Position numbers and translations under genes: made by a program
The notes under the pieces: model-generated
What the model was told of the DNA's origin: nothing
What the model saw: the letters and a program-made list of their open reading frames with translations, nothing else
The model's database searches: none
Shown: positions 1 through 64,000 of the stretch, in pieces
Numbering within the stretch: the stretch's first letter is position 1
Layout of the letters: every line of letters begins with the position of its first letter
NCBI GenBank assembly: GCA_964016885.1
Contig: OZ024743.1
Location: forward strand, 127,038,001 to 127,102,000
Origin: Eledone cirrhosa
Taxonomy: Eukaryota
DNA: 64,000 nucleotides
Reading direction: 5' to 3'

Positions 1-440
1 GGTATAATACATTATCAACACTGGCTGTGGTATAATACATTATCAACACTGGCTGTGGTATAATACATTATCAACACAGGCTGTGGTATAATACATTATC
101 AACACTGGCTGTGGTATAATGCATTATCAACACTGGCTGTGGTATAATGCATTATCAACAGTGGCTGTGGTATAATACATTATCAACACTGGCTGTGGTA
201 TACTATATTATCAACAGTGGCTGTGGTATAATGCATTATCAACACTGGCTATGGTATAATACATTATCAACACTGGCTGTGGTATAATACATTATCAACA
301 CTGGCTGTGGTATAATGCATTATCAACACTGGCTGTGGTATAATGCATTATCAACACTGGCTGTGGTATAATGCATTATCAACAGTGGCTGTGGTATAAT
401 GCATTATCAACACTGGCTGTGGTATACTATATTATCAACA
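1..440. repeat. 28-bp tandem minisatellite (GGTATAATRCATTATCAACACTGGCTGT), ~15.7 copies, truncated by window start
   Basis: Unit restarts at 1, 29, 57 ... 421; only point variants between units and no spacers. Confidence 0.95.
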
Positions 441-1696
441 ATAGGTGCGACAGAACTCATTAGCATACTCTAGTGAAGGCACTAGACTAAGTGGCACATA
501 ATGTCCTTGAGCAAGACATCATTCCACATTGCATCAATGCACTAAGCTGAAAATGCATAACAGCACATCTGAGGTTTACCTTACAACAGACTGGTGTCTT
601 GTCTTCTAGTTTAAGTATCATCACCTGTTCCTCTGGTATATTTACCAGAAACCATTTGTAATATTAGTGCCATACCAAAACGCATCCAGTCCACCTAGTA
701 AGATGGTAGTGCAAGTGTTACAACAGAAGCACCCCGTCGACCCAGTAAGGTGGCTGGCATTATGAATGGCATCGAATGATAGAAAACCAAAACAAAAAAA
801 AAAGGAGTGTATGAGCAAGACACGGTCACCTGACCTGTCTAGCCTCATAACGCTACAGCTCGTCAATTTAAACAAGCATGGCAAATTGATCTTAAGCAAT
901 GATGATGATGATGACAGCTGGTTTCTGGTTTGAAGACACTTTCCTTCTTACCAACACTCTTGGAGATACTGCCCTTCCACATTTCCTTCTTTACATTATG
1001 AACTACATCCTATCTCCTACAACATACATAGTTACAATCCATTGTCGACCCAATTTCTATCACAAGGTTTGTGTCGACTCAAGGCTTTAGTAAAGACACT
1101 TGCCCAAGATGCCACGCAATGGGATCAAACCCAGTGATACCTACATCCACACATTTCATAATATAGTTCTAAATACAGTACAGCTGAAAATAAGGGATAA
1201 TTATATCTGGAACATCTTTCAATCAGTAGTAACTGAAAACTAAACAATAACCACAGCTCTATAGTAAACCAAAGTATCTAAGAGGGAATTATTTTGGTCA
1301 CTTCAATAACCCCTCACCTTTGACTTGTGTCATAACGTCATCAAAGTATTTTTTCAGTTCTTCAACTTCAAATACAAACAAGGATAAACCAAATTTTTTT
1401 TCTTCTGAAAACGACTCTGGGGGATAGATTCCACGTTGGTATAAAATATTGTTAACACCATAATCTAAAAAAAGATAAAATACAAAATGGAATCAATAAA
1501 ATTTGAAACTTTATGAAGCACATGTGAGATTAAAATTTCAAAAGTAAGCTTTTTGCTACCAAGCCAAAAAAGATATAAAAACACAACACAAGAGTTGTCA
1601 CTATAAAATACCTGTGAATAAAACAGATTACCCCCTTTCAGCAGAAAAAAGTGGATGATCACGTGTGATGATTATTCACTTTTTTTTTTACTTTAA

Positions 1697-2066
1697 CCCT
1701 TTAGCATTTACTTTATTCTATATTTACTATTGTATTTTCACATTTACCTCACATAATATTGAATCTGAGATTTTGGTATTATTTATTTTGATTGGCAGTA
1801 TCGGTAGAGGGTCGGACGCCATGCTTTCCAGCATAGTTACGTCCCTTTACAATCTGAGTTCAAATCCCGCCGAGGTTGACTTTGCCTTTCATCCTTACAG
1901 GGTCGATAAAATAAAGTACCAGTAATGCCTTGTGCCTAAAGTAGAAACAATTATTTATTTTGAGAATAATACCTTAACATCAGTATGAGTGGCCAGTTAC
2001 AGCCGGTTTAAACAGAAAAAGGTGAGAGAATTCTGGCCGGATACAGTCGGTTTAAATGCTAAAGGG
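1697..2066 (+). mobile_element. piggyBac-type MITE (TIR CCCTTTAGCATTTA) interrupted by a SINE
   Basis: TTAA|CCCTTTAGCATTTA...TAAATGCTAAAGGG|TTAT; internal sequence matches five other copies in the window. Confidence 0.85.
1791..1950 (+). mobile_element. tRNA-derived SINE with (ATT)n tail; central GCCTTTCATCCTTACRGGGTCGATAAAAT block resembles the Meta-type core
   Basis: A-box-like TGGCAGTATCGG, B box GAGTTCAAATCC; TSD ATTATTTATTTTGA at 1778-1791 and 1950-1963. Core assignment is from memory. Confidence 0.85.
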
Positions 2067-2302
2067 TTATATTCCTGGTTTATCCATAACTATTTTATAG
2101 TGATGATTCATGCATCATGGTTTCTTTGCTTGATATCAAAAAAGACTTACTTTGAAATTAAAAAATAGGATATTTTAGATGCCCCAATTTTTTCACAGGA
2201 ATTTCATCTCCCTCATTTTTTAACCTCCTCCACACATATACATGTAAAGATGTTAATAGTGTAAATATATGGATATTGTAAATCAGGTAGTAGGGTGATT
2301 AA

Positions 2303-2875
2303 CCCTTTAGCATTTACATTACTCTATATATACTTTAGTGTTCTGTCAGACCCAGGATTATTTACTTGAGTAAATACCACCAGAATCTAACTACTAATTT
2401 TTATACAGAAAAGGATAAGATATATTTACAAAACACCATATCGAATACAAGTCTTCATTTTATTTTAACTCCGTCATAATCGTGGTACACAAAATATCCT
2501 CACGTATATTTAGGTTTAGTCCAAGCTTGTGGTTAACATGTTCATCTCCAGTGTTGTAGGTTCGAAGGAAAATGCTAAAGAGAGGAAGAGCGGGCTTGCT
2601 TGCCTCTATTTATAACCTCTTTCCGGAAGTTGCAAAAGAGGGTTCTAGACTTTCGACGGGAAGTAACTCTAACTACTTCCCTGTCTAGAGAGCGCTACAA
2701 TACTATTATATTTTCGTGGTAAAGGCTTTACCTCACGTATCGAATCTGAGATTTTGATGTTATTTATTTTTAGAACAATACCTTAACATTGGTAGGAGTG
2801 GCCAGTTACAGCTGGTTTGAGCAGAAAGAGGTGATAGAATTCTGGCCGGATACAGCCGGTTTAAATGCTAAAGGG
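2303..2875 (+). mobile_element. piggyBac-type MITE carrying a nested solo LTR
   Basis: TTAA on both sides (2299-2302, 2876-2879) with 14-bp TIRs. Confidence 0.85.
2334..2699 (-). mobile_element. Probable solo LTR (366 bp)
   Basis: Absent from other MITE copies; 4-bp TSD ATAC; imperfect inverted termini TTTAGTGTTCT/AGAGCGCTACA; TATAAATAG and AATAAA on - strand. Confidence 0.65.
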
Positions 2876-2999
2876 TTAACCTAGCCATGTGTGAGAACCT
2901 CTCAATTGTCATCAAGCAACCACACACCCATTTTCTATTTCTGTGCAGAAAGCTACCAAAGGATGACCTAACAATCACTGTCAGGTAATACATCACAGG

Positions 3000-4000
3000 G
3001 TTGCCACTCTGAAAGGTAGATCTGGAGAAATTGAGGAGTTGCTTCTTGAGAGGAGACAAGTAGATGTGTGGTGCATATAAAAATAGAGATGGAGGGTAGC
3101 CTCAGCCAAACTCCTCACAGTGAAAGTGATGGAGAGTTTTAGCATAGCCAATTAAGGAAAGAATCAAATTAGATGAAATGCAATCTGGTTTTGTGCCAGG
3201 GAGGAGCACCACATATGCCCTCTTCTTGAAGAAACAACTACAAAAGAAGTTCTTAGCTAAGTGTAAACCTATTTAGCCTTCATTGATCTGGAGAAGGCTT
3301 TTGAGAGAGTACCACAATCTGGTGGTCCCTAAGGAAACTAAGCAGAGGGGAATGATGAGAGCAGTGCAAAGCATATGGAGAAGCTATCAGTAATGTCAAA
3401 CCAGCTATCAGTAATGTCAAATCTGCTCAAACCAGCTGTAACTGTTATAATTTAATGAGGAATTCTATGTGCTGGTAGAAATTCATTGGGGTTTAATCCT
3501 CAGCCTACTCTTGTTTATTATAGTTCTATAGACCTTAATGGAATTTCTCTATGCTGATGACTTGGTTGTTATAGCCAAGTCTGAGGAAGAGCTAGAAGAA
3601 ATTCTGGCTTTGGAAATAAAACTTTGAATCAAAAGGACTTGGAGTAAACTTGGGAAAAACTACAGTTTTAGTAAGTAGGAATGAAAACAAGACCTTGATC
3701 CCATCAAAGAAGTGGCTTTGCTTGATATGTAGCAAAGGAGTAGGCAGAAACTCTATACAATGAACATAATATAAATCTTGGGTACAGAAGAGGTGTTGTA
3801 AGATGCAGGCAAACTAACAGAAAAGATGGGCTTTGTATGTAGCAGATGAACAGGGATAGTTTGTAGTAAGAGCATAAGTGAAATAAAATTTTTCCAATCC
3901 CAGAAGGCTCCATAGAAATGAGGAGGTGGTTCTGAGAGCATAGCAGCTAGAATGAAAAAAGTTTAGGGAGCTACTACTTCTATCGATAACAAAAAGATAA
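3000..4000 (+). pseudogene. Heavily decayed RTE-clade reverse transcriptase fragment
   Basis: Remnant motifs QSGFVPGRST, FIDLEKAFERVP and LYADD with many stops and frameshifts; boundaries approximate. Confidence 0.7.
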
Positions 4001-4519
4001 TCCAACCCATGCAAGCATAAGAAATGAACGTAAAATAATGATGATGATGATGGCAATGCTCCAGCATTGCTGCAGTCCAATGAGAAACCAGTAAAAATAT
4101 ATATCGTATGTGTGTGTGTGTATTCTGAAATCCCTGCCAGCATGCTCGTGATCCCCTTCTCCACCCTAAACCTGAAGAAGCATAGAGACAGAACAAATCT
4201 CAGGTCCTCACTAGCAAATATACTCCTGACTTCTTCACCCAACCCATGCTAGCATGGAAATCTAGGAGGAACTTTGACTGATTCCTCTTCCCTGCTGAAT
4301 CTTTACACCCCCAACACTTTCTCAACCCAAGAAAACCTGGCACACTCCAAAATGACAGACACCACCCACCCAACAACTTTCCCTAAGCAGTATATAAATG
4401 CTCTATTTGGGTCACCACCATGATCCCCCTCCAGCAAGGTAATGCTAGTACTCCAGCCTCAACACCTCCCCCACCAACATGACCAGGTACACTGAGCTCC
4501 CTAGTGCTGTAATGAAATA

Positions 4520-4803
4520 ATGATGGTGCCCCGACGAAAAGCACCAAGTCCACCCAGTGAGGTAGTACTATCGGAGTCACGATAAAATGCTCCCAATACA
4601 CTTTGTAAAATGGTAGGTGTTAGTAAGAGCACCCAACCATAGAAAACATATTCCCAGTACATACTGTAAAGTGCTTGGTGTTAGTAAGGGCATCCATCCA
4701 TGAAGCAAAGCTCAAACAAAGCATATGAGCAGGGCCTAGTCATTCGACAGTCACCTAACCCATGCAAGCATGGAAAATAGACATGAAAGGGTAATGATGA
4801 TGA
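4520..4803 (+). mobile_element. (GAT)n-tailed SINE / RTE 3'-UTR-related repeat; related copies near 660-915, 47845-48105, 52890-53060, 57320-57590, 59020-59300, 63060-63300
   Basis: Shared CTGTAAAGTGGTTGGYGTTAG..AAGGGCATCCA block and CCCATGCWAGCATGGAAAA...GATGATGA end. Confidence 0.65.
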
Positions 4804-4988
4804 TCTACACACAACAAAATATATCAATAATCTAGAACACTATAATCTTAAACCCTGCGATGGATTGGCGTCCTGTCCAGGGGGAAGTCTTGAACTCTCA
4901 ATCGTTTCATGCCACAGAAACCAGGATAAGCACCAACCTGATAAACCTCCAGACTAGAGACAGACTTTAAATTATAATCTTAGTTTAA

Positions 4989-5196
4989 CCCTTTAATATT
5001 TACATTAGTCTATGTATATTATTGTATTTTTGTGATAAAGTCTTTATCTCACACAATATCAAATCTATAAGATTTTGATATTATTTATTTTGAAAACAAT
5101 ACCTTAACATCAGTATGAGTGGCCAGTTACGGCCAGTTTGAACAGAAAGAGATGGGAGAATTATGGCCGGATACAGCCAGTTTAAATGTTAAAGGG
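4989..5196 (+). mobile_element. piggyBac-type MITE (208 bp)
   Basis: TTAA TSDs at 4985-4988 and 5197-5200; CCCTTTA TIRs. Confidence 0.85.
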
Positions 5197-5907
5197 TTAA
5201 TATTTGTTCATCATCAGGTGTATGTACACACAATGTATATATATAACCATCATCTTTTTATGTCCATCTTTCTATGATTGCATGGGTCTTCTTCAGCACA
5301 GCCTCTCTCCACTTGTTGCTCTCCTGCACACATCTGGTCTTAAACTCCTCTGTTATGGCCTGGTGAACTATAACAAACAGGTGGTTGAGAATTGAGTCCT
5401 GAACCTGTTGCTAACTTTCACCTAATTCTGTACGTCTTGCATGAGCCACACAAGCCATTTATTTATACTTGGTTTTCTTAGCAACTACTAGACTACATAT
5501 TGTGGTACTCTGTCAAAGGCCTTCTCCTAGTTGTCTCACTAGGAAGAGGACATAGATAGTACTTCAGTACAAACGTTGAAATGCACCTTGACTAAGTTTA
5601 TTTTCTTGCTAATTAGTTAGTGCTATCACTATTTCCATTACTTTCATAACTTGGTCCACCAGTTTAATGTATTTGTAATTGCTTCTTTTTAGAACATCTC
5701 ATTTGCTCTTGAAGCAACTGATATTGCTGCATCAGTCATTCTGAATTATCTTCTCCTATACTACCTAACTAACTATAAAATAGCATGTGTTCTACTTGCT
5801 AGATATTTTCAGCATGGCAGCATACCTTCATATATTTAATGGTCACTTCAACCAAATAGCTATTAATTTCAATGACTGGTCCCTTTGCTAATTCTTCAGA
5901 GTAGTTA

Positions 5908-7152
5908 CGAGGTACACAGGAAGTTTTGAGACTTTCTTTTCAAGCACTTTTAATTGACCTATATAACTGTTACTCTAATACATCCTTGATATGGTTATAA
6001 TAAACTAACATGCCAAATGATTTTTTTTTTCCAGTTGAAGGTTCAGGTCACTAGAGCACTTTAAACACTGCCTGCATACTCGTCTAGTCACAGCTGACTG
6101 GTTCCACAATGCAGTCAGGACTTGAGGACAACTTGGAGGCTCGATATGCAATAAAGTTTTGTGTCAAGCTCAGCAAAAATGTTGCAGGAACCTATGATAT
6201 GGTCAAAACTGCTTTTGGACTAGCTTCCATGAGCTGGGCGATTGTTTTCCGCTGGCACAAGAGGTTTCAGGAGGGCTGAGAGCAGGTCAGGACGCCAAAG
6301 TTGGTCGAGAAAATTCGCAAATTTCTGGACAAGAACCTTTGTGCATCTCTTCTGATGATTGCTGAATAATTTGAAGTGACTGGGGGCACTGTGCCATTCA
6401 TGGTGATCTGAAAATGTGTAAAGTTTGTTCCCAGGGTGCTCAATGAAGATCAAAGGCAAAGGCACATTGATGACAGCAGGGAAATGGTCGAATAAATCAC
6501 TTCAAATCCAAGTGTCCTTGAGTCTCTGGTAACCTGTGATGAGAGTTGGGTCTACTGTTATAATCCAGAGTGCCCAGTGGAAACATTCTGACTCACCAGA
6601 AAGCCAAGCAAAGCAGGCCCACTGGGAAACTCCTAATGATCCAATTCTTCGACAGCAAGGGCATCATCTACAACCACTGAGTCCTTCCCAGGCCAAACAA
6701 TCAACAAAGAGTACTATGTAGAGGCTTTGAGGCAGTTCAGAAAGAGATTTTGTTGTTAGAGACAAGAACTCTTCAAGTCTGGTCAGTGACACCTGCACCA
6801 GGACAATGCCCCCTGCTACAAATCCATTCTGGTGATCAACTACTTGGCCGATATGGGGATCAAGACTGTTCCTCATCCTCCCTACAGTCCAGACTTAGCC
6901 CCATATGACTTCTGGATATTCCTAAAGCTGAAGACGCTCAGGGGTATCCGCTTTGAGGATGTGGAGGAGATAAAGGAGACTGTGACAAGTGCTCTGGACA
7001 CCTTCACTTTGAAGGACTACAAGAGAGCCTTCCAGAAGTGGATGGAGCGTTACAACAAGTGCATTGAAATTGGAAGATCCTACTTTTACGTTGATTTGAG
7101 TTAAATAAATGTCTCTCTGATAAAAAACGCAAAACTTCTTGAGTGTACCTTG
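5908..7152 (+). mobile_element. Full-length (~1.25 kb) defective mariner (DD34D) transposon
   Basis: TA flanks; imperfect TIRs CGAGGTACACAGGAAGTTTTGAG / CGCAAAACTTCTTGAGTGTACCTTG; transposase remnants CDESWVY, HQDNAP, HPPYSPDLAPYDF (ORF 6832-7104). Confidence 0.9.
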
Positions 7153-8712
7153 TACCTCTTTGAGTAATCTCTTGTATTTTCATACCCTCCCGCCATCTTA
7201 ATGCCATTGAGTGTTGGGGGCACTGCTGTTATCATAGCATACTTTTCCCCAGCACCACCCTGGTTAAGTTTGACGCAGCACCTCAGATCCTCACATCATA
7301 GATCATTGGCAAACTCCTATGTTTCTGCTTTTCTTCTTGCTACCTGATATTGTTCTTTGCTTTTCTCCGACTTTCATTTTTTCCAGATATATTCAATAGC
7401 TTTTATGGCTTCACTGTACTGTTCCACCATCATATAACCTCCTGCTTGACTGGACCCTTACTCACTCCAAAAAGCTAATCCAGTTTTTCTCAACACCCCT
7501 ATGCTTCACCGTTCATGTATGATACATTAAAATTGTATATCTATAATGGAATACTCCTTTGCTTTACTGGCGAAGATTCAAAACTGAATCTGAGGTTTCT
7601 CACCTCTGGGACCATCCATTATTGGAAAGTTCCCACCATTGTCCTGTCAAGACAGCAATGATAAACGTACATTCCACTTTACCTCTGATCCAGCTTTCTG
7701 GGAGACAATATCCACATGGCTGATTATAACTCAACCTCATAACACATCCTTCTAACTATAGCACTATTATAAATACAAAGAGTTAAGGAATCTAAGTGCC
7801 AGAGAGACCGAAGCAAGTAGCCCATGTTAAGGTTCACGATGTAGCAGACCTTTCACTCTATCTCTCTCTCCTGACCTCACTGGTTATCACCTTCTCGGCC
7901 ACAGACACAGCCAGCCATGCATGCCTGACAGATTGACTACTACGACAATAATATATTCTAAGAATAGACACACACACACACACATAGTAAGTCCATATTG
8001 ATTACATTCTACGCTCATTCTATTCTTCAGTCTCACTGTGATATTGTAACGTTGTATGGATACATACATTCACGCTAGCTCGTAGTAGTTAGCAAATTAA
8101 TGTAGGGATAATTCATGTCGTAAATATTATTACTCGATGTTCAAAGTGAATATTGTTATTATAAAATAAACGTTAACAACTCAATCATGGCATTATTCTT
8201 TTCAACAAACACCCATCAAAGAATATCATTTATCCGCTACATTCCATTGAAGTATGCTTGCTTCATTTCTCTCCAACCTCTGTATATCCTCTGCATTTAC
8301 TGCCTGTATCTCACTGTAATGCAACATTACACTTCTCATGCAGGCCCCATACAATCTATCCTTTGCTCAAAGAGAAAATCTCTTTGACAACAGAGGTAGA
8401 TTCCTGAACATTTTCCAGACTGTTCTCATCTTTATCCAGCTACTATGCTTCTTTCAGAGCAACCTCCTCCACTGTTTATTAGGTTGCTTAGGTAACAAAC
8501 TATTTCTATAGTACTTTCCTGGGATTGGAAAAAGTTTATTTCACTGGTACTCTTACTACCAACTCAAGTGCATCTGCCACATACAAAGCCTACATTTTCA
8601 AATGCTATGCCACTGCACCTCTTGTGTACATCAAATAGAGTTCCTACCAACTCCTCCTCTAAATATCGATCATGGCCACTTCTGTTATACCATCTTATTG
8701 TTGCTAGTTCCA

Positions 8713-8890
8713 AGTATCGGTAGAGGGTCTGACGCCATGCTTTGCAGCAAAGAGTTGCGGCCCTTTGTGGTCTGAGTTCAAATCCCGCCGAGGTTAACTT
8801 TGCCTTTCATCCTTACGGGGTCGATAAAATAAAGTACCAGTAATGTTCTGGGTAATTGCTGGCCTTGTGCCAAAAGTAGAAACAATTATT
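8713..8890 (+). mobile_element. tRNA-derived (ATT)n SINE copy
   Basis: Near-identical to the 1791-1950 family. Confidence 0.85.
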
Positions 8891-10402
8891 TTATCTCATG
8901 TTGTCTAGCCTTAGACCAGCCTCATTCAGTATAACTACGATCAAAGGTGTTCCAACCTTGAACATTCTCTCAAAAATTATTTACATTAACTTTTTTTGGA
9001 AGTAAATCTATTTCCACATGCCATCACCTTAAATGAAACTTAAGGTTTCAATAGAGGTTACATGTGGCATCCCAAATGAGGACCTACATCTGCGGTAATT
9101 GTATTCTTTTTTCGAGTCGTTAAATGTTATCTTTTGCAGGTGAAGCGACCACGTAAGAAACTGTTCCCTCATTGTCTAACTGGCGACAAATTTGGCTACT
9201 ATTTCTAGCATGTCAAACTACTACGTAAGAAGCTGCGAACTGCTAATAGTCTGTGCTATCACTAACAAAAGGCGGTTTTGTGGCTATCAAGAGTCCTGTA
9301 GCCTCCTTTGTTGGGGTGGGGATTGGTATCCGTGTTCTATTTAAATGTTGTGATAGTGGGGAGGGGCATCTATGTTCTATTTAAAGGTTATGTGTACGGC
9401 TACAAACCTGCACTTTGTCAACGCCACCTTCGAATCGAAAACAACAGTATAGTATTGGATGAATACACCGTCAATGAGATTATGGTTCATTTTTATTTGT
9501 CGTAAAGACTCCGTAAATGGGTACAAGCATTACCCTTTTGATACCAAACTGCCGAAGTTGTTTATTCTAAGGTGTTTATTTTAAACACCTTCCATCATTT
9601 TCTGCAAGTACTTTTGTTATGCTGTAAATAATGAGATATTTAGTTATATGGATAAGTCCCTCTAAATTCTTGATTATTCGAGGGAAAAAAAACAATAGCT
9701 TTCATTAGAAATATGTTAATAAAAGGGTTGTCCTTGAAAAAATATATGTTTACGACTCCCTGCGTGTAACGGCCATATATTATATTTCATCGTTAATATT
9801 AATTATGAAATGTTTGATTTACAAAATATATTATTTAAAAGAGAATAAAGGCATGCACACACAATAGTGAATGCTTGTGAACTCTTGAAAATAAGACAAC
9901 CTATTTCACATTTTTTTTTACATAAGATCTGATGAGGAGGTCACTCGTCCTGCTAGAAATAGCAGCCAAATCTCCCTCAGATCACACCTTACTGCCTTTA
10001 AAAATAAAACAAAGTAGATAATATAGGCCTAGATGCCTTAATTCCGAATAAAAGACGGGATAGACATGGCTGGAATGTCTTCAATCATAGTTCTACTCGA
10101 CCAAGTTGAACAACTACTTTTTCGAATACACCGAGCACAGTAACTAATTGAAATACTGAAAGCCGGTCGAATTTTGACAAATTATTTAACTTTGTTTCGG
10201 AGTTGTACTTGTCTAGCAATTGACTTGATTTGAGACTGTTGAAACTAAAACGATTACTACATCAAAATCTTTAATATTTATTTCTTGGTGTCAAATTTTC
10301 GCTGTCTACGACATGGTCACTGACAGTACCTATGCAACATGAAATTTAGTAATTGGTCAATAATCCCCTCAGTAAATTTGCATTATTATTATTATTAATT
10401 GT

Positions 10403-10651
10403 AGCACAGAGTTACGCCCCTTTCTGATCTGAATTCAAATCCTGCCGAGGTTAACTTTGCCTTTCATCCTTACGGGGTCGATAAAATAAAGTACCAGTAA
10501 TGCACTGGTTATTTGCTGGCCTTGTGTCAAAAGTAGAAACAATTATTATTATTAATCCCGCCGAGGTTAACTTTACGGGGTCAATAAAATAAAGTATCGG
10601 TAATGCACTGGAATAATTGCTGGCTTTGTGTCAAAAATAGAAACAATTATT
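10403..10651 (+). mobile_element. Two tandem 5'-truncated (ATT)n SINE copies
   Basis: Second partial copy starts in the ATT tail of the first. Confidence 0.8.
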
Positions 10652-12111
10652 AACAATTAATTTAGATGAGAGGTGGGGGGGAGATAGAATGCTGGCAACT
10701 GTTAATACATTTATCTCGTGTTAGTATCCAGACTAGCACTGTATATATATTTGAATGAAACATACTGAATCACACGATGGCATGAGAGCGCCAAATACTT
10801 AAATCGGGCAATGTAGTAAAATAAATGTGACAAATATAAGATGAATGAATAGGCTGAGAAGAGGGGAGCAGAAAGTACTGAGTAATGTTTGCAAAATTAT
10901 TTGAAAATTACAGGCAGTCTTTCATATATTTGAACATCCGCTTATTTGTGTGTGATTAGTGATGATTATATATTTTTTTTATACTTTTGTTTGATGTATT
11001 AATAATTTTGTAATGTTTGACTAAAATTTTAGTAAATATTATCATTTGGATAAATGATGGACTGTCCGGTTACTTTTGACTCGCCTCACAAATGGCGCTG
11101 AAGTTTGCAAAGGGAATCACATTACTTCAATTAGTAGCGACTTTACACAAGAACTTGCAGCTTAACAGACGAAATATTGAAATTACGTCTATAACGTATT
11201 AACACCCAGAATAGACTGAACAAGGAAAAAAATAGGATAAAGAAAGAACAAGCTAGACGATTGAAGAAATCAAACAATGTTTAAAGCTGACCAAGACTAA
11301 CTAGCTCAAGAATTGTGAAAACTGGTGCAAATAACTAGGAAAATAGATGCTAATATATAAAAATAAGAATAGTGGACTTACAAAAATATTCAGCAACTAT
11401 ATCCGTTGAACCTTTTAACTTAATTGCATCAACAACTTGCGTCCCCGCCATTTTTTCAAATTTACAAACTTCAGTGGCGCTCCCTGTCAGCTTATTATAG
11501 AGTTGCCGCCCTTCTTATTGCCGTCGATTAACAACGAGGAAAATTCTACGTAATGCCAAGACCTTATTAAATACAGTTTAGTCGGGGAGGAGGGGAAAGT
11601 AGAGTCCTGGATCCAATTTACTGTTTAGTCAGTAAAAGCACCTGACTTAGTGGTTAGGACGTTTGGTTCATGATCGTGAGTTGGACTTCTTGCGTTATTT
11701 CGCTTTATTTCACGTTACTCTATCCCTTTCAGCTGGAAAAATGTGTGCCGATAATTCAAATGAGCCTTTGTCAAACGCTGAATCTCCCCGAGAACTTCAT
11801 TAAGTGTACACGTATCTATGAAATGCTCATCCGCTTGTACCTTAATTTCACGTATAGGCTACTGGTCAAACAACTTGAATACTCGTCGTCATTGACAATT
11901 GCTTAGGGAAAGAAGGACAGTTCTTATGACTCTTTGAGACTTGGGAGGGAGAACGGCATCTTTAAACCTGGTCTGAAAGCTTACTAAATGCATCCGTAGG
12001 TCAGGTGGTGGTGTTAAACTGGGTGACGGATTAACACAACTCGAATAGGCCACATGAACGCGAAGAGTCTGGATAAATACGCTATATTATGGCACCTATA
12101 ATATTAACTAA

Positions 12112-13062
12112 AATAATAATTGTTTCTACATTTGGTACAAAGCCAACAATTTGACCGGAATAGGAAAGTTAACTAAATCGACTCACGTTAGTTACTGATA
12201 CTTTATGTTATCGACCACGTAAGGATGAAAGTCAAAGCTAATCTCGGTGGGATTTGAACTCAGAGCGTAAAGGCCCGTAACTATATCTCGCAAAACATGT
12301 TGTCTGCCGGTCTAACAGTACTGACAATCCACCACTTTTTCATAATAATAATAATTGTTTCTACTTTTTGGCACAAGGCCAGCAATTACCCAGTGCAGTA
12401 CTTTATTTCATCGACCCCGTAAGAATGAGAAGCAAAGTTAACCTCGGCGGGATTTGAACTCAGATCATAAAGGGCCGTAACTCTTTGCTGCAAAGCATGG
12501 CGTCCGACCCTCTACCGATACTGCCAATCCACCGCCCATAATAATAACTGGTACTTTATTTTATCGACCCCGTAAGGATGAAAGGCAAAGTTGAACTCAG
12601 AATGGAAAGGGCCGTAACTCTATGCGTCAAAGCATGACGTCCGACCCTCTACCGATACTGCCAATCCACCGCCCTAGTAATAATGGTTTCTGATTGAGGC
12701 ACAAGGCCAAACATTTTCGGAGGTGGGGAGCAAGTCGTTTAAATCAACCCCAGTGTGTTACTGGTGCTTTATTTTATTGACTCCAAAGGTAATCTTGGCA
12801 GGATTTGAACTAAAAACAAAAAGTCGTAACAGCATGTTGTCTGACCCCCAACTGATACTGCCAGTTCACTACCCTAATAATAATTGTTTCTACTTTAGGC
12901 ACAAGGCCAGCAATTACCCAGTTCATTACTGGTACTTTATTTATCGACCCCGTAAGGATGAAAGGCAAAGTCAACCTCGGCGGGATTTGAACTCAGATCG
13001 TAAAGGGACGTAACTATGCTGGAAAGCATGGCCTCCGACCCTCTACCGATACTGCCAATCCA
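12112..13062 (-). mobile_element. Cluster of about five head-to-tail (ATT)n SINE copies separated by TAA tracts
   Basis: Repeated GTTTCTACTTTTGGCACAAGGCC...ACCGATACTGCCAATCCACC units between (TAA)n runs. Confidence 0.85.
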
Positions 13063-13119
13063 CAATAATAATAATACATACATACAGACAGAGATCAAAG
13101 CCTATCGACTGGATATTTT

Positions 13120-13299
13120 GGCAGTATCGGTAGAGGGTCAGACGCCATGCTTTGACGCATAGAGTTACGGCCCTTGCCATTCTGAGTTCAAATCCCGCCG
13201 AGGTTAACTTTGCCTTTCATCCTTACGGGGTCGATAAAATAAAGTACCAGTAATGCACTGGATAATTGCTGGCCTTGTGCCAAAAGTAGAAACAATTAT
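13120..13299 (+). mobile_element. tRNA-derived (ATT)n SINE copy
   Basis: A and B boxes plus family body and tail. Confidence 0.85.
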
Positions 13300-13717
13300 A
13301 GTCAAAGACCACAAAGAAAAAAAATGCCTTCTAATAGATGTATCAATTCCCACAATGACAATATATCTTCCAAGGAAATGGAGAAACTCTCCAAATATAA
13401 AGATCTAGAGATAGAAATAACTCAAATGTGGAAAATGAAAACTGAAGCAATGCCTATAATAATAGGTGCTCTAGGAATGATAAAAAATTCACAGACAAAT
13501 ACATAGCCAAAACCCCAGGACTTACAAATATATACAGCATACAAAAGGTAGTACTACTAGGCACTGCACACATATTATGAAAAGTACTATCAATACAATA
13601 GAAATAACAATAGAAAAAACTACATTGCTCATACCCAAGGCGCACAGAGCTGTGTTCAGTAAAGCAGTAATGATGCACAATAAAAATAATATTGGAAATA
13701 ATAATAATAATAATAAT
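13300..13717 (+). mobile_element. 3' fragment of a divergent R4/Dong-clade retrotransposon with (TAA)n tail
   Basis: RLE C-terminus EKLSKYKDLEIEI..MWKMKT...IIIGALG...QKVVLLGTAHIL; 3' UTR differs from the other copies; tail 13698-13717. Confidence 0.8.
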
Positions 13718-13718
13718 A

Positions 13719-14812
13719 TGAAACACGAAAGCATCAAAAGATCATATTCCATTACAAAAGATGCACAAAGATACAGTAATGGACTACACATTTCAGAAGT
13801 CCCATTTACTGCTGAAATGGAAAACACAGAAAAAGCAAAGCAGGTAAAAGTAACTGCAAAGAAAGAATTGCTACAGAAACTGGCTAAGAAATGGCAAGAA
13901 AAGCCTCTGTATGGAAAATACCCAGAGCGAGCTAACAATCCTGATGTTGACAAAACTTTAAACCATCAGTGGTTGGCATCCTCTGGACTGAAATCGGAGA
14001 CTGAAGGACTGATTATATCGGCACAAGATCAGTGTCTGCCAACAAAAAATTACCAAGCCAACATAATAAAAAATAGGTGCAGCCCATTATGCCGTGTATG
14101 CAAAAAACAACCAGAGACCATTGACCATATAATTTCAATGTGCAGTCCTATAGCTCCAACCGAATACCTAAACAGGTATGACAGAGCTGCACAATACATA
14201 CATTGGATAATGTGTAAGCATTTTGACCTGCCCCATCAAAAGAATTGGTGGGAGCATCAACCACCTCCCATACTTGAAAAAGATCACATCTCAATCTTGT
14301 GGAACTTTAGCATCCAAACAGACCGAAAAATAGATGCAAACAGACCTGATATAATATTGAAAGACTTTCAAAAGAGGGTATGCCTGCTAATTGATATGTC
14401 TGTTCCAATAGACAAGAATGTATCTATAAAAACATTTGAAAAATTGAGCAAGTATAAGGACCTGGAGATAGAAATTGGAAAAATGTGGAAATTGAGAACT
14501 AAAACAATACCAGTGGTTGTAGGCGCTCTGGGAATGATACCTAAGGGGTCTAATGATTACATATCGCAAATCCCAGGAAACCCGCGTATAGGAGAAATAC
14601 AAAAGATAGTACTAATGGGAACTGCCCATATACTAAGGAAGATTCTGTCAATATATGTACATCACAAGTCTAAACACTAAAGATGCATGTGTGAATATGT
14701 ATGTTCTTTCTTGAACATGGCGGACCTTGTTGTCTCTTGAGGTCACTGGTTGTGACTTGGTGATAACTCGTATGAACATAAAGCAAGATAAATGCAACTG
14801 TAATAATAATAA
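13719..14812 (+). mobile_element. 5'-truncated R4/Dong-clade non-LTR retrotransposon
   Basis: CCHC finger CRVC..ETIDHIISMC, RPD..D..K-KY restriction-like endonuclease; nearly identical to 18675-19751; (TAA)4 tail. Confidence 0.92.
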
Positions 14813-15720
14813 GGGAAGAAGACGCACGAGGTGGTAGAAGGTCATGAAATCGCTCCCGTAAGTTTTTGATTTTTAACATATTTAAATCAATTGTGAAATA
14901 ACAATTCTTAGTACAAATGTTGCATAAACCACCGAATGAAGTCCCATAAAATTTCGGATCCATATTATGTTGTTATATCGCTCAAATATTCAATTTTGTA
15001 TTATATATTTTGTATTCAAAAAAAGAAAATGGTTATAAATGGAAGAAAACACCCTCTGTCTTACACTATATAGAACAGCCAAATAACAGCAATTTCACCA
15101 ACACCAGAAACTTGATACACCACCTATCCCATCACACTAAATATAACAGCCAGATAACGGCAATTTCACCACCACCACCATCAATCCCGGCATGATAATA
15201 ATAATTACTATTATTATTGTCTCAAATTTTAACAAAATGTTTAATTCCAATTTTACGGGAATATGTCAACACAATATATAATAAACATACGAACACAAAC
15301 TCATGGATACTACATATCACAAAACTCAGTAACCACAACGCCACCGCCGCCACCACCCCATCCATCATTGCTACCACTATCCCATCGCCGCCGCCACCAC
15401 TCCTTCATTGCTACCACCACTATTCCCCTGTTAACTTGAGAGAGAAAGGGGAAGGTGGCGGTATCACTAGACAAGGGAGAGGCTAGCAAAAGATATAAAT
15501 AGATTGACTTAGTGACCTGGCCACCGGCCAAACATCAACATCAACAACTATGGGACTGCTGGCTCACCCCTTCCTCACCAACAATATAAAAAGCCCCGGC
15601 ACCACCACCGACATAGCCAACAACAATAATAGGCAACTACAGCAAAAAGTATATTATATTATTGTAATGCACTGGGTGATTGCTGGCCTTGTGCCTGGAG
15701 TGGAGACAATTATTAATAAT

Positions 15721-18700
15721 TTCATTCTTAAGCCACGCAATGCTCACATTAAGGAACCACTCATGATAATAACAATTTTAAAAAAACAACAAAAAGAAAA
15801 CCCCGTGACCAAGAAATACCGGGATGGCGGCTGGCAGGGAATAGCCGTGTCTCTAGGGAGAACGACCCCTCTAGTCTTGGTTGACACTCGTTCTAGAAGT
15901 GGTAACACGAAATGATTACCCCTTGGCGGATAAGGATAAAACGCGACAAAATAAAGTAAATGTCTAATGATAAAATCTCATACCGGATCGGCCGTCACCC
16001 GGGTAAAAATGGGCCGCGTCCCTCAGAGAGGAACCAGACTGGGGTCGAAAAATCAACTAATGGTTCAAACCTTCCCATCACTTTGGAGCTGGAGACCTCC
16101 CATAACCGGAATACTCCTACTGTTGGCCCTCCATGCTCACCACCAAGAAATCCAAAGAAAAAGAGAGAAAAATGGTCAAGGGAAGATAATAAAGAAGTCC
16201 TTGAGGCTTTCTACACTGCCATGTACTACCCATCAAATACATCGAATACAGAACAGACATATATCAACTGGGAAAAGAAACATCCCGAAAACAGAGGCTA
16301 TATTGACAGTAACAAACTAGCCAATATACAAAGAAATATTGTAAGAAAAAAGTTACTAACTGATATAGAAATTGATCAGATCAAGCTATTAGCACAAAGT
16401 CAGCGAAGGGAAAATGAAACATGAGTCAGTGAAAACGAGGTAAACAGTAAAACTTCGAACCCCAGAGTTGGGGCGGAATCACTGGCAACAGAACAAATTA
16501 AAGAAAGGATCGAAAAAGTGGAGGGAGTGCATGCTCAGGATGAAACTCCAAATGAAAATAATGAGATCGTAAATGATAAAGAAATGAATGAGAATGAACT
16601 TGCCAACTTGAAGGATGAAATTATGATCGAATGGATGAAAATGAAAGAATCTGACATGGGGAAACGAGACACCCTCCCTAAGATCCAGAACTCCAAACAG
16701 AACCAAAAGATAATACACAAGACTAACATAATTCTCAAAAACATTATCATCACAAACAAACTAAACATTACTGATTTAAAGCATCTCTATTATGCATCGG
16801 CTAAAGTCACCACTCACTTATGTGGAGTGAAGATGAAAAAACAAAGGAATTCCCACAAGAAATCTACTTGGCAAGAGAACATCAATCGCCAAATAAACCT
16901 TCTCCGATCTGACATAGAAATTTTAACAAACTATAAAGTAGGTGAACATGTTAAACAAACTAAACTTAGAAAATTGAAAAAAAAAGTACAGTATAAAATC
17001 AACATGTGACATAGACATGCTGATAGAAATAATCAAGCAAAAAGTGTCGGCCAAAGCTGCTTGTATAAGGCGCTTTGAAAAACGATCTAGATTCTATAAG
17101 GACAATAATATGTTCAAAAACAACCAAAGAAACTTCTACAGAAAAATTGGTAAGTCAACAATAACTGCTAAATCAATACCACCCAAGGAGGAAGTGCAAG
17201 AATTCTGGGAAAAGATCTGGGCCGAAGAAAAAGTTCATAACATACATGCCCCATGGATAGACAGACAAATGAAAGATACAGCTCACCTTGAGGAACAAAT
17301 ATGGGGAAAATATAACAGTTGAACAGTTGCGCTTGGCTCTAAGAAAAACCAGCAAATGGAAATCCCCAGGAAAAGACAAAATACAAAACTTTTGGATAAA
17401 TGCCTTCACAGAGTCTCATGAGCTGTTAGCCCAACTTTACAATGAAATAGTTAAGGAGCCAGAAAAGATACCATCATGGCTAGTTAACGGCATTACATTC
17501 CTGCTTCCGAAGAATGATGAGACAAACAATCCCAAAAATTACAGACCGATAACTTGCTTGACCACAATGTATAAAATTTTAACATCAGTCCTAACTGAAT
17601 ACACATATGACCACCTGATAACAAATGACCTATTTCCCATTGAGCAGAAAGGGTGTAAACGAGGCTCATATGGCTGTAAGGATCAGCTTCTGGTTAACAA
17701 AATGATACTGGAAGATTGTCATAATAGACACAGAAATCTATCGATTGCTTGGATAGATTATAAAAAAGCATTCGATAGTTTGCCACACAGTTGGATTGAA
17801 AAATGTTTAGAGATTTTCAAAATATACCCCGTTGTCAGGAGGTTTTTGTCATTCAGTATGAAGACATGGAAAACGACACTCCTTTTGAATAGTGAAACAA
17901 AATCACTGGAAGCTGGAGAAGTTAATATTAATTGTGGAATTTTTCAGGGTGACTCTTTATCACCGCTTTTATTCTGCATCGCACTTATACCATTAAGTAA
18001 AATGCTCAATGAAACAAAACATGGATATAAAGTCTATGACAAAACCATTAATCACCTGTTCTACATGGATGACCTGAAACTATTTGCAAAAAATGATGAA
18101 CAATTGCAAGGGCTATTATCCACTGTGGAGCAGTCCAGTTATGACATTAAAATGGAGTTTGGACTAGATAAATGCGCCAAAGCAACGTTCACCAGAGGAA
18201 AGCTGCTGAAGAGTTCAGACATTAATCTTGATCGGGGGAACGTGATAAGAGAACTTGATCAAGAAAAAACTTACAAATATCTAGGTGTTTGTGAAGGAGA
18301 CAGAATCAAGCACTCAACAATGAGGGAAAGGATAAGGAAGGAATGTTACCGCAGAGTAAGAGCAATCTTAAGAACGGAATTGAATGCAAGGAATAGGATC
18401 GATGCCATAAACACGCTTGCCATACCAGTAGTAACCTACAGTTACAATGTCATCAACTGGTCAAGCACAGAGATCCGTAGGCTCGATACAAAATTTCGAA
18501 AATCTTTAACCATGCACAGAATGCATCACCCTAAGGCAGATATAGATAGAATATATCTCCCTAGGAAAGAAGGAGGACATGGGTTAATCCAGTTAGACAT
18601 TGCGTTGAAAACTGCAACAATTGGATTATCTACATATCTAAGGGAATCACATGATTGGATGATCAAACTCGTTTTGAAACACGAAAGCATCAAAAGATCA

Positions 18701-19751
18701 TATTCCATTACAAAAGATGCACAAAGATACAGTAATGGACTACAAATTTCAGAAAACACAGAAAAAGCAAAGCAGGTAAAAGTAACTGCAAAGAAAGAAC
18801 TGCTACAGAAACTGGCTAAGAAATGGCAAGAAAAGCCTCTGTATGGAAAATAGCCAGAGCGAGCTAACAATCCTGATGTTGACAAAACTTTAAACCATCA
18901 GTGGTTGGCATCCTCTGGACTGAAATCGGAGACTGAAGGACTGATTATATCGGCACAAGATCAGTGTCTGCCAACAAAAAATTACCAAGCCAACATAATA
19001 AAAAATGGATGCAGCCCATTATGCCGTGTATGCAAAAAACAACCAGAGACCATTGACCATATAATTTCAATGTGCAGTCCTATAGCTCCAACCGAATACC
19101 TAAACAGGCATGACAGAGCTGCACAATACATACATTGGATAATGTGTAAGCATTTTGACCTGCCCCATCAAAAGAATTGGTGGGAGCATCAACCACCTCC
19201 CATACTTGAAAAAGATCACATCTCAATCTTGTGGAACTTTAGCATCCAAACAGACCGAAAAATAGATGCAAATAGACCTGATATAATATTGAAGGACTTT
19301 AAAAAGAGGGTATGCCTGCTAATTGATATGTCTGTTCCAATAGACAAGAATGTATCTATAAAAACATTTGAAAAATTGAGCAAGTATAAGGACCTGGAGA
19401 TAGAAATTGGAAAAATGTGGAAATTGAGAACTAAAACAATACCAGTGGTTGTAGGCGCTCTGGGAATGATACCTAAGGGGTCTAATGATTACTTATCGCA
19501 GATCCCAGGAAACCCGCGTATAGGAGAAATACAAAAGATAGTACTAATGGGAACTGCCCATATACTAAGGAAGATTCTGTCAATATAAGTACATCACAAG
19601 TCTAAACACTAAAGATGCATGTGTGAGTATGTATGTTCTTCCTTGAACAGTGGACCTTGTTGTCTCTTGAGGTCACTGGTTGTGACTTGGTGATAACTCG
19701 TATGAACATAAAGCAAGATAAATGCAACTGTAATAATAATAATAATAATAA
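15721..19751 (+). mobile_element. Near full-length R4/Dong-clade non-LTR retrotransposon; single RT-RLE ORF 15960-19588 broken by stops and frameshifts
   Basis: N-terminal KWSREDNKEVLEAFY motif; RT motifs YRPITCL, DYKKAFDS, QGDSLSP, FYMDD; CCHC finger, RHD, RPD..D..K-KY RLE; (TAA)7 tail. 5' boundary inferred. Confidence 0.92.
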
Positions 19752-20179
19752 CGCCAACAACAATGGGGTAGACATCAAGAAAACATTGAAGATGGCACAG
19801 GATGATACAATGTAAGTTTTTTCATGCAAAAAGTATGTGAACAATCTATGCTATTCCTATCTAATGATCTACAGAATACCATATCTAGACACAATCTGGA
19901 TAACCCAATGCAGTTTAACCATGTCCACTTTAGCACATTCTGGAAATCCATTCAGTACCTGTCAAACAGTTGGAAATGTCTGAGAAGGTTTGCTTAACTT
20001 TTGTACCATTATCTTCTATCTGCCATGTGAGACCTCCTACAGGTTACTAGATCTACTTGAAATAACAATCAAATCTCCCTCAAACTACACACTACTGTCT
20101 TAAAAAAAGAAGACATTGAATAATGTTTTAACGATGTATACTGTGCCTTGGAAATAAGGCAGTTAAACACACACACACA

Positions 20180-20772
20180 TCTATACATACAGATACATAT
20201 GTAATGACAGACAGGTGTGCGTGAATGTATGTCTGTGTGTCTATCTTAGTATATGTGAGTGCATGTGTGAGTGTATGTGTGTGTGATAATTTTTATTTTC
20301 ATTTGCATTAAAACAATAGAAAACAACGCACCTTTATCACATCTTGTATATGAATATGTATGTGTCTGTGAGTATGTCTGTGTGCGTTCATTAGGTATGT
20401 GATTAAATACACACACACACACCTACACATATGTAGCAACTGACCAAAAATTAGGTGAAAAGCTATGTGTGTAGTTGCATGAAAGTGTGTCTGTCTTAGT
20501 ATATTTATATGAGAGTGTGAGTGTGTAGCAACAATTTATTCATTTGGACACCTACAAAAAATTACACAATGAATATTGTTTACCCTAAGGTGCTTCAAGA
20601 TTGACAGATTTTCATTTCTAAATTCTATTTTCATTACAATTTTGATATTTAAAAAATAAAATATAGATATTTTGAAATAATTATGAGAAAAAAAAACATA
20701 TCTTCATATTTATTGTTTACTAATCTGAATAAGAACAGCAGTAACCCGGGCTACGCCAGGTAATTCAGCTAG
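20180..20772 (+). mobile_element. Non-autonomous Helitron-like element
   Basis: A|TC start; GT/TGTC microsatellite body; subterminal hairpin ACCCGGGCTACGCCAGGT then CTAG|T; no TSD. 5' end less certain than 3' end. Confidence 0.65.
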
Positions 20773-20859
20773 TAGCTATATAATATATAATGGAAAATAT
20801 ACTTCTTTTTTTCTTTACCTCATAGTTATTTCTAAATACTTTATACATTCTTCTTTTTT

Positions 20860-21170
20860 TCCTCACCCACTTATTCCTGAGAAGGTCGTGGGGGCAGAGT
20901 CCTCAAACACTCCCTACAGTGGGTCCTGTCTGAAGCAACTGTCTCCAACTGATCTGGCAGGATCCCCAAGCGTCACCAGCCAAGCTTATGGATGTTATCT
21001 AACCATCTTGCTCGGGGTCTACCCCTGGGTCTTCTACCTGTTAGTTTTGCCCATAAAATCTGTCCAGTGATTCTTTCCTGAGACATTCTAACCACCTGCA
21101 CATAGTATGAGAGCTGTGATCTCTCAATTTGGAGAAGTAGTGGCTCTACCTGGAGTGACTCTCTAATAGT
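20860..21170 (-). mobile_element. RTE-clade LINE 3' fragment; related fragments at 22000-22520 and 22790-22940
   Basis: ERSQLSYY...GRRPRGRPRARWLD C-terminal motif; homologous to 40060-40400. Confidence 0.75.
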
Positions 21171-22547
21171 GTTGGCTGCTTTATACATTAAATATGTTAA
21201 TTATTTTGTGTGTGTGAGGAAGACATTATTGGGTTAATTAATTACTAGTCTGTTAACAGTATTTTGTTTCAGTTAGGATTGCATCGATTAACCAGTAGAT
21301 AATTGGATTCTGCCACATTACCATTTTGCTGATTAATCAATATCAATTTTTTTGCTAATTAATTGGTTTTGATAGTTGGCCGTTACTATTTTTGAGCAAG
21401 AAAAGCATCAGTGGTAGAAATTCAGAAAATTCATTGGATTCAAAATGTAGAAACACACGAGTAACATATATCATATTATTTCCCAGGAAATACAACTGCT
21501 CTTAGTGCTCGAATGCCCTGAAAATTACTGGGACTACCCAGACAGTATAACTCCTTGTAGTACCTTAACCTCTTCAGTGCTGTAGATGAGATGACTCGTC
21601 CTAACATGTATGCATTCCAGTGCCACAGACGAGATAACGCATCCTAACATGTTTGAACTTGTTTCCAACAGTTCATAACTTCAAAGCTAGTTGGGGTTAC
21701 TAGTTTATTGATGTGATGTTTGTCAATCATTCAGATATGTATTGCTAATAAATGTTTGTTTAAAAAAATACCCATTTTATTGATAAAAAAAAAACTGGTA
21801 CAGCAACTGTAGCTGTGTAAACAGATTAAAGGGTGTCAAAGTAGAAAAGAAACCAGCCTACCTACCTAAAAAGATAGGTGTTTAACTGATTTTTTTTTAT
21901 AAGGGAATTAATAAAAACAAATTATAAAGATTCAGTTTATTTAAAAGTATTCACAATTTTCGAGAAATAATGATTTCTGTTATCTTAAGTTACTTCTTCT
22001 TTGCCCTCTTATTCCCTGGAGCAGATTCCTCAAGTATTCCCTTACAGTGGTCTGTCAGAAGCAACCATCACCAACTGATCCAGCTGGATCCCCAAGCCAG
22101 ACCAGCTGAGCTCAGGGATGTTATTTAGCCATCTTGCTTGGAGTCTACCCCTGAGCAATTTTTTCCTGAGTCATTCTAACCATATGCTTTTAATATCAGA
22201 GCTGTGATCTCTCAATTCTGAGAAGTAGCAGCTCAACCTGGAGTGACACTGATCTCCAAACTATGTACTCTATCAAGTAACATTATTCCAAAGACCCTTC
22301 AGAGGAACCTCATTTCGGCCACGTGTACTGGCATGTTACTGCACCTGCTACTGCAATTCTTGTACTTAATTCAACTTCCTGCCTCCCATCACATGTGAAC
22401 ATGGCCCCGAGATACTTGAACTTCTCCATCTGCTTCAGTGGAACTTCACTCACTTGTAGACTGTGTAGGCTTCCTTGAGTATCTCAGTCTTTGCAGCACT
22501 GATTCCCATTTCTGCCATGTCTTCTATTCTCTTTCTGGTAGGCTTAA

Positions 22548-22768
22548 CTCTTTAGCATTTAAACCGGCTGTATCCGGCCAGAATTCTCGAACATCTTTCT
22601 GTTCAAACTGGCCATAACTGGCCACTTATACTGACATTAAGGTATTGTTCTCAAAATAAATAATAAAATCATCAAAATCTCGTAGATTCCATATTATGTA
22701 AGATAATTATGTAAGATAAAGCCTTTACCATGAACATATAATAGTAGAGTAATATAAATGCTAAAGGG
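22548..22768 (-). mobile_element. piggyBac-type MITE, reverse orientation
   Basis: TTAA flanks at 22544-22547 and 22769-22772; family TIRs. Confidence 0.85.
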
Positions 22769-23179
22769 TTAACAAGCAGATCCCTCTATAATTGAAGCAA
22801 TTTCTCTTGTCTCCATTTTTGAAAATTGGAATTATCACTCTTTATTGCCCCTGCTTAGGTGCCTTTCCAGAGATCCAAGCCACCCAGCACACACAAGTCA
22901 GCCAGAGAATACATTCTCTATTTAAGGTTTTTAGCATAAGTTACTCAAACAAAAAATAAAATTTAATGATCAAATTTATGAACTTGTAAAGTATAATATA
23001 AAATAAATTTCTCCATTTTCAGAACATAGCCGTTTTCGTGCAGGCTTGCATGTTTTTTACCTCCTATTGTAAAATCAGCCAAATTTTGTAATCATGTGCT
23101 CTCAAATAGTATCTTCATAATTGTAATTGATTATGAAATCTATAAATGGTCATAACTCTATGCTGAAAAGCATAGTGTC

Positions 23180-26100
23180 TGGTGGACATGAAGAACCGGA
23201 GGCTTATTGACACCACCACAAACCTCACTGTGAGAGGTATATTTACCACGCAATCCTCAGTGAGCCCTGTAATTTGCCAGTCAGAGCCTTCGCTTTACAA
23301 CTGCATTCTCCAGAAATACCCAGACATCACTCGCCCGGTATTTAAGGATAGACCTATTAAACAGTGTCACACATCATATCGAGACAAGAGGACCACCCAC
23401 AGCTGCCCGAGTAAGGAGACTGCCTCCAAACCGATTGAGAATCGCCAAACAGGAGTTTCAACACATGCTGGACCTTGGAATCATTCGCCCTTCCTCCAGC
23501 AACTGGTCTGCACCTCTACACCTTGTTCCTAAGAAAACAGAGAATGATTGGCGACCATGTGGGGATTATCGTGCACTCAACAATTCCACAGTACCCGAAA
23601 TTACCCTGTACCTCACTTGCACGACTTTTCTGCCTCTCTGCAAGACGCATGCATCTTTTCCAAGATAGATTTGGTACGAGCATATAATCAGATACCTGTG
23701 GAGCCTGCTGATATTCCGAAGACCGCAATCACGACACCGTTCGGTTTATCTGAATTCCGGCGAATGCCGTTCGGTCTGCGCAACGCTGCACAAACTTTTC
23801 GGCGGTTTATTGACACCGTGTTACGTGATCTACCTTTTGCATACGCGTATATCAACGACGAGCTAGTAGCAAGTACTTCCGAGCAAGAACAAGAGAAGCA
23901 CTTAGATCTTCTTTTCCAACGTTTGGCCGAGTACGGTATTATCCTCAACCCCAGCAAGTGCCTTCTCGGCGTTCCTTCACTGTCCTTTCTCGATCACATC
24001 ATTGATAAAGACAGCATTCATCCACTTCCTGAGAAAGTAGAAGTTATTCGCGATTTTCCCCGCACCTACATCACTTCGGAAACTGCGTGAATTCCTCGAT
24101 TTGGTGAATTTCTATAGGCGTTTCATCCCTCATTGTGCCGACGCAACCAGACTCCTCATGGACCTTCTTCGTAACCGGACTCGGAAAAACGAAGACATCA
24201 CTCTGAACGAGGAAGAACTAACATCTTTCAAAGGCCTGAGGGAAATGTTGGCAAACGCTTCCATGCTCGTTTTCCCCAGATCTGGCGCTCCTCTTTCGCT
24301 GCTAGTGGACACATCAGAGACGGGGATTGGAGGCGTTTTACAACAATATGTCGACGGCGTTTGGAAACCCTTATCCTTCTTTTCTAAGCGGCTGCAACCT
24401 GCAGCAACCAAATACAGTACGTTTGGCCGCGAACTCTTGAAACCTACCTTTCAGTTAAACATTTTTGTCACATGCTCGAAGGATCGGATTTCGTGATCTA
24501 CACGGACCATAAACCACTAGTTTATGCGTTCCGTACCAAACATTCACCGAGAGAACTCTGCCACCTGGATTTTGTCTCCCAATATTCAACTGATATTCGG
24601 CATATCAAGAGATCAGACAACGTAGCAGCCGACGCCCTGTCCCGAATCCAGCTTAACGCAATACATGTACATTCAGGCATCGACCTTCAACAGATCGCAG
24701 CTGACCAAGAGACTGACGAAGAGTTTATCAAGCTCCAAGATTCGCCATCCCTCAAGTTTCAGCAAGTTCCCATTCCTTCTTCTCCGGGACAAATTTGGTG
24801 CGACCTTTCTACCGGTCATGAACGACCGTACGTACCACAGATGCATCGTCGACAAGTTTTTTCTGCTTTACACTATTTGTCTCACCCAGGAATCCGGGCT
24901 ACACAGAAACTCATCTCTGCTCGTTTTGTGTGGACTAACATTAACAAGGACGTGCGCTACTGGTCCAGGAGCTGCATTGCCTGCCAGAAAGCCAAAGTCC
25001 ACAGACACATCAAAACTCCACTCGGCACATTCGCGCAACCTGATGCATGTTTTCATCATGTGCATATCGACATCGTCGGAACTCTACCGCCATCACAGAA
25101 CTGCACACACTTGCTCACCTGCATAGATTGATTTTCCCGTTGGCCTGAGACTTTTTCCATAAGTGATACCTCAGCGGAAACAGTCGCTAAAACTTTGGTT
25201 TTATACTGGGTATCACGTTATGGTACCACAGCGAAGATAACAACGGACAGAGGACGCCAATTTGACTCCCACCTCTTCAGGGAACTGACTCGCCTGTTAG
25301 GATGTAAACACATCTGCACGACAGCTTATCACCTGCAAGCTAATGGTCTTGTGGAAAGATTCCATCGCCAATCACTGGTTTGAATACCTGCCACTCATCC
25401 TTCTGGGCATTCGATTAAGGAGGAATTCGGACACACACCTGCAGTATTAGTGTACGACACCACCCTGGTTCTACCTGTTCAGATGGTCGCTCCCAATATA
25501 TGTCTCACCTTGCTCCTGCAAGCACCCGTCAACAGAACACGGCCACACATGTACCTTCAGACATTAATGATTGGACACACGTTTTCGTTCGAAACGACAC
25601 CATCTCAGCTCATCTTCGACCTCCATATTCTGGCCCTTACCGTGTTCTAAAAAAATATCCGAAATATTTTATTCTCGATCAAGATGATAAACAGAATTCT
25701 GTCAGCGTGGACAGATTAAAAAAAGCCATCATGGATACAGTTACAGTCTCTACACCAGAAGCTCCAACAGATTGCTGTCCCAGCAAGCCACCTGTTTCAT
25801 CTCCAGTCACGAGAAGTGGAGGACGTGTCCATTGGCCCGCCAAGTTGGCACAATATGTGAATTACCGTTAACCTCAAGTGAGTTTCTTAATCAGTCTTCT
25901 TGCAAAACATTTCCATTTTCCTTGTGTTTACTATTTCCAGTTTCAAATACAGTGAACTTTCTGCTTGAACAATTGCAATTTTTAGTGACCATGTGCTCAT
26001 GTTGTCATCGTCACGAAGAACATTATTTATTATGAACATTTTTTTTTTTTCCATATTCTGCAATATTAATTGTGTAATTGTCATAATTTTTATATACATA

Positions 26101-27660
26101 CAAAGTGTGCACATATTCTATTTTTCATGCACACTACACAACCACGTTTGTTTCACCTTTCGTTCATACACTGAGCAAAAGATATTTTGTCCTAACTCTT
26201 ACACTACAAAATATTTTCTCTTTGATCACGCATTTCACAAATCGCATCCTCAAAACACTGGCCTTCTTATTTTTTACGTTCACATTCACTCAACAGCTCG
26301 AGAATGCCTCGCTATTTTTACCACATGAATTCACTGAAGTCATATGCTTTGGAGCAAACTGTTACTTTTAAGCAACATGCTTACGACCATTCATTTCACC
26401 CATTACGGTTATTTTCACTGCCCTGTTAGACATTTTGTCACGCAATTCACAGGCAGCTCAACCCGAATGCAACAGGCTCATTCATCCTGCCTGCATAAAT
26501 CTGGTCAGAGTCATTTTATAGTTTATTTTTTTTCTTCCTGACACACATTTTGCCATATCATCTCTACATCGACTCTGTCCTATACTCGATGATCACCAAA
26601 GTTCACAACGTGCTTGGGCTATTGTCATGACAAATGCACCACCACTGACTCATTACTATACGATGTTTCACTCTTTTGTTGTACAAAAGATCTGGCAGGA
26701 AGCTAATGTACAGCTACCGGAAATAACATCTGTCCTTACCAGTGAAATAAACAACGGTGATATCCAATTTTAGCTGCCTAAATGCCGCTTACTTGCTGCA
26801 GTTGCTGCTTACTTCAATGTATGAGGCTATTCCAACAAATTTACATTCCCCTTTTTTTTAGCCGTTAAAAGAAATATAGATTTATTTATTTTATTTTTTT
26901 GCGATTTATTTGCCACTGGGGCATAGATTTCTTTATTTGCCCCTTTGTTGTTTGTTTGTTTGTTTGTTTGTTTTTTTGCGATTTATTAGCCTTTTGGGGT
27001 CACACACACCCCCGTAGAAAGTCTGCGACCTTTCTGCCAGGGAGCACAGAGAGAGGGGGGTGCTCCCTTCTTCTCTAACCTGTACAAGCCGATATAGAGA
27101 GATGGCCCACTTACACGGGCCATTATTGCTACTTTCACCCATCTTTCATGGAATTGGCTGGGACTGAGTGCCTTTTTCTCCACCCAGCCAATTCCATGAA
27201 AGATGTGTGAAAGTAGCAATAATGGCCCATGTAAGTGGGCCATCTCTCTATATCGGCTTGTACAGGTAAGAGAAGAAGGGAGCACCCCCCTCTCTCTGTG
27301 CTCCCTGGCAGAAAGGTCGCAGACTTTCTACGGGTGTGTGTGACTCCAAAAGGCTAATAAATCGCAAAAAAACAAACAAACAAATAAAAAAGGGGCAAAT
27401 AAAGAAATCTATGCCAAAGTGGCAAATAAATCGCCCCCCCCCCCCCCCAAATCTATATTTCTTTTAACGGCTAAAAAAAGGGGGAATGTAAATTTGTTGG
27501 AATAGCCTCATACATTGAAGTAAGCAGCAACTGCAGCAAGTAAGCGGCATTTAGGCAGCTGCTAAAATTGGATATCGCCTAAACAACTCTATCTGCCTCC
27601 CTAGCTACCTCACCCCAGTGACGCAAACAACCCTTAGGCCACCAAAATAAAACGCCTACA
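23180..27660 (+). mobile_element. 5'-truncated, decayed Ty3/Gypsy LTR retrotransposon (RT-RNase H-integrase, 3' LTR from 26707)
   Basis: [35 protein letters not shown] (mutated YIDD), YTDHKPL, HHCC finger, TTDRGRQF, NGLVERFH, GPY motif; purine tract GGCAGGAAG before TGTACAG LTR. Confidence 0.93.
26756..27579. mobile_element. 824-bp foldback (almost fully palindromic) non-autonomous DNA transposon inside the Gypsy 3' LTR
   Basis: ~400-bp inverted arms, 20-nt loop near 27163-27182, 8-bp TSD TAAACAAC, termini GGTGATATCC/GGATATCGCC; empty site visible in the solo LTR at ~28085. Confidence 0.9.
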
Positions 27661-28043
27661 AAATAAGGACAATTAATAATTTAAATATATATAAATTTTG
27701 CCTTATTGAAGTAATAATTTATTGATATTTATATGTATTGGAATAATTTCATTAAGAGTCTCTTTATCCTATGCTTTGATTAGGACAGTTCAATATTTAA
27801 TTAGACATCAATTATGATATATACAATTGATGATTTATGGCTTTTGAATTATCGCTGGACGTGAGAGTAGAGATGAGTTATAAATGCCTCTATATGAGTT
27901 ATCTTCCTTTTATTTACATTGTCCGTAAAATTTTCTTTTTGACGAGCTTGTTAAAATATATTAAATATGAAATATGAAGATTAATAATATATAGACATTA
28001 AAAGGAAACTTTATATCAAAATAAGTAAATACAGAAGTAAATA

Positions 28044-28470
28044 TGTACAGCCACTGGAAATAACATCTGTCCTTACCAGTGAAATAAACAACTCTATCTA
28101 TCTGCCTACCTAGCTACTTCACCCCAGTGAAACAAACAACTCTTAGGCCACCAAAATAAAACGCCTACACAGCGGCTAAACACCAAACGATTATTTTTGT
28201 ATAAATAGAGTGGTTCCAAACATTTTCGCCAGTCGACCTTTGACAGAGTCAGCTAGCGTATCGTTGTTCCTCTCCTCTGCCACACTTGTCACTCACACAC
28301 GCCTTGTACCTCATGGAATAAATCGCTGAACGAAAGTACGTCTCTTGCCTGCTCGTCCTTTCAACTTCCTTCGTCTGTTCATCCTTACCGTATGCGATAA
28401 CAGTCCTTTTAAGGGCTATTCTCAGATCCGATCAGAAGTAGTGACCAGACCCACTAACCACGTCACTACA
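28044..28470 (+). mobile_element. Solo LTR (427 bp) of the same Gypsy family
   Basis: TG...CA ends, 4-bp TSD AATA, TATAAATA near 28200, AATAAA near 28317; first ~125 bp match 26707-26755 plus 27588-27660. Confidence 0.85.
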
Positions 28471-28673
28471 AATATAACCATTCATTAAATAAATGAAATA
28501 AAATTATAGAGAGTAAATATAACTCCAGTTTGATTCTAGGAAATAAATGAAAATTAAAGAATAGTAAAGCTTTTATAAAGCGAATCTTTAAATTAAAATA
28601 AATTAATTTGGGTAATAAATGAACTAAATATATTATATGTATTGATGGTGATATATGCATAGTATTATATTTT

Positions 28674-28856
28674 GGATTGGCAGTATCGGTAGAGGGTCGG
28701 ACGCCATGCTTTCCAGCATAGTTACGTCCCTTTACGATCTGAGTTCAAATCCCGCCGAAGTTGACTTTGCCTTTCATCCTTACGGGGTCGATGAAATAAA
28801 GTACCAGTAACGCACTGGGTAGTTGCTGGCCTTGTGCCTAAAGTAGAAACAATTAT
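28674..28856 (+). mobile_element. tRNA-derived (ATT)n SINE copy
   Basis: TSD ATTATATTTT on both sides. Confidence 0.85.
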
Positions 28857-29536
28857 ATTTTAATACATATTTAATAATTATTTAAATACGTTTTAAAGAT
28901 TAATTCTTTTAAAGTTGTAACAAAATATTAAAGGAATATCTTACCTTAAAATTAAACATTATAATAATCTATAATGAGCTAAATTAAATTATATAAATTT
29001 ATAATTAACTTAAATATGTGATTGCTATAGAAAATAATCTATACTGAATAATCTAGATATAATATAAAAGTATAATTAGCTAAAACATAATCAAATACAA
29101 GAGATATTCATTGATATATGTGAATAGATTTGATTTCTTATTTTATCTAGCATTTGAAAACAACTGTTTTTTTTATATTCCTCTCTATTTGGTGTTTCCT
29201 TCTTTTTCTTTACCCCCTCTTCGTTTCCTTTTACTCTCCCCCACATCTTCCCTCTGTTTTGTCTTTATTCCTCTTTTCTTTTTATATATTTCTTTTCTTC
29301 TTTTATTCATTCATCCATTTATTTTTGTATTCATTTATTTATTTATGTATGTATTTCTTTCTTGCCTTTTCCTCTTCTTTGCACCCCTCATATCTTTAAC
29401 TTGCTCTACGTCCTTTTCTTCATTAAGTTTATTCATATTATTTGTGGTATAAAAACGTTGAGATTTGATGAAATAAATCACTGCCAATACTGGAATTTAA
29501 TAATCAAGACCGTAGCGGTATGTCATACATCAAATC

Positions 29537-29605
29537 ATATATTTTGTCTGATGAAAACGTACTTAAACAACATAGTACCTTTGAAATATGTATAATAAAA
29601 TATAT
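29537..29605 (+). ncRNA. Minimal type I hammerhead ribozyme motif
   Basis: Stem I ATATATTTTGT/ATAAAATATAT, CTGATGA, stem II AAACGTACT/AGTACCTTT, GAAA-T-ATGT-A-TA (AUA site). Confidence 0.7.
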
Positions 29606-29779
29606 ATTTTGATTATGTGAATATTTTTCATTTGTTAACATTTTGAATAATATTAAAAACTCCAGGAAAACCCTTTGTTGAGTGCTTATAATCTATTGTA
29701 AAATTATATAATCAACGAACCATTCTAATATTTTGTTATATATATATATACATATTTTTTTATATATACATATTTTTTT

Positions 29780-30850
29780 ATTACATGAACAGTGTATTTT
29801 CCAAATACATATGTTTCACTGAGTGAGTCTAATAGATCCTCTCAGCTCCTCAGTTCGACCATCTTAAAATGGATGTTTGTATTGGTTCAGTTCTTTTATA
29901 GAAGAGTTTCAAGGAAAGGTTCAATTATTATTTGTGGTGAGATACATAGAATGAGTGAAAAGGAGAGGTAACCCACCTTTTTTCTTGTTAGAATGATAGT
30001 TCAAGGGAGCTAACTTATTCAATATTTATAGGCTATTGAAAGCAAGCTGTTAATGAAGTTAAGACGCTAAAGGGTTTTAGATTCAATAAAGTAGAGATGT
30101 TTAGGAGGAGGGGTCTGATATGGGGGAGTAACCTTAGCTGGCTTACTGGATGTTTATTAGAAGCCTCTCTATGTTATAGATGCTAAACATTCTTAGGGAG
30201 AAATGAAGTGTGCATCAAGGTGTATTGATTGTGTTCTGTGTGTAAGAGATTGTTAGTCTGGAGTTTTCTCCCTTTTAAGTATATATTTAGACATATGTGG
30301 GCAGCAGTTGCAAAAATCTGCTCTCATATTTAGGCAGCTATTAGTAGAGTGCAGCATTTTTTAGGATGTTCCATCTTTCATCTGTGCATAAATTACACTT
30401 CTTTTTGTTTGCATAGGGCTTAGATCTTTCTAGAATCCACTATTTAATGGAGAAAACTGTGCTGCTCTTTTTGAGGGTCTACACATGTCTTATAGGTTTT
30501 GTGGCAGATCTCTTGTCTTGGTTGTTTTATGGTCAAGGAAACAGCGTTTAAAGCAACCCTCCGACATTCCCACATATATCCTATCCTCTCGCTGCTGGTT
30601 AGGCTAAGTTGAACTGACTTCTGCTTCAATTATGATGGCGGGTATATTTCATTCTTGGTCAAAGAGGCATGGGCCTAATCTTCTGCATGAGCAACTTGGT
30701 GTGAGAGAACTCTTGGGTTTATTGGTGATATGGGATTTTATCATTTTTGTACAGGAATAGCCAATTTTCACTGCATGATGATTAAATATTTGCTTCCACT
30801 TATCGCCAACAGGAAAATGTTTATCTATGAACGCTAAAAACTTCTTTCCT
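29780..30850 (-). mobile_element. Penelope-like element 3' portion (GIY-YIG remnant plus pLTR), decayed
   Basis: Minus-strand translation AFIDKHFP...IFNHHAVKIGYSC and YVGMSEGCFKR, typical of Penelope/Poseidon linker and GIY-YIG; ends in hammerhead and AATAAA. Confidence 0.7.
29801..29858 (-). ncRNA. Minimal type I hammerhead ribozyme motif with palindromic stem III
   Basis: Minus strand TCGAA CTGAGGA GCTGAG...CTCAGT GAAA C-ATAT-G TA TTTGG (GUA site). Confidence 0.75.
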
Positions 30851-32215
30851 CATCCTCGGGTCACCGATCCACCCGCCGGCCATCCACTCTACCATCAGGT
30901 CCAGGCTTCAACAACTCCAGACTCTCACGAGCCGACTGGGCTTGATTGACGGCCACCCAGCTCTCTTTCTGCTGAGGAACTGCTTCGCCATGCCGAAGCT
31001 CCTCTATACACTCCGCAGCGCTCCATGCTACACCCAGACATCTCTCCTCGCTGACCTCGATACTTGTATCGGAGCAGCAGCCAAGGGGATATGCAACGTC
31101 AAGTTTGACAACATAGGGTGGCAACAGGCCACTTTACCGGTCAGGTATGGCGGCCTAGGCCTCCGGTCCCCGATCTCACGAGCTTTGCCGGCGTATCTTT
31201 CGTCGGTAACTCGTGCCGCGTCCTCGTCAGCAGGGTTCTTCAAAACACAACAGAACCCTCTGTGTTCAGAGAACGTGAGGCCGCCTGTGAGACGTGGGAC
31301 CGGCTGGGACTTAGCCCAGTAGACGTCCATCCTCCTTCTCCCCCTGTTGACGTAAATTCCCCCCAATGCACTTGGTATGCCATTCAGTGCAGCCTGGCCT
31401 CAGACAGGCTCACGCGCCAGCTCGACCAGCACCACCTTGCTTGTTTTCGTGCGGCCTCCAAACCCACTGTGGTGCCTAGCTCCATGCTCTGCCCTCCTTC
31501 TCCACTGGCACGCAGCTAGACAACCATAGCCTGCGAATCGGCGTTTCCCTGAGGCTCGGCCTCCGGATCTGCCAGCCACACCAATGTCGCTGCGGTTCCA
31601 CCGTGAACTCTTTCGGCCTCCACCCGCTTTCCTGTCGCCACAGGGCCGGCCGCATTGCACGCCATACTGCCCTCAACGAGGTCATTAAGCATGGCTTGGA
31701 CGCTGCAGGCTTCTCTTCCCAGCTCGAGCCGGTGGGGCTGGATCGAAGGGACGGCAAAAGGCCAGATGGCATGACCATCTTCCCGTTCCGCGGTGGCAAA
31801 CCCCTCGTCTGGGATACCACTTGCACCGACACTTTCTGCAGCCGCAACCTGGTGCAGTCTGCGACTGACCCAGGTTCTGCTGCACGTCGGGCTGAGGGGG
31901 CCAAACTCCTCAAATACCGGTCGCTCTCCGACAGGTTTGCGGTCGTTCCCCTGGCAGTGGAAACTTCTAGTGTCCTCGGCCCCAGGGCCACCTCCTTACT
32001 CACCACCATTGGCGTTGAGCTGGCCAGCCGTAGGTGTGAGCCCCGCGAGTTGGAGTGGCTTTTCTAGCGCGTCTCCCTTGCCGTCCTGCGGGGAAACGCC
32101 TTCTCCATTCTGTCCGCCGGGGCTGTGGGTGGGCCCCATCGCGTACCATTACATTAGTTAAATACCATTCTTTCGTTTCAAATACGTACTGTCTTAACAT
32201 TAAGAAAGAAAAAAG
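30851..32215 (+). mobile_element. 5'-truncated GC-rich CRE-clade-like RLE non-LTR retrotransposon (pseudogene)
   Basis: WQQATLPVRYGGLGLRS, C.CG...HPLSC, RHTALN, EPVGL, KRPDG, WDTT, PLAVET, (Q>stop)RVSLAVLRGNA; frameshifted. Boundaries approximate. Confidence 0.8.
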
Positions 32216-32399
32216 GGGAAAACTACACAATATTTCTATTCCTGTTTTTTTTTCTTCTCAACTCATCCCTCGGATTAAGTGCTCTATCAGCTTTGGGTAT
32301 TCAATACAAAATTCAACTACACTACACAGCTCCAAGACATTAGCCAAATTTGCAGATTCTTCATGCTATCACCACGTGTAAGTTTGCCAATCCACTTTA

Positions 32400-32545
32400 C
32401 CTTGTGAGCACTCTACATATTTAGGTACTTTACACAACAAGAACCTTACCCATCTAGAATGAACCGCCGTGAAATTCATTATTTCTTGAAGAATATTCCC
32501 ACCCCTTCAAACCAGAAATATTTGAAACTCCCACAAAAAGTCTTT
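32400..32545 (+). pseudogene. Penelope-like ORF N-terminal remnant
   Basis: YFLKNIPTPS..KY resembles the YS.KNIP.PS start motif of Penelope/Poseidon ORFs; short. Confidence 0.45.
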
Positions 32546-33517
32546 ATATGCAATATATTTGTAGACAGAAAAATAAGGATCCACAGGACTAGTTTCAATC
32601 TTGTGTTGGGATTCATCTGTGACTGCATTTTATTGTTCACATAGACACAGTTTATAAACCCTCTATTACTTAGAGCTTAAATAACTTGGATAGAGCTAAC
32701 ATATTTCTTAAAGTAATATTATCACCAGTTAACTAACTACTGAACGTACTAATTTTAGAAATTAATTGAAGGGTATATTGCAAGTAGTCTAAAGGTTGTA
32801 TTTGATATACAGTTGTTTAGGTGACGGGCGGGATGGCTTTGTTGTTAACCCAGGTCAGACCTGATGACGTAAACTTTGGATCAAAGATATTCTAGCCGTG
32901 ATCATCCCATCTTTTCCCTATATGCTGGAAACTCAAGACCACATTATCTAACGTTTTTTTTTTAAAGGCCGTAATGTATGACTTGAGAAATAGTTGGCTG
33001 CTATTTCTCGCAAGTGGGGCTACTGTGGAAACTATTTTGTTTGCAAGTAGGGGATAGGAAACTGGAGGAAAAGGCAAAGAAAAATGTTTGTAATAGAAGA
33101 AAAACGAAGAGCGGGAGTGGGTGAAATATTAGCAAACACTTAAGAGATAAAAAATATTTAGAACAGAATAAATGCCATTTAGCTGGTGATATGTTATACT
33201 TTGAACTGTAGTCGCGTGGAAGCGAAACCCATGTATAACAATAATCTGTCAAATACTAAGTTGAATGACCTGATTTTGAATTATCAACATTTTACCTCCT
33301 CTCTTATATTTAAGTATAAAACAATTAGTGAAATATTTAGTTAAATGACCTGGCTTCATATATCATTGAATATTTTTCCTTGTTCAATTATTTTTTAATC
33401 TGATATTTCAGTTTCTCTGTCCACGGGGGGTTCGAAAACCAACACGGGTGAGTAAGACCTATCAGTTTTTATATATACTAGTTTTGCTTTCTTTCATTAT
33501 ATATATAAATATAAATT

Positions 33518-33520
<3 letters not shown>

Positions 33521-33567
<47 letters not shown>
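33521..33567. repeat. (AT)n microsatellite
   Basis: Direct reading. Confidence 0.95.
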
Positions 33568-33570
<3 letters not shown>

Positions 33571-34480
33571 TTTACGAAATTTAGACATGACATCTCAAAT
33601 GAAGTGCTTGAAATAACACCCACATTTCCTTCAAATTACACCCTCTAAAATCTGAAGGAGACGTTGGGTAATTGGCGATCGTTCGTATTATTTTATGCAC
33701 GACGGTAACGTTGGTACAGCTTCTTCCATATGAGCAAATGTCTTCTACTTCCCCCGGGTTGAAATGTGAGTGAAATATATTAAGTTAACAGTTGTATAAA
33801 TAACATTACAAATATGTTTTAAATATATACATAAATAAAATTACAGATGCGTAAATAACATTATAAATTGCTCGCAATTCCTTCAGAACGTTACACATAC
33901 AATGTTGATAAACATAACTATAAACGCATTAAAAGAGAGAGAAAAAAAAAGGGGGGGGGGGGGGCGACAGAACGATCATCAATTTACCACCAAGTGCAAC
34001 AATCGGCCGCACACCACATCACAAGGGTTAACTAAACATTTTGAGGTAAGCCAACACGGTAGCATTACCGCGGGTGATGGCGAGGCTAAGACAACCAAGC
34101 ACCTTCATGGGCATCACCTAGCAACGCGAGCCGCCAGATATGACAAGAACTGTCAGCGGCCCAACTCCGCCAAACGTCACAGGCTGGAAAAAACAATTAC
34201 TGGATAAATATCGAAGTTCACAGTTGTATAAATAACCTTACAAATTGTTTATAGTTCTTATTGACTGAAAATATAAACACATATAATAAATACAATTGAT
34301 TATTGCTTGGAACCTTACAAATGTAATGCACAAAAATATATGGTCGAAGCAAGAGAAAAAGAAAAGGAAAGAAGAAAAGAACAAAAACAACCACCAAGTG
34401 TGTCAATTGGCCGCACACCGGGAGGGTCAACGGAAGGAAGTAAATAAAGAAAACGTTAACAATGTTTATTATCATATAAC

Positions 34481-34590
34481 AAATCCCGCCGAGGTTAACT
34501 TTGCTTTTCATCCTTACGAGGTCGATAAAATAAAGTACCAGTAATGCACTGGGATAATTGCTGGCATTGTGCCAAAAGTAGAAACAATTA
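34481..34590 (+). mobile_element. 5'-truncated (ATT)n SINE
   Basis: 17-bp TSD ATTATCATATAACAAAT at 34468-34484 and 34587-34603. Confidence 0.85.
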
Positions 34591-34958
34591 TCATATAACA
34601 AATATATAAGGTTAATTGTGTATTGAATACTCATTTTTAATGAAAATCACTGATGATTATTTTCGAATAATTTTGAAAACTACGGAATAATATAACTAAC
34701 TTTGGAACATAACAAAGGTTTTTACATGAAAACACTATTTGTTAGATGAATATAAACACTTTAGAACAAACAATTTCGTATCGTAGAACCAGGGCTAGTT
34801 TCAGGCGGCTTCGTATTAAATGGGTTAACGCTCATACATACAACACCCATTTTGGTATTTACTTACATGTTGGCGTTGTTTGGTTTGATATAGCAGCAGT
34901 GATTGTTAAGGACTTATTACATACCAGGATCTCTTAGAGCCACTACGACATTGAATTA

Positions 34959-34963
<5 letters not shown>

Positions 34964-35014
<51 letters not shown>

Positions 35015-35148
35015 TAAAATAACAGATTAAAGTTTAAGCAAAGAATCGGTGCTTTCACCCTTAACGGGATCTTAAGATCTTAAGATCCCGTTAAGAGTGA
35101 AAGCAGCGATTCTTTGCTTAAACTTTAATCTGTTATTTTAATAAATAT
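34964..35148. repeat. (TA)n run followed by a ~140-bp near-perfect palindrome
   Basis: 35007-35148 is self-complementary around GATCTTAAGATCTTAAGATC; one arm recurs at ~48547-48607. Confidence 0.85.
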
Positions 35149-35699
35149 TTGCTCTACGGTTCTTATATATTTGATATATATATTTATCCTTATCGAGCCC
35201 TCTTTGGATTTTAGTCTTCAAATTTACTATTATTACTATATATATATATAGTATGTGCGTGTGTACGCGAATATAGATGCGTGTGTTTGTATGCATTATT
35301 GTTTTTTTTTTAATGACGTTCATGTAGCTGTTTAGCCCTAGGCCAAGCCTGGTTGAACAGACCTACGATCAAAAACATCCCAACCATGACCATTCTGTCT
35401 TTTCTCTACGTGCAGGACCAGTTATCCAACGTGTATTTTCTTTTTTTTTTAGAGAGAAATTTAGCTGCTGTTTCTAGCAGGTCATGCCTGTATATATTCT
35501 GTTGCAGTACTGATTTGGTCTGTGACGTGCAACCCTTGCTAGCAGGGAAATTGGACGTTAAATGATGATGATATATGTGTATCATGTAATGGTTAGCTAT
35601 TTAAAATAGATCATCTGGCCGAGTGAACACGTGGTCTCTAGATTGTTGTTATTGTTTAACATTCATTTTATTAAGTGTTTTATTCATAGTTGTATAAAA

Positions 35700-35850
35700 A
35701 ATAATAATTGTTTCTATATTTGGCACGAGTCCAGCAATTATCCCAGTGTATTACTGGTACTTTATTTTATCGACCCCGTAAGGATGAAAGGCAAAGTTAA
35801 CCTCGGCGGGATTTGAACTCAGACCATAAAGGGACGTAACTCTTTGCTGC
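35700..35850 (-). mobile_element. 5'-truncated (ATT)n SINE
   Basis: Reverse complement of family body. Confidence 0.8.
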
Positions 35851-36035
35851 TTACAGAACGAAAACAAACAAATATAATGTATGTAACGGAAAGGAAAAAA
35901 ACAAAAAAACACGTAAGCAGGTAAGACACACATCTAGGACCAAGTACAACAAAAATACAGACGAAATGGGTAGACAAACGAACTGCTGCCAGAAGAAAAG
36001 ATAACACTGAATTTAACACTAGTATTTTAGTCAAT

Positions 36036-36834
36036 GTAGTGGGCAACAGAATTTAGGAGGGGAAGGGAGAGTCCTGAAGAGGACCTAAGGTCTGGACGTC
36101 CTGCAACTGCCACTATCGAGGTAAATATTGATCATGTTCACCACATAGTGACGAATGACAAGCAATTGACTATAAATCAAATAGCCAATGCTATTAGCAC
36201 AACAAAGGTTTCTGCTCGGTGGGTGCCACACCAGGCTGATCTTATCACGGGGAAAATCTGACATTGTTTGAGGCAGATCCAGCTGGTTTCCTTGAATGTT
36301 TCCTAACCTTTGAGCCAGAGACAGTGAGACAATCCATGCAGTAGAAACACCCCTCCTCACCTGCTCCAAAGAAGGCCTTATTTTCAAAAGGGCCACACCA
36401 TCAATAGAAAGTGCTATGTCAACTTGCTGAGGCATTTATGAGAGGCTATCAAGACCAAACACTTGTGGCTTTGAACTGGTTGATCACCCTCCCTATTCTC
36501 TTATTTGGCTCCATCTGACTATCATTTGTTCCCCAACATGAAAAAAACACTTGGCTGGGAACCAGTATTGCCGCAATGATGATTTCATATCTGTTGTTAC
36601 TCTTTTACTCTTTTATCTGTTCCAGCCATCCGGCTGAGGCCATGCTGGGGCACCGCCCTTGATAACTTTTTTGACCAACAGGATGAAAGCTTCTTCACCA
36701 ATGGGATCCAAGCACTGTAACACTGATGGAAGAAGTATGTGGACCACAAGGGGGACTGTTGAAAAATAAACCTCATTCGGTCACATTCCATGAAAGTATC
36801 TTGGTCAGCCTATGAACTTTTCAGCTGGCCCCTG
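36036..36834 (+). mobile_element. Decayed mariner relic, second family
   Basis: WATEFRRGRES.E.D.RSGRP, RWVP, HPPYS..LAPSDY remnants; right end AACTTTTCAGCTGGCCCCTG|TA. Confidence 0.7.
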
Positions 36835-36890
36835 TACCTCCAAATTCTTGAATATTTTAAATATTAAAGGCTGTGACTTTCATAAGAAAT

Positions 36891-37065
36891 ATAATTGTTT
36901 CTACTTTTGGCACAAGGCCAGCAATTATCCAGTACATTACTGGTACTTTATTTTATTGACCCCGTAAGGATGAAAGGCAAAGTTAACCTTGGTGGCATTT
37001 GAACTTGTAACTATGCTGGAAAGCATAGTGTCCGACTCTCTACCGATACTGCCAATCCACCGCCC
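36891..37065 (-). mobile_element. (ATT)n SINE with intact 5' end
   Basis: TSD CTTTCATAAGAAATATAAT at 36877-36895 and 37065-37083. Confidence 0.85.
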
Positions 37066-37793
37066 TTTCATAAGAAATATAATAAAGGGTTAAAATGGTC
37101 TTTGAATTCTTTGTTTTCCACATTAATGATTTAGAATCTGCAAAAATATTTTTAAAAAGTGATAATAGATAAAATAAATTAAATAAATAAGAATTTTAAA
37201 GAATCAATTTTATATCAATTTATTTTTTTTTACTTTAGCTCTCTTCAATTCCTGGTTTTGATTTAAAGTTTGTAACTTTTTCATCAAATCTTTGACTGAT
37301 TCAGCTATGAGAAGCAAGCCATTTGCATACAAGAATTGCCACAGGCATTCCTCTGTAGAGTGTAGGAACGATTGTGAGTGAGTTGTAGTGCCCAGCCTAT
37401 CTGAGAAGTCAGTGGCTCTGATTAAGTACAGACATGCTAGCAGGGAAAACATATTAAATGATGTTGATGATGTTATCTTAAGACTATATAGTGTGGTTCC
37501 CTGTTAAAGGCCTACTTCAGGTCAATGAATGTGAAGATAGTATTTAGCAAGCTATTAATGAGAATGATAATATGTGTATTGTGTATTAATAGAAGTTACC
37601 AGTGAAGCAGTTTATAACAAGAAAAAATTGAACAAAAGAATACATGCAAGAACAAAATTGTAAGTGAGGTGCTAAGGGCCTTGTGTTAAGTCGCTGTGTC
37701 AAATAACTAGCTGTTTTGCTAACGGGGTCTAACAGAAAACGGATAAAGTCTGACATGGGCGAAAAGTTGCTATTCTTGCATTAAATGTTAGTT

Positions 37794-37912
37794 GTTATGG
37801 TAATTGTTTTACCAGAGCTGTGTAGCTGTTATGGTAAATGTTGTACCAGAGCTGTGTAGATGAAGCCGTTATGGTAGATATTGAACCAGGGCTGTTATGG
37901 TAGATATTGTAC
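37794..37912. repeat. Short degenerate tandem repeat (GTTATGGTA..TGT..ACCAG), four units of 26-40 bp
   Basis: Direct reading. Confidence 0.7.
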
Positions 37913-39089
37913 ATCTGTAAGAGATGCGGTCCAGTGGCTGAAGTAAGAAACCAGGCCGTGGTAATGTTTTGTAGTTACATTTTGGAATGTTTACCTTAGT
38001 GAGGTCAAGCTGCAAGAGAATTAGTTTATTAAAAAGAAGCGGGAATTTATCCATTTGGGTGGAAGTTGAGATACATATCCTTACGCTGATAGTGATTGGC
38101 TTAACTCAGCCAAACAATGTACGGAAAGGGTATCAATGCGCCAAAGGAAAGTAGCTTGCTACAAATGCTTGGTAGAGTGGCTTACTCTAAACTAGATATT
38201 TGTCTGGCAGTAGTTTTGTTAGGAAGAGATCATTGCTGGTACCCTATCTGGGCATAAATCTAAACTGCATTTCATCTTAGCTAATTCTCTTCCTAATCAG
38301 TTGTATTATCATTCTATCAGTAACTTTCATAACTCTGTTCATCAATTTGATGCCTCTTTGGTTAATTGGACTGGGCAACATGCTGTATCCTTGAGCAAGA
38401 CACTTCATTTCAGGTTGCTCCAGTTCACTCTTCTGAAAATAATTAGTACCAGCAGCAGTCTTGTATTCTCATTTGCTTGAACCTCATGAAACCAGGATAA
38501 ATACTGACCTGATGAGCCTCTACAGTTGAGAGAGACAGACATTGCCTATAACACTTTCCTGTGCTACTTGATTGAATATGTGAGTGACTAGCACATTATA
38601 TATTTTCAGCATCTCAGCAACTATCCTTGATGGTTCAACTGTTTTCTCTGCTTTCATCTTCTTAATCTTGCTTTCAGCTCTATGGCTGTTTACATCAATG
38701 GATACTCTGTTGGATTTGCTTGACATAGACCTTTCCCCTCTCAACTTCATTGTAATAGTATTTCTGTTCCTCTTTAATTTTGCCTTCATTGAGGGCAAGT
38801 CTACCACTCATTCTGTACACACTTCTTTCCAACAACATCTCATTGCCCTCCAATGAGACTGCCTTGCAATCCTGTACACACATCATCATCAGGACTGCTG
38901 CTGCCACTGCCACCACCATCACCCCCCCCCCTCGATGTGACAAATCTTCTCTATAATTTTTAACATGGTTTCTAGAGCTGGATGCCCTTCCTAAATCCAA
39001 ACCACTTTACAGAGTGTACTGGGTGCACTTCATTGTATAGTCTATTGAGATATCATATTTTATATTTTCTTGTTGTTTTTAGGTCAATA

Positions 39090-39576
39090 ATGAAGATATT
39101 TGGATTTGAATTTGCTCCAATTTTCATTCCCTTTGAAAGACGTATCCAGACAGCCTGTGTATTCCAATGGACTCTATGTTTCTTATGTATGGGTTTTGGC
39201 AGCCTTGGTCTCTTCATCTACCTGCTGTTCACTCAATACTATTACATATCTTTAGCATACTTCATATGGTACGTCTATGACTATAACACATGTGAACATG
39301 GAGGACGCCGTCTTTTATGGCAATTCAACAATCCTGTTTGGAAATACTTTGCTGATTATTTTCCTATAAAGCTCATCAAAATGGCAGAGCTTGATCCATC
39401 CAAGAACTACATTGCTGGTTACCATCCACATGGAATCATGAGTGCTGGTGCATTTGCTAATTTTGCAACAAATGCAACAGGATTCAACAACATTTTCCCA
39501 AAAATGCATCAGTATTTGTGTATACTGACAGGACAGTTTCATTTTCCATTCTTCAGAGAGTATTTAATGAGTTCTG
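39090..39576 (+). CDS. MOGAT2: MOGAT/DGAT2-family acyltransferase, first coding exon
   Basis: Acceptor TTTTAG at 39082, ATG 39090; FAP..IP.ERR.QT, YF.DYFP, YHPHG active-site motif; donor G|GTGAG, phase 1. Symbol is family-level (MOGAT2-like). Confidence 0.9.
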
Positions 39577-40059
39577 GTGAGTTCTTTAACTTTTTATCTT
39601 TTTTTAAATACATCAAAAAGAAAAAGAGCTGATTGTTAGATCAGACCAAGGAAAGAATGTTTCTATTTGTTTTTCCATTGCTGATATTATCTGCCAATCA
39701 CAACTCCTGACAGGAGAAAAAATTGATTATCTGATTGGACCAAGGAAACAATATTTCCATTGCTGATATGCTTTACCAAGCAGAAAAAAGAAAGTAGCTG
39801 GTCATTAGATCAGACCAAAGAAACATTGTTTCTATCAGGCTTTAATTGTAAGAGTTTAGAGCAAAATGCCTTGCAGTATTTCATTTGACTTTTTACAATC
39901 TGTCTTCAAATTCCAGTGTGATCTATCAATGAAAGACTTAATCTGGTCTCTGGTTTGAGGACACCTTACTCCTTCCCATCCATCTCAGAGATCCTGCAAA
40001 GTGTTAGAGACACTGCCTTTCCCCTCTATGAATAAACCACTAACCCCCCCCCCCTCCTC

Positions 40060-42850
40060 CTTCATCCATTTATTCCTGCAAGGTTCGTGGGGGAAGAGTC
40101 CTCAGACACTCCTTCCAGCAGGTCTTGTCAGAAACAGCCGTCTGCAACTGGTCCAGCTGATCCCCAAGCAAAACCAGTGGAGCTTATGGATGTTATCCAA
40201 CCATCTTGCTTGAAGTCTACCCTTAGGTCTCCTGCCAATTGGTTTTGCCTATAAAATCTATCCAACAATTCTTTCCTGAGATATTCTAACCACATGCCCA
40301 TAGTACCAGAGCTGTGATTTCTCAATTCGGAGTAGTTGCTCTGCCTGGAGTGACTCTCTGATCTCCAAGCTATGCACTCTATTGAAGGAATCCCATTTTG
40401 GCCCATTTTATTTGTGATCATATTCTTTAGGTCATTACCCAAGATTCATGACCATAGGTAAGGGTTGGCAGGAATACCTAATTGAAGATAGTGAGTTTAG
40501 CTTTTACATCTACCTCCCTTCTTCTGATTATTGAATGCCAAAGCTGGTGCATTACGACATCAGCTCCATCACTTGTGAACATGGCCCCGAGATACTTGGA
40601 CCTCTCTACCTGCTTCAGTGGAACTCCATTCACATGTAGAGTGTACTGCACAAGCTTCCTTGATAGGACAAGTGTCTCAGTTTTCGTAGCACTGATTTTC
40701 ATCCCAGCCATGCAGCACTTGGCATCAAACCTATCGAGTGCAAGTCAGAGATCCCGTTCTGTCAAATGAAGTAACACCACGTCATCTGCAAATTCCATCC
40801 GACTGATTTTACACCCACCAGTCATGATACCACTTCAATCTTGTTCATGTAAATAATGAACAGGAGAGGTGACAGTATGCACCCTTGGTGGAGTCCACCT
40901 CCCACATTGAATGGTTTTGATTTAGCACCATTTATCCAAACACAAATATTCGGGCCTTCATCTAGAGACCATCAGGGAAGCAAGAAGCTGACCATTGATC
41001 CCATACTCCTGTAGAACCTTCCATGACAGGTCCTGAGGAATACGGTTATATGCCTTTTCAACGTTGACAAAACAAGAATATACCTTTTGGCAATACTCCT
41101 ATGACTTCTCAAAGACCTGCCACAGTGTGAATATTTGGCTGGTTGTGCTGCATCCAGGGCAAAAACCACACTGTTCAACAGCTAGCTTGGAATCAATCTC
41201 CCTGCATCTTTTTGCCAGACACTTAGCATAGACTTTACTGGAGAAGCTTAACAAGGAGATTCCTCTGTATTTGGAACAACCTCCCTTGGCTCCCTTTCTG
41301 AAATATGGGATTATCACTCTCAATTGCCATTGCCTAGGTGCCTTTCCAGAGATCCAGGCCACCCTGCATACAGGAGTCAGCCAGAGAATACCTTTTCTGT
41401 TTAAGGCATTTAACATTTCAGACCGGATTTCATCTTCTCCAGTGGCCTTGCCACATTTGAGCTCTTTAACTGCTCTTGTGACCTCAGTCGCTGACAGATT
41501 AGTCACCACTTCTAGATGCATCTCATGTACATAGGAAGATGCTGTTAAGATCAGGTTTAGGAGATCAACAAAGTATTCTTTCCACCTTGTGAAGATGCAA
41601 GAGGAGAACCCCAGATGCATTCCTAATAGTAGGTGTGGAAGAGGACTTCTTATCACAAAGTTGGTAGATGGTCTGCCAGAACAGTTTATTTGCTGATCTG
41701 AAATTGGATTCCAGCTTAACCCCAAAGTCCTCTCATGTCTTAACTTTGGATGCCTTTACTGTCTCTGCTGTGATTCTTCCTACCTGCTTGTACCACAAGT
41801 GCAAGAAGGAGGACTTATTTCCAAGCCAAGTTTAGTAAACCTCCTTCTTTGCTTGGATGGCATCTTTGACCTCTTGATTGAGGGTCCTCCTGCCATCTGG
41901 CACCACACCAAGCCTCTTTTGCCTGCAGCATTTAACAGCTGAAGCAGAAACTGCTGATTTAAACAGTCTCCACTCCATACTCAGTTCTCTGAATTTGGCT
42001 GCAATAGAAACTGCATACCTGGTCTTGACTTCCTTATCCACCAATGCTTCCCACTTTGTCCTGTAGGCCACCCTGGGCCTGCCAGTTTTGTTGGCTTCTT
42101 TACTTTAGGTAGACCCAAGCTGCAGATAACTAGATGGTGGTCAGTTGATAGCTTAGCCCCCCTCATAACACAAACATCCAGCACAGAATCAAAGCAATCA
42201 GAGACAATAACAAAATCAATTATTGATTTCTGGCCTTGATTCCCCTTAAACAATATATATTTATGGGTGTCTCTGTGCTGGAAGGTGTTCATAACAGAGA
42301 GTCCATTGCTAGAACAGAAGTCTAGTAAGGCCTCTCCATTTGTATTTAGATCGGGGTTGCCATTCCTTCCAATCACCCCTTTCTATGTCAGTTGGTTAGT
42401 TCCAACATGTACATTGAAGTCTCCAATTAGGATATATGATTCAGTCTTAACTACATCTAATGTTGCTGTGTCATTATAAAGGAAGGACCTGTATTCAGAC
42501 TCCTTGTTTGTTGCATAATCTTGCACCACCTACTGAGACCTATCTTTCAGCCTAAGCTTCATGAGGCAAATTCTCCCTCCTAACAAGATCCAGTCCACAA
42601 CACATTCTGACACCAGGTGGCTTGTGAATATCCTCACTCCTGTCTGTGCAGTCATTTCTGGTACAACACCTGAATAGTAAAGGTTCCATTCTCCATCCAA
42701 TCTAAAGTATCAGAGCCATGGAACTTTATTGAGACTCCGACTATATCTAGCCAGTAGCATCAAACCTCCTCCACTAGTTCCTACTCCTTACCTGTAAGGG
42801 TTGTGATGTTCCAAGTTCCACTTGTCAAGATTTGCTCCCTACCATTCAGA
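40060..42850 (-). mobile_element. Near full-length decayed RTE-clade LINE (APE + RT), antisense inside MOGAT intron
   Basis: GTWNI, GDFNVHVG, SIIDF, STDHH (APE); YRGISLLS, QCGFCPG, GLHQGCILSP, FADD (RT); many stops. Confidence 0.88.
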
Positions 42851-43779
42851 CTTTAGTTTAAAGAGCCTGTTGGAGAAATATATTGCTGTCTCCATTTCAT
42901 GCCACAAAATGTGGCGATGGGCCTGCAACCTGTCCTGGGAGGCATGGGATGGATGCACAAAGATTGCGTATCCTGAGACTCCAAAGAGGGTCTGGAAGGG
43001 AACAAACCTTGACAAAGTCTGATGTGTCCTTCTTTATTTCAAGCTGACCGGAGGTGATTTTAAGGAGAGTTGGCTACTATTTCTAACAACTTGAATGATC
43101 ATATAGAGACTGCTTTTGTTGTTAATGAATGTGACAACTCCCTAAACTTTTTCCAGCCCTTTCTTATTCTACTTAATCCATTTTTTGTATTTTGGTCTTG
43201 ACACGACTGTCAAGAAAGTATCATCGAGAGGTGAACATGGTGATCTGTAACAAGGTGTGAGGCCTGCAATAGTCTTATGGTGTTGATGTGGAGTGTCTCT
43301 GTGATTTTGTTAATCCATCACTGGCAGGAACTTCCCCTTGCTCTGAAACCTGAGAACTTGAGGTCTGGTAGATAAGCTGAACAATTAGAATTCTTATCAG
43401 ATATTGAGCTATGAACTAAATGATAGGTATGGCACCAACCCGCTGCTTAATATATTCGTTTCTAATCCATCCCTTCTTGTTTTTCCACTTATTTACCTGA
43501 GAAATCTCATCTCACAGGTTGTAAGTTTTCACTCCAATGCTTTGTTTAGAGTTCAGGTTTAGCACTGGTAGGTGAGAGCTGAGATGAAGATTGAGTTGTT
43601 GGGCCTGGTTTTGGTCTCCATAGGTATGCTTGAGTTCTATAGGAGAGAGGCTAGTTGATATCTTACTCTGTCTTCTTGACTAGACACTAGTCTCTATTTT
43701 TCTGCCCATCTTTCCATCCCCAGCAAAGATGCTCCCTAAATATGTGGACTCTACTTATTCTTGATTCCTATCATCCTAG

Positions 43780-43954
43780 GTTGTTGTTCAGTGTCAAAGA
43801 AAAGTTTGAACTGGCTTCTTACTCAGAAGGAAAAAGGTAAATTTATTGTAATTGTTGTCGGTGGAGCGATGGAAGCTATTGAAGCAAACCCAGGCAAATT
43901 CATTCTAAAAATCAAAAGTCGGAAAGGATTTATCAAAATAGCTCTCCAACATGG
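43780..43954 (+). CDS. MOGAT2: MOGAT/DGAT2-family acyltransferase, second coding exon (175 nt)
   Basis: TAG acceptor, GTAAGA donor, phases consistent; VVGGAMEA and RKGFIKIALQHG motifs. Confidence 0.92.
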
Positions 43955-44152
43955 GTAAGATAATATTATTATATTTTAATAGTGTGAGAGTACAATAGCT
44001 GTATGGATGTGACTGGGTATATATAGGCGAGGAATTGGCAGAGTCTTTAGAGCTTAAGGCAAGATGCCCTTGTGGTAATAGTTCTGCCCCAAAAGGGTTG
44101 ATGGAAAAAAGTATTCTACTAGTCTATATCAGTTGCTGGGTAGAATTGTTAG

Positions 44153-44418
44153 AGCAACAACAACAATATCACCACCATCATCGTCAACAACAACAGAAAC
44201 AATGGTAACAACAGCATCAACAATGACAGCATCAACATCATCATCAACAACTGCAACAATGACAACACCATCATCAGTAACAACAGCAACAATGACAACA
44301 TCATCATCAGCAGCAACGACGACAATAACATCAGTAACAACGTTATCAACAATGGCAACAACAGCATCATCAACAACAACAGTTACAAAAATAGTAACAA
44401 AAACAACTTCAACAACAT
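44153..44418. repeat. Compound (CAA/CAT/CAG)n trinucleotide tract
   Basis: Direct reading; gives spurious Thr/Ser- and Val/Asp-rich ORFs. Confidence 0.9.
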
Positions 44419-45606
44419 TGTTAGAATTTTTCATAACCTGATATTTAGAGTTGTCTCCCATAGAACAGAATTGTTTCTTTTTTCTCCATGATTCTACACG
44501 TCTCAATTCCTTGCAGTCTGTAATTACATCCGTTTACCTCATGAGTTCATGTTCCGTCGAGTCTAGCAACATTTATTTCATCCCATCAAATTTTATAAGA
44601 TGTGGGAGAGCGATTAAATCGACTCCAATTGAACTAAAATGTGGAACCAGAATTAATTATTTTTTTTTAGTTCTTGATCCCTGAACTGTTGTACTTCTCT
44701 GCCAAATCAGGATGAGGGCATTTTGCCCTATGAAGGAGATTCATCAGGTGGAATGATTGATACAGCTGGTATTGCTGGCTATTTTTTGTGGCAAGGCTTT
44801 TGCCCTCTTGTCCGCAATGCACAACTGAGATATTCTAGTTTGTCTTACATATTTCTAATTAAAATATATACTTAGCCCTTGCATTGCCATATTTCTAATG
44901 AAAGACACTGCCTATGATTTTCAAATAATTATGAAAATAATCACGAATTTGGAGGGTTCTTGTTATAAAATTGGTATTTAGACCATAACTTTAAAATTTT
45001 TTTTCTTACATGAAAACTCACCAAACAAAGGATCGAGAGGACTGTTCAGTTGTGTCAGAGATATGACATTTCTATTGCTGATGCCACATCATTTTATGTC
45101 CATTTTCTAATTCTAGCATGGGTTGGATGGGTTGTCGTGGTCAGAGAACCATGTTTTGCTCATACATTCCACATTTGGCATGGTTTCTAAGGTTGGATGC
45201 CAACTATTTTACAGCATGTGCTGAATGCATGTTTTCATGGTACAAACACTACCACTTTACAGAGTGTAATGGGTGTATTTTAACAAGGCAACTGTGCTAC
45301 CACTTTACAGAGTGTATTGGGTGCATTTTATCATGGCAACAGCTCCACCACTTTACAGAGTGTAGTGCATACAATTTATCATGATACCAGCACTACCACT
45401 TTGCAGAGTGTACTGGGTGCATTTTGTTGTGCTAACACTACCACTTTACAAAGTGTACATTTAAGTACCCCAGCACTAGTGAGTTTGTCATGCATTCAGC
45501 AATATTGAAAACTCCCCTCTACCCTATATTGTCTTCATTCAATTGCTGACCACTCAAGGTGCATTTTATTGTGATACCAACACTAGAGAGGTTGTCAGGT
45601 CCTTAA

Positions 45607-45827
45607 CCATTTAGCATTTACATTACTCTATATTTGCTATTGTATTTTCGCAGTAAAGGCGTTATCTCACATAATTACCTCCCATAATATCAAATCTATG
45701 AGATTTTGATATTATTTATTTTGAGAACAATACCTTAATGTCAGTATGAGTGGACAGCTACAGCTGGTTTGAACAGAAAGAGGTGATAGAATTCTGGCCA
45801 GATATGGCTGGTTTAAATGCTAAAGTG
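45607..45827 (+). mobile_element. piggyBac-type MITE in MOGAT intron
   Basis: TTAA flanks at 45603-45606 and 45828-45831. Confidence 0.8.
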
Positions 45828-45914
45828 TTAAAGCACCAAAAGCTCGCCCCCCCCCCCCCTAACATATGTGACCAAGAATATGTCTATTATTTTGTGATAT
45901 TTCTTTTTTAACAG

Positions 45915-46114
45915 AACTCCGCTTGTCCCTGTCTACTCTTTTGGTGAGAATGACCTCTTTCTACAGATGAGTTCTGAGAAACGAAAATGGATGAGGTGGT
46001 TCCAGTTCAAGTTTACCAAATTTGTTGGCTTTTCACCACTGATCTTCCATGGAAGGGGAATTTTCAACTACACATTTGGGATTTTGCCTTTCCGCAAGCC
46101 TGTTAATACTGTTG
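45915..46114 (+). CDS. MOGAT2: MOGAT/DGAT2-family acyltransferase, third coding exon (200 nt)
   Basis: ACAG acceptor, GTAAGG donor; LVPVYSFGEN, GRGIFNYTFG, PFRKP motifs. Confidence 0.92.
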
Positions 46115-46525
46115 GTAAGGATCAAGATACCTTCCTTCTTTCTTGTTCCTCTTCCTCTTACCCATCATTATCATCATAATAATCACTTCTACATAACTCC
46201 CTCTCCTTCTCATCCTACTCTCTCCTCTTTCCACTACTTCTCCTCAACACTGGCTCCCACTACACCCACCAGGCCTGGATTCAGAATAAGTGTTAGAGAG
46301 ATGGAAATGTGGATGCCAAGTGTATAATAAAAGCCTTCATTGGTTGCTTTAGGTCACATGATCATATAGGAAAGGGGAAGGTAGAATGATCTACTAATGT
46401 CTCTGCAACCAGAAATGGCATCCATTGGTTGGTTTAGGTCACAAGATCATATTGTGGTGGTAGGATTGCCTCCAGCCATAGAGAACTGCCTCATACTTTC
46501 ATCCAATCCAAGGAAAAGCAGCCTT

Positions 46526-46827
46526 ATGATATTAATGATGATGGTGTTGGTGATGGTGATGATGTTATTGATGATAATGACGATGAAGGTGATGCTGGTG
46601 TTGGTGGTGGTGGTGATAATGATGATGATGGAGGTAATGGTTGTGCTGGTGGTTATTATGATGGTGTTGGTGTTGGTGGTGATGATGGTGATGCTGATGT
46701 TGAAGATGGTGATATGTTGGTAGTGGTTATGAGGGTTGTGATGACATTGATGATGATGATGGTGATGTCAGTGGTGTTGGTGATGATGATGGTGATGCTG
46801 CTACTATTACTACCCCCCCACCCCCAG

Positions 46828-46860
<33 letters not shown>
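46526..46860. repeat. (GAT/GGT)n and (CTA)n microsatellite tract
   Basis: Direct reading. Confidence 0.9.
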
Positions 46861-47096
46861 ATAAATGTCTTATGCTATACCACCCCTATGACCATTTAGC
46901 TGATAAATGGGAATTTTTCTCTCCAACCTCACCAATAATACTGACTTACATTGCTCTCTCTTTTTTCGCTCTCTCTTCTATCTTACATTCATTCTCTCTC
47001 CCTCTCTCCTTTCTCATATTCAGTCACTCTCCCTCCTCCCCTCTCTTTCTAATTCACTTACCCACTCTCTTTCACCTTTTTTCCTCCTGTTTCTAG

Positions 47097-47251
47097 TTGG
47101 CAAACCTATTGACGTTCCACTGATCGAGAATCCCACTAAACAGCAGATTGAAGAACTGCATCAGATATATTTGAACAGCCTCTATGAACTTTTCGAGGAA
47201 TATAAGGCCAAATATGGCATTGATGAGATGAAACACTTGATCTTTCACTAA
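47097..47251 (+). CDS. MOGAT2: MOGAT/DGAT2-family acyltransferase, last coding exon (155 nt)
   Basis: Long pyrimidine tract plus TAG acceptor; VGKPI, H..Y...L..LFEEYK.KYG, TAA stop; spliced CDS totals 1017 nt (338 aa). Confidence 0.92.
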
Positions 47252-47629
47252 CCTTTCAACATCTTCAAAATCAGAAATTCTATAGAAATTCTTATGTCTT
47301 TTTATTGTTTATGCCACAGATTCTTAGCTCAGTTGTTTCATTCCATTGTCTTTCGAAGTTTATTTAGATCTTTGCTCTATTCTTGTGTGGAGTTAGGCAT
47401 GATTGACAAAAAGAAATCTTTAAAAAAATTTAAAATATCTAATCCAGTTACCTGGATTCATTTCACATGCTCTGCTCCGGTCAGTTATCTTGGTGTCACA
47501 TTTTATAACTACGGTGTTTAACTCTGGACTTAATGTTTGTTTTTAAATTTTGTTCCATTGAGTACTCTGTGATTGTCTCAAAACAAATCATATTATACAT
47601 GCTGTATTGCAGCTAAAGTTCGATTTACA

Positions 47630-47777
47630 AATATATATATATATATATATATACAAATATATACATATATACAATATATACACAATATATACATATATAC
47701 AAATATACAATATACATATATACAAATATGCAATATACATATATACAAATATATATATATATACAAATATATGTATA

Positions 47778-47838
<61 letters not shown>
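47630..47838. repeat. (TA)n / (TACA)n microsatellite
   Basis: Direct reading. Confidence 0.95.
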
Positions 47839-47839
<1 letters not shown>

Positions 47840-48453
47840 AATATTGTTTCCTTGAGCAAGACACTTTATTTCACATTGCTCCAGTTTACTCAGCTGTAGA
47901 AATGAGAGGATAGGGACTGGGGTCCATATCATTCCACTGCAAAGTGGTCGTGTAGGTGCCACGGCAAAAAAGCACCCAGCACTCACTGTAAATGAGGTTG
48001 GTGTTAGGAAGGGCATCCAGCTGTAGAAATCAAGCCAGCATCAATTCCCGTCCCACCCTTGCAAGCAGGGAAAAGCGGACGTAAAATGAAATGATGATGA
48101 TGATGATATATATATATATATATGCATACGTATATATATACACAGAGAATGTCTGTCTGTTTGTCTGGCTCCCTAAAACTCGAGAACCACATTTTCAAAC
48201 TTTACACATGTAATACTTATGGTCGTATGAGTGTTTTGAGCAAAAAAAATTTCAAATTTTCAATGCCCTAGGGACCGCATTAGGCGCCGGTTAGCAATCT
48301 CTCTATCTTTCTTAGTCTGTCTTTTTAGATAGATATATAGCTATAACGTCGCGCCCTTATAATATCTGTCTGTATATCTGGCTGTCTGCATTACGACATT
48401 ATGCAAAAATTGACTTTGCTATTTGTATGTGTGTGTGTATATATGTATATATA

Positions 48454-48484
<31 letters not shown>

Positions 48485-49737
48485 GTGTCTAACGTTTTTC
48501 GAAATATTTACTTATGCGTTCACAGATTGATTTTTTTAGTTTCAGAAGATCCCATTAAGGGTGAAAGCAGCGATTCTTTGCTTAAACTTTAATCTATTAT
48601 TTTAATATATTTATATATATATATTTAAAAATAAGAGGTGTGAGACACGAGTTGTGATATGTTAGTAAAAAGGAAAAGAAAATGCTGACAAATTTTTCCC
48701 AGTGAAAAATAGTTTAATTAGGAATAAGTATAAATTAGTAATAAGTTAGTATTCAGTTTTAGTTTTAAGTTTTTACCGGTTGCGCATTTCTTATGCTTTT
48801 CAAAAATAATTTTGAGATAGAGTGTTTGGGATTTTTGCTCTAATCTGATCAGTTTTTGAAATTCTTCCTGTTTTATGTGAAAAAAGTGGCTTGGGAGGTA
48901 TTAAAATTTGGTTGGTTGTTGAATGTCACGTGAATAAGCACTATAAATTTCGTGCCAATTTGTGTTGCAAAAATTCTTGTAGTCAAACAATTTTGATTGG
49001 TCGGTAGAAGTCACGTGAATGTTTAAATTGATTTTAGCGCGAACTGGTTTCGCGCCAAATATAGGTTTGTCTAAGAGTGTCCTTTTCCGCTTGATTGCAG
49101 TCATGTTGAGAGGTCAACAGTTCAGGTGCCTATTAAGACAAATATGTGTGTGTGTGTGTGTGTGTGTAGCAAAGTGGTTCATTGTTGTGATAATGGAAAT
49201 GAATTGGTCAGTAGGAATGTGTGTGTACATGTGTGTGTGTGTGTGTGAGGGGGGTTATTTTAACATGTTGAAACATATTTTTCAGCTCTTGTCTTATACG
49301 GAGAAGTGTGTGTGTGTGTGTGTCTGTCTGTATGTTAGTGTGCGCATGTGCAAGCGTGTGTGTGGATGGACCAGTATTTTTGTGGTACTGCTAAAAATGG
49401 CGTACATTATTTGATATTTTCAGTCATTTGCAAAAACGATTCTCTTAAAAGAACATCAATAACATCAATAACAAAAGAGGTGAAATGATGTATAGTATTG
49501 TCATAACAACAAGGCGTGTGTGAGTCCAGATTGTACGTACTGCAAGGGGAATCCATTAGGCCCTGCCGTATGGGATACTTGTGTACAAATATGTATGCAC
49601 CCATCAATGTGCAATGCATGTGTGCATATGTGTATGTGTGCGTGTCGGCACGTGTATATCTATAAACATCAAAAGGTATGAGAATTTGTGTATATTTGTG
49701 TTGCACCATAGAATATGTGTGTTTACGTATATCATTG

Positions 49738-50407
49738 TTAGAATTGGAGCTCTGAAATAGCAATATATATATGGATGTATATATAATGTATTTTGCAATA
49801 CACTTTATGCTTAATTAAAAGCATTTTGAAGACCATAAGCTATTGTTTTAAAGTAGTGACAAATTCACTCACTTTGATCTCAGCAAACAGGGGAGATAAG
49901 CCGACAAGACTTGTTTCGCTTTGGTTGAAGCTTATCAAGGCCAACTACCCCACCTGTTTACTGAGATCATTGATGTTATATTCTTATAGAAATCTAGTAA
50001 ATAATCAGGAGCTGATTATGCAGAGCGGTTGTTGGTCAGGCAGAAATTAAAAATTAGAATTGGAGCTCTGAAATAGCAATATATATATGGATGTATATAT
50101 AATGTATTTTGCAATACACTTTATGCTTAATTAAAAGCATTTTGAAGACCGTAAGCTATTGTTTTAAAGTAGTGACAAATTCACTCACTTTGATGCTTTT
50201 AATTAAGCATAAAGTGTATTGCAAAATACATTATATATACATCCATATATATATTGCTATTTCAGAGCTCCAATTCTAATTTTTAATTTCTGCCTGACCA
50301 ACAACTGCTCTGCATAATCAGCTCCTGATTATTTACTAGATTTCTATAAGAATATAACATCAATGATCTCAGTAAACAGGTGGGGTAGTTGGCCTTGATA
50401 AGCTTCA
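49738..50407 (-). mobile_element. Retrozyme-like non-coding element: ~1.45 tandem copies of a 316-bp unit plus 215-bp inversion
   Basis: Unit restarts at 49738 and 50054; 50193-50407 is the reverse complement of 49926-50140; contains a hammerhead. Confidence 0.75.
49875..49969 (-). ncRNA. Type I hammerhead ribozyme, U3-A8 core variant, long stem I
   Basis: Minus strand TGATCTCAGTAAACAGGTGGGGTAGTT GGCC TTGATAA GCTT-CAACCA-AAGC GAAA CAA-GTC-TTG TC GGCT TATCTCCCCTGTTTGCTGAGATCA (GUC site). Confidence 0.75.
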
Positions 50408-51617
50408 TCCATATGTCATTGTGTTTATATGTGGATAGAAAAGTATGTAGGATGTATGCTGATGTAGGTATGTATGTCAATGTGTGTATGTTGTGGGTTC
50501 GTCTTAGACGGGGTCCATATTTGTTAATAAAATGAGATTCCTTGGTGATGTGCTGGGTGTGGGTGGCATTATCTTTAAATTTATAGAGGGGAAAGATTCT
50601 AAAGTTGGGATGACATTGGGCGGCTCAATGTGTTCACTCAGTGCTATTTTTCTGTATTCCCGTATTTTGATTTGGGATCTATGGACAGTCATGCGTTGGC
50701 AGAGGCTGTTTTTGTCTGTATTGTTCTCGACAACCTGAGCAAGTTAATACATATATTAGGTTTTCTGATGCGCATATAAAATTGTGTTTACTATAAAACT
50801 GGCACGAAAACATCGAGAAACTTAAAGAATTTCACACCCTTTTAAATGGGCTCAAGTCGAATATTAATTTTACAATGGAATACAGCCAACAACAACTCCC
50901 CTTCATCGATATCCTCATTAAGATTCATAACAAAAAAATAGAAATAGACATATACTACAAGCCCACAGACTCCAAGCAATATCTTCCTTTCAATTCATGC
51001 CACCCTAGACACGTTAAAATTAATATTCCCTACAACTTAGCCAAGAGAATCTGTACTATATATTCCAATAAAAACACCTGTTACTTACGTCTACAAGAAC
51101 TAAAGGACACACTCATAAGCAGGGACTACCCTGCATCACTAATTGACAATGGAATCCAATGTGACCTAAAACTCAGTACCGAGGACCTTAGACACCCTAA
51201 AGTTAATCAACCAAAACTAAAAGCTCTTCCATACATCTCCACACACAACACCCTCAACAATGAGGCCTTTGACACCATCCTCCAGAACATCCCTGTATTA
51301 AAAAAGGACCATAGAATGAACCAAATCCTAACACATGAAAAACATCTTAACACATGCCAAAGTACTGCCAACCACAACAACAAAACCCACAGTAAAAAAA
51401 TGCGATAGACCCAACTGTGGCATTTGCATCAACCTAATAGAGGGTTCGGAATTCTATTTCAAACAAGGACAATGTTTTATAGTAAAACACAATTTCACAT
51501 GCGCATCAGAAAACCTAATATATGTATTAAGCACTCTATCTCAAAATTATTTTTGAAAAGCATAAGAAATGCGCAAACAGTAAAAACTTAAAACTGAAAC
51601 TGAATACTAACTAATAC

Positions 51618-51687
51618 TTTGTCTGAAGAGAGTGTGTAAGGTGGTTATTATATAACTACCGTACATCTTCGAAATACCTATAACAAA
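51618..51687 (+). ncRNA. Minimal type I hammerhead ribozyme motif in Penelope pLTR
   Basis: TTTGT CTGAAGA long stem II (GGTGGTTA/TAACTACC core) GAAA T-ACCT-A TA ACAAA, followed by AATAAA. Confidence 0.72.
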
Positions 51688-52241
51688 TAAAATAAAGATG
51701 TACAGATAAAACCATCTCTCTTATTTATTATATATATATATATATATAAATCAGAATGGATGCAGTAAAAATCAGTTAGACCATTACTCACCAGAGTACT
51801 TGATACTTGAGGTAAAAATCCAGGACCCCGACGGCTGATCAGATCTAGCTGTTGGAATGGCAGGAACTGAGCTGAAGGGGTCCCGAATTTTTTCATATAT
51901 GTGTGTGTGTGTGTGTTTATATACACCCCCACATACATACACACACACAAGCTAACAAGAGAACCTTAACCCTTCTTTTTCTTCTTGTTATTTCTTTGAA
52001 GCAAGCACAATGATCATCTAACAGCTTTTCACCTCTCCACACAGCTCTTTGTATTTTCATTGAAGTCTACAAGGTTGTTTGAGCTGTATGGGTTGGGTAG
52101 CTTCATAGTCTGGTTTGCTTCTTCACATTCACAGGTGGCTGAGTTATCCAGTCCTTTAACCCCATCTAACCTAAGCAGCTTTTGATTACACTCTGTGTAA
52201 ACTCAAATGAACCCTTTCGAAAGAGATATATTACCAATTCA

Positions 52242-52538
52242 TAATAGGCCTAAGCCAGATGTAGAATACAGGCCTTCCCCAAAGTTGGTAATAGACCCAG
52301 GCAAAATGTGAAACACGGCCCCTCTCTCCTTGCAAAAAAAGCTGGTAATAGCCCCAGGATACATGTGAAATTTAGAGTTCTCTCTGCTAGTAATAGATCC
52401 AGGTCATGTGTGAAATTTAGCCTTCCCCCTCCCCAGGCTGGTAATAGGCCTAAGATATATGTAAAATATTGACCCCTAATGCTGATAATAAGCCCAAGAC
52501 ATATGTAAAATAGAGCTTCCAAAGTTTGTAATAGGCCC
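52242..52538. repeat. Degenerate minisatellite, seven TAATAGRCC-anchored units of 43-57 bp
   Basis: Anchors near 52242, 52288, 52345, 52391, 52442, 52485, 52529. Confidence 0.75.
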
Positions 52539-53569
52539 ATTGAAATTTGAAAGATGTGTCAGACTGCTTTTCAGAAAAGCAGTATCAGAAGATTTGAAAT
52601 ATTTTCCTAGAGCATTGGATTAAATGCCTCAGTATTTGTTCTGACTCTCTTTGCTCGCAGTTCAAATTGTACCAAGATCAACTTTACCTTTCATCCAATT
52701 AAGGTTGATAAATAAAGTACCAATCCAGGGAAGTGGGGTGGATTGGCAGAAATGTTAAAGAGTCGGATGAGACAGTTTGCTGTATTTGATTCAACTCTGT
52801 ACATTCTGAGTTCAAATAGATAGTACCAGCAATGGAAAGACCAATAGAAACATTGTTTCTTTGGTCTGATTTGATGATCAGCTCCTTTCCTTTCATCATC
52901 ATCATCATCATCATCAGGTTTAGCGTCCGTGTTCCACACTTGCATGGGTTTGGACGGGGGTTTTCCCACTTGAGGCAAGAGTGGTTGTCTTGCTCGCATA
53001 GGACTGTCTGGCGGGCTTTCTACAGCTGGATGTCCTTCCTAACACCAACCACATTTTTGTGAAACTGTTTTCATCAATATTAATTTCTATTACTTACTTT
53101 AAGTTTTTATTTGAAATCACTTGGAATCTAAATAGACTGCTTATATTTAATAAGAATTAACATAGTTTCATATAAAATAATTAAATTGACTTAAATTAGG
53201 AAACCCCTTTGTTAATTCTGCTTACATGTGCAACCTCACAGATGAAATGCAGATTTTACTCTTCATTTTTCAATATGCATTTATAAATTTATAAACTGTT
53301 CATATTTTTTTTAAATCAAAGAATTTACTTCAGTTAAGATAATTCAATATTTGCAAATTTCTTTTGAAGTTGTTAAAGTCATTAAATTTGAAAATAATAA
53401 AATTCTCAGTTATATTTTTATGGTAAAATAAAAAAAGTGATTTAAATTAATCTGTATCATAGATATAGATTAATTATTTTTAATGTCTATGTTGTTATTA
53501 TTTTGTTAAATTTAGTTCTAGAACCTGATTGCAGTTTTTATAAGTATACTTCTTATTTAACATGTTTAA

Positions 53570-53790
53570 CCCTTTAGTATTTAAACCAGCAGTATCCGGC
53601 CAGACTTCTCTCACCTCTTTCTGTTCAAACTGGTTGTAACCAGCCACTCATACCAACGTTAAGGTATTGTTCTCAAAATAAATAACACCAAAATCTCATA
53701 GATTCGATATTATGTAAGATAATTATGTGATATAAAGTCTTTAACAAGAAAATACAATAATAAATACAGAGTAATGTAAATGCTAAAGGG
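53570..53790 (-). mobile_element. piggyBac-type MITE, reverse orientation
   Basis: TTAA flanks at 53566-53569 and 53791-53794. Confidence 0.85.
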
Positions 53791-53959
53791 TTAAGTCCAC
53801 TTTTGTTGGAAACATCATTTTCACCATTATCATCATCAATTTACATATATTTTTCATACTGACATGGATTGGATATGTTGTCATGGTCTGAGACAAGATA
53901 GGTCACATAACCAAGTATTGTCATATATTCCATTTTGTCATTTTTTTCTATAGTTGAAT

Positions 53960-54790
53960 GTCTTTAATTCCAACCACTGTACAAAATAAATTTTATCATG
54001 GCACCAGCACTACCACTATACAGAGTATACTATGTGTATTTTATTGTGATATGAACACTAACACTTTACAGAGTGTAATTGTGGTACTAGCACTACCATT
54101 TTACATAGTATACTGGATATATTTTTTCATTATGCTGACACTATCATTTTACAGAGTGTACTGGGCACATCTTATAATGACAGAGCTTTCCCACTTTACC
54201 TAGTGTATTAAGTGCATTTCATCATAATACCGGCACTATTTAGGTTGCCTTATTCCCAAGAAGACTAAGAAATCTCCTACTTTGTCTTTCCTTGTGTACC
54301 AACCACTTTACAGAGTGTGCAGGGTGTATTTTATTGTGGTACCAGCACTACCAGTTTGCAACATGTACTGAATGCATTTTATGTTGGCACCAGCACTCAC
54401 TTTACAGAGTGTACTAGGTACTTTTGATTTTGATACCAGCACTATCTAGGTTTTTTTTGTCTCTGAGAAAACTAAGAGATCTCTTGACTCTACATTGTCT
54501 TTACTTATTTGTCAGTCACTTTACAGTCAGTGAGTACTAGATGTATTTTATTGCAGTACCAGCACTAACACTTGACAGAGTGTATTTTGTTAGTCCTAGC
54601 ACTACCACTTTACAGAGTGTACTGGGTTGTATTTTATTGTGGTACCAGCATTACATCTTTATAGAGTGTACTGGGTGCATTTTATCTTGATACCAGCACT
54701 ATCTAGGTTGCCTTGACCCTGAGAAAACTAAGATATCTCTTGACTCTATGATATTGTCACTCATTTGCCAAGCACTTTACAAAGTGGTTG
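53960..54790. repeat. SINE-derived tandem array (ACCACTTTACAGAGTGTACTGGGTGCATTTTAT..GG.ACCAGCACT units); resumes at 56991-57230, similar at 45200-45600
   Basis: Repeated ~45-50-bp degenerate units. Confidence 0.7.
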
Positions 54791-54800
54791 CATATTATCA

Positions 54801-56990
54801 TAATAATAATAATAATGAAATTATTGTGTAAAGTGCTCAGGTGCACTACAACTCGTCAAAGGTGTATGTATAGTACATAGAATAATACACAAATGTCAGG
54901 GAAGTGAATAGTGTATGAGTCATGGTATACATGTGTGTATGTGTATGGAGGGGGAACATTAGGTGTAGTGTTGGCGGATCTCGGGAAGCATGGAGGCCTT
55001 AAAGGATGCAGTGTCTCGACAGCGAACAACTGATGCAGGTAGTTTGTTCCATGCTTCAGCAACTCTGAGCGTGAAAAATTTTTTCAGAAAGTCATGGGAA
55101 CTGTACTGTTTTCTGACTTTGTGGGCATGCCCACGTGTGTTAGACACATGGAAATCAAAAAGGTACTCAGGGTTGTTGTTGGCAAGATGGTTAACAATTT
55201 TGTGGGTGTTTACCAAGTCAGTTGCCAGCATCGGAGCTTCAATGTATCCAAGCCCAGGGAAGCAAGGCGCTCAGAGTATGGTAGATGCCTGATGGAGGGT
55301 ATTCGCTTGGTTGCACGTCTCTGAACAGTTTCCAGGCGGTTAATGTTCTGAGCAAGATAGGGTTTCCAGACTGGTGATGCAAATTCTAAGTGTGGCCGCA
55401 CCATAGCCTTAAATAGATAGCTGGAGAGCGGCTGACAAAGGTCTTGCTGAGTGATGCTAAGACACCCTCGGCCCTCTTGACAATTTTAGAGATGTGCTTC
55501 GTCCAACGCAAATCGCTGCTAACCGTAATGCCCAGGTCACGTTCACAAGAAGACTTCTTGATATTAGTGCTGTGGAGGGAGTATGTGGACGCTGGGTTTT
55601 TAATCCCAAAATGCATGGTGGTGCACTTGTCCACAGCTAGCTTGAGTTGCCAGTCTGAGATCCATTGTTGCATTGTGTCCAGGTCAGACTGCAAGCAAGA
55701 TCTATAGTGTTCAGGATTTATCCTTTTTATCTCAAGGTACAGCTTGATGTCATCTGCGTACTTTAGTATTGTGGCATTCTTTAAGTTGGCATCTATGTCA
55801 TTAATATATGCCACAAACAAAAGGGGGCCAAGAACAGATCCCTGTGGTTCACCAGATGACATCTCATATGGTGAGGAATGCTGTCCCAGAACTGTGACTA
55901 CCGCTCTTCGACTGAGAATGAAGGATTTCAGCCAGTTAAAAAGATCATCCTTCACACCCATTGCAGAGAGTTTTGCCATAAGCCTTTTGTGTGGCACAGA
56001 ATTGAAGGCTTTCGCAAAGTCATGGTAAACAACATCCACCCATGAGCCGCCATCAGTGATCCGGGTGATGTCCTCAAGAAACTCGATAAGTTGATCACAG
56101 CAGCTGGAGTTGGGGATAAATCCAAATTGCGAGGGCCTGATAAGACTGTGAGAGCTCCAGAAGTTCCAAAGTGTTTCTCTGACACAGGATTCCATCAGTT
56201 TGGCAATGCAACTAGTAAGACTGACTGGACGATAGTTCACAGGTGATGTGCGGTCACCCTTTTTGAACAGAGGAATGACACTGGCAGTTTTCCACTGTTC
56301 TGGAGTAGCACTGTTGTTCAGACAGAATTGGAAGAAGCGTGATAACTGGTGCAGAAGGAAGTACCCACCAGGTTTAAGAAGCAGGTACGTAACACCATTA
56401 AGACCAGGAGAGGCATGGTTGCGTTTATTTTTTAGGTGACGTCGCAGCATTGCAGGCGTAAATTCCACGGTTGTAATAGAGTCCGGTGTCATAGGTGGTG
56501 GAGATGGTACACTCTGGTCTTCAATAGTGAAAATGCCTGCATAGCATTCAGCAATGAGCTCTGCGCATTCCTTGGGGTCGTCAGTAACCTGGCTTGTGTG
56601 GGGATTGTGAAGAGGACCAACTGGAGAGTGAGGCCTCTGCTTTGAGTGAACACCTTACTGTCAGGGCTGGTTGCTATGCGCTGCTCAAATTGAAGCACTG
56701 CCTTTTTTGTCACCTGTTTGAGGTGGTTGGACGATCTATTTCGCCTCTTCCTATTAATGTCTGATTTGTGAAGTTTGTACTCACGTTCAACATTGTGCCG
56801 TTCTTTTCTGGCAAGACGGACTGCTGCAGTCTCCCAAATTGCACTTTTGGGATGTTTTTTCCGCCTACGTGCACCGATGCTACACATGCTGTCCATATTG
56901 AGCTCAGGATGTTCTGGAGTACAGTGTTGACATCTCCAGAGTCGTAGAACTCAAGCCAGTTTGGCCGTTGCAACTCAGTGCAGTAACAGT
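54801..56990 (-). mobile_element. 5'-truncated CR1-clade-like LINE with (ATT)n tail
   Basis: ORFs 55386-56492 (NYRPVSLTS, QFGF, DFAKAF, QGSVLGP, YADD, RDLG) and 55210-55404 (VRPHLEF..VW.P, VQRRATK); splits a tandem array, TCATAATA at both junctions. Confidence 0.9.
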
Positions 56991-57709
56991 TCATAATATC
57001 AACACTACCACTTTACAGTGTACTGGGTGTATTTCATTGTGGTACTCATACTACTCCTTTACGCAATCTACTGGGTGCATTTGATCATGATACTAGCACT
57101 GTCTAAGTTGCCATGTCACTGAGATGGCTAAGAAATCTCTCGACTCTATGTTGTCTTTACTCATTTGCCAACTACCTTATAGAGTGTACTGTATATATTT
57201 TATCATGGCATTAACACTAGAGATATTGTCATGTACTTAACAGGAAATAGGAATCCAGACTACCCTCTTCACTCCTATTTGCCACCTAATAAATTTTGTA
57301 AAAGAAATTACATAAGGATATCATCATCATCATCATTTAACGTCCATCTTCTATGCTAGCATGGGTAGGATGGGTTGACCCTTAGAGAGAGAATAAGGTC
57401 AGAGAACCATGTTTAGCTCACCCGGGCAGATTTTGGCTTGGTTTCTAACGCCAACCACATTTTCAGTGTGCGCTGGGTACTTTTTGTCATGCCACCTACA
57501 TGACCACATTACAGTGTGAACTGGACACGTTTTGTTGTGTCGTCAAAACGACCACTTTACAGTGTGGACTGGGTGCTTTTGTGTTGGAACTAGGGAGGAA
57601 GCTTGGTGAAATTGTGGACATAGGGAAATAGGGGAGGCATGGTTACCTCAAAGGGAGGTGTGTGGAAGAGGAGAAGGTAGAGGAGTGTGTTGCCCATTAG
57701 TTATATGTC

Positions 57710-58550
57710 TCAGCTCAAGCATATGGGAGGGCCGGTCTTCTGTAGTAGTGCATAGCGCCAGAGGTCACCATCCTGTGTCATTGCCTTGGTGAGGTGTAAT
57801 TGTGCAAGGTCAGCTTTTATTACCTCATCCCAAGTCTTCCTAGGCCTGCCCACCCCATGGTTACCATCAACTTTGAGCGCTCTGCATCTTTTTACACAGC
57901 TGTCATCCTTCATACTCATCACATGTCCATACCAACGCAATCTCCTCTCTTGCACACAACAACTGATCCCACTTATGCCTAATTTCTCATGCAGTATATT
58001 TATACTTTGCCATTTACATATATTGCTATTGCACATCCAGCAAAGCATGGAGGCTTCATTTCTTTCCAATATTCACAGGTCCTCAGCAACAGTGTCCAGG
58101 TCTCAATGCTATTTGTATACATGCATCATACAGTCTAGCTTTCATTTTGAGGGAAAAACCTTTTGTAGTTATTAATGGTAGTAGCTTCCTGAACTTCCTC
58201 CAACCTGATCTCACTCTGGTTACTGTGCTTTCAGAACACCCTCCCTCACTACTGATTTAGCCACCCAGGTAACAGAAACTATCTACCACCTCTACTGAGC
58301 CCTCTGAGCATTTGAAGGTGAGTGTATCCTGAGAGTTCTTGCTACTTACTGCCCCTGTGCACTATTCACAAGTAAAACCTACATTCTCTGTTAGCCTGCC
58401 TGAGATCTCTTGTGTACCCATTGCTTGCATTTGGGACATAGAATGGAATTTCTACCTACTCCTTTTCTGCACACTGTGCAGGGCCATTTCCCAGAGGAGA
58501 TCTGGGTCCTGTTTCCCTTCTACTTACTAGGACTTTAGTTTTTGCAGGTT
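57710..58550 (-). mobile_element. RTE-clade LINE 3' portion
   Basis: RRLRWYGHV and GRPRKTW motifs in ORF 57710-58069; decayed upstream. Confidence 0.82.
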
Positions 58551-59639
58551 GACTTTATTTTCTTTATTTCCTTCAAAATTTTATAGATTTTTTTTAAAAG
58601 CAGATATTTAAATTGCTTTAACATATGAATGGAAATCATTTCAAATTTCCTAAAATAACATTAATAATTAAAGTATACCTGTAGTAAAAAATCAACAATA
58701 TATGCACATATATATCATCATCATTGTTTAATGTCCATTTTCCATGCTAGCATAGGTAGGTGGGAAATAGCATTTCTTTTATACATGTTGAAACATGACT
58801 ATTTCCTAGTTTCAGTTTCTTTATCAGAATCTTCTATTTTCTAACATGGCCTCTACAGTTCATTTAGAATAACAAAGTTCCTTGGTCCATAATTTTGTCA
58901 CTGTTTTCAGAGCTTGTGACCTCATCTTCAAGAATATTGTTGGTTTATTTTTACTGCTGCTTTTATTATAAGCATAAGTATTTTGTGTTTCTATAATTAT
59001 TTATCTATTTTTGCTTGGGATCATCATCATCATCATCATCGTTTAACGTCTATCTTCCACGCTTGCATGGGTTTGGACGGGAATTTTCCCACTTGAGGCA
59101 AGATTGGTTGTCTTGCTCGTTTAGGACTGTCTGGCGGGTTTTCTATGGCTGGATGCCCTTCCTAACACCAACCACGTTTACAGTGTAGACTGGGAGGTTT
59201 TTACCATGTTACTTACATGGCCACATTACAGCGTGGACTGTGTGTTTTTTTTGTCGTGACACCTACACGACCTCATTTATTTCGGACTGGATGTTGTGGT
59301 ACCAACATAACTTTACATCGAAAGGGGTGGTGTGGTGGGACGGGGGTGTATTTTTGTTAGAGGTGCCTACTGACTGTAGGTTTCGCTTTGTGGGATGTTG
59401 TATAATATAGACATGTTGTCCATTAATGTTGTCCTATCTAACTTTGTTTTGTAGTGTGTTGCGATTGCTTCTTGTTAAACTGCATAATGAACCTTCCTGA
59501 GCATTGTACTTGTTTAACCAATGTAACAATTGGTTTCATAAAGTTTACAACATTGAATTTATATATCCCCACTGGTCATTTATAGCTTGACCTTAGGTTT
59601 GCATGCTTGTGGTTGGTAGTTAATAAGAAAATTTTACAT

Positions 59640-60170
59640 TTTAGCCTACACAATGTTTTCTCAGCTCTCAAAGGAGCCATGACTGGAAGGCAAGGAAGCA
59701 AAGCAAATGAGAAAAATGCCTCTCTTTGTCAAAAAACCTTGCATCAGTTGTAAGAAGCATAATGCAGCTGCCAGGTTTGTGAGGCCCATAGATATGATCT
59801 CTTACACCAAACTGCATCATGAAAGTGTTGGAGGATTTCCCAATAGTAGTCCTTTGTAAATGTTTAACCTTCTGGTGCATATTTTTGATGCACAAACCAA
59901 CATGACTGTGATTTTGCTCTACACCTTATGTGCTTTTGAGCATTGGCGACATTGGATGCTTCCACTGTGATAACTGAGCTTTGGTTTCCAAGTTGTACTT
60001 CTACATCCATGTCTTATCTCCAGTTATCACAGTATTCAGGAACTAAGGATCCTTGTTGGAGGTATCAGAAGAACTGAAAATATGACAAGTAATAAAGCAC
60101 CTCACACCCTGGTTGTCTGATAGTGACTGATGCATCCAGCAAGCTTGCCAAATGCCATACATGCAGCTCT
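59640..60170 (-). mobile_element. Decayed mariner relic, third family
   Basis: Minus-strand ITGDKTWM and WKHP.SP remnants. Confidence 0.55.
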
Positions 60171-61139
60171 ACACAATTTTTTTTTTTTAAAGTCATTACT
60201 TACCATAGGAAAAATTAAAGATTAACACCTATTCGATAAACCTCACACATGCACTTTTATAAACCAAGTGTTTCAATATGACAAATATGTATATAAGAAA
60301 TATAATTTTTTTATGTTTTAATTAATAAAATCATTTTAAAGAAAATATACCCTTTCATGTAATGACTGAGAAAAAGAATAATTTATAACTTTATGATTTA
60401 TTAACAAAAACGAACCATGGTATTTAATTCAAATGACTTTACTATTAAATACAATTTGGTATCTAATTCCATTCATGTGCTGTCCCATTTTAGACCCAGT
60501 CTTCTTCTCAACACTTAATATTAAATTTTTAATTTTTAATTCTTTTTAATTGTAATATTCAACATTTGATATCATGAATTACCCCAATACATCGAAACCC
60601 GTAATATTTTTTATATTTAAAATACATTATAAAACTCATTATAAAATACATTATAAAACTTTTTTTAAAAAATTGTTCCTCTCAAAGGAGAACTGGTCAA
60701 CATCATCGGATGCTTCCGAACCTGCATGTTATTTTTCAGAGTTTCCTTCTCCTAGAAAGGTGGTGTGACAACAACTGGGGGCCTTTCACTCCCAGGCCGA
60801 AAAAAAAAAGTACTACTTGGATGGCCGTTGACTCTGTTGAGTTCCTCCGCCCTTTGCTGGGTCTTGTATTTCATCCCGCAGGGTGTCCAAATATCACCCT
60901 CCTCACCAAACAAGCTTGGTGGGGTTGCCGGTTTAGTCGCTGACGACCCGACTATGAGACACAGGTTGTAGTGGATTACATGTTACCAGTAACACTCGAG
61001 AGCGACTTGATATGAATAAATATATATATAGTTTTGTTGACAAGTATATCAATGTGTCCAGACCCGCAGATATATTGGCCTTGGTATGACAGTGTGGTTT
61101 TAGCTCAATGTAGGATAACTTAGTATACTACAGAGCCGT

Positions 61140-62903
61140 TATAAGTTTAGGAATAACCAAAGAGTGCTTAGAAATACATTGTTTTATTAGCTAACAGTGT
61201 TTCATCCATACCCTATGGCAGGAATCATCTGAGCCTATAAACAAGAGTATATCAATAGTTGCATGCTCCATCAAGCTGCGTCACCAGAACAAGGTTAAAG
61301 GACCAGCAGGGGGGTCCCGAGGCCAGCGCTATATAGAAAAAGACACAATACATGACGCACATAATGTCATAAAAAATTACATCAAAAATTTATCACATAA
61401 ATGGTGCAATAGATGATAAGGAGGTTCGGAGAGGGTAGCAAGGGATGAGTGAAAGTGTTACTCAGCATGATCAAAAACAATAAAAAAGCAAAGAAACAAA
61501 AACCCCCAAAAAACAAAAAACAAAGCAAAGCATAGATACATCAAAGCACAAGCAGTGCAAATACAGGATGTACAGGCAGATTAAGGGAGCTTGCAAGCAT
61601 GAGTCTGTGAGAATAATAGTTGGTTAGCGGTGGTGCAGCTTTACATGTAGGATTGTCCATAGGAAGGATGGTGTACTCCAGTTATATCGCCTTATAACAG
61701 GTCAATTCTCCGTATCATATCAGCACCCTACGAACAACATCCATTGGTTCCAGTTCCGAGCGTTAGACGAAATAACACTATGTTTCCAAAACATATACCC
61801 AGGGAATTTATCCGCATAGGCGGTCTGCGATAAACACCTAAAATCTAAAATAAAATAAAGTACGATGAGTTGAAGAAAGGTAAGGTACATGTACAGCCGG
61901 CACACCAGTGAGGAAATTGAAAATACGACAAGTCCGCAATAACTGCCGTCCCCCAAAGTCCTCACGTTCGGTCACTCAACCCAACGTCCCAAGTGAAATT
62001 CAGTGTATGGCCAAGTCGGCATCGAACCAAAGTGTCATACCATATACAATTATACCACAGTAAATGTAAATCGGGATGGCTATCCCGTCACATAGACAGA
62101 GAGTGTATATAGAAAACTCTGTTTCCAGCATTACCTATGGGAGTTTTCTCCCATAGGTAATAAATCTCCTGGGTGTATTTTTTGGAAAAATCTCCTGGGT
62201 ATATGTTTTGGAAACATAGTGTTATTTTGCCTAACGCTCGGAACTGGAACTGAAATGCTCAGAACTCGGAACTGGAACGTACGGAACTGGATGTTGTTCG
62301 TAGGGTGCTGATATGATACGGAGAATCGATCTGTTACAAGGCGATATAACTGGAGTACACCATCCTTCCTATAGACAATCCTACATGTAAAGCTGCACCA
62401 TCGCTAACCAACTATTCTTCTCACAGACACATGCTTGCAAGCTCTCTTAATCTGCCTGTACATCCTGTATTTGCACTGCTTGTGCTTTGATGTATCTATG
62501 GTTTGCTTTTTTTTTGGTGTGTGTGTGTGTGTGTGGGGGGGGGGGGGTTATTTTGCTTTTTTATTGTTTTTGATCATGCTGAGTAACACTTTCACTCATT
62601 CCTTGCTACCCTCTCCGAACATCCTTATCATCTATTGCACCATTTATGTGATAAATTTTTGATGTAATTTTTTATGACATTATGTGCATCATGTATTGTG
62701 TCTTTTTCTATATAACGCTGACCTCGGGCCCCCCTGCTGGTCCTTTAACCTTGTTCTGGTGACGCAGCTTGATGGAGCATGCAACTATTGATATACTCTT
62801 GTTTATAGGCTCTGATGATTCCTGCCATAGGGTATGGATGAAACACTGTTAGCTAATAAAACAATGTATTTCTAAGCACTTTTTGGTTATTCCTAAACTT
62901 ATA
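61140..62903. mobile_element. Head-to-head inverted pair of non-coding pLTR/retrozyme-like arms (61140-61803 and 62194-62903)
   Basis: ~660-710-bp arms are reverse complements with scattered mismatches and indels; each ends in hammerhead plus AATAAA. Confidence 0.85.
62808..62854 (+). ncRNA. Minimal type I hammerhead ribozyme motif
   Basis: GGCT CTGATGA TTCCTGCC-ATAG-GGTATGGAT GAAA C-ACT-G TT AGCT then AATAAA; mirror copy at ~61190-61236 reads CAGATGA. Confidence 0.65.
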
Positions 62904-64000
62904 TATATATGCATGTGTGTATTTACATTATTTTAGAATTCCTGTTGCTCCGACCAATTTTCAGTGTTGCTTCTGTACCAATCAACTGTAAAAGAACAAT
63001 TTGAGACATTTATTTCCAATGCTCACCTCATAACATAACAGTGGACTATCTTAATTATATTTACATCATTTTTACGTCCGCTTTCATATTGGCATAGATT
63101 GCTACAAACTGATCTCCATCTTGCTCATTACGTTTTTTATTTGACATGGTTTCTACAGCTCAATACCTTTCCTAATGCCAATCACTTTACAGAGTGCACT
63201 GGGGGCATTTTTTGTGGCATGATGACATGTATTCTGTCCACTAACACATTACAGAGTGATTTGGCTGCATTTTTTTGTGGCACCAGCACTAGAGAAGTTG
63301 TCATATGCCCAGCCAGATGAAAGAGTACTCTTAATGTCTATAGTCTCCATTTGATAGCCAAACATTATAGTCTCTCATGTTTACTTTTAGTGTTGCAGTG
63401 CTTGTACAGGTGACAATAATGGACATAATCTTTTGTATTATGGTATCACCAGTCAGCTCATATTTCATTTTCCCTCCTCCTCCTCATCATCAACATCATT
63501 ATCATCAGTTTATGCCTTCCTAGACAGATCTGGGGACCATATCTTGCTTACATGCATTCCAGGTTTGGCATGGCTTCTATGGTTAGATGCCCTTCCTAAC
63601 ACCAACCCCTTTGCAGAGTGTACTGAGTGCATTTTGTCATAGCACCAACACTTGAGAGGTTGTCATGAGCTTTGCACAACTGAAGAGTCTGTAGCAAGCA
63701 ATGGCACTACCTTATCACAGTGGAATAATTGGGTCGTGATTGGTCAGTCGCCAGGCTTTTAAGTCGGCGGTGTAGGAATACCAAGCAGTAACTTCTGCCC
63801 AATAGGGAAATTCGTGCCTTTTTTGATATCTACAAAACAGTTGCAGTTTTTCACTTCGCTTAACAAGGAACTTTGGCCCTCTTGGCAGGGGCCCAGCAAC
63901 ATTTCTTTCTAACAAAATATCTATTCACTTCAGTTGCGTACCAAGTTTTATCCTGAGAGGACCTATGCAACTCATTACTGATCTTTATGCAGCCTACTTC

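Follow-up and report, generated by a model that had tools for sequence, protein, structure and literature searches.

Retrozymes are known from many animal phyla, the molluscs included, and the non-LTR form, with units of 170–400 nt, occurs together with RNA circles in coral, mussel and axolotl (PMC7229834). A 2020 review states that the sequence of these elements gives no clue to the enzyme that moves them (PMC7761336), and a Penelope origin has been argued from their distribution and phylogeny (bioRxiv 10.64898/2026.07.22.740005). Insertions of Penelope-like elements have a pattern of their own, a partial tandem with a head-to-head inverted copy and an 8–10-bp duplication of the target (PMC3846280, PMC8557442). 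Hammerheads in which the Watson-Crick pair between core positions 3 and 8 is U-A are found in ∼1,300 minimal, Penelope-linked motifs of Schistosoma (PMC4209133) and naturally in microbes and phages, and are reported to be active in vitro (Perreault et al. 2011, PMC3088659).

The window (the whole stretch of 64,000 nt that was analysed) carries at 49738–50411 one insertion built from a 316-nt unit with such a core (Table 1). Like the metazoan non-LTR retrozymes (Cervera and de la Pena 2020, PMC7229834, e.g., the 350–390-bp Mytilus units; Li, Clavereau and Pollet 2026, bioRxiv 10.64898/2026.07.22.740005), the unit has a type I hammerhead in a low-GC, non-coding tandem with a 170–400-nt period, a duplication of more than 4 bp and co-occurring Penelope-like elements. 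It differs from them in having U3-A8 where theirs is C3-G8, a 27-bp stem I and a probable cephalopod host; moreover, this locus holds a single complete ribozyme, and its cleavage and circles are predicted ones. With the Cercyon hammerheads of Schistosoma mansoni (Cervera and de la Pena 2014, PMC4209133) it shares U3-A8, the type I arrangement, the Penelope link and predicted dimeric cleavage, but those motifs are minimal and mostly single, with a long helix II, a short helix I and no helix III, whereas the present hammerhead is full-size, has a 4-bp helix II, a very long helix I and a 4–5-bp palindromic helix III, and belongs to a unit that closes at 316 nt. The motifs of Perreault et al. (2011; PMC3088659) have the identical compensatory core pair and lie singly between genes. 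Finally, the insert resembles Penelope insertions (Arkhipova et al. 2013, PMC3846280; Craig et al. 2021, PMC8557442) in its partial tandem, inverted copy, duplication length and AT-rich target; unlike them it has no reverse transcriptase (RT)-endonuclease ORF, its inverted copy ends in loop II and not at a shared terminus, and no 30–40-nt tail was identified.

Table 1. Features of the insert, its hammerhead and the adjacent Penelope-like element (positions in the window).
Feature	Position	Strand	Remarks
Target-site duplication, left copy	49728..49737	.	10 bp (11 bp with the shared T at 49738/50422)
316-nt unit, complete, circularly permuted, non-coding	49738..50053	-	Head-to-tail joint 50053 to 49738 in X1, X7
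Type I hammerhead motif	49875..49969	-	Descriptor match, folding, Rfam HH9 match
Stem I	49969-49939 with 49902-49875	-	27 pairs, 3-nt bulge, one mismatch
Variant core UUGAUAA	49932..49938	-	U3 at 49938, A8 at 49933
Stem II	49931-49918	-	4 bp, 6-nt loop
GAAA	49917-49914	-	
Stem III, palindromic	49914-49904	-	
GUC, predicted cut	between 49903 and 49902	-	
Second copy, 5'-truncated	50054..50194	-	141 nt, 1 difference from unit
Head-to-head inverted copy	50193..50411	+	219 nt, spans unit joint, ends in loop II
5' half of second hammerhead, in inverted copy	50364-50411		UUGAUAA at 50395-50401
Target-site duplication, right copy	50412..50421	.	9/10 identical to left copy
GIY-YIG endonuclease, broken C-terminal part, Neptune-type Penelope-like element	50505..50798	-	tblastn P0002, P0003, P0005, E 1e-7 to 2e-11
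Broken RT C-terminus, CX4CXXC linker, endonuclease start, same element (inverted part)	50800..51532	+	
Canonical C3-G8 hammerhead, long stem II, beside Penelope fragment	51618..51690	+	Core at 51623

The insertion consists of a direct head-to-tail part, which amounts to 1.45 copies of the unit (457/316) and has its sense 3' end at 49738, followed by the head-to-head inverted part. This is the arrangement that an earlier note on this DNA had described, with the refinement that the inverted copy, the reverse complement of 49922–50140 with two differences, extends over 219 nt (215 nt to the last mismatch). Two nucleotides at the inversion junction are common to the direct part and the inverted copy, and the truncated second copy starts 4 nt in from the foot of stem I. 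The flanking target-site duplication, absent from the earlier note, is the sole match of such quality among 1,246 flank positions; eight occur among 63,990 window-wide. Contigs from two public sequencing runs, X7 and X12, join the left flank to the right flank with a single copy of the duplication kept, and are identical to 50423–50452 at 29 and 28 of 30 letters, respectively. These empty sites may be paralogous, the flank itself being probably repeated; paralogous or not, they define the edges, and the insert is thus bounded at 49738 and 50411. A 10–11-bp duplication with an empty site in both runs is well above the 4 bp that a retrozyme should exceed, and together with the partial tandem and the adjacent inverted 5' copy it gives the insert the anatomy of a Penelope-type insertion, in keeping with the Penelope link that had been proposed. 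The insert does not contain the RT plus GIY-YIG ORF of an autonomous Penelope-like element, fragments of which lie outside the duplication bounds, and no poly(A) or simple-repeat tail is present at it. With 33.9% G+C and no Met-initiated frame longer than 32 amino acids, the unit agrees with the ∼170–400-nt monomers of less than 50% G+C and no protein-coding frame that characterize retrozymes. A scan for tRNA genes between 48500 and 52000 found none, and miRNA matches in the Rfam search reflect the inversion hairpin and microsatellites.

The motif on the minus strand has the three helices, conserved core, ends in helix I and NUH cut site of a type I hammerhead, its 3-8 pair being U-A. Stem I is interrupted by a 3-nt bulge, and loop II, of 6 nt, resembles that of Rfam HH9. 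It is the only U3-A8 match in the window. Shuffled windows gave no match in 100 with the observed stem lengths, 2 in 100 when stem II was allowed to be 3 bp and stem III 2 bp, and 22 in 200 with a looser U3-A8 descriptor. Rfam HH9 has a gathering score of 52 and gives the motif only 24.6 bits (E = 0.001), and the whole window has no match at Rfam gathering scores. Because of the U3-A8 core and this low score, CUGANGA descriptors and Rfam thresholds both pass over the unit, as the earlier note had expected. Only one complete hammerhead is present at 49738–50411 (with the duplication bounds as its limits); the UUGAUAA that the note had pointed to in the inverted copy is indeed there, but it is a product of the same insertion event and so is not independent evidence.

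Four of 24 runs (X1, X7, X12 and X16) were compared with one unit plus 88 nt of flank, and 43 contigs of X1, seven of X7 and four of X12 match; X16 is a Hi-C run in which no reads matched from 1,938 million letters, and it is no test of presence. The X1 contigs fall into identity bins of 99+, 95–99, 90–95 and <90 as 6, 6, 25 and 6, and although contig depth yields no copy number, these four bins and a copy at another locus in X7 make the unit multi-copy. The expectation of a multi-copy, non-coding mobile family thus holds, and a single-copy unit, which would have spoken against it, is not what the runs contain. Just 0.03 of the matched sequence in X1 continues into unlike sequence. The head-to-tail joint, a 316-nt step back from 50053 to 49738, is present in X1 and X7; at 49738 in X1 two contigs with a summed depth of 64 of ∼65 lead straight back into the end of the unit itself, and a second X1 contig has a diverged form of the same joint as its loose end. 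In record 14 of X7, where the flanks are unrelated, the unit makes one full round and 6 nt more, its ends falling at 49874 and 49879, so that the period is 316 nt at both loci and the permutation point is different. The contigs of X1 and X7 display these joints and are too short to span two complete motifs. Two copies clearly have their 5' boundary at the foot of stem I, that of the window (equivalent to 49878) and X7 record 14 (49879); a third, in X12 (49879), may belong to a diverged subfamily and was left out of the count. A depth peak at 49762–49803 arises from short AT-rich contigs and was disregarded. The 15 matching runs listed include no RNA run and carry 12 organism codes, and these codes were not accepted as a host range since the X7 and X12 contigs are short, have depths of 2–7 and may be trace DNA.

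No letter other than U3 or A8 was seen at 49938 or 49933 in X1 (depth ∼53), X7 or X12, and a diverged X1 loose end likewise retains the core. Variants occur at 31 of the 316 sites of the unit and at none of the 13 core sites, a difference that is not significant alone (P = 0.25). Nine variant calls affect paired positions: four keep the pair singly, three break it singly, and two are mutually compensating. The last two are 49911 and 49907 in helix III, swapped on both sides in one X7 contig. Helix III was read by hand in four versions of 11–13 nt, that of the window and three from the runs (two of the three variant contigs having depth <5), and in all four self-complementarity extends to within a single base of the centre. 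Loose ends at 49874–49906 in X1, X7 and X12 suggest diverged subfamilies in which stem I, stem II and helix III differ, the sequence of these ends stopping short of core positions 3 and 8; the one behind 49906 has an altered stem II with its two visible pairs intact. Since positions 3 and 8 are invariant while helix III varies and yet stays palindromic, U3-A8 is, as far as the related copies seen can tell, the state of the family and not the mere decay that the earlier note had allowed for.

The 95-nt motif and the unit both fold more stably than expected (z = −8.5 and −6.4, respectively), but in the circular fold of the unit only 56% of the bases are paired. The earlier note's complete type I hammerhead on the minus strand thus stands, but the claim that the unit folds into it must be qualified: for the monomer, the predicted minimum-energy structure is another one, which lies 6.6 kcal/mol lower and has the first bases of the core paired with the 5' strand of helix III. 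For a double hammerhead with swapped halves the distance from the two-strand minimum is 1.4 kcal/mol per ribozyme, and because of this smaller gap the dimer is predicted to be more competent than the monomer, with cleavage expected mainly in multimers. A canonical-pair control gives gaps of 4.1 kcal/mol for the monomer and 0.4 kcal/mol for the double form. Type I motifs whose palindromic helix III is weak are known to cleave as dimers or multimers (PMC4209133, PMC7761336, PMC6765202). A role for the inhibitory monomer fold as a conserved switch was considered and rejected, as the helix III bases that it needs are kept in just one of three variant versions and the canonical-pair control misfolds too.

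The insert lies ∼80 nt 3' of the Penelope ORF at 50505–50798, and its direct copies are in the same orientation. Full-length relatives of this neighbouring element have RT and GIY-YIG domains, and its assignment to Neptune rests on the CX4CXXC linker pattern tied to that clade (PMC8557442). Apart from AT-rich stretches the unit does not match the element, and with no sequence in common the neighbour was set aside as its parent: it is the target and not evidently the source. The canonical hammerhead at 51618–51690 also has no sequence relation to the unit. The Penelope element that received the insert (48741–51700) is itself rearranged, with the RT on the plus and most of the endonuclease on the minus strand, a 46-nt inverted duplication (50744–50789/51485–51530) and 87-nt inverted repeats (48741–48827/51529–51615). 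Two further canonical C3-G8 hammerheads, at 29548 (+) and 29853 (−), face each other ∼300 bp apart; they have long stems II and palindromic helices III and resemble the opposite-strand pairs described for truncated Penelope elements. Long-stem-II canonical motifs thus number three in the window (29548, 29853 and 51623), compared with one in 200 shuffled windows. Elsewhere the window contains exons of a DGAT2/MOGAT-type acyltransferase at 38976–39632 and 46907–47251 (+; the second assigned by translation only), the exon near ∼39,100 being 88% identical to an Argonauta hians protein and at most 64% identical to those of named non-cephalopods, so that the host is probably an octopod. A LINE-type element at 13484–19588 (+) has an RT and a C-terminus that looks like a restriction-like endonuclease in several broken frames, and its 3' part is duplicated over 1.1 kb (13719–14812/18675–19742). 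Broken Ty3/gypsy-like pol fragments in several frames occupy 23176–25871 (+; RT, RNase H and integrase-like by eye), and a tandem repeat with a 56-nt period lies at the window start (1–440).

It seems reasonably likely that the insert is one copy of a multi-copy, non-coding, 316-nt family of U3-A8 hammerhead elements, a probable octopod non-LTR retrozyme that is predicted to cleave itself mainly as a dimer and to form 316-nt circles, and that it was placed here by a Penelope-type insertion. The fuller version is more tentative and perhaps somewhat doubtful: a cephalopod retrozyme family with U3-A8 fixed in an active full-size hammerhead, 316-nt circles that are themselves copied in the Penelope manner, and a class that CUGANGA surveys have missed. 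In such a cycle, tandem source loci would be transcribed, the palindromic helix III would let two adjacent hammerheads exchange halves and cleave at GUC, and the released monomers would be ligated into 316-nt circles. A Penelope-type RT/endonuclease would then nick AT-rich DNA and prime internally, as has been shown for one Penelope element (PMC11167929), on a circle or an uncut multimer, in this case 165 nt downstream of the cut site. Reverse transcription would proceed through more than one unit until it stalls at the foot of the 27-bp stem I, and the insert would be finished by a second priming in inverted orientation. Read as twin priming, the direct part, the inverted part and a 43-nt gap between them, which includes a cut site, require a 719-nt template, and this could be supplied by a linear multimer or by a circle. 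The earlier note had proposed a circular template from an insert that is circularly permuted and longer than one unit, but a linear multimer explains this insert equally well. With only one complete ribozyme the locus is an offspring copy that would release no monomer alone, and it would fail the two-motif rule given for active retrozymes (bioRxiv 10.64898/2026.07.22.740005). Caution is in order about ribozyme activity because eight of nine Xenopus retrozyme dimers did not cleave in vitro (bioRxiv 10.64898/2026.07.22.740005) and the ribozyme of an anole Penelope element requires protein and is dispensable for insertion (PMC11167929).

These same precedents favour a different account of the template, which we regard as possible though rather unlikely: the repeat would be the same non-autonomous, Penelope-mobilised one, but its ribozyme would be slow or protein-dependent, no circles would form, and twin priming would copy a linear tandem transcript that is left uncut and spans at least 2.3 units. 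The insert does read through an intact hammerhead, its parts and the gap do add up to a linear template, and the monomer is predicted to misfold. On the other hand, two loci with one period and different permutation points fit a circle without further assumptions, helix III covaries, which implies that the catalytic fold is under selection, and circles were found in all three animals tested (PMC7229834). Alternatively, an unseen autonomous Penelope-like element might have the unit as its pseudo-LTR, the insert being a heavily 5'-truncated copy of that element. Penelope pseudo-LTRs with U3-A8 hammerheads are known (PMC4209133), among 57 Xenopus retrozyme families 24 correspond to known elements, almost always to Penelope termini (bioRxiv 10.64898/2026.07.22.740005), and the insertion pattern would be identical. 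We consider this improbable, given that the unit closes head to tail on itself and has no ORF, that nearly all the X1 depth at 49738 continues into the unit and so little of the matched sequence into anything unlike it, and that a full-size hammerhead with a short stem II and a long stem I is not of the kind seen in the long-stem-II Penelope motifs of the window.

Still less probable is movement of the retrozyme-like repeat by a LINE and not a Penelope element, the inversion being the outcome of ordinary LINE twin priming. That process yields inversions, microhomology and duplications, and other LINE-type RT fragments do lie in the window. But the insert lacks a poly(A) or simple-repeat tail, its 3' end falls inside the unit and differs by locus (49738 here and 49874 in X7 record 14), which fits internal priming, and it adjoins a Penelope ORF, such elements tending to insert in or beside each other (PMC6765202). 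Lastly, the sub-threshold Rfam score and the 22 matches of the loose descriptor in 200 shuffles could be taken to mean a chance or decayed motif in locally duplicated non-coding sequence. The absence of matches with the observed stems in 100 shuffles and the folding z-score of the motif speak against this, and the run contigs largely refute it with the empty site, the multi-copy family and the helix covariation, so that it is very improbable indeed.

A pattern scan of metagenomes for U3-A8 hammerheads gave 64 matches, of which 13 (∼9 distinct) are well paired; the 13 are all outside tandem repeats, no sequence among the 64 resembles the unit, and the same scan of viral contigs found no loci. 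The well-paired ones are L041, L043, L049, L024, L032, L035, L014, L054, L009, L023, L055, L061 and L064, and in L041 and L043 helix III is 12 nt and perfectly palindromic. A literature search that took in few subscription papers, and neither Repbase nor the supplement of PMC7229834, found no cephalopod retrozyme and no U3-A8 retrozyme. The core variant itself and this kind of element are already published; what appears new, within that search, is U3-A8 in a retrozyme and a retrozyme in a probable cephalopod. The insert adds evidence on the mobilising enzyme at the level of an individual insertion, in the form of an empty site, a target duplication and an inverted-copy pattern. The unit is also a small natural system in which U3-A8 activity, and control by the monomer as against the dimer state, could be tested, and it indicates that descriptors written for C3-G8, or Rfam thresholds, can overlook whole families when retrozymes are counted.
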